Positions 1 through 64,000 of a DNA stretch of 64,000 bases are shown in pieces. Position numbers and translations under genes: made by a program. The DNA is taken from the NCBI GenBank assembly GCA_950097015.1, contig CATNEN010000030.1, positions 4,831,895 through 4,895,894 on the forward strand, in the 5' to 3' direction. Every line of letters begins with the position of its first letter. Within the stretch, counting starts at the first letter, position 1. This DNA is from Macrostomum hystrix. Lineage: Eukaryota > Animalia > Platyhelminthes. A model generated the notes under the pieces. The model was not told the DNA's origin, ran no database searches, and saw nothing but the letters and a program-made list of their open reading frames with translations.

Positions 1-778
1 AACAGCTTGTCGCGTGCTACTTGCACGGAGTGCGTTACGCTGCTATTTCAGCACAGAGTATAGGCGCTGATGGCAATTTGCTGTATTGAAAAATGTGTTT
101 AACATTACCAGCACTCACAGTCTGCAGGAAGATCGCAATGCAGGGCCGACATCGAGCTTGCACTATATATAAGTTCCAGCTAGCTTTTCTCATGAATCGT
201 AGTTTGCTGCTTTATTAGCACTTAATACAGGATTTCACAGGTCTAGCTTCTTGCTTGACAATGAAGAGTTTTAAGAACAATTAAAGCACCTTTTACGCGC
301 TCAAGAACAGCTTGTCGCGTGCTACTTGCAAGGAGTGCGTTACGCTGCTATTTTAGCACAGAGTATTGGCGCTCATCGCAATTTGCTGGATTGAAAAATG
401 TGTTTAACATTTCCAGCACTCACAGTGTGCAGGAAGATGGCAATGCAGGGCTGACATCGAGCTTGCACTATATATAAGTTCCAGCTAGCTTTTTTCATGA
501 ATCGTAGTTTGCTGCTTTATTAGCACTTAATACAGGATTTCACAGGTCTAGCTTCTTGCTTGACAATGAAGAGTTTTAAGAACAATTAAAGCACCTTTTA
601 CGCGCTCAAGAACAGCTTGTCGCGTGCTACTTGCAAGGAGTGCGTTACGCTGCTATTTCAGCACAGAGTATTGGCGCTCATCGCAATTTGCTGGATTGAA
701 AAATGTGTTTAACATTTCCAGCACTCACAGTGTGCAGGAAGATGGCAATGCAGGGCTGACATCGAGCTTGCGCTATAT

Positions 779-876
779 ATAAGTTCCAGCTAGCTTTTCT
801 CATGAATCGTAGTTTGCTGCTTTATTTATAAGTTCCAGCTAGCTTTTCTCATGAATCGTAGTTTGCTGCTCTATTA
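779..876. repeat. First example of the 49-bp internal subrepeat (2 copies: 779-827, 828-876), ATAAGTTCCAGCTAGCTTTTCTCATGAATCGTAGTTTGCTGCTTTATTT
   Basis: Direct tandem duplication read from the sequence. Three copies occur e.g. near 10.05-10.2 kb; four copies near 42.19-42.38, 45.24-45.43 and 46.34-46.53 kb. Confidence 0.97.
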
Positions 877-3800
877 TCACCTAATATTGGCTTTCACAGG
901 TCTAGCTTCTTGCTTGACAAGGAAGAGTTTCAAGAAAAATTAAAGCACCTTTTACGCGCTCAAGAACAGCTTGGCGCGTGCTGCTTACAAGGAGTGCGTT
1001 ACGCTGCTAATTCAGCACAGAGTATTGGCGCTGATGGCAATTTGCTGGATTCAAAATTGTGTTTAACATTACCAGCACTTACAGTGTGCTGGAAGATGGC
1101 AATGCAGGGCTGACATCGAGCTTGCGCTATTTATAAGTTTCAGCTAGCTTTTCTCATGAATCGTAGTTTGCTGCTTAATTTATAAGTTCCAGCTAGCTTT
1201 TCTCATGAATCGTAGTTTGCTGCTTTATTAGCACTTAATACAGGCTTTCACAGGTCTAGCTTCTTGGTTAACAATGAAGAGTTTGAAGAACAATTAAAGC
1301 ACCTTTTACGCGCTCAAGAACAGCTTGGCGCGTGCTGCATGAAAGGAGTGCGTTACGCTGCTATTTCAGCACAGAGTATTGGCGCTGATGGCAATTTGCT
1401 GGATTGAAAAATGTGTTTAACATTACCAGCACTCACAGTGTGCAGGAAGATGGCAATGCAGGGCTGACATCGAGCTTGCGCTATATATAAGTTCCAGCTA
1501 GCTTTTCTCATGAATCGTAGTTTGCTGCTTTATTAGCACTTAATACAGGCTTTCACAGGTCTAGCTTCTTGCTTGACAATGAAGAGTTTTAAGAACAATT
1601 AAAGCACCTTTTACGCGCTCAAGAACAGCTTGTCGCGTGCTACTTGCAAGGAGTGCGTTACGCTGCTATTTCAGCACAGAGTATTGGCGCTCATCGCAAT
1701 TTGCTGGATTGAAAAATGTGTTTAACATTTCCAGCACTCACAGTGTGCAGGAAGATGGCAATGCAGGGCTGACATCGAGCTTGCGCTATATATAAGTTCC
1801 AGCTAGCTTTTCTCATGAATCGTAGTTTGCTGCTATATTTATAAGTTCCAGCTAGCTTTTCTCATGAATCGTAGTTTGCTGCTTTATTAGCACTTAATAC
1901 AGGCTTTCACAGGTCTAGCTTCTTGGTTAACAATGAAGAGTTTGAAGAACAATTAAAGCACCTTTTACGCGCTCAAGAACAGCTTGGCGCGTGCTGCATG
2001 AAAGGAGTGCGTTACGCTGCTAATTCAGCACAGAGTATAGGCGCTGATGGCAATTTGCTGGATTGAAAAATGTGTTTAACATTACCAGCACTCACAGTGT
2101 GCAGGAAGATGGCAATGCAGGACCGACATCGAGCTTGCGCTATATATAAGTTCCAGCTAGCTTTTCTCATGAATCGTAGTTTGCTGCTTTATAAGCACTT
2201 AATACAGGCTTTCACAGGTCTAGCTTCTTGCTTGACAATGAAGAGTTTTAAGAACAATTAAAGCACCTTTTACGCGCTGAAGAACAGCTTGGCGCGTGCT
2301 GCTTGCAAGGAGTGCGTTACGCTGCTAATTCAGCACAGAGTATTGGCGCTGATGGCAATTTGCTGGATTGAAAATTGTGTTTAACATTACCAGCACTTAC
2401 AGTGTGCTGGAAGATGGCAATGCAGGGCTGACATCGAGCTTGCGCTATTTATAAGTTTCAGCTAGCTTTTCTCATGAATCGTAGTTTGCTGCTTAATTTA
2501 TAAGTTCCAGCTAGCTTTTCTCATGAATCGTAGTTTGCTGCTTTATTAGCACTTAATACAGGCTTTCACAGGTCTAGCTTCTTGGTTAACAATGAAGAGT
2601 TTGAAGAACAATTAAAGCACCTTTTACGCGCTCAAGAACAGCTTGGCGCGTGCTGCATGAAAGGAGTGCGTTACGCTGCTATTTCAGCACAGAGTATTGG
2701 CGCTGATGGCAATTTGCTGGATTGAAAAATGTGTTTAACATTACCAGCACTCACAGTGTGCAGGAAGATGGCAATGCAGGGCTGACATCGAGCTTGCGCT
2801 ATATATAAGTTCCAGCTAGCTTTTCTCATGAATCGTAGTTTGCTGCTTTATTTATAAGTTCTAGCTAGCTTTTCTCATGAATCGTAGTTTGCTGCTTTAT
2901 TAGCACTTAATACAGGCTTTCACAGGTCTAGCTTCTTGCTTGACAATGAAGAGTTTTAAGAACAATTAAAGCACCTTTTACGCGCTCAAGAACAGCTTGT
3001 CGCGTGCTACTTGCACGGAGTGCGTTACGCTGCTATTTCAGCACAGAGTAAAGGCGCTGATGGCAATTTGCTGGATTGAAAAATGTGTTTTACATTACCA
3101 GCACTCACAGTGTGCAGGAAGATCGCAATGGAGGGCCGACATCGAGCTTGCACTATATATAAGTTTCAGCTAGCTTTTCTCATGAATCGTAGTTTGCTGC
3201 TTAATTTATAAGTTCCAGCTAGCTTTTCTCATGAATCGTAGTTTGCTGCTTTATTAGCACTTAATACAGGCTTTCACAGGTCTAGCTTCTTGGTTAACAA
3301 TGAAGAGTTTGAAGAACAATTAAAGCACCTTTTACGCGCTCAAGAACAGCTTGGCGCGTGCTGCATGAAAGGAGTGCGTTACGCTGCTATTTCAGCACAG
3401 AGTATTGGCGCTGATGGCAATTTGCTGGATTGAAAAATGTGTTTAACATTACCAGCACTCACAGTGTGCAGGAAGATGGCAATGCAGGACCGACATCGAG
3501 CTTGCGCTATATATAAGTTCCAGCTAGCTTTTCTCATGAATCGTAGTTTGCTGCTTTATTAGCACTTAATACAGGCTTTCACAGGTCTAGCTTCTTGCTT
3601 GACAATGAAGAGTTTTAAGAACAATTAAAGCACCTTTTACGCGCTGAAGAGCAGCTTGGCGCGTGCTGCTTGCAAGGAGTGCGTTACGCTGCTAATTCAG
3701 CACAGAGTATTGGCGCTGATGGCAATTTGCTGGATTGAAAAATGTGTTTAACATTACCAGCACTCACAGTGTGCAGGAAGATGGCAATGCAGGGCTGACA

Positions 3801-6800
3801 TCGAGCTTGCGCTATATATAAGTTCCAGCTAGCTTTTCTCATGAATCGTAGTTTGCTGCTTTATTAGCACTTAATACAGGCTTTCACAGGTCTAGCTTCT
3901 TGCTTGACAATGAAGAGTTTTAAGAACAATTAAAGCACCTTTTACGCGCTCAAGAACAGCTTGTCGCGTGCTACTTGCAAGGAGTGCGTTACGCTGCTAT
4001 TTCAGCACAGAGTATTGGCGCTCATCGCAATTTGCTGGATTGAAAAATGTGTTTAACATTTCCAGCACTGACAGTGTGCAGGAAGATGGCAATGCAGGGC
4101 TGACATCGAGCTTGCGCTATATATAAGTTCCAGCTAGCTTTTCTCATGAATCGTAGTTTGCTGCTTTATTTATAAGTTCCAGCTAGCTTTTCTCATGAAT
4201 CGTAGTTTGCTGCTTTATTAGCACTTAATACAGGCTTTCACAGGTCTAGCTTCTTGCTTGACAATGAAGAGTTTTAAGAACAATTAAAGCACCTTTTACG
4301 CGCTCAAGAACAGCTTGTCGCGTGCTACTTGCACGGAGTGCGTTACGCTGCTATTTCAGCACAGAGTAAAGGCGCTGATGGCAATTTGCTGGATTGAAAA
4401 ATGTGTTTTACATTACCAGCACTCACAGTGTGCAGGAAGATCGCAATGGAGGGCCGACATCGAGCTTGCACTATATATAAGTTTCAGCTAGCTTTTCTCA
4501 TGAATCGTAGTTTGCTGCTTAATTTATAAGTTCCAGCTAGCTTTTCTCATGAATCGTAGTTTGCTGCTTTATTAGCACTTAATACAGGCTTTCACAGGTC
4601 TAGCTTCTTGGTTAACAATGAAGAGTTTGAAGAACAATTAAAGCACCTTTTACGCGCTCAAGAACAGCTTGGCGCGTGCTGCATGAAAGGAGTGCGTTAC
4701 GCTGCTAATTCAGCACAGAGTATTGGCGCTGATGGCAATTTGCTGGATTGAAAAATGTGTTTAACATTTCCAGCACTCACAGTGTGCAGGAAGATGGCAA
4801 TGCAGGGCTGACATCGAGCTTGCGCTATATATAAGTTCCAGCTAGCTTTTCTCATGAATCGTAGTTTGCTGCTTTATTAGCACTTAATACAGGCTTTCAC
4901 AGGTCTAGCTTCTTGCTTGACAATGAAGAGTTTTAAGAACAATTAAAGCACCTTTTACGCGCTCAAGAACAGCTTGTCGCGTGCTACTTGCAAGGAGTGC
5001 GTTACGCTGCCATTTCAGCACAGAGTATTGGCGCTCATCGCAATTTGCTGGATTGAAAAATGTGTTTAACATTTCCAGCACTGACAGTGTGCAGGAAGAT
5101 GGCAATGCAGGGCTGACATCGGGCTTGCGCTATATATAAGTTCCAGCTAGGTTTTCTCATGAATCGTAGTTTGCTGCTTTATTTATAAGTTCCAGCTAGC
5201 TTTTCTCATGAATCGTAGTTTGCTGCTTTATTAGCACTTAATACAGGCTTTCACAGGTCTAGCTTCTTGCTTGACAATGAAGAGTTTTAAGAACAATTAA
5301 AGCACCTTTTACGCGCTCAAGAACAGCTTGTCGCGTGCTACTTGCAAGGAGTGCGTTACGCTGCTATTTCAGCACAGAGTATTGGCGCTCATCGCAATTT
5401 GCTGGATTGAAAAATGTGTTTAACATTTCCAGCACTCACAGTGTGCAGGAAGATGGCAATGCAGGGCTGACATCAAGCTTGCGCTATATATAAGTTCCAG
5501 CTAGCTTTTATCATGAATCGTAGTTTGCTGCTCTATTATCACCTAATACAGGCTTTCACAGGTCTAGCTTCTTGCTTGACAAGGAAGAGTTTCAAGAAAA
5601 ATTAAAGCACCTTTTACGCGCTGAAGAACAGCTTGGCGCGTGCTGCTTGCAAGGAGTGCGTTACGCTGCTAATTCAGCACAGAGTATTGGCGCTGATGGC
5701 AATTTGCTGGATTGAAAAATGTGTTTAACATTACCAGCACTTACAGTGTGCTGGAAGATGGCAATGCAGGGCTCACATCGAGCTTGCGCTATTTATAAGT
5801 TTCAGCTAGCTTTTCTCATGAATCGTAGTTTGCTGCTTAATTTATAAGTTCCAGCTAGCTTTTCTCATGAATCGTAGTTTGCTGCTTTATTAGCACTTAA
5901 TACAGGCTTTCACAGGTCTAGCTTCTTGGTTAACAATGAAGAGTTTGAAGAACAATTAAAGCACCTTTTACGCGCTCAAGAACAGCTTGGCGCGTGCTGC
6001 ATGAAAGGAGTGCGTTACGCTGCTATTTCAGCACAGAGTATTGGCGCTGATGGCAATTTGCTGGATTGAAAAATGTGTTTAACATTACCAGCACTCACAG
6101 TGTGCAGGAAGATGGCAATGCAGGGCTGACATCGAGCTTGCGCTATATATAAGTTCCAGCTAGCTTTTCTCATGAATCGTAGTTTGCCGCTTTATTAGTA
6201 CTTAATACAGGCTTTCACAGGTCTAGCTTCTTGCTTGACAATGAAGAGTTTTAAGAACAATTAAAGCACCTTTTACGCGCTGAAGAACAGCTTGGCGCGT
6301 GCTGCTTGCAAGGAGTGCGTTACGCTGCTAATTCAGCACAGAGTATTGGCGCTGATGGCAATTTGCTGGATTGAAAAATGTGTTTAACATTACCAGCACT
6401 CACAGTGTGCAGGAAGATGGCAATGCAGGGCTGACATCGAGCTTGCTCTATATATAAGTTCCAGCTAGCTTTTCTCATGAATCGTAGTTTGCTGCTTTAT
6501 TAGCACTTAATACAGGCTTTCACAGGTCTAGCTTCTTGCTTGACAATGAAGAGTTTTAAGAACAATTAAAGCACATTTTACGCGCTCAAGAACAGCTTGT
6601 CGCGTGCTACTTGCAAGGAGTGCGTTACGCTGCTATTTCAGCACAGAGTATTGGCGCTCATCGCAATTTGCTGGATTGAAAAATGTGTTTAACATTTCCA
6701 GCACTCACAGTGTGCAGGAAGATGGCAATGCAGGGCTGACATCGAGCTTGCGCTATATATAAGTTCCAGCTAGCTTTTCTCATGAATCGTAGTTTGCTGC

Positions 6801-6999
6801 TATATTTATAAGTTCCAGCTAGCTTTTCTCATGAATCGTAGTTTGCTGCTTTATTAGCACTTAATACAGGCTTTCACAGGTCTAGCTTCTTGCTTGACAA
6901 TGAAGAGTTTTAAGAACAATTAAAGCACCTTTTACGCGCTCAAGAACAGCTTGTCGCGTGCTACTTGCAAGGAGTGCGTTACGCTGCTATTTCAGCACA

Positions 7000-9900
7000 G
7001 AGTATTGGCGCTGATGGTAATTTGCTGTATTGAAAAATGTGTTTAACATTACCAGCACTCACAGTCTGCAGGAAGATCGCAATGCAGGGCCGACATCGAG
7101 CTTGCACTATATATAAGTTCCAGCTAGCTTTTCTCATGAATCGTAGTTTGCTGCTTTATTAGCACTTAATACAGGATTTCACAGGTCTAGCTTCTTGCTT
7201 GACAATGAAGAGTTTTAAGAACAATTAAAGCACCTTTTACGCGCTCAAGAACAGCTTGTCGCGTGCTACTTGCAAGGAGTGCGTTACGCTGCTATTTCAG
7301 CACAGAGTATTGGCGCTCATCGCAATTTGCTAGATTGAAAAATGTGTTTACCATTTCCAGCACTCACAGTGTGCAGGAAGATGGCAATGCAGGGCTGACA
7401 TCGAGCTTGCGCTATATATAAGTTCCAGCTAGCTTTTCTCATGAATCGTAGTTTGCTGCTCTATTATCACCTAATACAGGCTTTCACAGGTCTAGCTTCT
7501 TGCTTGACAAGGAAGAGTTTCAAGAAAAATTAAAGCACCTTTTACGCGCTCAAGAACAGCTTGGCGCGTGCTGCTTACAAGGAGTGCGTTACGCTGCTAA
7601 TTCAGCACAGAGTATTGGCGCTGATGGCAATTTGCTGGATTCAAAATTGTGTTTAACATTACCAGCACTTACAGTGTGCTGGAAGATGGCAATGCAGGGC
7701 TGACATCGAGCTTGCGCTATTTATAAGTTTCAGCTAGCTTTTCTCATGAATCGTAGTTTGCTGCTTAATTTATAAGTTCCAGCTAGCTTTTCTCATGAAT
7801 CGTAGTTTGCTGCTTTATTAGCACTTAATACAGGCTTTCACAGGTCTAGCTTCTTGGTTAACAATGAAGAGTTTGAAGAACAATTAAAGCACCTTTTACG
7901 CGCTCAAGAACAGCTTGGCGCGTGCTGCATGAAAGGAGTGCGTTACGCTGCTATTTCAGCACAGAGTATTGGCGCTGATGGCAATTTGCTGGATTGAAAA
8001 ATGTGTTTAACATTACCAGCACTCACAGTGTGCAGGAAGATGGCAATGCAGGGCCGACATCGAGCTTGCGCTATATATAAGTTCCAGCTAGCTTTTCTCA
8101 TGAATCGTAGTTTGCTGCTTTATTAGCACTTAATACAGGCTTTCACAGGTCTAGCTTCTTGCTTAACAATGAAATGTTTTAAGAACAATTAAAGCACCTT
8201 TTACGCGCTGAAGAACAGCTTGGCGCGTGCTGCTTGCAAGGAGTGCGTTACACAGCTAATTCAGCACAGAGTATTGGCGCTGATGGCAATTTGCTGGATT
8301 GAAAAATGTGTTTAACATTACCAGCACTCACAGTGTGCAGGAAGATGGCAATGCAGGGCTGACATCGAGCTTGCACTATATATAAGTTCCAGCTAGCTTT
8401 TTTCATGAATCGTAGTTTGCTGCTTTATTAGCACTTAATACAGGATTTCACAGGTCTAGCTTCTTGCTTGACAATGAAGAGTTTTAAGAACAATTAAAGC
8501 ACCTTTTACGCGCTCAAGAACAGCTTGTCGCGTGCTACTTGCACGGAGTGCGTTACGCTGCTATTTCAGCACAGAGTATAGGCGCTGATGGCAATTTGCT
8601 GTATTGAAAAATGTGTTTAACATTACCAGCACTCACAGTCTGCAGGAAGATCGCAATGCAGGGCCGACATCGAGCTTGCACTATATATAAGTTCCAGCTC
8701 GCTTTACTCATGAATCGTAGTTTGCTGCTTTATTTATAAGTTCCAGCTAGCTTTTGTCATGAATCGTAGTTTGCTGCTTTATTAGCACTTATTACAGGCT
8801 TTCACAGGTCTAGCTTCTTGCTTGACAATGAAGAGTTTTAAGAACAATTAAAGCACCTTTTACGCGCTCAAGAACAGCTTGTCGCGTGCTACTTGCAAGG
8901 AGTGCGTTACGCTGCTATTTCAGCACAGAGTATAGGCGCTGATGGCAATTTGCTGTATTGAAAAATGTGTTTAACATTACCAGCACTCACAGTCTGCAGG
9001 AAGATCGCAATGCAGGGCCGACATCGAGCTTGCACTATATATAAGTTCCAGCTAGCTTTTCTCATGAATCGTAGTTTGCTGCTTTATTAGCACTTAATAC
9101 AGGATTTCACAGGTCTAGCTTCTTGCTTGACAATGAAGAGTTTTAAGAACAATTAAAGCACCTTTTACGCGCTCAAGAACAGCTTGTCGCGTGCTACTTG
9201 CAAGGAGTGCGTTACGCTGCTATTTCAGCACAGAGTATTGGCGCTCATCGCAATTTGCTGGATTGAAAAATGTGTTTAACATTTCCAGCACTCACAGTGT
9301 GCAGGAAGATGGCAATGCAGGGCTGACATCGAGCTTGCGCTATATATAAGTTCCAGCTAGCTTTTCTCATGAATCGTAGTTTGCTGCTTTATTTATAAGT
9401 TCCAGCTAGCTTTTCTCATGAATCGTAGTTTGCTGCTTTATTAGCACTTAATACAGGCTTTCACAGGTCTAGCTTCTTGCTTGACAATGAAGAGTTTTAA
9501 GAACAATTAAAGCACCTTTTACGCGCTCAAGAACAGCTTGTCGCGTGCTACTTGCACGGAGTGCGTTACGCTGCTATTTCAGCGCAGAGTATAGGCGCTG
9601 ATGGCAATTTGCTGTATTGAAAAATGTGTTTAACATTACCAGCACTCACAGTCTGCAGGAAGATCGCAATGCAGGGCCGACATCGAGCTTGCACTATATA
9701 TAAGTTCCAGCTAGCTTTTCTCATGAATCGTAGTTTGCTGCTTTATTTATAAGTTCCAGCTAGCTTTTGTCATGAATCGTAGTTTGCTGCTTTATTAGCA
9801 CTTAATACAGGCTTTCACAGGTCTAGCTTCTTGCTTGACAATGAAGAGTTTTAAGAACAATTAAAGCACCTTTTACGCGCTCAAGAACAGCTTGTCGCGT

Positions 9901-11950
9901 GCTACTTGCAAGGAGTGCGTTACGCTGCTATTTCAGCACAGAGTATTGGCGCTGATGGCAATTTGCTGGATTGAAAAATGTGTTTAACATTACCAGCACT
10001 CACAGTGTGCAGGAAGATGGCAATGCAGGGCTGACATCGAGCTTGCGCTATATATAAGTTCCAGCTAGCTTTTCTCATGAATCGTAGTTTGCTGCTTTAT
10101 TTATAAGTTCCAGCTAGCTTTTCTCATGAATCGTAGTTTGCTGCTATATTTATAAGTTCCAGCTAGCTTTTCTCATGAATCGTAGTTTGCTGCTTTATTA
10201 GCACTTAATACAGGCTTTCACAGGTCTAGCTTCTGGCTTAACAATGAAGAGTTTTAAGAACAATTAAAGCACCTTTTACGCGCTGAAGAACAGCTTGGCG
10301 CGTGCTGCTTGCAAGGAGTGCGTTACGCTGCTAATTCAGCACAGAGTATTGGCGCTGATGGCAATTTGCTGGATTGAAAAATGTGTTTAACATTACCAGC
10401 ACTCACAGTCTGCAGGAAGATCGCAATGCAGGGCCGACATCGAGCTTGCACTATATATAAGTTCCAGCTAGCTTTTCTCATGAATCGTAGTTTGCTGCTT
10501 TATTAGCACTTAATACAGGATTTCACAGGTCTAGCTTCTTGCTTGACAATGAAGAGTTTTAAGAACAATTAAAGCACCTTTTACGCGCTCAAGAACAGCT
10601 TGTCGCGTGCTACTTGCAAGGAGTGCGTTACGCTGCTATTTCAGCACAGAGTATTGGCGCTCATCGCAATTTGCTAGATTGAAAAATGTGTTTACCATTT
10701 CCAGCACTCACAGTGTGCAGGAAGATGGCAATGCAGGGCTGACATCGAGCTTGCGCTATATATAAGTTCCAGCTAGCTTTTCTCATGAATCGTAGTTTGC
10801 TGCTCTATTATCACCTAATACAGGCTTTCACAGGTCTAGCTTCTTGCTTGACAAGGAAGAGTTTCAAGAAAAATTAAAGCACCTTTTACGCGCTCAAGAA
10901 CAGCTTGGCGCGTGCTGCTTACAAGGAGTGCGTTACGCTGCTAATTCAGCACAGAGTATTGGCGCTGATGGCAATTTGCTGGATTCAAAATTGTGTTTAA
11001 CATTACCAGCACTTACAGTGTGCTGGAAGATGGCAATGCAGGGCTGACATCGAGCTTGCGCTATTTATAAGTTTCAGCTAGCTTTTCTCATGAATCGTAG
11101 TTTGCTGCTTAATTTATAAGTTCCAGCTAGCTTTTCTCATGAATCGTAGTTTGCTGCTTTATTAGCACTTAATACAGGCTTTCACAGGTCTAGCTTCTTG
11201 GTTAACAATGAAGAGTTTGAAGAACAATTAAAGCACCTTTTACGCGCTCAAGAACAGCTTGGCGCGTGCTGCATGAAAGGAGTGCGTTACGCTGCTATTT
11301 CAGCACAGAGTATTGGCGCTGATGGCAATTTGCTGGATTGAAAAATGTGTTTAACATTACCAGCACTCACAGTGTGCAGGAAGATGGCAATGCAGGGCCG
11401 ACATCGAGCTTGCGCTATATATAAGTTCCAGCTAGCTTTTCTCATGAATCGTAGTTTGCTGCTTTATTAGCACTTAATACAGGCTTTCACAGGTCTAGCT
11501 TCTTGCTTAACAATGAAATGTTTTAAGAACAATTAAAGCACCTTTTACGCGCTGAAGAACAGCTTGGCGCGTGCTGCTTGCAAGGAGTGCGTTACACTGC
11601 TAATTCAGCACAGAGTATTGGCGCTGATGGCAATTTGCTGGATTGAAAAATGTGTTTAACATTACCAGCACTCACAGTGTGCAGGAAGATGGCAATGCAG
11701 GGCTGACATCGAGCTTGCACTATATATAAGTTCCAGCTAGCTTTTTTCATGAATCGTAGTTTGCTGCTTTATTAGCACTTAATACAGGATTTCACAGGTC
11801 TAGCTTCTTGCTTGACAATGAAGAGTTTTAAGAACAATTAAAGCACCTTTTACGCGCTCAAGAACAGCTTGTCGCGTGCTACTTGCACGGAGTGCGTTAC
11901 GCTGCTATTTCAGCACAGAGTATAGGCGCTGATGGCAATTTGCTGTATTG
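7000..11950. repeat. Duplicated multi-monomer block, offset 3344 bp (10 monomers + 6 x 49 bp)
   Basis: Rare variants recur at +3344: TAGATTGAAA at 7331/10675 and the AAGGAAGAGTTTCAAG monomer at 7500/10844. Boundaries are approximate. Confidence 0.85.
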
Positions 11951-14900
11951 AAAAATGTGTTTAACATTACCAGCACTCACAGTCTGCAGGAAGATCGCAA
12001 TGCAGGGCCGACATCGAGCTTGCACTATATATAAGTTCCAGCTAGCTTTTCTCATGAATCGTAGTTTGCTGCTTTATTAGCACTTAATACAGGATTTCAC
12101 AGGTCTAGCTTCTTGCTTGACAATGAAGAGTTTTAAGAACAATTAAAGCACCTTTTACGCGCTCAAGAACAGCTTGTCGCGTGCTACTTGCAAGGAGTGC
12201 GTTACACTGCTAATTCAGCACAGAGTATTGGCGCTGATGGCAATTTGCTGGATTGAAAAATGTGTTTAACATTACCAGCACTCACAGTGTGCAGGAAGAT
12301 GGCAATGCAGGGCTGACATCGAGCTTGCACTATATATAAGTTCCAGCTAGCTTTTTTCATGAATCGTAGTTTGCTGCTTTATTAGCACTTAATACAGGAT
12401 TTCACAGGTCTAGCTTCTTGCTTGACAATGAAGAGTTTTAAGAACAATTAAAGCACCTTTTACGCGCTCAAGAACAGCTTGTCGCGTGCTACTTGCAAGG
12501 AGTGCGTTACGCTGCTATTTCAGCACAGAGTATTGGCGCTCATCGCAATTTGCTGGATTGAAAAATGTGTTTAACATTTCCAGCACTCACAGTGTGCAGG
12601 AAGATGGCAATGCAGGGCTGACATCGAGCTTGCGCTATATATAAGTTCCAGCTAGCTTTTCTCATGAATCGTAGTTTGCTGCTTTATTTATAAGTTCCAG
12701 CTAGCTTTTCTCATGAATCGTAGTTTGCTGCTTTATTAGCACTTAATACAGGCTTTCACAGGTCTAGCTTCTTGCTTGACAATGAAGAGTTTTAAGAACA
12801 ATTAAAGCACCTTTTACGCGCTCAAGAACAGCTTGTCGCGCGCTACTTGCACGGAGTGCGTTACGCTGCTATTTCAGCGCAGAGTATAGGCGCTGATGGC
12901 AATTTGCTGTATTGAAAAATGTGTTTAACATTACCAGCACTCACAGTCTGCAGGAAGATCGCAATGCAGGGCCGACATCGAGCTTGCACTATATATAAGT
13001 TCCAGCTAGCTTTTCTCATGAATCGTAGTTTGCTGCTTTATTTATAAGTTCCAGCTAGCTTTTGTCATGAATCGTAGTTTGCTGCTTTATTAGCACTTAA
13101 TACAGGCTTTCACAGGTCTAGCTTCTTGCTTGACAATGAAGAGTTTTAAGAACAATTAAAGCACCTTTTACGCGCTCAAGAACAGCTTGTCGCGTGCTAC
13201 TTGCAAGGAGTGCGTTACGCTGCTATTTCAGCACAGAGTATTGGCGCTGATGGCAATTTGCTGGATTGAAAAATGTGTTTAACATTACCAGCACTCACAG
13301 TGTGCAGGAAGATGGCAATGCAGGGCTGACATCGAGCTTGCGCTATATATAAGTTCCAGCTAGCTTTTCTCATGAATCGTAGTTTGCTGCTTTATTTATA
13401 AGTTCCAGCTAGCTTTTCTCATGAATCGTAGTTTGCTGCTATATTTATAAGTTCCAGCTAGCTTTTCTCATGAATCGTAGTTTGCTGCTTTATTAGCACT
13501 TAATACAGGCTTTCACAGGTCTAGCTTCTGGCTTAACAATGAAGAGTTTTAAGAACAATTAAAGCACCTTTTACGCGCTGAAGAACAGCTTGGCGCGTGC
13601 TGCTTGCAAGGAGTGCGTTACGCTGCTAATTCAGCACAGAGTATTGGCGCTGATGGCAATTTGCTGGATTGAAAAATGTGTTTAACATTACCAGCACTCA
13701 CAGTGTGCAGGAAGATGGCAATGCAGGGCTGACATCGAGCTTGCGCTATATATAAGTTCCAGCTAGCTTTTCTCATGAATCGTAGTTTGCTGCTTTATTA
13801 GCACTTAATACAGGCTTTCACAGGTCTAGCTTCTTGCTTAACAATGAAATGTTTTAAGAACAATTAAAGCACCTTTTACGCGCTGAAGAACAGCTTGGCG
13901 CGTGCTGCTTGCAAGGAGTGCGTTACACTGCTAATTCAGCACAGAGTATTGGCGCTGATGGCAATTTGCTGGATTGAAAAATGTGTTTAACATTACCAGC
14001 ACTCACAGTGTGCAGGAAGATGGCAATGCAGGGCTGACATCGAGCTTGCACTATATATAAGTTCCAGCTAGCTTTTTTCATGAATCGTAGTTTGCTGCTT
14101 TATTAGCACTTAATACAGGATTTCACAGGTCTAGCTTCTTGCTTGACAATGAAGAGTTTTAAGAACAATTAAAGCACCTTTTACGCGCTCAAGAACAGCT
14201 TGTCGCGTGCTACTTGCAAGGAGTGCGTTACGCTGCTATTTCAGCACAGAGTATTGGCGCTCATCGCAATTTGCTGGATTGAAAAATGTGTTTAACATTT
14301 CCAGCACTCACAGTGTGCAGGAAGATGGCAATGCAGGGCTGACATCGAGCTTGCGCTATATATAAGTTCCAGCTAGCTTTTCTCATGAATCGTAGTTTGC
14401 TGCTTTATTTATAAGTTCCAGCTAGCTTTTCTCATGAATCGTAGTTTGCTGCTTTATTAGCACTTAATACAGGCTTTCACAGGTCTAGCTTCTTGCTTGA
14501 CAATGAAGAGTTTTAAGAACAATTAAAGCACCTTTTACGCGCTCAAGAACAGCTTGTCGCGTGCTACTTGCAAGGAGTGCGTTACGCTGCTATTTCAGCA
14601 CAGAGTATTGGCGCTGATGGCAATTTGCTGGATTGAAAAATGTGTTTAACATTACCAGCACTCACAGTGTGCAGGAAGATGGCAATGCAGGGCTGACATC
14701 GAGCTTGCGCTATATATAAGTTCCAGCTAGCTTTTCTCATGAATCGTAGTTTGCTGCTATATTTATAAGTTCCAGCTAGCTTTTCTCATGAATCGTAGTT
14801 TGCTGCTATATTTATAAGTTCCAGCTAGCTTTTCTCATGAATCGTAGTTTGCTGCTTTATTAGCACTTAATACAGGATTTCACAGGTCTAGCTTCTTGCT

Positions 14901-17499
14901 TAACAATGAAGAGTTTGAAGAACAATTAAAGCACCTTTTACGCGCTCAAGAACAGCTTGGCGCGTGCTGCATGAAAGGAGTGCTTTACGGTGCTATTTCA
15001 GCACAGAGTATTGGCGCTGATGGCAATTTGCTGGATTGAAAAATGTGTTTAACATTACCAGCACTCACAGTGTGTAGGAAGATGGCAATGCAGGGCTGAC
15101 ATCGAGCTTGCGCTATACATAAGTTCCAGCTAGCTTTTCTCATGAATCGTAGTTTGCTGCTTTATTAGCACTTAATACAGGATTTCACAGGTCTAGCTTC
15201 TGGCTTGACAATGAAGAGTTTTAAGAACAATTAAAGCACCTCTTACGCGCTGAAGAACAGCTTGGCGCGTGCTGCTTGCAAGGAGTGCGTTACGCTGCTA
15301 TTTCAGCACGGAGTATTGGCGCTGATGGCAATTTGCTGAATTGAAAAATGTGTTTAACATTACCAGCACTCACAGTGTGCAGGAAGATGGCAATGCAGGG
15401 CTGACATCGAGCTTGCGCTATATATAAGTTCCAGCTAGCTTTTCTCATGAATCATAGTTTGCTGCTTTATTAGCACTTAATACAGGCTTTCACAGGTCTA
15501 GCTTCTGGCTTGACAATGAAGAGTTTTAAGAACAATTAAAGCACCTTTTACGCGCTGAAGAACAGCTTGGCGCGTGCTGCTTGCAAGGAGTGCGTTACGC
15601 TGCTAATTCAGCACAGAGTATTGGCGCTGATGGCAATTTGCTGGATTGAAAAATGTGTTTAACATTACCAGCACTCACAGTGTGCAGGAAGATGGCAATG
15701 CAGGGCTGACATCGAGCTTGCGCTATATATAAGTTCCAGCTAGCTTTTCTCATGAATCGTAGTTTGCTGCTATATTTATAAGTTCCAGCTAGCTTTTCTC
15801 ATGAATCGAAGTTTGCTGCTATATTTATAAGTTCCAGCTAGCTTTTCTCATGAATCGTAGTTTGCTGCTTTATTAGCACTTAATACAGGATTTCACAGGT
15901 CTAGCTTCTTGCTTAACAATGAAGAGTTTGAAGAACAATTAAAGCACCTTTTACGCGCTCAAGAACAGCTTGGCGCGTGCTGCATGAAAGGAGTGCTTTA
16001 CGGTGCTATTTCAGCACAGAGTATTGGCGCTGATGGCAATTTGCTGAATTGAAAAATGTGTTTAACATTACCAGCACTCACAGTGTGCAGGAAGATGGCA
16101 ATGCAGGGCTGACATCGAGCTTGCGCTATATATAAGTTCCAGCTAGCTTTTCTCATGAATCATAGTTTGCTGCTTTATTAGCACTTAATACAGGCTTTCA
16201 CAGGTCTAGCTTCTGGCTTGACAATGAAGAGTTTTAAGAACAATTAAAGCACCTTTTACGCGCTGAAGAACAGCTTGGCGCGTGCTGCTTGCAAGGAGTG
16301 CGTTACGCTGCTAATTCAGCACAGAGTATTGGCGCTGATGGCAATTTGCTGGATTGAAAAATGTGTTTAACATTACCAGCACTCACAGTGTGCAGGAAGA
16401 TGGCAATGCAGGGCTGACATCGAGCTTGCGCTATATATAAGTTCCAGCTAGCTTTTCTCATGAATCGTAGTTTGCTGCTTTATTAGCACTTAATACAGGC
16501 TTTCACAGGTCTAGCTTCTTGGTTAACAATGAAGATTTTGAAGAACAATTAAAGCACCTTTTACGCGCTCAAGAACAGCTTGGCGCGTGCTGCATGAAAG
16601 GAGTGCTTTACGCTGCTATTTCAGTACAAAGTATTGGCGCTGATGGCAATTTGCTGGATTGAAAAATGTGTTTAACATTACCAGCACTCACAGTGTGCAG
16701 GAAGATGGCAATGCAGGGCCAACATCGAGCTTGCGCTATATATAAGTTCAAGCTAGCTTTTCTCATGAATCGTAGTTAGCTGCTTTATTAGCACTTAATA
16801 CAGGCTTTCACAGGTCTAGCTTCTTGCTTAACAATGAAATGTTTTAAGAACAATTAAAGCACCTTTTACGCGCTGAAGAACAGCTTGGCGCGTGCTGCTT
16901 GCAAGGAGTGCGTTACACTGCTAATTCAGCACAGAGTATTGGCGCTGATGGCAATTTGCTGGATTGAAAAATGTGTTTAACATTACCAGCACTCACAGTG
17001 TGCAGGAAGATGGCAATGCAGGGCTGACATCGAGCTTGCACTATATATAAGTTCCAGCTAGCTTTTTTCATGAATCGTAGTTTGCTGCTTTATTAGCACT
17101 TAATACAGGATTTCACAGGTCTAGCTTCTTGCTTGACAATGAAGAGTTTTAAGAACAATTAAAGCACCTTTTACGCGCTCAAGAACAGCTTGTCGCGTGC
17201 TACTTGCACGGAGTGCGTTACGCTGCTATTTCAGCACAGAGTATAGGCGCTGATGGCAATTTGCTGTATTGAAAAATGTGTTTAACATTACCAGCACTCA
17301 CAGTCTGCAGGAAGATCGCAATGCAGGGCCGACATCGAGCTTGCACTATATATAAGTTCCAGCTCGCTTTACTCATGAATCGTAGTTTGCTGCTTTATTT
17401 ATAAGTTCCAGCTAGATTTTGTCATGAATCGTAGTTTGCTGCTTTATTAGCACTTAATACAGGCTTTCACAGGTCTAGCTTCTTGCTTGACAATGAAGA

Positions 17500-20400
17500 G
17501 TTTTAAGAACAATTAAAGCACCTTTTACGCGCTCAAGAACAGCTTGTCGCGTGCTACTTGCAAGGAGTGCGTTACGCTGCTATTTCAGCACAGAGTATAG
17601 GCGCTGATGGCAATTTGCTGTATTGAAAAATGTGTTTAACATTACCAGCACTCACAGTCTGCAGGAAGATCGCAACGCAGGGCCGACATCGAGCTTGCAC
17701 TATATATAAGTTCCAGCTAGCTTTTCTCATGAATCGTAGTTTGCTGCTTTATTAGCACTTAATACAGGATTTCACAGGTCTAGCTTCTTGCTTGACAATG
17801 AAGAGTTTTAAGAACAATTAAAGCACCTTTTACGCGCTCAAGAACAGCTTGTCGCGTGCTACTTGCAAGGAGTGCGTTACGCTGCTATTTCAGCACAGAG
17901 TATTGGCGCTCATCGCAATTTGCTGGATTGAAAAATGTGTTTAACATTTCCAGCACTCACAGTGTGCAGGAAGATGGCAATGCAGGGCTGACATCGAGCT
18001 TGCGCTATATATAAGTTCCAGCTAGCTTTTCTCATGAATCGTAGTTTGCTGCTTTATTTATAAGTTCCAGCTAGCTTTTCTCATGAATCGTAGTTTGCTG
18101 CTTTATTAGCACTTAATACAGGCTTTCACAGGTCTAGCTTCTTGCTTAACAATGAAATGTTTTAAGAACAATTAAAGCACCTTTTACGCGCTGAAGAACA
18201 GCTTGGCGCGTGCTGCTTGCAAGGAGTGCGTTACACTGCTAATTCAGCACAGAGTATTGGCGCTGATGGCAATTTGCTGGATTGAAAAATGTGTTTAACA
18301 TTACCAGCACTCACAGTGTGCAGGAAGATGGCAATGCAGGGCTGACATCGAGCTTGCACTATATATAAGTTCCAGCTAGCTTTTTTCATGAATCGTAGTT
18401 TGCTGCTTTATTAGCACTTAATACAGGATTTCACAGGTCTAGCTTCTTGCTTGACAATGAAGAGTTTTAAGAACAATTAAAGCACCTTTTACGCGCTCAA
18501 GAACAGCTTGTCGCGTGCTACTTGCAAGGAGTGCGTTACGCTGCTATTTCAGCACAGAGTATTGGCGCTCATCGCAATTTGCTGGATTGAAAAATGTGTT
18601 TAACATTTCCAGCACTCACAGTGTGCAGGAAGATGGCAATGCAGGGCTGACATCGAGCTTGCGCTATATATAAGTTCCAGCTAGCTTTTCTCATGAATCG
18701 TAGTTTGCTGCTTTATTTATAAGTTCCAGCTAGCTTTTCTCATGAATCGTAGTTTGCTGCTTTATTAGCACTTAATACAGGCTTTCACAGGTCTAGCTTC
18801 TTGCTTGACAATGAAGAGTTTTAAGAACAATTAAAGCACCTTTTACGCGCTCAAGAACAGCTTGTCGCGTGCTACTTGCACGGAGTGCGTTACGCTGCTA
18901 TTTCAGCGCAGAGTATAGGCGCTGATGGCAATTTACTGTATTGAAAAATGTGTTTAACATTACCAGCACTCACAGTCTGCAGGAAGATCGCAATGCAGGG
19001 CCGACATCGAGCTTGCACTATATATAAGTTCCAGCTAGCTTTTCTCATGAATCGTAGTTTGCTGCTTTATTAGCACTTAATACAGGATTTCACAGTTCTA
19101 GCTTCTTGCTTGACAATGAAGAGTTTTAAGAACAATTAAAGCACCTTTTACGCGCTCAAGAACAGCTTGTCGCGTGCTACGAGTACTTGCACGGAGTGCG
19201 TTACGCTGCTATTTCAGCACAGAGTATAGGCGCTGATGGCAATTTGCTGTATTGAAAAATGTGTTTAACATTACCAGCACTCACAGTCTGCAGGAAGATC
19301 GCAACGCAGGGCCGACATCGAGCTTGCACTATATATAAGTTCCAGCTAGCTTTTCTCATGAATCGTAGTTTGCTGCTTTATTAGCACTTAATACAGGATT
19401 TCACAGGTCTAGCTTCTTGCTTGACAATGAAGAGTTTTAAGAACAATTAAAGCACCTTTTACGCGCTCAAGAACAGCTTGTCGCGTGCTACTTGCAAGGA
19501 GTGCGTTACGCTGCTATTTCAGCACAGAGTATTGGCGCTCATCGCAATTTGCTGGATTGAAAAATGTGTTTAACATTTCCAGCACTCACAGTGTGCAGGA
19601 AGATGGCAATGCAGGGCTGACATCGAGCTTGCGCTATATATAAGTTCCAGCTAGCTTTTCTCATGAATCGTAGTTTGCTGCTTTATTTATAAGTTCCAGC
19701 TAGCTTTTCTCATGAATCGTAGTTTGCTGCTTTATTAGCACTTAATACAGGCTTTCACAGGTCTAGCTTCTTGCTTAACAATGAAATGTTTTAAGAACAA
19801 TTAAAGCACCTTTTACGCGCTGAAGAACAGCTTGGCGCGTGCTGCTTGCAAGGAGTGCGTTACACTGCTAATTCAGCACAGAGTATTGGCGCTGATGGCA
19901 ATTTGCTGGATTGAAAAATGTGTTTAACATTACCAGCACTCACAGTGTGCAGGAAGATGGCAATGCAGGGCTGACATCGAGCTTGCACTATATATAAGTT
20001 CCAGCTAGCTTTTTTCATGAATCGTAGTTTGCTGCTTTATTAGCACTTAATACAGGATTTCACAGGTCTAGCTTCTTGCTTGACAATGAAGAGTTTTAAG
20101 AACAATTAAAGCACCTTTTACGCGCTCAAGAACAGCTTGTCGCGTGCTACTTGCAAGGAGTGCGTTACGCTGCTATTTCAGCACAGAGTATTGGCGCTCA
20201 TCGCAATTTGCTGGATTGAAAAATGTGTTTAACATTTCCAGCACTCACAGTGTGCAGGAAGATGGCAATGCAGGGCTGACATCGAGCTTGCGCTATATAT
20301 AAGTTCCAGCTAGCTTTTCTCATGAATCGTAGTTTGCTGCTTTATTTATAAGTTCCAGCTAGCTTTTCTCATGAATCGTAGTTTGCTGCTTTATTAGCAC

Positions 20401-21000
20401 TTAATACAGGCTTTCACAGGTCTAGCTTCTTGCTTGACAATGAAGAGTTTTAAGAACAATTAAAGCACCTTTTACGCGCTCAAGAACAGCTTGTCGCGTG
20501 CTACTTGCACGGAGTGCGTTACGCTGCTATTTCAGCGCAGAGTATAGGCGCTGATGGCAATTTACTGTATTGAAAAATGTGTTTAACATTACCAGCACTC
20601 ACAGTCTGCAGGAAGATCGCAATGCAGGGCCGACATCGAGCTTGCACTATATATAAGTTCCAGCTAGCTTTTCTCATGAATCGTAGTTTGCTGCTTTATT
20701 AGCACTTAATACAGGATTTCACAGTTCTAGCTTCTTGCTTGACAATGAAGAGTTTTAAGAACAATTAAAGCACCTTTTACGCGCTCAAGAACAGCTTGTC
20801 GCGTGCTACGAGTACTTGCACGGAGTGCGTTACGCTGCTATTTCAGCACAGAGTATAGGCGCTGATGGCAATTTGCTGTATTGAAAAATGTGTTTAACAT
20901 TACCAGCACTCACAGTCTGCAGGAAGATCGCAATGCAGGGCCGACATCGAGCTTGCACTATATATAAGTTCCAGCTAGCTTTTCTCATGAATCGTAGTTT
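17500..21000. repeat. Higher-order repeat, period 1629 bp (5 monomers + 2 x 49 + 6-bp insertion)
   Basis: The GAGTAC insertion lies at 19181 and 20810; the GCAACGCAG variant at 17672 and 19301. Boundaries are approximate. Confidence 0.85.
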
Positions 21001-23599
21001 GCTGCTATATTTATAAGTTCCAGCTAGCTTTTCTCATGAATCGTAGTTTGCTGCTATATTTATAAGTTCCAGCTAGCTTTTCTCATGAATCGTAGTTTGC
21101 TGCTTTATTAGCACTTAATACAGGCTTTCACAGGTCTAGCTTCTGGCTTAACAATGAAGAGTTTTAAGAACAATTAAAGCACCTTTTACGCGCTGAAGAA
21201 CAGCTTGGCGCGTGCTGCTTGCAAGGAGTGCGTTACGCTGCTAATTCAGCACAGAGTATTGGCGCTGATGGCAATTTGCTGGATTGAAAAATGTGTTTAA
21301 CATTACCAGCACTCACAGTGTGCAGGAAGATGGCAATGCAGGGCTGACATCGAGCTTGCGCTATATATAAGTTCCAGCTAGCTTTTCTCATGAATCGTAG
21401 TTTGCTGCTTTATTAGCACTTAATACAGGCTTTCACAGGTCTAGCTTCTTGCTTAACAATGAAATGTTTTAAGAACAATTAAAGCACCTTTTACGCGCTG
21501 AAGAACAGCTTGGCGCGTGCTGCTTGCAAGGAGTGCGTTACACTGCTAATTCAGCACAGAGTATTGGCGCTGATGGCAATTTGCTGGATTGAAAAATGTG
21601 TTTAACATTACCAGCACTCACAGTGTGCAGGAAGATGGCAATGCAGGGCTGACATCGAGCTTGCACTATATATAAGTTCCAGCTAGCTTTTTTCATGAAT
21701 CGTAGTTTGCTGCTTTATTAGCACTTAATACAGGATTTCACAGGTCTAGCTTCTTGCTTGACAATGAAGAGTTTTAAGAACAATTAAAGCACCTTTTACG
21801 CGCTGAAGAACAGCTTGGCGCGTGCTGCTTGCAAGGAGTGCGTTACACTGCTAATTCAGCACAGAGTATTGGCGCTGATGGCAATTTGCTGTATTGAAAA
21901 ATGTGTTTAACATTACCAGCACTCACAGTCTGCAGGAAGATCGCAATGCAGGGCCGACATTGAGCTTGCACTATATATAAGTTCCAGCTCGCTTTACTCA
22001 TGAATCGTAGTTTGCTGCTTTATTTATAAGTTCCAGCTAGCTTTTGTCATGAATCGTAGTTTGCTGCTTTATTAGCACTTAATACAGGATTTCACAGGTC
22101 TAGCTTCTTGCTTGACAATGAAGAGTTTTAAGAACAATTAAAGCACCTTTTACGCGCTGAAGAACAGCTTGGCGCGTGCTGCTTGCAAGGAGTGCGTTAC
22201 GCTGCTAATTCAGCACAGAGTATTGGCGCTGATGGCAATTTGCTGGATTGAAAAATGTGTTTAACATTACCAGCACTCACAGTGTGCAGGAAGATGGCAA
22301 TGCAGGGCTGACATCGAGCTTGCGCTATATATAAGTTCCAGCTAGCTTTTCTCATGAATCGTAGTTTGCTGCTTTATTAGCACTTAATACAGGCTTTCAC
22401 AGGTCTAGCTTCTTGCTTAACAATGAAATGTTTTAAGAACAATTAAAGCACCTTTTACGCGCTGAAGAACAGCTTGGCGCGTGCTGCTTGCAAGGAGTGC
22501 GTTACACTGCTAATTCAGCACAGAGTATTGGCGCTGATGGCAATTTGCTGGATTGAAAAATGTGTTTAACATTACCAGCACTCACAGTGTGCAGGAAGAT
22601 GGCAATACAGGGCTGACATCGAGCTTGCACTATATATAAGTTCCAGCTAGCTTTTTTCATGAATCGTAGTTTGCTGCTTTATTTATAAGTTCCAGCTAGC
22701 TTTTCTCATGAATCGTAGTTTGCTGCTTTATTAGCACTTAATACAGGCTTTCACAGGTCTAGCTTCTTGCTTGACAATGAAGAGTTTTAAGAACAATTAA
22801 AGCACCTTTTACGCGCTCAAGAACAGCTTGTCGCGTGCTACTTGCACGGAGTGCGTTACGCTGCTATTTCAGCACAGAGTATAGGCGCTGATGGCAATTT
22901 GCTGTATTGAAAAGTGTGTTTAACATTACCAGCACTCACAGTCTGCAGGAAGATCGCAATGCAGGGCCGACATCGAGCTTGCACTATATATAAGTTCCAG
23001 CTCGCTTTACTCATGAATCGTAGTTTGCTGCTTTATTTATAAGTTCCAGCTAGCTTTTGTCATGAATCGTAGTTTGCTGCTTTATTAGCACTTAATACAG
23101 GCTTTCACAGGTCTAGCTTCTTGCTTGACAATGAAGAGTTTTAAGAACAATTAAAGCACCTTTTACGCGCTCAAGAACAGCTTGTCGCGTGCTACTTGCA
23201 AGGAGTGCGTTACGCTGCTATTTCAGCACAGAGTATTGGCGCTGATGGCAATTTGCTGGATTGAAAAATGTGTTTAACATTACCAGCACTCACAGTGTGC
23301 AGGAAGATGGCAATGCAGGGCTGACATCGAGCTTGCGCTATATATAAGTTCCAGCTAGCTTTTCTCATGAATCGTAGTTTGCTGCTATATTTATAAGTTC
23401 CAGCTAGCTTTTCTCATGAATCGTAGTTTGCTGCTATATTTATAAGTTCCAGCTAGCTTTTCTCATGAATCGTAGTTTGCTGCTTTATTAGCACTTAATA
23501 CAGGATTTCACAGGTCTAGCTTCTTGCTTAACAATGAAGAGTTTGAAGAACAATTAAAGCACCTTTTACGCGCTCAAGAACAGCTTGGCGCGTGCTGCA

Positions 23600-26500
23600 T
23601 GAAAGGAGTGCTTTACGGTGCTATTTCAGCACAGAGTATTGGCGCTGATGGCAATTTGCTGGATTGAAAAATGTGTTTAACATTACCAGCACTCACAGTG
23701 TGTAGGAAGATGGCAATGCAGGGCTGACATCGAGCTTGCGCTATATATAAGTTCCAGCTAGCTTTTCTCATGAATCGTAGTTTGCTGCTTTATTAGCACT
23801 TAATACAGGATTTCACAGGTCTAGCTTCTGGCTTGACAATGAAGAGTTTTAAGAACAATTAAAGCACCTTTTACGCGCCGAAGAACAGCTTGGCGCGTGC
23901 TGCTTGCAAGGAGTGCGTTACGCTGCTATTTCAGCACAGAGTATTGGCGCTGATGGCAATTTGCTGAATTGAAAAATGTGTTTAACATTACCAGCACTCA
24001 CAGTGTGCAGGAAGATGGCAATGCAGGGCTGACATCGAGCTTGCGCTATATATAAGTTCCAGCTAGCTTTTCTCATGAATCATAGTTTGCTGCTTTATTA
24101 GCACTTAATACAGGCTTTCACAGGTCTAGCTTCTGGCTTGACAATGAAGAGTTTTAAGAACAATTAAAGCACCTTTTACGCGCTGAAGAACAGCTTGGCG
24201 CGTGCTGCTTGCAAGGAGTGCGTTACGCTGCTAATTCAGCACAGAGTATTGGCGCTGATGGCAATTTGCTGGATTGAAAAATGTGTTTAACATTACCAGC
24301 ACTCACAGTGTGCAGGAAGATGGCAATGCAGGGCTGACATCGAGCTTGCGCTATATATAAGTTCCAGCTAGCTTTTCTCATGAATCGTAGTTTGCTGCTT
24401 TATTAGCACTTAATACAGGCTTTCACAGGTCTAGCTTCTTGGTTAACAATGAAGATTTTGAAGAACAATTAAAGCACCTTTTTCGCGCTCAAGAACAGCT
24501 TGGCGCGTGCTGCATGAAAGGAGTGCTTTACGCTGCTATTTCAGTACAAAGTATTGGCGCTGATGGCAATTTGCTGGATTGAAAAATGTGTTTAACATTA
24601 CCAGCACTCACAGTGTGCAGGAAGATGGCAATGCAGGGCCAACATCGAGCTTGCGCTATATATAAGTTCCAGCTAGCTTTTCTCATGAATCGTAGTTTGC
24701 TGCTTTATTAGCACTTAATACAGGCTTTCACAGGTCTAGCTTCTTGCTTAACAATGAAATGTTTTAAGAACAATTAAAGCACCTTTTACGCGCTGAAGAA
24801 CAGCTTGGCGCGTGCTGCTTGCAAGGAGTGCGTTACACTGCTAATTCAGCACAGAGTATTGGCGCTGATGGCAATTTGCTGGATTGAAAAATGTGTTTAA
24901 CATTACCAGCACTCACAGTGTGCAGGAAGATGGCAATGCAGGGCTGACATCGAGCTTGCACTATATATAAGTTCCAGCTAGCTTTTTTCATGAATCGTAG
25001 TTTGCTGCTTTATTAGCACTTAATACAGGATTTCACAGGTCTAGCTTCTTGCTTGACAATGAAGAGTTTGAAGAACAATTAAAGCACCTTTTACGCGCTC
25101 AAGAACAGCTTGGCGCGTGCTGCATGAAAGGAGTGCTTTACGGTGCTATTTCAGCACAGAGTATTGGCGCTGATGGCAATTTGCTGGATTGAAAAATGTG
25201 TTTAACATTACCAGCACTCACAGTGTGTAGGAAGATGGCAATGCAGGGCTGACATCGAGCTTGCGCTATATATAAGTTCCAGCTAGCTTTTCTCATGAAT
25301 CGTAGTTTGCTGCTTTATTAGCACTTAATACAGGATTTCACAGGTCTAGCTTCTGGCTTGACAATGAAGAGTTTTAAGAACAATTAAAGCACCTTTTACG
25401 CGCCGAAGAACAGCTTGGCGCGTGCTGCTTGCAAGGAGTGCGTTACGCTGCTATTTCAGCACAGAGTATTGGCGCTGATGGCAATTTGCTGAATTGAAAA
25501 ATGTGTTTAACATTACCAGCACTCACAGTGTGCAGGAAGATGGCAATGCAGGGCTGACATCGAGCTTGCGCTATATATAAGTTCCAGCTAGCTTTTCTCA
25601 TGAATCATAGTTTGCTGCTTTATTAGCACTTAATACAGGCTTTCACAGGTCTAGCTTCTGGCTTGACAATGAAGAGTTTTAAGAACAATTAAAGCACCTT
25701 TTACGCGCTGAAGAACAGCTTGGCGCGTGCTGCTTGCAAGGAGTGCGTTACGCTGCTAATTCAGCACAGAGTATTGGCGCTGATGGCAATTTGCTGGATT
25801 GAAAAATGTGTTTAACATTACCAGCACTCACAGTGTGCAGGAAGATGGCAATGCAGGGCTGACATCGAGCTTGCGCTATATATAAGTTCCAGCTAGCTTT
25901 TCTCATGAATCGTAGTTTGCTGCTTTATTAGCACTTAATACAGGCTTTCACAGGTCTAGCTTCTTGGTTAACAATGAAGATTTTGAAGAACAATTAAAGC
26001 ACCTTTTTCGCGCTCAAGAACAGCTTGGCGCGTGCTGCATGAAAGGAGTGCTTTACGCTGCTATTTCAGTACAAAGTATTGGCGCTGATGGCAATTTGCT
26101 GGATTGAAAAATGTGTTTAACATTACCAGCACTCACAGTGTGCAGGAAGATGGCAATGCAGGGCCAACATCGAGCTTGCGCTATATATAAGTTCCAGCTA
26201 GCTTTTCTCATGAATCGTAGTTTGCTGCTTTATTAGCACTTAATACAGGCTTTCACAGGTCTAGCTTCTTGCTTAACAATGAAATGTTTTAAGAACAATT
26301 AAAGCACCTTTTACGCGCTGAAGAACAGCTTGGCGCGTGCTGCTTGCAAGGAGTGCGTTACACTGCTAATTCAGCACAGAGTATTGGCGCTGATGGCAAT
26401 TTGCTGGATTGAAAAATGTGTTTAACATTACCAGCACTCACAGTGTGCAGGAAGATGGCAATGCAGGGCTGACATCGAGCTTGCACTATATATAAGTTCC

Positions 26501-28200
26501 AGCTAGCTTTTTTCATGAATCGTAGTTTGCTGCTTTATTAGCACTTAATACAGGATTTCACAGGTCTAGCTTCTTGCTTGACAATGAAGAGTTTAAAGAA
26601 CAATTAAAGCACCTTTTACGCGCTCAAGAACAGCTTGGCGCGTGCTGCATGAAAGGAGTGCTTTACGGTGCTATTTCAGCACAGAGTATTGGCGCTGATG
26701 GCAATTTGCTGGATTGAAAAATGTGTTTAACATTACCAGCACTCACAGTGTGTAGGAAGATGGCAATGCAGGGCTGACATCGAGCTTGCGCTATATATAA
26801 GTTCCAGCTAGCTTTTCTCATGAATCGTAGTTTGCTGCTTTATTAGCACTTAATACAGGATTTCACAGGTCTAGCTTCTGGCTTGACAATGAAGAGTTTT
26901 AAGAACAATTAAAGCACCTTTTACGCGCCGAAGAACAGCTTGGCGCGTGCTGCTTGCAAGGAGTGCGTTACGCTGCTATTTCAGCACAGAGTATTGGCGC
27001 TGATGGCAATTTGCTGAATTGAAAAATGTGTTTAACATTACCAGCACTCACAGTGTGCAGGAAGATGGCAATGCAGGGCTGACATCGAGCTTGCGCTATA
27101 TATAAGTTCCAGCTAGCTTTTCTCATGAATCATAGTTTGCTGCTTTATTAGCACTTAATACAGGCTTTCACAGGTCTAGCTTCTGGCTTGACAATGAAGA
27201 GTTTTAAGAACAATTAAAGCACCTTTTACGCGCTGAAGAACAGCTTGGCGCGTGCTGCTTGCAAGGAGTGCGTTACGCTGCTAATTCAGCACAGAGTATT
27301 GGCGCTGATGGCAATTTGCTGGATTGAAAAATGTGTTTAACATTACCAGCACTCACAGTGTGCAGGAAGATGGCAATGCAGGGCTGACATCGAGCTTGCG
27401 CTATATATAAGTTCCAGCTAGCTTTTCTCATGAATCGTAGTTTGCTGCTTTATTAGCACTTAATACAGGCTTTCACAGGTCTAGCTTCTTGGTTAACAAT
27501 GAAGATTTTGAAGAACAATTAAAGCACCTTTTTCGCGCTCAAGAACAGCTTGGCGCGTGCTGCATGAAAGGAGTGCTTTACGCTGCTATTTCAGTACAAA
27601 GTATTGGCGCTGATGGCAATTTGCTGGATTGAAAAATGTGTTTAACATTACCAGCACTCACAGTGTGCAGGAAGATGGCAATGCAGGGCCAACATCGAGC
27701 TTGCGCTATATATAAGTTCCAGCTAGCTTTTCTCATGAATCGTAGTTTGCTGCTTTATTAGCACTTAATACAGGCTTTCACAGGTCTAGCTTCTTGCTTA
27801 ACAATGAAATGTTTTAAGAACAATTAAAGCACCTTTTACGCGCTGAAGAACAGCTTGGCGCGTGCTGCTTGCAAGGAGTGCGTTACACTGCTAATTCAGC
27901 ACAGAGTATTGGCGCTGATGGCAATTTGCTGGATTGAAAAATGTGTTTAACATTACCAGCACTCACAGTGTGCAGGAAGATGGCAATGCAGGGCTGACAT
28001 CGAGCTTGCACTATATATAAGTTCCAGCTAGCTTTTTTCATGAATCGTAGTTTGCTGCTTTATTAGCACTTAATACAGGATTTCACAGGTCTAGCTTCTT
28101 GCTTGACAATGAAGAGTTTTAAGAACAATTAAAGCACCTTTTACGCGCTCAAGAACAGCTTGTCGCGTGCTACTTGCAAGGAGTGCGTTACGCTGCTATT
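23600..28200. repeat. 5-monomer higher-order repeat, 1525 bp, about 3 tandem copies
   Basis: Marker TGTAGG at 23701/25226/26751 and ACCTTTTTCG at 24476/26001/27526, each spaced 1525 = 5 x 305. Confidence 0.92.
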
Positions 28201-28259
28201 TCAGCACAGAGTATTGGCGCTCATCGCAATTTGCTGGATTGAAGAATTGTTTAACATTT

Positions 28260-31200
28260 CCAGCACTCACAGTGTGCAGGAAGATGGCAATGCAGGGCTG
28301 ACATCGAGCTTGCGCTATATATAAGTTCCAGCTAGCTTTTCTCATGAATCGTAGTTTGCTGCTTTATTTATAAGTTCCAGCTAGCTTTTCTCATGAATCG
28401 TAGTTTGCTGCTTTATTAGCACTTAATACAGGCTTTCACAGGTCTAGCTTCTTGCTTAACAATGAAATGTTTTAAGAACAATTAAAGCACCTTTTACGCG
28501 CTGAAGAACAGCTTGGCGCGTGCTGCTTGCAAGGAGTGCGTTACACTGCTAATTCAGCACAGAGTATTGGCGCTGATGGCAATTTGCTGGATTGAAAAAT
28601 GTGTTTAACATTACCAGCACTCACAGTGTGCAGGAAGATGGCAATGCAGGGCTGACATCGAGCTTGCACTATATATAAGTTCCAGCTAGCTTTTTTCATG
28701 AATCGTAGTTTGCTGCTTTATTAGCACTTAATTCAGGATTTCACAGGACTAGCTTCTTGCTTGACAATGAAGAGTTTTAAGAACAATTAAAGCACCTTTT
28801 ACGCGCTCAAGAACAGCTTGTCGCGTGCTACTTGCAAGGAGTGCGTTACGCTGCTATTTCAGCACAGAGTATAGGCGCTGATGGCAATTTGCTGTATTGA
28901 AAAATGTGTTTAACATTACCAGCACTCACAGTCTGCAGGAAGATCGCAATGCAGGGCCGACATCGAGCTTGCACTATATATAAGTTCCAGCTAGCTTTTC
29001 TCATGAATCGTAGTTTGCTGCTTTATTTATAAGTTCCAGCTCGCTTTTGTCATGAATCGTAGTTTGCTGCTTTATTAGCACTTAATACAGGCTTTCACAG
29101 GTCTAGCTTCTTGCTTGACAATGAAGAGTTTTAAGAACAATTAAAGCACCTTTTACGCGCTCACGAACAGCTTGTCGCGTGCTACTTGCAAGGAGTGCGT
29201 TACGCTGCTATTTCAGCACAGAGTATTGGCGCTGATGGCAATTTGCTGGATTGAAAAATGTGTTTAACATTACCAGCACTCACAGTGTGCAGGAAGATGG
29301 CAATGCAGGGCTGACATCGAGCTTGCGCTATATATAAGTTCCAGCTAGCTTTTCTCATGAATCGTAGTTTGCTGCTATATTTATAAGTTCCAGCTAGCTT
29401 TTCTCATGAATCGTAGTTTGCTGCTATATTTATAAGTTCCAGCTAGCTTTTCTCATGAATCGTAGTTTGCTGCTTTATTAGCACTTAATACAGGATTTCA
29501 CAGGTCTAGCTTCTTGCTTAACAATGAAGAGTTTGAAGAACAATTAAAGCACCTTTTACGCGCTCAAGAACAGCTTGGCGCGTGCTGCATGAAAGGAGTG
29601 CTTTACGGTGCTATTTCAGCACAGAGTATTGGCGCTGATGGCCATTTGCTGGATTGAAAAATGTGTTTAACATTACCAGCACTCACAGTGTGTAGGAAGA
29701 TGGCAATGCAGGGCTGACATCGAGCTTGCGCTATATATAAGTTCCAGCTAGCTTTTCTCATGAATCGTAGTTTGCTGCTTTATTAGCACTTTATACAGGA
29801 TTTCACAGGTCTAGCTTCTGGCTTGACAATGAAGAGTTTTAAGAACAATTAAAGCACCTTTTACGCGCTGAAGAACAGCTTGGCGCGTGCTGCTTGCAAG
29901 GAGTGCGTTACGCTGCTATTTCAGCACAGAGTATTGGCGCTGATGGCAATTTGCTGAATTGAAAAATGTGTTTAACATTACCAGCACTCACAGTGTGCAG
30001 GAAGATGGCAATGCAGGGCTGACATCGAGCTTGCGCTATATATAAGTTCCAGCTAGCTTTTCTCATGAATCGTAGTTTGCTGCCATATTTATAAGTTCCA
30101 GCTAGCTTTTCTCATAAATCGTAGTTTCCTGCTATATTTATAAGTTCCAGCTAGCTTTTCTCATGAATCGTAGTTTGCTGCTTTATTAGCACTTAATACA
30201 GGATTTCACAGGTCTAGCTTCTTGCTTAACAATGAAGAGTTTGAAGAACAATTAAAGCACCTTTTACGCGCTCAAGAACAGCTTGGCGCGTGCTGCATGA
30301 AAGGAGTGCTTTACGGTGCTATTTCAGCACAGAGTGTAGGCGCTGATGGCAATTTGCTGTATTGAAAAATGTGTTTAACATTACCAGCACTCACAGTCTG
30401 CAGGAAGATCGCAATGCAGGGCCGACATTGAGCTTGCACTATATATAAGTTCCAGCTAGCTTTTCTCATGAATCGTAGTTTGCTGCTTTATTTATAAGTT
30501 CCAGCTAGCTTTTGTCATGAATCGTAGTTTGCTGCTTTATTAGCACTTAATACAGGCTTTCACAGGTCTAGCTTCTTGCTTAACAATGAAGAGTTTGAAG
30601 AACAATTAAAGCACCTTTTACGCGCTCAAGAACAGCTTGGCGCGTGCTGCATGAAAGGAGTGCTTTACGGTGCTATTTCAGCACAGAGTATTGGCGCTGA
30701 TGGCCATTTGCTGGATTGAAAAATGTGTTTAACATTACCAGCACTCACAGTGTGTAGGAAGATGGCAATGCAGGGCTGACATCGAGCTTGCGCTATATAT
30801 AAGTTCCAGCTAGCTTTTCTCATGAATCGTAGTTTGCTGCTTTATTAGCACTTAATACAGGATTTCACAGGTCTAGCTTCTGGCTTGACAATGAAGAGTT
30901 TTGAGAACAATTAAAGCACCTTTTACGCGCTGAAGAACAGCTTGGCGCGTGCTGCTTGCAAGGAGTGCGTTACGCTGCTATTTCAGCACAGAGTATTGGC
31001 GCTGATGGCAATTTGCTGAATTGAAAAATGTGTTTAACATTACCAGCACTCACAGTGTGCAGGAAGATGGCAATGCAGGGCTGACATCGAGCTTGCGCTA
31101 TATATAAGTTCCAGCTAGCTTTTCTCATGAATCGTAGTTTGCTGCTATATTTATAAGTTCCAGCTAGCTTTTCTCATGAATCGTAGTTTGCTGCTATATT

Positions 31201-34200
31201 TATAAGTTCCAGCTAGCTTTTCTCATGAATCGTAGTTTGCTGCTTTATTAGCACTTAATACAGGATTTCACAGGTCTAGCTTCTTGCTTAACAATGAAGA
31301 GTTTGAAGAACAATTAAAGCACCTTTTACGCGCTCAAGAACAGCTTGGCGCGTGCTGCATGAAAGGAGTGCTTTACGGTGCTATTTCAGCACAGAGTATA
31401 GGCGCTGATGGCAATTTGCTGTATTGAAAAATGTGTTTAACATTACCAGCACTCACAGTGTGCAGGAAGATCGCAATGCAGGGCCGACATCGAGCTTGCA
31501 CTATATATAAGTTCCAGCTAGCTTTTCTCATGAATCGTAGTTTGCTGCTTTATTTATAAGTTCCAGCTAGCTTTTGTCATGAATCGTAGTTTGCTGATTT
31601 ATTAGCACTTAATACAGGCTTTCACAGGTCTAGCTTCTTGCTTGACAATGAAGAGTTTGAAGAACAATTAAAGCACCTTTTACGCGCTCAAGAACAGCTT
31701 GTCGCGTGCTACTTGCAAGGAGTGCGTTACGCTGCTATTTCAGCACAGAGTATTGGCGCTGATGGCAATTTGCTGGATTGAAAAATGTGTTTAACATTAC
31801 CAGCACTCACAGTGTGCAGGAAGATGGCAATGCAGGGCTGACATCGAGCTTGCGCTATATATAAGTTCCAGCTAGCTTTTCTCATGAATCGTAGTTTGCT
31901 GCTATATTTATAAGTTCCAGCTAGCTTTTCTCATGAATCGTAGTTTGCTGCTATATTTATAAGTTCCAGCTAGCTTTTCTCATGAATCGTAGTTTGCTGC
32001 TTTATTAGCACTTAATACAGGATTTCACAGGTCTAGCTTCTTGCTTAACAATGAAGAGTTTGAAGAACAATTAATGCACCTTTTACGCGCTCAAGAACAG
32101 CTTGGCGCGTGCTGCATGAAAGGAGTGCATTACGGTGCTATTTCAGCACAGAGTATTGGCGCTGATGGCCATTTGCTGGATTGAAAAATGTGTTTAACAT
32201 TACCAGCACTCACAGTGTGCAGGAAGATGGCAATGCAGGGCTGACATCGAGCTTGCGCTATATATAAGTTCCAGCTAGCTTTTCTCATGAATCGTAGTTT
32301 GCTGCTTTATTTATAAGTTCCAGCTAGCTTTTCTCATGAATCGTAGTTTGCTGCTTTATTAGCACTTAATACAGGCTTTCACAGGTCTAGCTTCTTGCTT
32401 AACAATGAAATGTTTTAAGAACAATTAAAGCACCTTTTACGCGCTGAAGAACAGCTTGGCGCGTGCTGCTTGCAAGGAGTGCGTTACACTGCTAATTCAG
32501 CACAGAGTATTGGCGCTGATGGCAATTTGCTGGATTGAAAAATGTGTTTAACATTACCAGCACTCACAGTGTGCAGGAAGATGGCAATGCAGGGCTGACA
32601 TCGAGCTTGCACTATATATAAGTTCCAGCTAGCTTTTTTCATGAATCGTAGTTTGCTGCTTTATTAGCACTTAATTCAGGATTTCACAGGACTAGCTTCT
32701 TGCTTGACAATGAAGAGTTTTAAGAACAATTAAAGCACCTTTTACGCGCTCAAGAACAGCTTGTCGCGTGCTACTTGCAAGGAGTGCGTTACGCTGCTAT
32801 TTCAGCACAGAGTATAGGCGCTGATGGCAATTTGCTGTATTGAAAAATGTGTTTAACATTACCAGCACTCACAGTCTGCAGGAAGATCGCAATGCAGGGC
32901 CGACATCGAGCTTGCACTATATATAAGTTCCAGCTAGCTTTTCTCATGAATCGTAGTTTGCTGCTTTATTTATAAGTTCCAGCTCGCTTTTGTCATGAAT
33001 CGTAGTTTGCTGCTTTATTAGCACTTAATACAGGCTTTCACAGGTCTAGCTTCTTGCTTGACAATGAAGAGTTTTAAGAACAATTAAAGCACCTTTTACG
33101 CGCTCACGAACAGCTTGTCGCGTGCTACTTGCAAGGAGTGCGTTACGCTGCTATTTCAGCACAGAGTATTGGCGCTGATGGCAATTTGCTGGATTGAAAA
33201 ATGTGTTTAACATTACCAGCACTCACAGTGTGCAGGAAGATGGCAATGCAGGGCTGACATCGAGCTTGCGCTATATATAAGTTCCAGCTAGCTTTTCTCA
33301 TGAATCGTAGTTTGCTGCTATATTTATAAGTTCCAGCTAGCTTTTCTCATGAATCGTAGTTTGCTGCTATATTTATAAGTTCCAGCTAGCTTTTCTCATG
33401 AATCGTAGTTTGCTGCTTTATTAGCACTTAATACAGGATTTCACAGGTCTAGCTTCTTGCTTAACAATGAAGAGTTTGAAGAACAATTAAAGCACCTTTT
33501 ACGCGCTCAAGAACAGCTTGGCGCGTGCTGCATGAAAGGAGTGCTTTACGGTGCTATTTCAGCACAGAGTATTGGCGCTGATGGCCATTTGCTGGATTGA
33601 AAAATGTGTTTAACATTACCAGCACTCACAGTGTGTAGGAAGATGGCAATGCAGGGCTGACATCGAGCTTGCGCTATATATAAGTTCCAGCTAGCTTTTC
33701 TCATGAATCGTAGTTTGCTGCTTTATTAGCACTTTATACAGGATTTCACAGGTCTAGCTTCTGGCTTGACAATGAAGAGTTTTAAGAACAATTAAAGCAC
33801 CTTTTACGCGCTGAAGAACAGCTTGGCGCGTGCTGCTTGCAAGGAGTGCGTTACGCTGCTATTTCAGCACAGAGTATTGGCGCTGATGGCAATTTGCTGA
33901 ATTGAAAAATGTGTTTAACATTACCAGCACTCACAGTGTGCAGGAAGATGGCAATGCAGGGCTGACATCGAGCTTGCGCTATATATAAGTTCCAGCTAGC
34001 TTTTCTCATGAATCGTAGTTTGCTGCCATATTTATAAGTTCCAGCTAGCTTTTCTCATAAATCGTAGTTTCCTGCTATATTTATAAGTTCCAGCTAGCTT
34101 TTCTCATGAATCGTAGTTTGCTGCTTTATTAGCACTTAATACAGGATTTCACAGGTCTAGCTTCTTGCTTAACAATGAAGAGTTTGAAGAACAATTAAAG

Positions 34201-36250
34201 CACCTTTTACGCGCTCAAGAACAGCTTGGCGCGTGCTGCATGAAAGGAGTGCTTTACGGTGCTATTTCAGCACAGAGTGTAGGCGCTGATGGCAATTTGC
34301 TGTATTGAAAAATGTGTTTAACATTACCAGCACTCACAGTCTGCAGGAAGATCGCAATGCAGGGCCGACATTGAGCTTGCACTATATATAAGTTCCAGCT
34401 AGCTTTTCTCATGAATCGTAGTTTGCTGCTTTATTTATAAGTTCCAGCTAGCTTTTGTCATGAATCGTAGTTTGCTGCTTTATTAGCACTTAATACAGGC
34501 TTTCACAGGTCTAGCTTCTTGCTTAACAATGAAGAGTTTGAAGAACAATTAAAGCACCTTTTACGCGCTCAAGAACAGCTTGGCGCGTGCTGCATGAAAG
34601 GAGTGCTTTACGGTGCTATTTCAGCACAGAGTATTGGCGCTGATGGCCATTTGCTGGATTGAAAAATGTGTTTAACATTACCAGCACTCACAGTGTGTAG
34701 GAAGATGGCAATGCAGGGCTGACATCGAGCTTGCGCTATATATAAGTTCCAGCTAGCTTTTCTCATGAATCGTAGTTTGCTGCTTTATTAGCACTTAATA
34801 CAGGATTTCACAGGTCTAGCTTCTGGCTTGACAATGAAGAGTTTTGAGAACAATTAAAGCACCTTTTACGCGCTGAAGAACAGCTTGGCGCGTGCTGCTT
34901 GCAAGGAGTGCGTTACGCTGCTATTTCAGCACAGAGTATTGGCGCTGATGGCAATTTGCTGAATTGAAAAATGTGTTTAACATTACCAGCACTCACAGTG
35001 TGCAGGAAGATGGCAATGCAGGGCTGACATCGAGCTTGCGCTATATATAAGTTCCAGCTAGCTTTTCTCATGAATCGTAGTTTGCTGCTATATTTATAAG
35101 TTCCAGCTAGCTTTTCTCATGAATCGTAGTTTGCTGCTATATTTATAAGTTCCAGCTAGCTTTTCTCATGAATCGTAGTTTGCTGCTTTATTAGCACTTA
35201 ATACAGGATTTCACAGGTCTAGCTTCTTGCTTAACAATGAAGAGTTTGAAGAACAATTAAAGCACCTTTTACGCGCTCAAGAACAGCTTGGCGCGTGCTG
35301 CATGAAAGGAGTGCTTTACGGTGCTATTTCAGCACAGAGTATAGGCGCTGATGGCAATTTGCTGTATTGAAAAATGTGTTTAACATTACCAGCACTCACA
35401 GTGTGCAGGAAGATCGCAATGCAGGGCCGACATCGAGCTTGCACTATATATAAGTTCCAGCTAGCTTTTCTCATGAATCGTAGTTTGCTGCTTTATTTAT
35501 AAGTTCCAGCTAGCTTTTGTCATGAATCGTAGTTTGCTGATTTATTAGCACTTAATACAGGCTTTCACAGGTCTAGCTTCTTGCTTGACAATGAAGAGTT
35601 TGAAGAACAATTAAAGCACCTTTTACGCGCTCAAGAACAGCTTGTCGCGTGCTACTTGCAAGGAGTGCGTTACGCTGCTATTTCAGCACAGAGTATTGGC
35701 GCTGATGGCAATTTGCTGGATTGAAAAATGTGTTTAACATTACCAGCACTCACAGTGTGCAGGAAGATGGCAATGCAGGGCTGACATCGAGCTTGCGCTA
35801 TATATAAGTTCCAGCTAGCTTTTCTCATGAATCGTAGTTTGCTGCTATATTTATAAGTTCCAGCTAGCTTTTCTCATGAATCGTAGTTTGCTGCTATATT
35901 TATAAGTTCCAGCTAGCTTTTCTCATGAATCGTAGTTTGCTGCTTTATTAGCACTTAATACAGGATTTCACAGGTCTAGCTTCTTGCTTAACAATGAAGA
36001 GTTTGAAGAACAATTAATGCACCTTTTACGCGCTCAAGAACAGCTTGGCGCGTGCTGCATGAAAGGAGTGCATTACGGTGCTATTTCAGCACAGAGTATT
36101 GGCGCTGATGGCCATTTGCTGGATTGAAAAATGTGTTTAACATTACCAGCACTCACAGTGTGCAGGAAGATGGCAATGCAGGGCTGACATCGAGCTTGCG
36201 CTATATATAAGTTCCAGCTAGCTTTTCTCATGAATCGTAGTTTGCTGCTT
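28260..36250. repeat. Tandem duplication of a 3943-bp block (11 monomers + 12 x 49 bp)
   Basis: Private variants recur at +3943: ATTCAGG 28731/32674, TCACGAA 29161/33104, TGCCATAT 30081/34024, GTGTAGG 30334/34277. Confidence 0.92.
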
Positions 36251-39200
36251 TATTAGCACTTAATACAGGATTTCACAGGTCTAGCTTCTGGCTTGACAAT
36301 GAAGATTTTGAAGAACAATTAAAGCACCTTTTACGCGCTGAAGAACAGCTTGGCGCGTGCTGCATGAAAGGAGTGCTTTACGCTGCTATTTCAGTACAAA
36401 GTATTGGCGCTGATGGCAATTTGCTGGATTGAAAAATGTGTTTAACATTACCAGCACTCACAGTGTGCAGGAAGATGGCAATGCAGGGCCAACATCGAGC
36501 TTGCGCTATATATAAGTTCGAGCTAGCTTTTCTCATGAATCGTAGTTTGCTGCTTTATTAGCACTTAATACAGGCTTTCACAGGTCTAGCTTCTTGCTTG
36601 ACAATGAAGAGTTTGAAGAACAATTAAAGCACCTTTTACGCGCTCAAGAACAGCTTGGCGCGTGCTGCTTGCAAGGAGTGCGTTACGCTGCTATTTCAGC
36701 ACAGAGTATTGGCGCTGATGGCAATTTGCTGGATTGAAAAATGTGTTTAACATTACCAGCACTCACAGTGTGCAGGAAGATGGCAATGCAGGGCCGACAT
36801 CAAGTTTGCGCTATATATAAGTTCCAGCTAGCTTTTCTCATGAATCGTAGTTTGCTGCTTTATTAGCACTTAATACAGGCTTTCACAGGTCTAGCTTCTT
36901 GCTTGACAATGAAGAGTTTGAAGAACAATTAAAGCACCTTTTACGCGCTCAAGAACAGCTTGGCGCGTGCTGCATGAAAGGGGTGCGTTACGCTGCTATT
37001 TCAGCACAGAGTATTGGCGCTGATGCCAATTTGCTGGATTGAAAAATGTGTTTAACATTACCAGCACTCACAGTGTGCAGGAAGATGGCAATGCAGGGCC
37101 AACATCGAGCTTGCGCTATATATAAGTTCGAGCTAGCTTTTCTCATGAATCGTAGTTTGCTGCTTTATTAGCACTTAATACAGGCTTTCACAGGTCTAGC
37201 TTCTTGCTTGACAATGAAGAGTTTGAAGAACAATTAAAGCACCTTTTACGCGCTCAAGAACAGCTTGGCGCGTGCTGCTTGCAAGGAGTGCGTTACGCTG
37301 CTATTTCAGCACAGAGTATTGGCGCTGATGGCAATTTGCTGGATTGAAAAATGTGTTTAACATTACCAGCACTCACAGTGTGCAGGAAGATGGCAATGCA
37401 GGGCCGACATCAAGTTTGCGCTATATATAAGTTCCAGCTAGCTTTTCTCATGAATCGTAGTTTGCTGCTTTATTAGCACTTAATACAGGCTTTCACAGGT
37501 CTAGCTTCTTGCTTGACAATGAAGAGTTTGAAGAACAATTAAAGCACCTTTTACGCGCTCAAGAACAGCTTGGCGCGTGCTGCATGAAAGGGGTGCGTTA
37601 CGCTGCTATTTCAGCACAGAGTATTGGCGCTGATGCCAATTTGCTGGATTGAAAAATGTGTTTAACATTACCAGCACTCACAGTGTGCAGGAAGATGGCA
37701 ATGCAGGGCCGACATCGAGCTTGCGCTATATATAAGTTTCAGCTAGCTTTTCTCATGAATCGTAGTTTGCTGCTATATTTATAAGTTCCAGCCAGCTTTT
37801 CTCATGAATCGTAGTTTGCTGCTTTATTAGCACTTAATACAGGCTTTCACAGGTCTAGCTTCTTGCTTGACAATGAAGAGTTTGAAGTACAATTAAAGCA
37901 CCTTTTACGCGCTCAAGAACAGCTTGGCGCGTGCTGCATGAAAGGAGTGCGTTACGCTGCTATTTCAGCACAGAGTATTGGCGCTGATGGCAATTTGCTG
38001 AATTGAAAAATGTGTTTAACATTACCAGCACTCACAGTGTGCAGGAAGATGGCAATGCAGGGCTGACATCGAGCTTGCGCTATATATAAGTTCCAGCTAG
38101 CTTTTCTCATGAATCGTAGTTTGCTGCTATATTTATAAGTTCCAGCTAGCTTTTCTCATGAATCGTAGTTTGCTGCTATATTTATAAGTTCCAGCTAGCT
38201 TTTCTCATGAATCGTAGTTTGCTGCTTTATTAGCACTTAATACAGGATTTCACAGGTCTAGCTTCTTGCTTAACAATGAAGAGTTTGAAGAACAATTAAA
38301 GCACCTTTTACGCGCTCAAGAACAGCTTGGCGCGTGCTGCATGAAAGGAGTGCTTTACGGTGCTATTTCAGCACAGAGTGTAGGCGCTGATGGCAATTTG
38401 CTGTATTGAAAAATGTGTTTAACATTACCAGCACTCACAGTCTGCAGGAAGATCGCAATGCAGGGCCGACATTGAGCTTGCACTATATATAAGTTCCAGC
38501 TAGCTTTTCTCATGAATCGTAGTTTGCTGCTTTATTTATAAGTTCCAGCTAGCTTTTGTCATGAATCGTAGTTTGCTGCTTTATTAGCACTTAATACAGG
38601 CTTTCACAGGTCTAGCTTCTTGCTTAACAATGAAGAGTTTGAAGAACAATTAAAGCACCTTTTACGCGCTCAAGAACAGCTTGGCGCGTGCTGCATGAAA
38701 GGAGTGCTTTACGGTGCTATTTCAGCACAGAGTATTGGCGCTGATGGCCATTTGCTGGATTGAAAAATGTGTTTAACATTACCAGCACTCACAGTGTGTA
38801 GGAAGATGGCAATGCAGGGCTGACATCGAGCTTGCGCTATATATAAGTTCCAGCTAGCTTTTCTCATGAATCGTAGTTTGCTGCTTTATTAGCACTTAAT
38901 ACAGGATTTCACAGGTCTAGCTTCTGGCTTGACAATGAAGAGTTTTGAGAACAATTAAAGCACCTTTTACGCGCTGAAGAACAGCTTGGCGCGTGCTGCT
39001 TGCAAGGAGTGCGTTACGCTGCTATTTCAGCACAGAGTATTGGCGCTGATGGCAATTTGCTGAATTGAAAAATGTGTTTAACATTACCAGCACTCACAGT
39101 GTGCAGGAAGATGGCAATGCAGGGCTGACATCGAGCTTGCGCTATATATAAGTTCCAGCTAGCTTTTCTCATGAATCGTAGTTTGCTGCTATATTTATAA

Positions 39201-42200
39201 GTTCCAGCTAGCTTTTCTCATGAATCGTAGTTTGCTGCTATATTTATAAGTTCCAGCTAGCTTTTCTCATGAATCGTAGTTTGCTGCTTTATTAGCACTT
39301 AATACAGGATTTCACAGGTCTAGCTTCTTGCTTAACAATGAAGAGTTTGAAGAACAATTAAAGCACCTTTTACGCGCTCAAGAACAGCTTGGCGCGTGCT
39401 GCATGAAAGGAGTGCTTTACGGTGCTATTTCAGCACAGAGTATAGGCGCTGATGGCAATTTGCTGTATTGAAAAATGTGTTTAACATTACCAGCACTCAC
39501 AGTGTGCAGGAAGATCGCAATGCAGGGCCGACATCGAGCTTGCACTATATATAAGTTCCAGCTAGCTTTTCTCATGAATCGTAGTTTGCTGCTTTATTTA
39601 TAAGTTCCAGCTAGCTTTTGTCATGAATCGTAGTTTGCTGATTTATTAGCACTTAATACAGGCTTTCACAGGTCTAGCTTCTTGCTTGACAATGAAGAGT
39701 TTGAAGAACAATTAAAGCACCTTTTACGCGCTCAAGAACAGCTTGTCGCGTGCTACTTGCAAGGAGTGCGTTACGCTGCTATTTCAGCACAGAGTATTGG
39801 CGCTGATGGCAATTTGCTGGATTGAAAAATGTGTTTAACATTACCAGCACTCACAGTGTGCAGGAAGATGGCAATGCAGGGCTGACATCGAGCTTGCGCT
39901 ATATATAAGTTCCAGCTAGCTTTTCTCATGAATCGTAGTTTGCTGCTATATTTATAAGTTCCAGCTAGCTTTTCTCATGAATCGTAGTTTGCTGCTATAT
40001 TTATAAGTTCCAGCTAGCTTTTCTCATGAATCGTAGTTTGCTGCTTTATTAGCACTTAATACAGGATTTCACAGGTCTAGCTTCTTGCTTAACAATGAAG
40101 AGTTTGAAGAACAATTAATGCACCTTTTACGCGCTCAAGAACAGCTTGGCGCGTGCTGCATGAAAGGAGTGCATTACGGTGCTATTTCAGCACAGAGTAT
40201 TGGCGCTGATGGCCATTTGCTGGATTGAAAAATGTGTTTAACATTACCAGCACTCACAGTGTGCAGGAAGATGGCAATGCAGGGCTGACATCGAGCTTGC
40301 GCTATATATAAGTTCCAGCTAGCTTTTCTCATGAATCGTAGTTTGCTGCTTTATTAGCACTTAATACAGGATTTCACAGGTCTAGCTTCTGGCTTGACAA
40401 TGAAGATTTTGAAGAACAATTAAAGCACCTTTTACGCGCTGAAGAACAGCTTGGCGCGTGCTGCATGAAAGGAGTGCTTTACGCTGCTATTTCAGTACAA
40501 AGTATTGGCGCTGATGGCAATTTGCTGGATTGAAAAATGTGTTTAACATTACCAGCACTCACAGTGTGCAGGAAGATGGCAATGCAGGGCCAACATCGAG
40601 CTTGCGCTATATATAAGTTCGAGCTAGCTTTTCTCATGAATCGTAGTTTGCTGCTTTATTAGCACTTAATACAGGCTTTCACAGGTCTAGCTTCTTGCTT
40701 GACAATGAAGAGTTTGAAGAACAATTAAAGCACCTTTTACGCGCTCAAGAACAGCTTGGCGCGTGCTGCTTGCAAGGAGTGCGTTACGCTGCTATTTCAG
40801 CACAGAGTATTGGCGCTGATGGCAATTTGCTGGATTGAAAAATGTGTTTAACATTACCAGCACTCACAGTGTGCAGGAAGATGGCAATGCAGGGCCGACA
40901 TCAAGTTTGCGCTATATATAAGTTCCAGCTAGCTTTTCTCATGAATCGTAGTTTGCTGCTTTATTAGCACTTAATACAGGCTTTCACAGGTCTAGCTTCT
41001 TGCTTGACAATGAAGAGTTTGAAGAACAATTAAAGCACCTTTTACGCGCTCAAGAACAGCTTGGCGCGTGCTGCATGAAAGGGGTGCGTTACGCTGCTAT
41101 TTCAGCACAGAGTATTGGCGCTGATGCCAATTTGCTGGATTGAAAAATGTGTTTAACATTACCAGCACTCACAGTGTGCAGGAAGATGGCAATGCAGGGC
41201 CAACATCGAGCTTGCGCTATATATAAGTTCGAGCTAGCTTTTCTCATGAATCGTAGTTTGCTGCTTTATTAGCACTTAATACAGGCTTTCACAGGTCTAG
41301 CTTCTTGCTTGACAATGAAGAGTTTGAAGAACAATTAAAGCACCTTTTACGCGCTCAAGAACAGCTTGGCGCGTGCTGCTTGCAAGGAGTGCGTTACGCT
41401 GCTATTTCAGCACAGAGTATTGGCGCTGATGGCAATTTGCTGGATTGAAAAATGTGTTTAACATTACCAGCACTCACAGTGTGCAGGAAGATGGCAATGC
41501 AGGGCCGACATCAAGTTTGCGCTATATATAAGTTCCAGCTAGCTTTTCTCATGAATCGTAGTTTGCTGCTTTATTAGCACTTAATACAGGCTTTCACAGG
41601 TCTAGCTTCTTGCTTGACAATGAAGAGTTTGAAGAACAATTAAAGCACCTTTTACGCGCTCAAGAACAGCTTGGCGCGTGCTGCATGAAAGGGGTGCGTT
41701 ACGCTGCTATTTCAGCACAGAGTATTGGCGCTGATGCCAATTTGCTGGATTGAAAAATGTGTTTAACATTACCAGCACTCACAGTGTGCAGGAAGATGGC
41801 AATGCAGGGCCGACATCGAGCTTGCGCTATATATAAGTTTCAGCTAGCTTTTCTCATGAATCGTAGTTTGCTGCTATATTTATAAGTTCCAGCCAGCTTT
41901 TCTCATGAATCGTAGTTTGCTGCTTTATTAGCACTTAATACAGGCTTTCACAGGTCTAGCTTCTTGCTTGACAATGAAGAGTTTGAAGTACAATTAAAGC
42001 ACCTTTTACGCGCTCAAGAACAGCTTGGCGCGTGCTGCATGAAAGGAGTGCGTTACGCTGCTATTTCAGCACAGAGTATTGGCGCTGATGGCAATTTGCT
42101 GAATTGAAAAATGTGTTTAACATTACCAGCACTCACAGTGTGCAGGAAGATGGCAATGCAGGGCTGACATCGAGCTTGCGCTATATATTAGTTCCAGCTA
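34100..42200. repeat. Tandem duplication of a 4101-bp block (12 monomers + 9 x 49 bp), overlapping the previous one
   Basis: GTGTAGG 34277/38378 and CAATTAATGC 36011/40112. The block contains an internal 610-bp dimer repeat (GGGGTGCGTT/GATGCCAAT monomers near 36.98 and 37.59 kb). Confidence 0.9.
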
Positions 42201-44090
42201 GCTTTTCTCATGAATCGTAGTTTGCTGCTATATTTATAAGTTCCAGCTAGCTTTTCTCATGAATCGTAGTTTGCTGCTATATTTATAAGTTCCAGCTAGC
42301 TTTTCTCATGAATCGTAGTTTGCTGCTATATTTATAAGTTCCAGCTAGCTTTTCTCATGAATCGTAGTTTGCTGCTTTATTAGCACTTAATACAGGATTT
42401 CACAGGTCTAGCTTCTTGCTTAACAATGAAGAGTTTGAAGAACAATTAAAGCACCTTTTACGCGCTCAAGAACAGCTTGGCGCGTGCTGCATGAAAGGAG
42501 TGCATTACGGTGCTATTTCAGCACAGAGTATTGGCGCTGATGGCCATTTGCTGGATTGAAAAATGTGTTTAACATTACCAGCACTCACAGTGTGCAGGAA
42601 GATGGCAATGCAGGGCTGACATCGAGCTTGCGCTATATATAAGTTCCAGCTAGCTTTTCTCATGAATCGTAGTTTGCTGCTTTATTAGCACTTAATACAG
42701 GATTTCACAGGTCTAGCTTCTGGCTTGACAATGAAGATTTTGAAGAACAATTAAAGCACCTTTTACGCGCTGAAGAACAGCTTGGCGCGTGCTGCATGAA
42801 AGGAGTGCTTTACGCTGCTATTTCAGTACAAAGTATTGGCGCTGATGGCAATTTGCTGGATTGAAAAATGTGTTTAACATTACCAGCACTCACAGTGTGC
42901 AGGAAGATGGCAATGCAGGGCCAACATCGAGCTTGCGCTATATATAAGTTCGAGCTAGCTTTTCTCATGAATCGTAGTTTGCTGCTTTATTAGCACTTAA
43001 TACAGGCTTTCACAGGTCTAGCTTCTTGCTTGACAATGAAGAGTTTGAAGAACAATTAAAGCACCTTTTACGCGCTCAAGAACAGCTTGGCGCGTGCTGC
43101 TTGCAAGGAGTGCGTTACGCTGCTATTTCAGCACAGAGTATTGGCGCTGATGGCAATTTGCTGGATTGAAAAATGTGTTTAACATTACCAGCACTCACAG
43201 TGTGCAGGAAGATGGCAATGCAGGGCCGACATCAAGTTTGCGCTATATATAAGTTCCAGCTAGCTTTTCTCATGAATCGTAGTTTGCTGCTTTATTAGCA
43301 CTTAATACAGGCTTTCACAGGTCTAGCTTCTTGCTTGACAATGAAGAGTTTGAAGAACAATTAAAGCACCTTTTACGCGCTCAAGAACAGCTTGGCGCGT
43401 GCTGCATGAAAGGGGTGCGTTACGCTGCTATTTCAGCACAGAGTATTGGCGCTGATGCCAATTTGCTGGATTGAAAAATGTGTTTAACATTACCAGCACT
43501 CACAGTGTGCAGGAAGATGGCAATGCAGGGCCAACATCGAGCTTGCGCTATATATAAGTTCGAGCTAGCTTTTCTCATGAATCGTAGTTTGCTGCTTTAT
43601 TAGCACTTAATACAGGCTTTCACAGGTCTAGCTTCTTGCTTGACAATGAAGAGTTTGAAGAACAATTAAAGCACCTTTTACGCGCTCAAGAACAGCTTGG
43701 CGCGTGCTGCTTGCAAGGAGTGCGTTACGCTGCTATTTCAGCACAGAGTATTGGCGCTGATGGCAATTTGCTGGATTGAAAAATGTGTTTAACATTACCA
43801 GCACTCACAGTGTGCAGGAAGATGGCAATGCAGGGCCGACATCAAGTTTGCGCTATATATAAGTTCCAGCTAGCTTTTCTCATGAATCGTAGTTTGCTGC
43901 TTTATTAGCACTTAATACAGGCTTTCACAGGTCTAGCTTCTTGCTTGACAATGAAGAGTTTGAAGAACAATTAAAGCACCTTTTACGCGCTCAAGAACAG
44001 CTTGGCGCGTGCTGCATGAAAGGGGTGCGTTACGCTTCTATTTCAGCACAGAGTATTGGCGCTGATGCCAATTTGCTGGATTGAAAAATG
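40050..44090. repeat. Tandem duplication, period 2331 bp (7 monomers + 4 x 49 bp)
   Basis: CATTACGG variant at 40172/42503, with the same downstream monomer order. Boundaries are approximate. Confidence 0.8.
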
Positions 44091-44549
44091 TGTTTAACAT
44101 TACCAGCACTCACAGTGTGCAGGAAGATGGCAATGCAGGGCTGACATCGAGCTTGCGCTATATATAAGTTCCAGCTAGCTTTTCTCATGAATCGTAGTTT
44201 GCTGCTATATTTATAAGTTCCAGCTAGCTTTTCTCATGAATCGTAGTTTGCTGCTATATTTATAAGTTCCAGCTAGATTTTCTCATGAATCGTAGTTTGC
44301 TGCTTTATTAGCACTTAATACAGGATTTCACAGGTCTAGCTTCTTGCTTAACAATGAAGAGTTTGAAGAACAATTAAAGCACCTTTTACGCGCTCAAGTA
44401 CAGCTTGGCGCGTGCTGCATGAAAGGAGTGCTTTACGGTGCTATTTCAGCACAGAGTATAGGCGCTGATGGCAATTTGCTGGATTGAAAAATGTGTTTAA
44501 CATTACCAGCACTCACAGTGTGCAGGAAGATGGCAATGCAGGGCCGACA

Positions 44550-46900
44550 TCGAGCTTGCGCTATATATAAGTTTCAGCTAGCTTTTCTCATGAATCGTAG
44601 TTTGCTGCTTAATTTATAAGTTTCAGCTAGCTTTTGTCATGAATCGTAGTTTGCTGCTTTATTAGCACTTAATACAGGATTGCACAGGTCTAGCTTCTGG
44701 CTTGACTATGAAGAGTTTTAAGAACAATTAAAGCACCTTTTGCGCGCTTAAGAACAACTTGGCGCGTGCTGCTTGCAAGGAGTGCGTTACGCTGCTAATT
44801 CAGCACAGAGTATTGGCGCTGATGGCAATTTGCTGGATTGAAAAATGTGTTTAACATTACCAGCACTCACAGTGTGCAGGAAGATGGCAATGCAGGGCTG
44901 ACATCGAGCTTGCGCTATATATAAGTTCTAGCTAGCTCTTCTCATGAATCGTAATTTGCTGCTCTATTATCACCTAATACAGGGCTTCACAGGTCTAGCT
45001 TCTTGCTTGACAATGAAGAGTTTTAAGAACAATTAAAGCACCTTTTACGCGCTCAAGAACAGCTTGTCGCGTGCTACTTGCAAGGAGTGCGTTACGCTGC
45101 TATTTCAGCACAGAGTATTGGCGCTGATGGCAATTTGCTGGATTGAAAAATGTGTTTAACATTACCAGCACTCACAGTGTGCAGGAAGATGGCAATGCAG
45201 GGCTGACATCGAGCTTGCGCTATATATAAGTTCCAGCTAGCTTTTCTCATGAATCGTAGTTTGCTGCTATATTTATAAGTTCCAGCTAGCTTTTCTCATG
45301 AATCGTAGTTTGCTGCTATATTTATAAGTTCCAGCTAGCTTTTCTCATGAATCGTAGTTTGCTGCTATATTTATAAGTTCCAGCTAGCTCTTCTCATGAA
45401 TCGTAATTTGCTGCTCTATTATCACCTAATACAGGATTTCACAGGTCTAGCTTCTGGCTTGACTATGAAGAGTTTTAAGAACAATTAAAGCACCTTTTGC
45501 GCGCTTAAGAACAACTTGGCGCGTGCTGCATGAAAGGAGTGCGTTACGCTGCTATTTCAGCACAGAGTATTGGCGCTGATGGCAATTTGCTGGATTGAAA
45601 AATGTGTTTAACATTACCAGCACTCACAGTGTGCAGGAAGATGGCAATGCAGGGCCGACATCGAGCTTGCGCTATATATAAGTTTCAGCTAGCTTTTCTC
45701 ATGAATCGTAGTTTGCTGCTTAATTTATAAGTTTCAGCTAGCTTTTGTCATGAATCGTAGTTTGCTGCTTTATTAGCACTTAATACAGGATTTCACAGGT
45801 CTAGCTTCTGGCTTGACTATGAAGAGTTTTAAGAACAATTAAAGCACCTTTTGCGCGCTTAAGAACAACTTGGCGCGTGCTGCTTGCAAGGAGTGCGTTA
45901 CGCTGCTAATTCAGCACAGAGTATTGGCGCTGATGGCAATTTGCTGGATTGAAAAATGTGTTTAACATTACCAGCACTCACAGTGTGCAGGAAGATGGCA
46001 ATGCAGGGCTGACATCGAGCTTGCGCTATATATAAGTTCCAGCTAGCTCTTCTCATGAATCGTAATTTGCTGCTCTATTATCACCTAATACAGGGCTTCA
46101 CAGGTCTAGCTTCTTGCTTGACAATGAAGAGTTTTAAGAACAATTAAAGCACCTTTTACGCGCTCAAGAACAGCTTGTCGCGTGCTACTTGCAAGGAGTG
46201 CGTTACGCTGCTATTTCAGCACAGAGTATTGGCGCTGATGGCAATTTGCTGGATTGAAAAATGTGTTTAACATTACCAGCACTCACAGTGTGCAGGAAGA
46301 TGGCAATGCAGGGCTGACATCGAGCTTGCGCTATATATAAGTTCCAGCTAGCTTTTCTCATGAATCGTAGTTTGCTGCTATATTTATAAGTTCCAGCTAG
46401 CTTTTCTCATGAATCGTAGTTTGCTGCTATACTTATAAGTTCCAGCTAGCTTTTCTCATGAATCGTAGTTTGCTGCTATATTTATAAGTTCCAGCTAGCT
46501 CTTCTCATGAATCGTAATTTGCTGCTCTATTATCACCTAATACAGGATTTCACAGGTCTAGCTTCTGGCTTGACTATGAAGAGTTTTAAGAACAATTAAA
46601 GCACCTTTTGCGCGCTTAAGAACAACTTGGCGCGTGCTGCTTGCAAGGAGTGCGTTACGCTGCTAATTCAGCACAGAGTATTGGCGCTGATGGCAATTTG
46701 CTGGATTGAAAAATGTGTTTAACATTACCAGCACTCACAGTGTGCAGGAAGATGGCAATGCAGGGCTGACATCGAGCTTGCGCTATATATAAGTTCCAGC
46801 TAGCTCTTCTCATGAATCGTAATTTGCTGCTCTATTATCACCTAATTCAGGCTTTCACAGGTCTAGCTTCTTGCTTGACAATGAAGAGTTTTAAGAACAA
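44550..46900. repeat. Higher-order repeat, period 1111 bp (3 monomers + 4 x 49 bp)
   Basis: CTTGACTATG variant at 44701/45812, with linked TTGCGCGCTTAAGAACAACTT variants. Confidence 0.8.
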
Positions 46901-48729
46901 TTAAAGCACCTTTTACGCGCTCAAGAACAGCTTGTCGCGTGCTACTTGCAAGGAGTGCGTTACGCTGCTATTTCAGCACAGAGTATTGGCGCTGATGGCA
47001 ATTTGCTGGATTGAAAAAAGCCTTCACGTTTACCAACACTCACAGTGTGCAGGAAGATGGCAATGCAGGGCTGACATCGAGCTTGCGCTATATATAAGTT
47101 CCAGCTAGCTTTTCTCATGAATCGTAGTTTGCTGCTATATTTATAAGTTCCAGCTAGCTTTTCTCATGAATCGTAGTTTGCTGCTATATTTATAAGTTCC
47201 AGCTAGCTTTTCTCATGAATCGTAGTTTGCTGCTTTATTAGCACTTAATACAGGCTTTCACAGGTCTAGCTTCTGACTTGACAATGAAGAGTTTTAAGAA
47301 CAATTAAAGCACATTTTTTTCGCTTAAGAACAACTTGGCGCGTGCTGCTTGCAAGGAGTGCGTTACGCTGCTAATTCAGCACAGAGTATTGGCGCTGATG
47401 GCAATTTGCTGGATTGAAAAATGTGTTTAACATTACCAGCACTCACAGTGTGCAGGAAGATGGCAATGCAGGGCTGACATCGAGCTTGCGCTATATATAA
47501 GTTCCAGCTAGCTTTTCTCATGAATCGTAGTTTGCTGCTATATTTATAAGTTCCAGCTAGCTTTTCTCATGAATCGTAGTTTGCTGCTATATTTATAAGT
47601 TCCAGCTAGCTTTTCTCATGAATCGTAGTTTGCTGCTTTATTAGCACTTAATACAGGCTTTCACAGGTCTAGCTTCTTGCTTGACAATGAAGAGTTTGAA
47701 GAACAATTAAAGCACCTTTTACGCGCTCAAGAACAGCTTGGCGCGTGCTGCATGAAAGGGGTGCGTTACGCTGCTATTTCAGCACAGAGTATTGGCGCTG
47801 ATGGCAATTTGCTGGATTGAAAAATGTGTTTAACATTACCAGCACTCACAGTGTGCAGGAAGATGGCAATGCAGGGCCGACATCGAGCTTGCGCTATATA
47901 TAAGTTTCAGCTAGCTTTTCTCATGAATCGTAGTTTGCTGCTTTATTAGCACTTAATACAGGATTTCACAGGTCTAGCTTCTGGCTTGACTATGAAGAGT
48001 TTTAAGAACAATTGAAGCACCTTTTGCGCGCTTAAGAACAACTTGGCGCGTGCTGCTTGCAAGGAGTGCGTTACGCTGCTAATTCAGCACAGAGTATTGG
48101 CGCTGATGGCAATTTGCTGGATTGAAAAATGTGTTTAACATTACCAGCACTCACAGTGTGCAGGAAGATGGCAATGCAGGGCTGACATCGAGCTTGCGCC
48201 ATATATAAGTTCCAGCTAGCTTTTCTCATGAATCGTAGTTTGCTGCTTTATTAGCACTTAATACAGGATTTCACAGGTCTAGCTTCTTGCTTAACAATGA
48301 AGAGTTTGAAGAACAATTAAAGCACCTTTTACGCGCTCAAGAACAGCTTGGCGCGTGCTGCATGAAAGGGGTGCGTTACGCTGCTATTTCAGCACAGAGT
48401 ATTGGCGCTGATGGCAATTTGCTGGATTGAAAAATGTGTTTAACATTACCAGCACTCACAGTGTGCAGGAAAATGGCAATGCAGGGCTGACATCGAGCTT
48501 GCGCTACACATAAGTTCCAGCTAGCTTTTCTCATGAATCGTAGTTTGCTGCCTTATTAGCACTTAATACAGGCTTTCACAGGTCTAGCTTCTTGCTTGAC
48601 AATGAAGAGTTTTAAGAACAATTAAAGCACCTTTTACGCGCTGAAGAACAGTTTGGCGCGTGCTGCTTGTAAGGAGTGCGTTACGCTGCTAATTCAGCAC
48701 AGAGTATTGGCGCTGATGGCAATTTGCTG

Positions 48730-51700
48730 GATTGAAAAAAGCCTTCACGTTTACCAACACTCACAGTGTGCAGTAAGATGGCAATGCAGGAAAATCATCG
48801 AAGTCTGCGCTGTATATAAGTTCCGGCTAGCTTTTCTCATGAATCGTAGTATGTTGCTAAATAAGCACTTAAAACAGGCTTTCTAGTTTCTTGCTTGTCT
48901 AGCTTCTTGCTTGACAATGAAGAGTTTTAAGAACAATTAAAGCACATTTTACGCGCTGAAGAACAGCTTGGCAAGTGCTGCTTGCAAGAAGTGCGTTACG
49001 CTACTAATTCGGCACAGAGTATTGGCGCTGATGGCAATTTGCTGGATTGAAAAAAGCCTTCACGTTTACCAACACTCACAGTGTGCAGTGCAGTGTGCAG
49101 TGCAGATGGCAATGCAGGAAAAACATCGAAGTGTGCGCTGTATATAAGTTCCGGCTAGCTTTTCTCATGAATCGTAGTATGTTGCTAAAGAAGCACTTAA
49201 AACTGGCTTTCACAAGTCTAGCTTCTTGCTTGATAATGTAGATTTTTAAGAACAATTAAAGCACATTTTACGCGCTCAAGAACAGCTTGCCAAGTGCTGC
49301 TTGCAAGGAGTGCGTTACGCTGCCAATTCAGCACAGAGTATTTGCGCTGATGGCAATTTGTTGGATTGAAAAATGTGTTTAACATGACCAGCACTCACAG
49401 TGTGCAGGAAGATGGCAATGCAGGGCCGACATCGAGCTTGCGCTACACATAAGTTCCAGCTAGCTTTTCTCATGAATCGTAGTTTGCTGCCTTATTAGCA
49501 CTTAATACAGGCTTTCACAGGTCTAGCTTCTTGCTTGACAATGAAGAGTTTTAAGAACAATTAAAGCACCTTTTACGCGCTCAAGAACAGCTTGGCAAGT
49601 GCTGCTTGCAAGGAGTGCGTTACGCTGCTAATTCAGCACAGAGTATTGGCGCTGATGGCAATTTGCTGGATTGAAAAATGTGTTTAACATTACCAGCACT
49701 AACAGTGTGCAGGAAGATGGCAATGCAGGGCCGACATCGAGCTTGCGCTACACATAAGTTCCAGCTAGCTTTTCTCATGAATCGTAGTTTGCTGCTTTAT
49801 TAGCACTTAATACAGGCTTTCATAGGTCTAGCTTCTTGCTTGACAATGAAGAGTTTTAAGAACAATTAAAGCACCTATTACGCGCTGAAGAACAGCTTGG
49901 CGCGTGCTGCTTGCAAGGAGTGCGTTTCCCTGCTAATTCAGCACAGAGTATTGGCGCTGATGGCAATTTGCTGGATTGAAAAAAGCCTTCACGTTTACCA
50001 ACACTCACAGTGTGCAGTGCAGGGTGCAGTAAGATGGCAATGCAGGAAAATCATCGAAGTCTGCGCTGTATATAAGTTCCGGCTAGCTTTTCTCATGAAT
50101 CGTAGTATGTTGCTAAATAAGCACTTAAAACAGGCTTTCTAGTTTCTTGCTTGTCTAGCTTCTTGCTTGACAATGAAGAGTTTTAAGAACAATTAAAGCA
50201 CATTTTACGCGCTGAAGAACAGCTTGGCAAGTGCTGCTTGCAAGAAGTGCGTTACGCTACTAATTCGGAACAGAGTATTGGCGCTGATGGCAATTTGCTG
50301 GATTGAAAAAAGCCTTCACGTTTACCAACACTCACAGTGTGCAGTGCAGTGTGCAGTGCAGATGGCAATGCAGGAAAAACATCGAAGTGTGCGCTGTATA
50401 TAAGTTCCGGCTAGCTTTTCTCATGAATCGTAGTATGTTGCTAAAGAAGCACTTAAAACTGGCTTTCACAAGTCTAGCTTCTTGCTTGATAATGTAGATT
50501 TTTAAGAACAATTAAAGCACATTTTACGCGCTCAAGAACAGCTTGCCAAGTGCTGCTTGCAAGGAGTGCGTTGCGCTGCCAATTCAGCACAGAGTATTTG
50601 CGCTGATGGCAATTTGTTGGATTGAAAAATGTGTTTAACATGACCAGCACTCACAGTGTGCAGGAAGATGGCAATGCAGGGCCGACATCGAGCTTGCGCT
50701 ACACATAAGTTCCAGCTAGCTTTTCTCATGAATCGTAGTTTGCTGCCTTATTAGCACTTAATACAGGCTTTCACAGGTCTAGCTTCTTGCTTGACAATGA
50801 AGAGTTTTAAGAACAATTAAAGCACCTTTTACGCGCTCAAGAACAGCTTGGCAAGTGCTGCTTGCAAGGAGTGCGTTACGCTGCTAATTCAGCACAGAGT
50901 ATTGGCGCTGATGGCAATTTGCTGGATTGAAAAATGTGTTTAACATTACCAGCACTAACAGTGTGCAGGAAGATGGCAATGCAGGGCCGACATCGAGCTT
51001 GCGCTACACATAAGTTCCAGCTAGCTTTTCTCATGAATCGTAGTTTGCTGCTTTATTAGCACTTAATACAGGCTTTCATAGGTCTAGCTTCTTGCTTGAC
51101 AATGAAGAGTTTTAAGAACAATTAAAGCACCTATTACGCGCTGAAGAACAGCTTGGCGCGTGCTGCTTGCAAGGAGTGCGTTTCCCTGCTAATTCAGCAC
51201 AGAGTATTGGCGCTGATGGCAATTTGCTGGATTGAAAAAAGCCTTCACGTTTACCAACACTCACAGTGTGCAGTGCAGGGTGCAGTGCAGATGGCAATGC
51301 AGGAAAATTATCGAAGTGTGCGCTGTATATAAGTTCCGGCTAGCTTTTCTCATAAATCGTAGTTACTTGCTAAATAAGCACTTGAAACAGGCTTTCACAG
51401 GTCTAGCTTCTTGCTTGACAATGAAGAGTTTTAAGAACAATTAAAGCACCTTTTACGCGCTGAAGAACAGCTTGGCGCGTGCTGCTTGCAAGGAGTGCGT
51501 TACGCTTCTCATTCAGCACAGAGTATTGGCGCTGATGGCAATTTGCTGGATTGAAAAAAGCCTTCACGTTTACCAACACTCACAGTGTGCAGTGCAGGGT
51601 GCAGTGCAGATGGCAATGCAGGAAAAACATCGAAGTGTGCGCTGTATATAAGTTCCAGCTAGCTTTTCTCATGAATCGTAGTATGTTGCTAAAGAAGCAC

Positions 51701-54700
51701 TTAAAACTGGCTTTCACAGGTCTAGCTTCTTGCTTGATAATGTAGATTTTTAAGAACAATTAAAGCACATTTTACGCGCTCAAGAACAGCTTGGCAAGTG
51801 CTGCTTGCAAGGAGTGCGTTTCGCTGCTAATTCAGCACAGAGTATTGGCGCTGATGGCAATTTGCTGGATTGAAAAATGTGTTTAACATTACCAGCACTA
51901 ACAGTGTGCAGGAAGATGGCAATGCAGGGCCGACATCGAGCTTGCGCTACACATAAGTTCCAGCTAGCTTTTCTCATGAATCGTAGTTTGCTGCTTTATT
52001 AGCACTTAATACAGGCTTTCACAGGTCTAGCTTCTTGCTTGACAATGAAGAGCTTTAAGAACAATTAAAGCACCTTTTACGCGCTGAAGAACAGCTTGGC
52101 GCGTGCTGCTTGCAAGGAGTGCGTTTCGCTGCTCATTCAGCACAGAGTATTGGCGCTGATGGCAATTTTCTGGATTGAAAAAAGCCTTCACGTTTACCAA
52201 CACTCACAGTGTGCAGTGCAGTGTGCAGTGCAGATGGCAATGCAGGAAAAACATCGAAGTGTGCGCTGTATATAAGTTCCGGCTAGCTTTTCTCATAAAT
52301 CGTAGTTACTTGCTAAATTAGCACTTGAAACAGGCTTTCACAGGTCTGGCTTCTTGCTTGACAATGAAGAGTTTTAAGAACAATTAAAGCACCTTTTACG
52401 CGCTGAAGAACAGCTTGGCGCGTGCTGCTTGCAAGGAGTGCGTTACGCTGCTCATTCAGCACAGAGTATTGGCGCTGATGGCAATTTTCTGGATTGAAAA
52501 AAGCCTTCACGTTTACCAACACTCACAGTGTGCAGTGCAGGGTGCAGTGCAGATGGCAATGCAGGAAAAACATCGAAGTGTGCGCTGTATATAAGTTCCA
52601 GCTAGCTTTTCTCATGAATCGTAGTATGTTGCTAAAGAAGCACTTAAAACTGGCTTTCACAGGTCTAGCTTCTTGCTTGATAATGCAGATTTTTAAGAAC
52701 AATTAAAGCACATTTTACGCGCTCAAGAACAGCTTGGCAAGTGCTGCTTGCAAGGAGTGCGTTTCGCTGCTAATTCAGCACAGAGTATTGGCGCTGATGG
52801 CAATTTGCTGGATTGAAAAATGTGTTTAACATTACCAGCACTAACAGTGTGCAGGAAGATGGCAATGCAGGGCCGACATCGAGCTTGCGCTACACATAAG
52901 TTCCAGCTAGCTTTTCTCATGAATCGTAGTTTGCTGCTTTATTAGCACTTAATACAGGCTTTCATAGGTCTAGCTTCTTGCTTGACAATGAAGAGTTTTA
53001 AGAACAATTAAAGCACCTATTACGCGCTGAAGAACAGCTTGGCGCGTGCTGCTTGCAAGGAGTGCGTTTCCCTGCTAATTCAGCACAGAGTATTGGCGCT
53101 GATGGCAATTTGCTGGATTGAAAAAAGCCTTCACGTTTACCAACACTCACAGTGTGCAGTGCAGGGTGCAGTGCAGATGGCAATGCAGGAAAAACATCGA
53201 AGTGTGCGCTGTATATAAGTTCCGGCTAGCTTTTCTCATAAATCGTAGTTACTTGCTAAATAAGCACTTGAAACAGGCTTTCACAGGTCTAGCTTCTTGC
53301 TTGACAATGAAGAGTTTTAAGAACAATTAAAGCACCTTTTACGCGCTGAAGAACAGCTTGGCGCGTGCTGCTTGCAAGGAGTGCGTTACGCTGCTCATTC
53401 AGCACAGAGTATTGGCGCTGATGGCAATTTGCTGGATTGAAAAAAGCCTTCACGTTTACCAACACTCACAGTGTGCAGTGCAGGGTGCAGTGCAGATGGC
53501 AATGCAGGAAAAACATCGAAGTGTGCGCTGTATATAAGTTCCGGCTAGCTTTTCTCATAAATCGTAGTTACTTGCTAAATAAGCACTTGAAACAGGCTTT
53601 CACAGGTCTAGCTTCTTGCTTGACAATGAAGAGTTTTAAGAACAATTAAAGCACCTTTTACGCGCTGAAGAACAGCTTGGCGCGTGCTGCTTGCAAGGAG
53701 TGCGTTACGCTGCTCATTCAGCACAGAGTATTGGCGCTGATGGCAATTTGCTGGATTGAAAAAAGCCTTCACGTTTACCAACACTCACAGTGTGCAGTGC
53801 AGGGTGCAGTGCAGATGGCAATGCAGGAAAATTATCGAAGTGTGCGCTGTATATAAGTTCCAGCTAGCTTTTCTCATGAATCGTAGTATGTTGCTAAAGA
53901 AGCACTTAAAACTGGCTTTCACAGGTCTAGCTTCTTGCTTGATAATGTAGATTTTTAAGAACAATTAAAGCACATTTTACGTGCTCAAGAACAGCTTGGC
54001 AAGTGCTGCTTGCAAGGAGTGCGTTTCGCTACTAATTCAGCACAGAGTATTGGCGCTGATGGCAATTTGCTGGATTGAAAAATGTGTTTAACATTACCAG
54101 CACTAACAGTGTGCAGGAAGATGGCAATGCAGGGCCGACATCGAGCTTGCGCTACACATCAGTGCAGGGTGCAGTGCAGATGGCAATGCAGGAAAAACAT
54201 CGAAGTGTGCGCTGTATATAAGTTCCAGCTAGCTTTTCTCATGAATCGTAGTATGTTGCTAAAGAAGCACTTAAAACTGGCTTTCACAGGTCTAGCTTCT
54301 TGCTTGATAATGTAGATTTTTAAGAACAATTAAAGCACATTTTACGCGCTCAAGAACAGCTTGGCAAGTGCTGCTTGCAAGGAGTGCGTTTCGCTGCTAA
54401 TTCAGCACAGAGTATTGGCGCTGATGGCAATTTGCTGGATTGAAAAATGTGTTTAACATTACCAGCACTAACAGTGTGCAGGAAGATGGCAATGCAGGGC
54501 CGACATCGAGCTTGCGCTACACATAAGTTCCAGCTAGCTTTTCTCATGAATCGTAGTTTGCTGCTTTATTAGCACTTAATACAGGCTTTCACAGGTCTAG
54601 CTTCTTGCTTGACAATGAAGAGCTTTAAGAACAATTAAAGCACCTTTTACGCGCTGAAGAACAGCTTGGCGCGTGCTGCTTGCAAGGAGTGCGTTACGCT

Positions 54701-56837
54701 GCTAATTCAGCACAGAGTATTGGCGCTGATGGCAATTTGCTGGATTGAAAAAAGCCTTCACGTTTACCAACACTCACAGTGTGCAGTGCAGGGTGCAGTG
54801 CAGATGGCAATGCAGGAAAAACATCGAAGTGTGCGCTGTATATAAGTTCCGGCTAGCTTTTCTCATAAATCGTAGTTACTTGCTAAATAAGCACTTGAAA
54901 CAGGCTTTCACAGGTCTAGCTTCTTGCTTGACAATGAAGAGTTTTAAGAACAATTAAAGCACCTTTTACGCGCTGAAGAACAGCTTGGCGCGTGCTGCTT
55001 GCAAGGAGTGCGTTACGCTGCTCATTCAGCACAGAGTATTGGCGCTGATGGCAATTTGCTGGATTGAAAAAAGCCTTCACGTTTACCAACACTCACAGTG
55101 TGCAGTGCAGGGTGCAGTGCAGATGGCAATGCAGGAAAAACATCGAAGTGTGCGCTGTATATAAGTTCCAGCTAGCTTTTCTCATGAATCGTAGTATGTT
55201 GCTAAAGAAGCACTTAAAACTGGCTTTCACAGGTCTAGCTTCTTGCTTGATAATGTAGATTTTTAAGAACAATTAAAGCACATTTTACGTGCTCAAGAAC
55301 AGCTTGGCAAGTGCTGCTTGCAAGGAGTGCGTTTCGCTACTAATTCAGCACAGAGTATTGGCGCTGATGGCAATTTGCTGGATTGAAAAATGTGTTTAAC
55401 ATTACCAGCACTAACAGTGTGCAGGAAGATGGCAATGCAGGGCCGACATCGAGCTTGCGCTACACATCAGTGCAGGGTGCAGTGCAGATGGCAATGCAGG
55501 AAAAACATCGAAGTGTGCGCTGTATATAAGTTCCAGCTAGCTTTTCTCATGAATCGTAGTATGTTGCTAAAGAAGCACTTAAAACTGGCTTTCACAGGTC
55601 TAGCTTCTTGCTTGATAATGTAGATTTTTAAGAACAATTAAAGCACATTTTACGCGCTCAAGAACAGCTTGGCAAGTGCTGCTTGCAAGGAGTGCGTTTC
55701 GCTGCTAATTCAGCACAGAGTATTGGCGCTGATGGCAATTTGCTGGATTGAAAAATGTGTTTAACATTACCAGCACTAACAGTGTGCAGGAAGATGGCAA
55801 TGCAGGGCCGACATCGAGCTTGCGCTACACATAAGTTCCAGCTAGCTTTTCTCATGAATCGTAGTTTGCTGCTTTATTAGCACTTAATACAGGCTTTCAC
55901 AGGTCTAGCTTCTTGCTTGACAATGAAGAGCTTTAAGAACAATTAAAGCACCTTTTACGCGCTGAAGAACAGCTTGGCGCGTGCTGCTTGCAAGGAGTGC
56001 GTTACGCTGCTCATTCAGCACAGAGTATTGGCGCTGATGGCAATTTGCTGGATTGAAAAAAGCCTTCACGTTTACCAACACTCACAGTGTGCAGTGCAGG
56101 GTGCAGTGCAGATGGCAATGCAGGAAAAACATCGAAGTGTGCGCTGTATATAAGTTCCAGCTAGCTTTTCTCATGAATCGTAGTATGTTGCTAAAGAAGC
56201 ACTTAAAACTGGCTTTCACAGGTCTAGCTTCTTGCTTGATAATGTAGATTTTTAAGAACAATTAAAGCACATTTTACGTGCTCAAGAACAGCTTGGCAAG
56301 TGCTGCTTGCAAGGAGTGCGTTTCGCTACTAATTCAGCACAGAGTATTGGCGCTGATGGCAATTTGCTGGATTGAAAAATGTGTTTAACATTACCAGCAC
56401 TAACAGTGTGCAGGAAGATGGCAATGCAGGGCCGACATCGAGCTTGCGCTACACATCAGTGCAGGGTGCAGTGCAGATGGCAATGCAGGAAAAACATCGA
56501 AGTGTGCGCTGTATATAAGTTCCAGCTAGCTTTTCTCATGAATCGTAGTATGTTGCTAAAGAAGCACTTAAAACTGGCTTTCACAGGTCTAGCTTCTTGC
56601 TTGATAATGTAGATTTTTAAGAACAATTAAAGCACATTTTACGCGCTCAAGAACAGCTTGGCAAGTGCTGCTTGCAAGGAGTGCGTTTCGCTGCTAATTC
56701 AGCACAGAGTATTGGCGCTGATGGCAATTTGCTGGATTGAAAAATGTGTTTAACATTACCAGCACTAACAGTGTGCAGGAAGATGGCAATGCAGGGCCGA
56801 CATCGAGCTTGCGCTACACATAAGTTCCAGCTAGCTT
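48730..56837. repeat. Satellite domain B: 305-bp A' monomers mixed with diverged 319-bp monomers (AAAAAAGCCTTCACG and TGCAG-expanded types) and 365-bp chimeric monomers; local periods 1256, 943, 1308 and 989 bp
   Basis: 319-bp spacing at 53118/53437/53756; 943 = 305 + 2 x 319 (51780/52723); 1308 and 989 between chimeric monomers; no 49-bp duplications seen. Confidence 0.93.
56826..56837 (+). repeat. Left target-site duplication TCCAGCTAGCTT (12 bp)
   Basis: Identical to 62891-62902. Satellite sequence stops exactly after it. The first T of the right copy could belong to the tail, giving an 11-bp TSD. Confidence 0.95.
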
Positions 56838-57071
56838 GCTCGCACCGGCGGGACACAGTGCCTGTGAGGTATGAGTCAGTCCAGGCCCACGGGCTTTGGT
56901 CTGCGATGCCTCACACCTGCAGCCGTTTTTTGAGCAGGCCTGGCAGGAAGGAGACCTGTACCTTCGGGTGCAGGAATCCCTCCAACGCTGTCCCGTCAGC
57001 TGACCCATGGGTACACGTCCCGCGAGTGTTCAAGGCTGACCCTAGGGCAGCCGGACAGAATGGGCAACAGC
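56838..57071 (+). ncRNA. HDV-like (CPEB3-type) self-cleaving ribozyme at the element 5' end, with a long J1/2
   Basis: P1 GCUCGC 56838-56843 / GCGAGU 57022-57027 (G1.U wobble). P2 CCCAU 57004-57008 / AUGGG 57060-57064, extended by GCUG 56999-57002 / CAGC 57068-57071. P3 GGG 57009-57011 / CCC 57019-57021. L3 UACACGU 57012-57018. P1.1 AC 57013-57014 / GU 57028-57029. P4 GGCUG 57034-57038 / CAGCC 57048-57052. J4/2 C57056-A-G-A. Folded by hand; activity untested. Confidence 0.85.
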
Positions 57072-57106
57072 GCTGGATGACCCATCCAGGGCCTCCGGCC
57101 AAACTG

Positions 57107-57265
57107 GGTACCTCTAGCCCCGGCTGGAGGGAAAGGTGTCACCCTTTGACCTTAACAGGGTATGTGGCTTGTCCGCAATTTTCGTGCACCTGTGCGTGAT
57201 CAGGTACCTCTGGCTACGGCCCTGAGGGACAGGTGTCACCCTTTGACCTTAACAGGGTTTGCGGC
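57107..57265 (+). repeat. Two ~62-bp direct repeats in the LINE 5' UTR (57107-57168, 57203-57265) with an identical 28-bp core
   Basis: AGGTGTCACCCTTTGACCTTAACAGGGT at 57134-57161 and 57231-57258; both copies begin GGTACCTCT. Confidence 0.92.
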
Positions 57266-57506
57266 CAGCCCGCAGGCCTCGGCGCCGGCTCAATGGCACC
57301 CTCCAATGTCCCAGTGTTGACCGTGCTGATGGACGCTTGGCCAGGGAGTAGTCTGGTCTCTTACGGTTCCTCCCGGTGGTCCTGGCATCCCACCCCGGGT
57401 TGTAACTTGTCTTTTTTGGCTGCCCCCGCTCAGTTTTGGGATCGCGGCTGAGCGGGTTATTCCTGCCTGTGTCTACAGGAAGCCCCTCTCTTCATTGCAG
57501 CTTTCA

Positions 57507-59054
57507 ATGGCTTCTAGCCCTTCAACTGCTCCGGCCGAGGACACCATGGTGCCTGAGGCCATACACGCTGCGGCGCCCGGGCTAGCTGGCCCCGCGACCG
57601 CCACAAATGCCGCGCTGCCCAACTCGCGCGATGACCGGGGCGCTAAGCGCTCCACCACCTCTGGAGCGGCAAAACGCCGTAGGCGCATGCTGGCCCACGG
57701 CACGTCGGCTCCATTGACCAAGGACCAGGCCCAGGCCAGAGGGGCCGAAGGGGCTCTGCCTAGGGCGGGGGCTGGGGCGGGGGGCCTTGTGCCTCCTGCC
57801 CAGGCTCCTGCACGGGGCGGAGCCCACGACGCCCCGAGGCCAGGGTCGCGGGCCAAGGAGGGCCCGGCGCCCATCCGGACGGCTGCCCGGCCCGAAGGAG
57901 AAGCGGAGGCGGAGGGCCCTGTGCCCACCGCCGACGCAGATCCCGAGGGTGGGGACGCCACCGGACAGGGCCCGGGACCACAAGCTACCTACGCCGCCAT
58001 CGCACGTAGGCAACCTGCCGTCATCATCACCGGCAGAGACGGGAAAAGGCTGAGCAGCGAACAGCTCAGCGACATTTGCCGCAACATAGATGCTATGTTG
58101 TGGCAACTTCAACTGAAGGGCGAGCCCCTGGCGGTCGGCGCAAGCGCTACCAGGGAATCGTGCTTCGTCGTCTGGCCCGGCGATGCGGAATCGGGGCGGC
58201 GGCTCCTCGAGTTGCTGCCCACGCAGAGCTGGGCGGCTGGCCTCGAGTTCCTACGGGAGAACGAGCCACCAAAGACCAAGCGACACCGTATCTTCGTCCC
58301 GGCGAAAAGTGTCGTCACCAGCGCTGAGGACCTCCGCAGGGGCCTCATCGCGATGAACCGGGAGCTGCCGACAGCGGGCCTGATCGTGCACCGCACGATC
58401 CTGCGCCCCGACGGCACCGGTTTCACCGCCATTCTGGGCCTGTCCGAGCAATGGACACGCCGCTACCCAGATGGCGCCAACATTTGCATTGGTCTGTGGA
58501 AGACCAAAATCTTCGCCTTCGAGGCGGATAAAACCCGAGGTCAGACCGGGCCCACCACCGTACCGGCCAATGAAGGGTCCTCGGACCCCAAGGCTGGGAC
58601 TGGGGGCAGGGCCCAGTCGTCCCGCCAAAAAAGGCCAGAGCGTGCCATCGCTGGCAGCTCTGAGCGTCGCCCCGCGCGTGTCACAAAGCGCCGGGGCCTT
58701 CTCCAGCGGGCCTCCGAGGTGGTGCGAACCGCCAAGATGGCCCAGCTGCGCGCTGAGATGCGCGGTGGCCCACCGGGGCAGGCGCCGCAACCAAGGGCTA
58801 CGGGGGAGGCCTCAGAGGTGCCCAGCTCCATCGAGCAGGGCCCTTCGAGCGCCCCTCCCACGGCCCAGGGAGCGGTGTCGGCTCCAGTTGAGGGCGACTC
58901 TGGGCCTGGGCTCGGGGCCGGGGGCGGGGACTGGGCGGCTGACGCCGTCGAGTTCCCGTCTCCGGCTCGGGGCCTGGGCACGGAGGAGCCCATGGCTACC
59001 GACATCGACCCGGAGGAGGAGGACCGCCTTCTGGCTGGGTCCCCCTCCAAGTAG
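57507..59054 (+). CDS. LINE ORF1 protein (515 aa from the first ATG), LOA-type / DUF4780-like nucleic-acid-binding protein
   Basis: Open frame ending in TAG 59052-59054. Low-complexity Ala/Pro/Gly termini, basic KRSTTSGAAKRRRR cluster, and a central globular region (TYAAIA...LSSEQL...RHRIFVP...MNRELPT...LGL...IGLWKTKIF) resembling LOA-clade ORF1 from memory. No CCHC knuckle. The track start 57495 is a TTG; an in-frame ATG with a stronger context (ACCATGG) is at 57546. Confidence 0.85.
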   Translation: MASSPSTAPAEDTMVPEAIHAAAPGLAGPATATNAALPNSRDDRGAKRSTTSGAAKRRRRMLAHGTSAPLTKDQAQARGAEGALPRAGAGAGGLVPPAQAPARGGAHDAPRPGSRAKEGPAPIRTAARPEGEAEAEGPVPTADADPEGGDATGQGPGPQATYAAIARRQPAVIITGRDGKRLSSEQLSDICRNIDAMLWQLQLKGEPLAVGASATRESCFVVWPGDAESGRRLLELLPTQSWAAGLEFLRENEPPKTKRHRIFVPAKSVVTSAEDLRRGLIAMNRELPTAGLIVHRTILRPDGTGFTAILGLSEQWTRRYPDGANICIGLWKTKIFAFEADKTRGQTGPTTVPANEGSSDPKAGTGGRAQSSRQKRPERAIAGSSERRPARVTKRRGLLQRASEVVRTAKMAQLRAEMRGGPPGQAPQPRATGEASEVPSSIEQGPSSAPPTAQGAVSAPVEGDSGPGLGAGGGDWAADAVEFPSPARGLGTEEPMATDIDPEEEDRLLAGSPSK

Positions 59055-59066
59055 ACCTCTGCCTGC

Positions 59067-62000
59067 ATGATGATCCCCGGAATATCATGTCTGCAAGTTA
59101 ACACCCAGCACTGCGTGGCAGCATCAGTCAATCTGATGCGCACGACAGAGCGCATGATGCCGGGCCTTGTACTTGTGCAGGAGCCCTGGCTATCAAAGAA
59201 CAAGCCAAGCAACATTCCTGCTGGCTATGACTGCTTCTGCATGGCAGACTCTGTCCGCCCTAGATCACTGATCTATGCCGCAAAAGCCTTAAATGCGTGG
59301 ATGAGACCCGATCTCTCTAACGGGGACATCTGCGTCATCCAATCTGCACACATTGTGCCTAACAAGTTGACCCTCGTGGCATCCGCCTACCTGGCAGGCG
59401 ACGCCCCCGTGGTTAGCGATACCCTCGTCGCCCTCTGTGAATTCGCCAGGGCACGAAACTTCGAGCTGCTCCTCGCGGGAGATGTAAACTCGCATCACAC
59501 CCACTGGGGTAGCTCAAAAATCAATGACCGCGGCGAAGAGCTCCTGGCCTTCGTCAGCGGCACGCCTCTAAACTTCTGCAATGTGGGCAACACGCCCACT
59601 TTCGACAATGGGCGGTGGGCTGAGGTGCTTGACGTCACCCTGGCCTCACCCGGCATCCTCCCAAGGGTGCTGGGGTGGGAGGTGTGGGAGACCGAAAGCT
59701 CGCTCTCGGACCACCGTTTCATCCGTTTCAACATCGGCACCCCCGATAAGAAGCAAAAGCCTATTTGGAGGCGTAATGTCAGAAATACCGACTGGCCCGC
59801 GTTCAGCCAAAAGCTGCATGAGGGCCTTCGGGATTCTGACCCCTCCATGGCCATGGAAACCACGCAGGACCTGGATGGAGTGGCTGCCCTGCTGGGCGGC
59901 GCCATCACAGAGGCCTACGAAATGGCTTGCCCGCTCAAAGCCTACAAAGGCAAAAAATCGGCCCCCTGGTGGAACCCCGAGCTCGGAGTCCTAAGACGCC
60001 GAGCTAAGGCTCTCCAGAGGAAGCTGAAAACCTCGCACGACCCTGATGACAAAGAGGCCTATACTCGCGCCATCCACGAGTTTAAGGGCCGGGTCAGAAG
60101 GGCAAAAGCGGACAAGTGGCGACAATACTGCGAAGGGCTTGAGGGCTCGCGGCCCACGGCCCGCGTGGTAAAGGCGCTCACCAACGACCGCTTCTCCAAG
60201 CTCTCATCGATTAAAAAGCCGGACGGCTCGATCACTGAGCGCCCGGAGGAAACGCTCGAGCTTATGCTAGGGCATTTCTTCCCGAGTGTACCGGCGCACT
60301 TCGGCCCAGACGACCACTCGCGTGGAGGTCAGGGCCTGGCTCAGTCACTCGTTACGAATGACCGCATCGTTCGCGCGGCTAAGTCATTCAATCCTTTTAA
60401 AGCACCTGGGCCAGATGGTATATATCCGGCCTTTCTGCATGAAGCGGTTAAAAATGGCCGCTTCCTCCATCTCCTCTGCAGACTTCTACGGGCCTGCATC
60501 GTGCTGGGCTACGTACCAGCGCGGTGGCATGAAGCCCGGGTCGTCTTCATCCCGAAGCCCGCCAAAGGCGACTATCGCTCGGTCAAGTCTTATCGCCCGA
60601 TAAGCTTGACTTCCACCTGCCTCAAGCTCATGGAAAGACTGGTGCTCTGGCGCCTTCTTACTGTAGAGCTAGGGCGGGCCCCGCTCTCACCAAACCAGCA
60701 CGCCTTTCGGGCGGGCCGGTCCACGGAGAGCGCCCTCCACTGCATTGTGGAGACTCTCGAGAAGGCAGTGCTGGGCAGCGGTTTTGCCCTGGCTGTTTTC
60801 CTTGATATTGAGGGGGCCTTCGATAACGTTATTTTCGAAGCCTTTGAGAAGGCCCTGGTTTCCAGGGCCACTCACCCCCACCTCGTCCGTTGGGTCATGT
60901 ACATGATCCGGAATCGCCACGTGGTGGCCCACCTCGAAGGCAGGGTGCTCTCGGCACCTGTCCTAAAAGGAGGGCCCCAAGGTGGCGTCCTCACCCCACT
61001 GCTGTGGAATCTCGTCATGGATGAGCTGCTAAAAAGCACTCGGCCTGACCCAGTCCTGAAGGTGGGATATGCCGACGATGTGACCGCCATCTGCGCGGGC
61101 CCCTCGGCGGAAACCACCAGGGACCTCATTCAGGGCTTTATCAACAGGGCGGTGCGCTGGGCGGACCAATGCGGGCTCCGACTCTCTGAGTCCAAGACCG
61201 TTGCGGTTATGTTTACCAGCAGGCTGCGCTGGACCATTGAGCCTCTGACTCTCTATGGCAAGAATATTGCCATGGAAAAGCAGGTCCGGTGCCTTGGTAT
61301 CCTGCTAGACCATAGGCTTAACTGGACCCCGCACATTACCACAAAGGCCAAGAGGGCCCTGGCCATTCTGGCGCAAGTCAGGCGAGCCGTGGGCACCACT
61401 TGGGGGCTAACCCCCAAAAACCTTTGGTGGATTTACACGGCGATCATTAGACCGTCAGTCGCTTACGCTGGCCTCATCTGGGCCAGTGCCATGAGCATCC
61501 AGAAAAACCTGGAGGCGCTTTATAGGGTGCAGGGCAGAGCCTGTCGCATGACGCTGGGCGCCCCACCCTCCACTCCCTTTGAAGGCATGAACGCTTTCCT
61601 CAACGCTACACCCATTGACATTTTTGTTAAGGGGGAAGCGGCAAAGTCCACCCGTCGTCTCCTTGATGCGGGTGTATCCTTCCAGAATTCGCGAGCCTTC
61701 TCGAAGCGCTCCCTTCTGCCCCACTCTGACCTCTGCCTGAAAACTCTGGGCGAGTGCGGAGGGCTCACCATCCTTTCGGACGGGGCCCCGGCCACTTTAC
61801 TCCGGAGCCACAGGTACAAAGTCAGCATCTTCCCTCGTAATGAGGTAAAGGACTGCTGGGATGACCCCGCAGTCCACTGTTACACTGACGGCTCCCTGAT
61901 GAACGGTAAATCGGGATTCGGGGTGTGCGTCGCCTCGGGTGGCGAGGTCCTCTGGACCCACTCCCAACACTGTGGCAAGAGCTCAAGCGTTTTCCAAAAC

Positions 62001-62771
62001 GAAATGCTCGCCATCAGCTTCTGTGCGGCTGAGCTGCGCCAGAGGCAGCTGGCTGGTCGGAGGATCTTTTTTCACTCCGACAGTCAAGCAGCCCTCAAGG
62101 CCCTCAGTCGCTGCACCTCTCGCTCCAGAACCACCTTGGACTGCAACACCCAGTTAAACGGTTTGGCGCAGTCTAACAAGGTGGAGCTGATGTGGATCCC
62201 TGGGCACGCCGGGCTCACAGGGAATGAGATGGCGGACGAGCTTGCAAAGGCTGGAGCAGCCAGCTCCCTGATGGGCCCGGGCCCGGAATCCCCGATCCCC
62301 GCCTCCGTTGTCAACTCCAGCATCAACCACTGGATGGAGACCCAGCACCGGAGGAGGTGGTCCAGCACCCTGAACTGTCGCCAGTCCAGGGCTGCGGTGC
62401 CAACCCCCTCTAGTAACCTGCGTAAGGCCTTACTCAGGCTAAACCGCAGAGACCTGAGAGCAGTCACCATGGCCCTTTCGGGACATGGCTGCTTCACCAG
62501 ACACCGCTACCTCCAAGGCCACGTGCCTGAGGAAACGTGTCCTTTCTGCTGCTCCGGCCGTGAAAACGCCGAGCATTTCATTTGCCACTGCCCGGCCTTC
62601 ACCCGGGCTAGGCTAAAACACCTCGGGCCGGCACCGACTCTTGCCGAAGCCTGCTCGCCCGAGAACATCCCTCAGCTCGCCCACTTCCTCCGGGATACCG
62701 GCCGAGCTGATTTCTTCCCAGCCTATGGCGAGGAAGATCGCGCGGCGGAACCGACCGACGGACCACCCTGA
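59067..62771 (+). CDS. LINE ORF2 polyprotein (1234 aa): APE endonuclease - reverse transcriptase - RNase H - CCHC zinc finger
   Basis: APE motifs VQEPW, GDVNSHH, LDVT, SDH. RT motifs [35 protein letters not shown] and YADD (61068-61079). RNase H motifs YTDGS (from 61881), [28 protein letters not shown]2CX8HX4C at 62538-62591. Confidence 0.98.
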
Positions 62772-62872
62772 GCGGCACCGCCTCGCTGGAGGCCGTCTGG
62801 CTGCCAGGGGTTAGCGATATGGGCGGCAATAGCCGCCTCCTCGCTGCGTCCGTCATGGAGGCCCCCTGCCGC
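62772..62872 (+). other. LINE 3' UTR, highly base-paired
   Basis: AGCGGCA 62771-62777 / TGCCGCT 62867-62873 closes the region. Internal hairpins: GCCTC/GAGGC 62780-62793 and GGCGGC-AATA-GCCGCC 62822-62837. Confidence 0.75.
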
Positions 62873-62890
62873 TAAGTCAAGTAAGTCAAG
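62873..62890 (+). repeat. 3' terminal tandem repeat tail (TAAGTCAAG)2, no poly(A)
   Basis: TAAGTCAAG at 62873-62881 and 62882-62890, immediately before the right TSD. Confidence 0.9.
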
Positions 62891-62902
62891 TCCAGCTAGC
62901 TT
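62891..62902 (+). repeat. Right target-site duplication TCCAGCTAGCTT
   Basis: Identical to 56826-56837; the interrupted monomer resumes in register. Confidence 0.95.
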
Positions 62903-64000
62903 TTCTCATGAATCGTAGTTTGCTGCTTTATTAGCACTTAATACAGGCTTTCACAGGTCTAGCTTCTTGCTTGACAATGAAGAGCTTTAAGAACAATTAA
63001 AGCACCTTTTACGCGCTGAAGAACAGCTTGGCGCGTGCTGCTTGCAAGGAGTGCGTTTCGCTGCTCATTCAGCACAGAGTATTGGCGCTGATGGCAATTT
63101 TCTGGATTGAAAAAAGCCTTCACGTTTACCAACACTCACAGTGTGCAGTGCAGTGTGCAGTGCAGATGGCAATGCAGGAAAAACATCGAAGTGTGCGCTG
63201 TATATAAGTTCCGGCTAGCTTTTCTCATAAATCGTAGTTACTTGCTAAATAAGCACTTGAAACAGGCTTTCACAGGTCTGGCTTCTTGCTTGACAATGAA
63301 GAGTTTTAAGAACAATTAAAGCACCTTTTACGCGCTGAAGAACAGCTTGGCGCGTGCTGCTTGCAAGGAGTGCGTTACGCTGCTCATTCAGCACAGAGTA
63401 TTGGCGCTGATGGCAATTTTCTGGATTGAAAAAAGCCTTCACGTTTACCAACACTCACAGTGTGCAGTGCAGGGTGCAGTGCAGATGGCAATGCAGGAAA
63501 AACATCGAAGTGTGCGCTGTATATAAGTTCCAGCTAGCTTTTCTCATGAATCGTAGTATGTTGCTAAAGAAGCACTTAAAACTGGCTTTCACAGGTCTAG
63601 CTTCTTGCTTGATAATGTAGATTTTTAAGAACAATTAAAGCACATTTTACGCGCTCAAGAACAGCTTGGCAAGTGCTGCTTGCAAGGAGTGCGTTTCGCT
63701 GCTAATTCAGCACAGAGTATTGGCGCTGATGGCAATTTGCTGGATTGAAAAATGTGTTTAACATTACCAGCACTAACAGTGTGCAGGAAGATGGCAATGC
63801 AGGGCCGACATCGAGCTTGCGCTACACATAAGTTCCAGCTAGCTTTTCTCATGAATCGTAGTTTGCTGCTTTATTAGCACTTAATACAGGCTTTCACAGG
63901 TCTAGCTACTTGCTTGACAATGAAGAGTTTTAAGAACAATTAAAGCACCTTTTACGCGCTGAAGAACAGCTTGGCGCGTGCTGCTTGCAAGGAGTGCGTT
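62891..64000. repeat. Satellite array resumes (domain B monomer types) and runs off the window end
   Basis: The A'/319/319/A' monomer order matches that near 51.9-52.9 kb. Confidence 0.98.

What the first reader, a model, noticed from the sequence alone, without database searches (positions are those of the whole stretch)
56838..57071. Complete HDV/CPEB3-type ribozyme whose cleavage site is the exact 5' end of a LOA-like LINE
Every element of the nested double pseudoknot is present in order, starting at the first non-satellite base. G1.U wobble and 6-bp P1; 5+4-bp P2; GGG/CCC P3; L3 UACACGU (one change from CPEB3 UUCACGU as I recall it); a fully Watson-Crick P1.1 (AC/GU instead of CC/GG, i.e. 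compensated); P4 hairpin; J4/2 C-A-G-A fitting C-N-R-A with candidate catalytic C57056. HDV-like ribozymes are established at the 5' ends of R2, RTE and ingi/L1Tc elements. They cut 5' of G1, which here is the TSD boundary, so the copy is truly full length. Whether this family or ribozyme is already described needs a search.
Basis: partly seen in the sequence, partly recalled or inferred. Interest (0 to 1): 0.88.

Follow-up and report, generated by a model that had tools for sequence, protein, structure and literature searches.

The report
HDV-like ribozyme heading a flatworm LINE
The first 234 bases of an intact jumping gene (a LINE) in a flatworm genome fold into the hepatitis-delta-type self-cutting RNA shape, and relatives keep that shape through matched base changes, so it is a well-supported but expected new example of a known way for LINEs to trim their own RNA.

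Summary
A generic HDV-type descriptor hits only this site in the window. It gave 0 hits in 60 whole-window shuffles and 1 in 300 shuffles of the LINE.

Rfam finds nothing, but comparison supports the fold. A relative (L121, ORF2 62% identical) is a contig that starts exactly at its own G1. It keeps P1, P1.1, P2 and the closing stem of the 155-nt J1/2 domain through about ten double compensatory changes, with no broken pairs. Two further relatives and contigs from two other organisms keep P2, P3, L3 and a C four bases before the P2 3' strand.

At least four other insertion sites, with unrelated upstream DNA, begin at the same base.

The best reading is an HDV-like self-cleaving ribozyme of the "large" type. 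A structured J1/2 (P1.2-like) domain holds P1 and P2 together, and cleavage releases LINE RNA from read-through transcripts. Cleavage itself is untested, and the "LOA" label is untested.

This is a new member of a known kind. First readers of this scan noted the same ribozyme type at other copies in this genome.

The parts
56826..56837 (+). 5' copy of the 12-bp target-site duplication TCCAGCTAGCTT, inside the satellite
   Evidence: Identical 12-mer at 62891-62902. The satellite sequence continues on both sides.
56838..62890 (+). Full-length non-LTR retrotransposon: 5' UTR, ORF1, ORF2 (APE-RT-RNase H), short 3' UTR ending in AAGTCAAG repeats
   Evidence: ORFs, Pfam domains, boundaries. ORF1 and ORF2 are closest to Macrostomum lignano proteins.
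56838..56843 (+). P1 5' strand GCUCGC. The predicted cleavage is 5' of G56838.
   Evidence: Pairs 6/6 with 57022-27. In L121 the strands are GCCUGC/GCAGGC, with two double compensations.
56844..56998 (+). J1/2 peripheral domain. A 9-bp closing stem (56847-55 with 56989-97, P1.2-like) carries three hairpin arms, one capped by UUCG (56963-66).
   Evidence: Folds alone at -78.1 kcal/mol, z -4.5. L121 has the same architecture and a covarying closing stem.
56999..57008 (+). P2 5' strand: GCUG, a bulged A, then CCCAU
   Evidence: Pairs with 57060-64 and 57068-71. Covaries in L121, L122, L123 and in an organism C contig.
57009..57021 (+). P3 (GGG/CCC) enclosing L3 UACACGU
   Evidence: P3 is invariant, and L3 keeps U1, C5, G6 and U7 in four sequences.
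57022..57027 (+). P1 3' strand GCGAGU
57028..57029 (+). P1.1 3' strand GU, pairing with A57013 and C57014 of L3
   Evidence: In L121 the pairing is CU/AG, so both pairs are doubly compensated.
57034..57052 (+). P4 hairpin (GGCUG...CAGCC)
   Evidence: The sequence differs in every relative but always forms a hairpin. In organism E, 57049 A>G turns an A-U pair into G.U.
57053..57059 (+). J4/2 GGACAGA with the candidate catalytic C57056
   Evidence: A C four bases before the P2 3' strand is present in all four sequences. Variants at 57057 and 57058 occur in other organisms, but none at 57056 was listed.
57060..57071 (+). P2 3' strand: AUGGG, CAA, then CAGC
57073..57089 (+). Conserved small hairpin just after the ribozyme, with an invariant ACCCA loop motif
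   Evidence: Consensus fold of four sequences; two stem pairs show compensatory change. An organism C contig reads CCGGA...UCCGG there.
57507..59054 (+). ORF1, counted from the first ATG in frame
   Evidence: Homologues include an M. lignano protein that its source names DUF4780.
59067..62771 (+). ORF2: endonuclease, reverse transcriptase, RNase H
62891..62902 (+). 3' copy of the target-site duplication

Best explanation
The first 234 nt of this LINE RNA form an HDV-like self-cleaving ribozyme of the 'large' type.

The 73-nt core (56999-57071) holds P2, P3/L3, the P1 3' strand, P1.1, P4 and J4/2 with C57056. The P1 5' strand is the element's first six bases. A 155-nt independently folding J1/2 domain brings that strand to the core. 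Its 9-bp closing stem sits 3 nt from P1 and 1 nt from P2.

The element lies in a satellite. When it is transcribed as part of a longer read-through RNA, the ribozyme is expected to cut 5' of G56838 and remove all upstream sequence. The retrotransposition template then starts at base 1, which explains why copies at different sites begin at the same base.

Shown here: the fold, its conservation and covariation, and the shared 5' end. Inferred: Mg2+-dependent cleavage, C57056 as the catalytic base, and the role in releasing the RNA.
For: - Geometry and pairing are as described.
- The descriptor hits only this site in the window. Shuffles gave 0 hits in 60 whole-window shuffles and 1 in 300 shuffles of the LINE.
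- L121 (ORF2 62% identical) is a contig that starts at its own G1.
- L121 pairs against the window: P1 GCCUGC/GCAGGC against GCUCGC/GCGAGU; P1.1 CU/AG against AC/GU; P2 CUCAGA/UCUGAG and GCCG/CGGC against CCCAU/AUGGG and GCUG/CAGC.
- L121's closing stem is GCAGGGCGC/GCGCUCUGC against the window's GGCGGGACA/UGUCCCGUC.
- L122 and L123 keep the core with further P2 and P4 variants and the invariant C.
- An abundant organism C contig has P2 CCCAGA/UCUGGG and GCCG/CGGC.
- An organism E contig spans the whole ribozyme. The core changes listed for it are a P4 loop base, an A-U to G.U change in P4, and J4/2 CAGA to CAAA.
- At least four other junctions with unrelated upstream DNA start at 56838 or 56837 (table 7).
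- The nested part of the HDV fold scores -101.2 kcal/mol before adding P2 (about -11 or better) and P1.1. The best pseudoknot-free fold scores -108.8.
- Structured J1/2-P1.2 domains with short linkers activate known large HDV-like ribozymes (PMC4908430).
- HDV-like ribozymes cut at the 5' end of R4, Dong, baggins, L1Tc and RTE elements (PMC3774820, PMC6765202).
Against:
- No Rfam HDV-type model matches the window or the relatives, even at E up to 10 for the window and up to 5 for the relatives.
- Only two sequences (the window and L121) include the P1 5' strand, so P1 covariation rests on one comparison.
- Bases 2-6 can instead pair locally with bases 11-15, and that pairing also shows one compensation.
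- A uniform 5' end would equally follow from an internal promoter starting at +1.
- The J4/2 bases after the C vary (AGA, UGA, UGC, GUG), and two relatives lack the final A.
Confidence: 0.82

Rival explanations
1. This is a conserved 5'-UTR structure without catalysis, for example an internal promoter, translation or packaging element. The uniform 5' end would then come from transcription starting at +1, and the HDV-like look would be partial convergence.
For: - Uniform 5' ends fit an internal promoter as well as a ribozyme.
- There is no Rfam hit.
- A competing local hairpin at bases 2-15 is also conserved.
- L1Tc combines a promoter and a ribozyme in the same bases (PMC3383444), so a promoter role cannot be excluded.
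Against: - The two-base-pair P1.1 pseudoknot changes on both sides in both pairs.
- P2 covaries in five versions.
- L3 keeps the U...CG.U pattern, and a C stays fixed 4 nt before the P2 3' strand.
- This exact topology has no known role other than the ribozyme.
Confidence: 0.08
2. The ribozyme is real, but in part of the family the working P1 5' strand is the internal one next to P2, which is the 3' strand of the J1/2 closing stem. Some members would then cut about 150 nt inside the element, and the terminal P1 would be secondary.
For: - In L123 the internal strand GCUCGC lies 2 nt before P2 and pairs 6/6 with the P1 3' strand GCGAGC (-9.6 kcal/mol).
- L121 and L122 give 5 pairs there.
Against: - In the window the internal strand pairs with the P1 3' strand at only -1.9 kcal/mol, against -8.2 for the terminal strand.
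- The terminal pairing together with the closing stem is far more stable than the alternative set in both full sequences.
- DNA copies begin at the terminal G1, not at the internal site.
Confidence: 0.05
3. This is a chance resemblance produced by a permissive motif with a long variable spacer in G+C-rich sequence.
For: The spacer of up to 200 nt gives many chances for a 6-nt P1 match. The descriptor was written after seeing the example.
Against: - Shuffles gave 0 hits in 60 whole-window shuffles and 1 in 300 shuffles of the LINE.
- The P1 strand falls on the element's first base.
- The same architecture, with compensatory changes, recurs in relatives.
Confidence: 0.02

Closest known systems
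[quoted passage not shown]
   Same: Same double-pseudoknot topology, with the cleavage site at or near the element's first base. Same proposed role in freeing the element RNA from a longer co-transcript (PMC3774820, PMC6765202, PMC3185411).
   Different: - The host is different: a Macrostomum-type flatworm. No paper linking Macrostomum and ribozymes was found.
- This element family has an ORF1 plus an APE-RT-RNase H ORF2.
- There is no sequence-level match to any Rfam model.
- Schistosome LINEs are reported to use twister variants instead (PMC8501958).
drz-Agam-2 type 'large' HDV-like ribozymes with a J1/2-P1.2 peripheral domain
   Same: A stable helix within J1/2, joined by short linkers to P1 and to an extended P2, holds P1 and P2 together (PMC4908430). 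Here there is a 9-bp closing stem with 3-nt and 1-nt linkers, and a 5+4-bp P2.
   Different: - The domain here is a 155-nt multi-arm junction (a closing stem plus three hairpins) rather than a single helix.
- P2 is interrupted by an internal loop.
- No homology to the Agam-2 sequences was detected.
R2 ribozymes with large J1/2 loops
   Same: A long J1/2. Eickbush and co-workers proposed that large J1/2 loops arise by repeated 5' extension with duplication of the P1 strand (PMC3774820). The resemblance here between the P1 strands and the closing-stem strands fits that idea.
   Different: This element is not rDNA-specific, and it has two ORFs and an AP endonuclease. Cleavage is at the element's own first base, not inside upstream target sequence.
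Mammalian CPEB3 ribozyme
   Same: Same fold class. The relatives' P1.1 has one G-C pair plus a U-U, which I recall being the case for CPEB3 too.
   Different: CPEB3 is a single-copy intronic ribozyme of about 68 nt with a short J1/2. Rfam's CPEB3 model does not match here. The L3 similarity was recalled from memory, not tested.

Membership tests
HDV-like self-cleaving ribozymes | Nested double pseudoknot in the order P1 - P2 - P3/L3 - P1 - P1.1 - P4 - J4/2 - P2 | tested here: met
   All strands are present in order and pair fully. It is the only descriptor hit in the window.
HDV-like self-cleaving ribozymes | P1 of 6-7 bp starting at the cleavage site with G1 (G.U or G-C) | tested here: met
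   GCUCGC/GCGAGU with G1.U. L121 has GCCUGC/GCAGGC with G1-C.
HDV-like self-cleaving ribozymes | Short G+C-rich P3 closing an L3 of about 7 nt that supplies the P1.1 pairs | tested here: met
   GGG/CCC with a 7-nt L3. P1.1 is AC/GU in the window and CU/AG in L121.
HDV-like self-cleaving ribozymes | Conserved cytosine in J4/2 (the catalytic C) | tested here: met
   A C lies 4 nt before the P2 3' strand in the window, L121, L122 and L123. Its chemical role is not testable here.
HDV-like self-cleaving ribozymes | Helices supported by compensatory changes in relatives | tested here: met
   Between the window and L121 alone there are about ten double changes across P1, P1.1, P2 and the closing stem, with no broken pairs. 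Further P2 variants appear. P1 rests on only two sequences.
HDV-like self-cleaving ribozymes | Site-specific Mg2+-dependent self-scission giving a 5'-OH at G1 | not testable with these tools
   Only assembled contigs were served, so RNA ends cannot be read.
Rfam HDV-type families (HDV_ribozyme, CPEB3, drz-Agam, HDV-F-prausnitzii) | Match to a curated covariance model | tested here: not met
   No hit at gathering score or at E up to 10 in the window, and none at E up to 5 in L121-L123. These models carry no pseudoknots and none has this 155-nt insertion.
Large HDV-like ribozymes with a J1/2-P1.2 domain | Stable helix in J1/2 next to P1 and P2, with short linkers and an extended P2 | tested here: met
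   9-bp closing stem at -15.1 kcal/mol, linkers of 3 and 1 nt, P2 of 5+4 bp. The stem covaries in L121.
LOA clade of non-LTR retrotransposons | ORF1 plus an ORF2 with the domain order APE - RT - RNase H | tested here: met
   Pfam finds Exo_endo_phos, RVT_1 and RNase_H in that order. Several clades share this order.
LOA clade of non-LTR retrotransposons | Placement of the reverse transcriptase within the LOA clade in a tree with reference elements | not tested
   No clade-labelled reference sequences were available in the tools, and the protein hits carry no clade names.

The most novel reading that the evidence does not exclude
The ribozyme may have grown from a compact ancestor by a 155-nt 5' extension that duplicated the P1 strand, and it may still work as a two-state device.

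The 5' strand of the closing stem mimics the P1 3' strand, and the 3' strand of the closing stem mimics the P1 5' strand. The RNA can therefore choose between two sets of pairings. One set is P1 plus the closing stem, which cuts at base 1. The other is a 5' hairpin plus a compact internal ribozyme, which would cut about 150 nt in; in L123 this internal pairing is perfect.

This would give some family members a choice of cleavage site, or a folding switch that times cleavage.
Probability: 0.15. Interest if true: 0.6.

Novelty: new member of a known kind. Interest (0 to 1): 0.4.

Why it matters
It extends ribozyme-processed LINEs to a free-living flatworm lineage. It also gives a well-defined natural example of an HDV-like ribozyme whose P1 strand is delivered by a large multi-arm peripheral domain. 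That makes it useful for testing how peripheral domains activate the core, and how 5' extensions shift cleavage sites during LINE evolution.

For annotation, the ribozyme marks the true 5' end of full-length copies of this family. It does not change the general picture, because HDV-like ribozymes at LINE 5' ends are well established.

Tried and rejected
- **Rfam:** searched at gathering score and at permissive E-values on the window and on three relatives. No HDV-type hit.
- **Exact-pattern scans:** metagenome, viral and prokaryotic genome collections were scanned with core patterns. They returned only chance matches, and BLAST showed none is homologous.
- **Protein search with the translated 5' UTR ORF**, intended to fish out other copies: nothing.
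- **Distant ORF1/ORF2 relatives** (L282, L283, L284, L285): their upstream regions are unrelated, two of them A+T-rich, with no evident HDV-like motif by eye. They were not pursued.
- **Pseudoknot-free MFE folding** of the whole 234 nt does not return the HDV fold, as expected, and was not used as evidence either way.
- **The 151-aa ORF at 56744-57199** starts in the satellite, has no Pfam domain and no homologue. It was rejected as a gene.
- **Clade assignment** was looked for in the literature without result.

Full report
**What is there**

The window holds a 6,053-bp non-LTR retrotransposon at 56838-62890 on the + strand. It sits inside an array of satellite repeats. Perfect 12-bp target-site duplications (TCCAGCTAGCTT) flank it at 56826-37 and 62891-902. 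ORF1 is intact (first in-frame ATG at 57507, ending 59054). ORF2 (59067-62771) is also intact and has endonuclease, reverse transcriptase and RNase H domains in that order. The closest named proteins are from the flatworm Macrostomum lignano. Intact ORFs and perfect duplications point to a young, full-length copy.

**Check of the observation**

- P1: GCUCGC (56838-43) with GCGAGU (57022-27), 6 bp, G1.U.
- P2: CCCAU/AUGGG plus GCUG/CAGC.
- P3: GGG/CCC around L3 UACACGU.
- P1.1: A57013-U57029 and C57014-G57028.
- P4: a hairpin at 57034-52.
- J4/2: ends C57056-A-G-A.

The core occupies 56999-57071. The P1 5' strand lies 155 nt upstream, at the very first bases of the element.

I wrote a generic HDV-type descriptor that allows up to 200 nt in J1/2. 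It finds this site alone on both strands of the window. It found no hits in 60 dinucleotide shuffles of the window and 1 hit in 300 shuffles of the LINE sequence. The descriptor was written after the fact, so the figure is indicative, but the match is clearly not a routine chance event.

**Database models**

Rfam gives no HDV-type hit at gathering score, or at E up to 10 on the 451 bases around the site. It gives none in the relatives either. This weighs little. Those models cover specific subfamilies, cannot encode pseudoknots, and none carries an insertion like this one.

**Comparative evidence**

Protein searches with ORF1 and ORF2 led to three homologous loci.

L121 is a 6,492-nt Logan contig with ORF2 62% identical, and it starts exactly at its own predicted G1. 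Its helices compare with the window as follows:

| Helix | Window | L121 | Change |
|---|---|---|---|
| P1 | GCUCGC/GCGAGU | GCCUGC/GCAGGC | two pairs changed on both sides; G.U becomes G-C |
| P1.1 | AC/GU | CU/AG | both pairs changed on both sides |
| P2 inner | CCCAU/AUGGG | CUCAGA/UCUGAG | compensated |
| P2 outer | GCUG/CAGC | GCCG/CGGC | compensated |
| P4 | GGCUG...CAGCC | different sequence | still a hairpin |

L122 and L123 are contigs cut off inside J1/2, so they lack the P1 5' strand. They keep GGG/CCC and have L3 UUCCCGU and UUCUCGU. Their P2 is CCUCAGA/UCUGAGG and CCCAAA/UUUGGG, and each has its own P4 hairpin.

A C lies four bases before the P2 3' strand in all four sequences. 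The three bases after it vary: AGA, UGC, UGA and GUG.

Contigs from public runs add more.
- An abundant element of a second organism has P2 CCCAGA/UCUGGG and GCCG/CGGC.
- A contig from a third organism spans the whole ribozyme with 16 differences. Three of the listed ones fall in the core: a P4 loop base, an A-U to G.U change in P4, and J4/2 CAGA to CAAA.

No pair is broken in any helix I could read. The weak point is P1, which rests on two sequences.

**The 5' end**

Contigs from two runs of the same organism, and one contig from another organism, join position 56838 (one of them 56837) to four different, unrelated upstream sequences (table 7). Full-length copies therefore begin at the same base wherever they land.

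L121's contig also begins at its G1 while running about 530 nt past its 3' end into flanking DNA. That shows a repeat boundary or an RNA end at G1, and I cannot tell which. A fixed 5' end fits ribozyme processing, but taken alone it also fits an internal promoter.

**The J1/2 domain**

Bases 56844-56998 fold on their own at -78.1 kcal/mol (z -4.5). The fold is a 9-bp closing stem (GGCGGGACA/UGUCCCGUC) bearing three hairpins, one of them capped by UUCG. L121 folds the same way, with a covarying closing stem GCAGGGCGC/GCGCUCUGC.

The stem lies 3 nt from P1 and 1 nt from P2. That is the arrangement shown to activate large HDV-like ribozymes by holding P1 and P2 together (PMC4908430).

Variants among genomic copies fall mostly in this domain. 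Those I checked keep its pairs; for example, 56960 A>G gives a G.U pair.

**Energetics and alternative pairings**

With P1 and P3 imposed and the pseudoknot strands kept free, the structure scores -101.2 kcal/mol. P2 adds about -11 or better, and P1.1 adds a little more. The best pseudoknot-free fold scores -108.8. The HDV fold is therefore competitive.

Two alternative pairings exist.
- Bases 2-6 can pair with bases 11-15.
- In L121, L122 and especially L123, the 3' strand of the closing stem can pair with the P1 3' strand. In L123 this pairing, GCUCGC/GCGAGC, is perfect.

In both full sequences the active set (P1 plus the closing stem) is much more stable: -23.3 against -8.5 kcal/mol in the window. 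The strand mimicry fits the published idea that large J1/2 loops arise by 5' extension with duplication of the P1 strand (PMC3774820). With so few sequences, this remains an idea.

**How it most likely works**

The element is transcribed as part of a longer RNA, here most plausibly read-through from the satellite. The J1/2 domain folds first and brings the first six bases to the core. The double pseudoknot then forms, and C57056 with a bound Mg2+ catalyses attack of the 2'-OH of the base before G56838. The upstream RNA leaves, and the LINE RNA starts at base 1 with a 5'-OH. Reverse transcription of that RNA gives DNA copies that begin at G1.

The fold, its conservation and the common 5' end are shown here. 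The chemistry and the biological role are inferred from the family.

**Comparison with what is known**

HDV-like ribozymes at LINE 5' ends are established for R2, R4/Dong, baggins, RTE and L1Tc (PMC3774820, PMC6765202, PMC3185411). Structured J1/2 domains are known from drz-Agam-2 (PMC4908430) and from R2. I found no paper linking Macrostomum with ribozymes. Schistosome LINEs are reported to use twister variants (PMC8501958).

This is therefore a new member of a known kind. Its distinguishing feature is an unusually large, multi-arm J1/2 domain.

The 'LOA' label was not tested. First readers of this scan flagged the same ribozyme type at other copies in this genome. Those notes were not used as evidence.

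Noticed in passing
window 57073-57089; L121 246-262; L122 164-180; L123 161-179: A small hairpin lies directly after P2. Its loop motif ACCCA is invariant and its stem covaries (CUGGAU/AUCCAG, CCGG/CCGG, CGCU/AGCG). It may be a further peripheral part of the ribozyme or a protein-binding site.
   Followed up: partly
window 57100-57280; L001 1-200: The 5' UTR carries a tandem duplication of a unit of about 100 nt (GGUACCUCU ... GGUGUCACCCUUUGACCUUAACAGGGU ...). L001 also shows two copies, and parts of the unit are conserved in L123.
   Followed up: no
L123 76-114: In this relative the 3' strand of the J1/2 closing stem reads GCUCGC, lies 2 nt before P2 and pairs perfectly with the P1 3' strand GCGAGC. 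A compact HDV-like ribozyme with an internal cleavage site could therefore form. The contig is cut off upstream, so its terminal P1 strand is unknown.
   Followed up: partly
window 56500-56837 and 62891-64000: The LINE sits in an array of satellite repeats with a period of roughly 300 bp. The insertion duplicated 12 bp of a satellite unit. Whether the satellite is transcribed, which would feed the ribozyme, is unknown.
   Followed up: no
window 62860-62890; L121 5950-5964: The 3' end is not a poly(A) tail. It is a short repeat, AAGTCAAG-TAAGTCAAG, and L121 ends in CTAAGTCAAAG, so the 3' terminal motif is conserved between families.
   Followed up: no
Read-laying run X11 (organism C), contig of 904 nt laid on window 57009-57059: A contig carrying a near-identical ribozyme core has a word depth of about 800, against 3-15 for the other contigs of that run. 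It points to a very abundant or highly expressed element with this core in another species.
   Followed up: no
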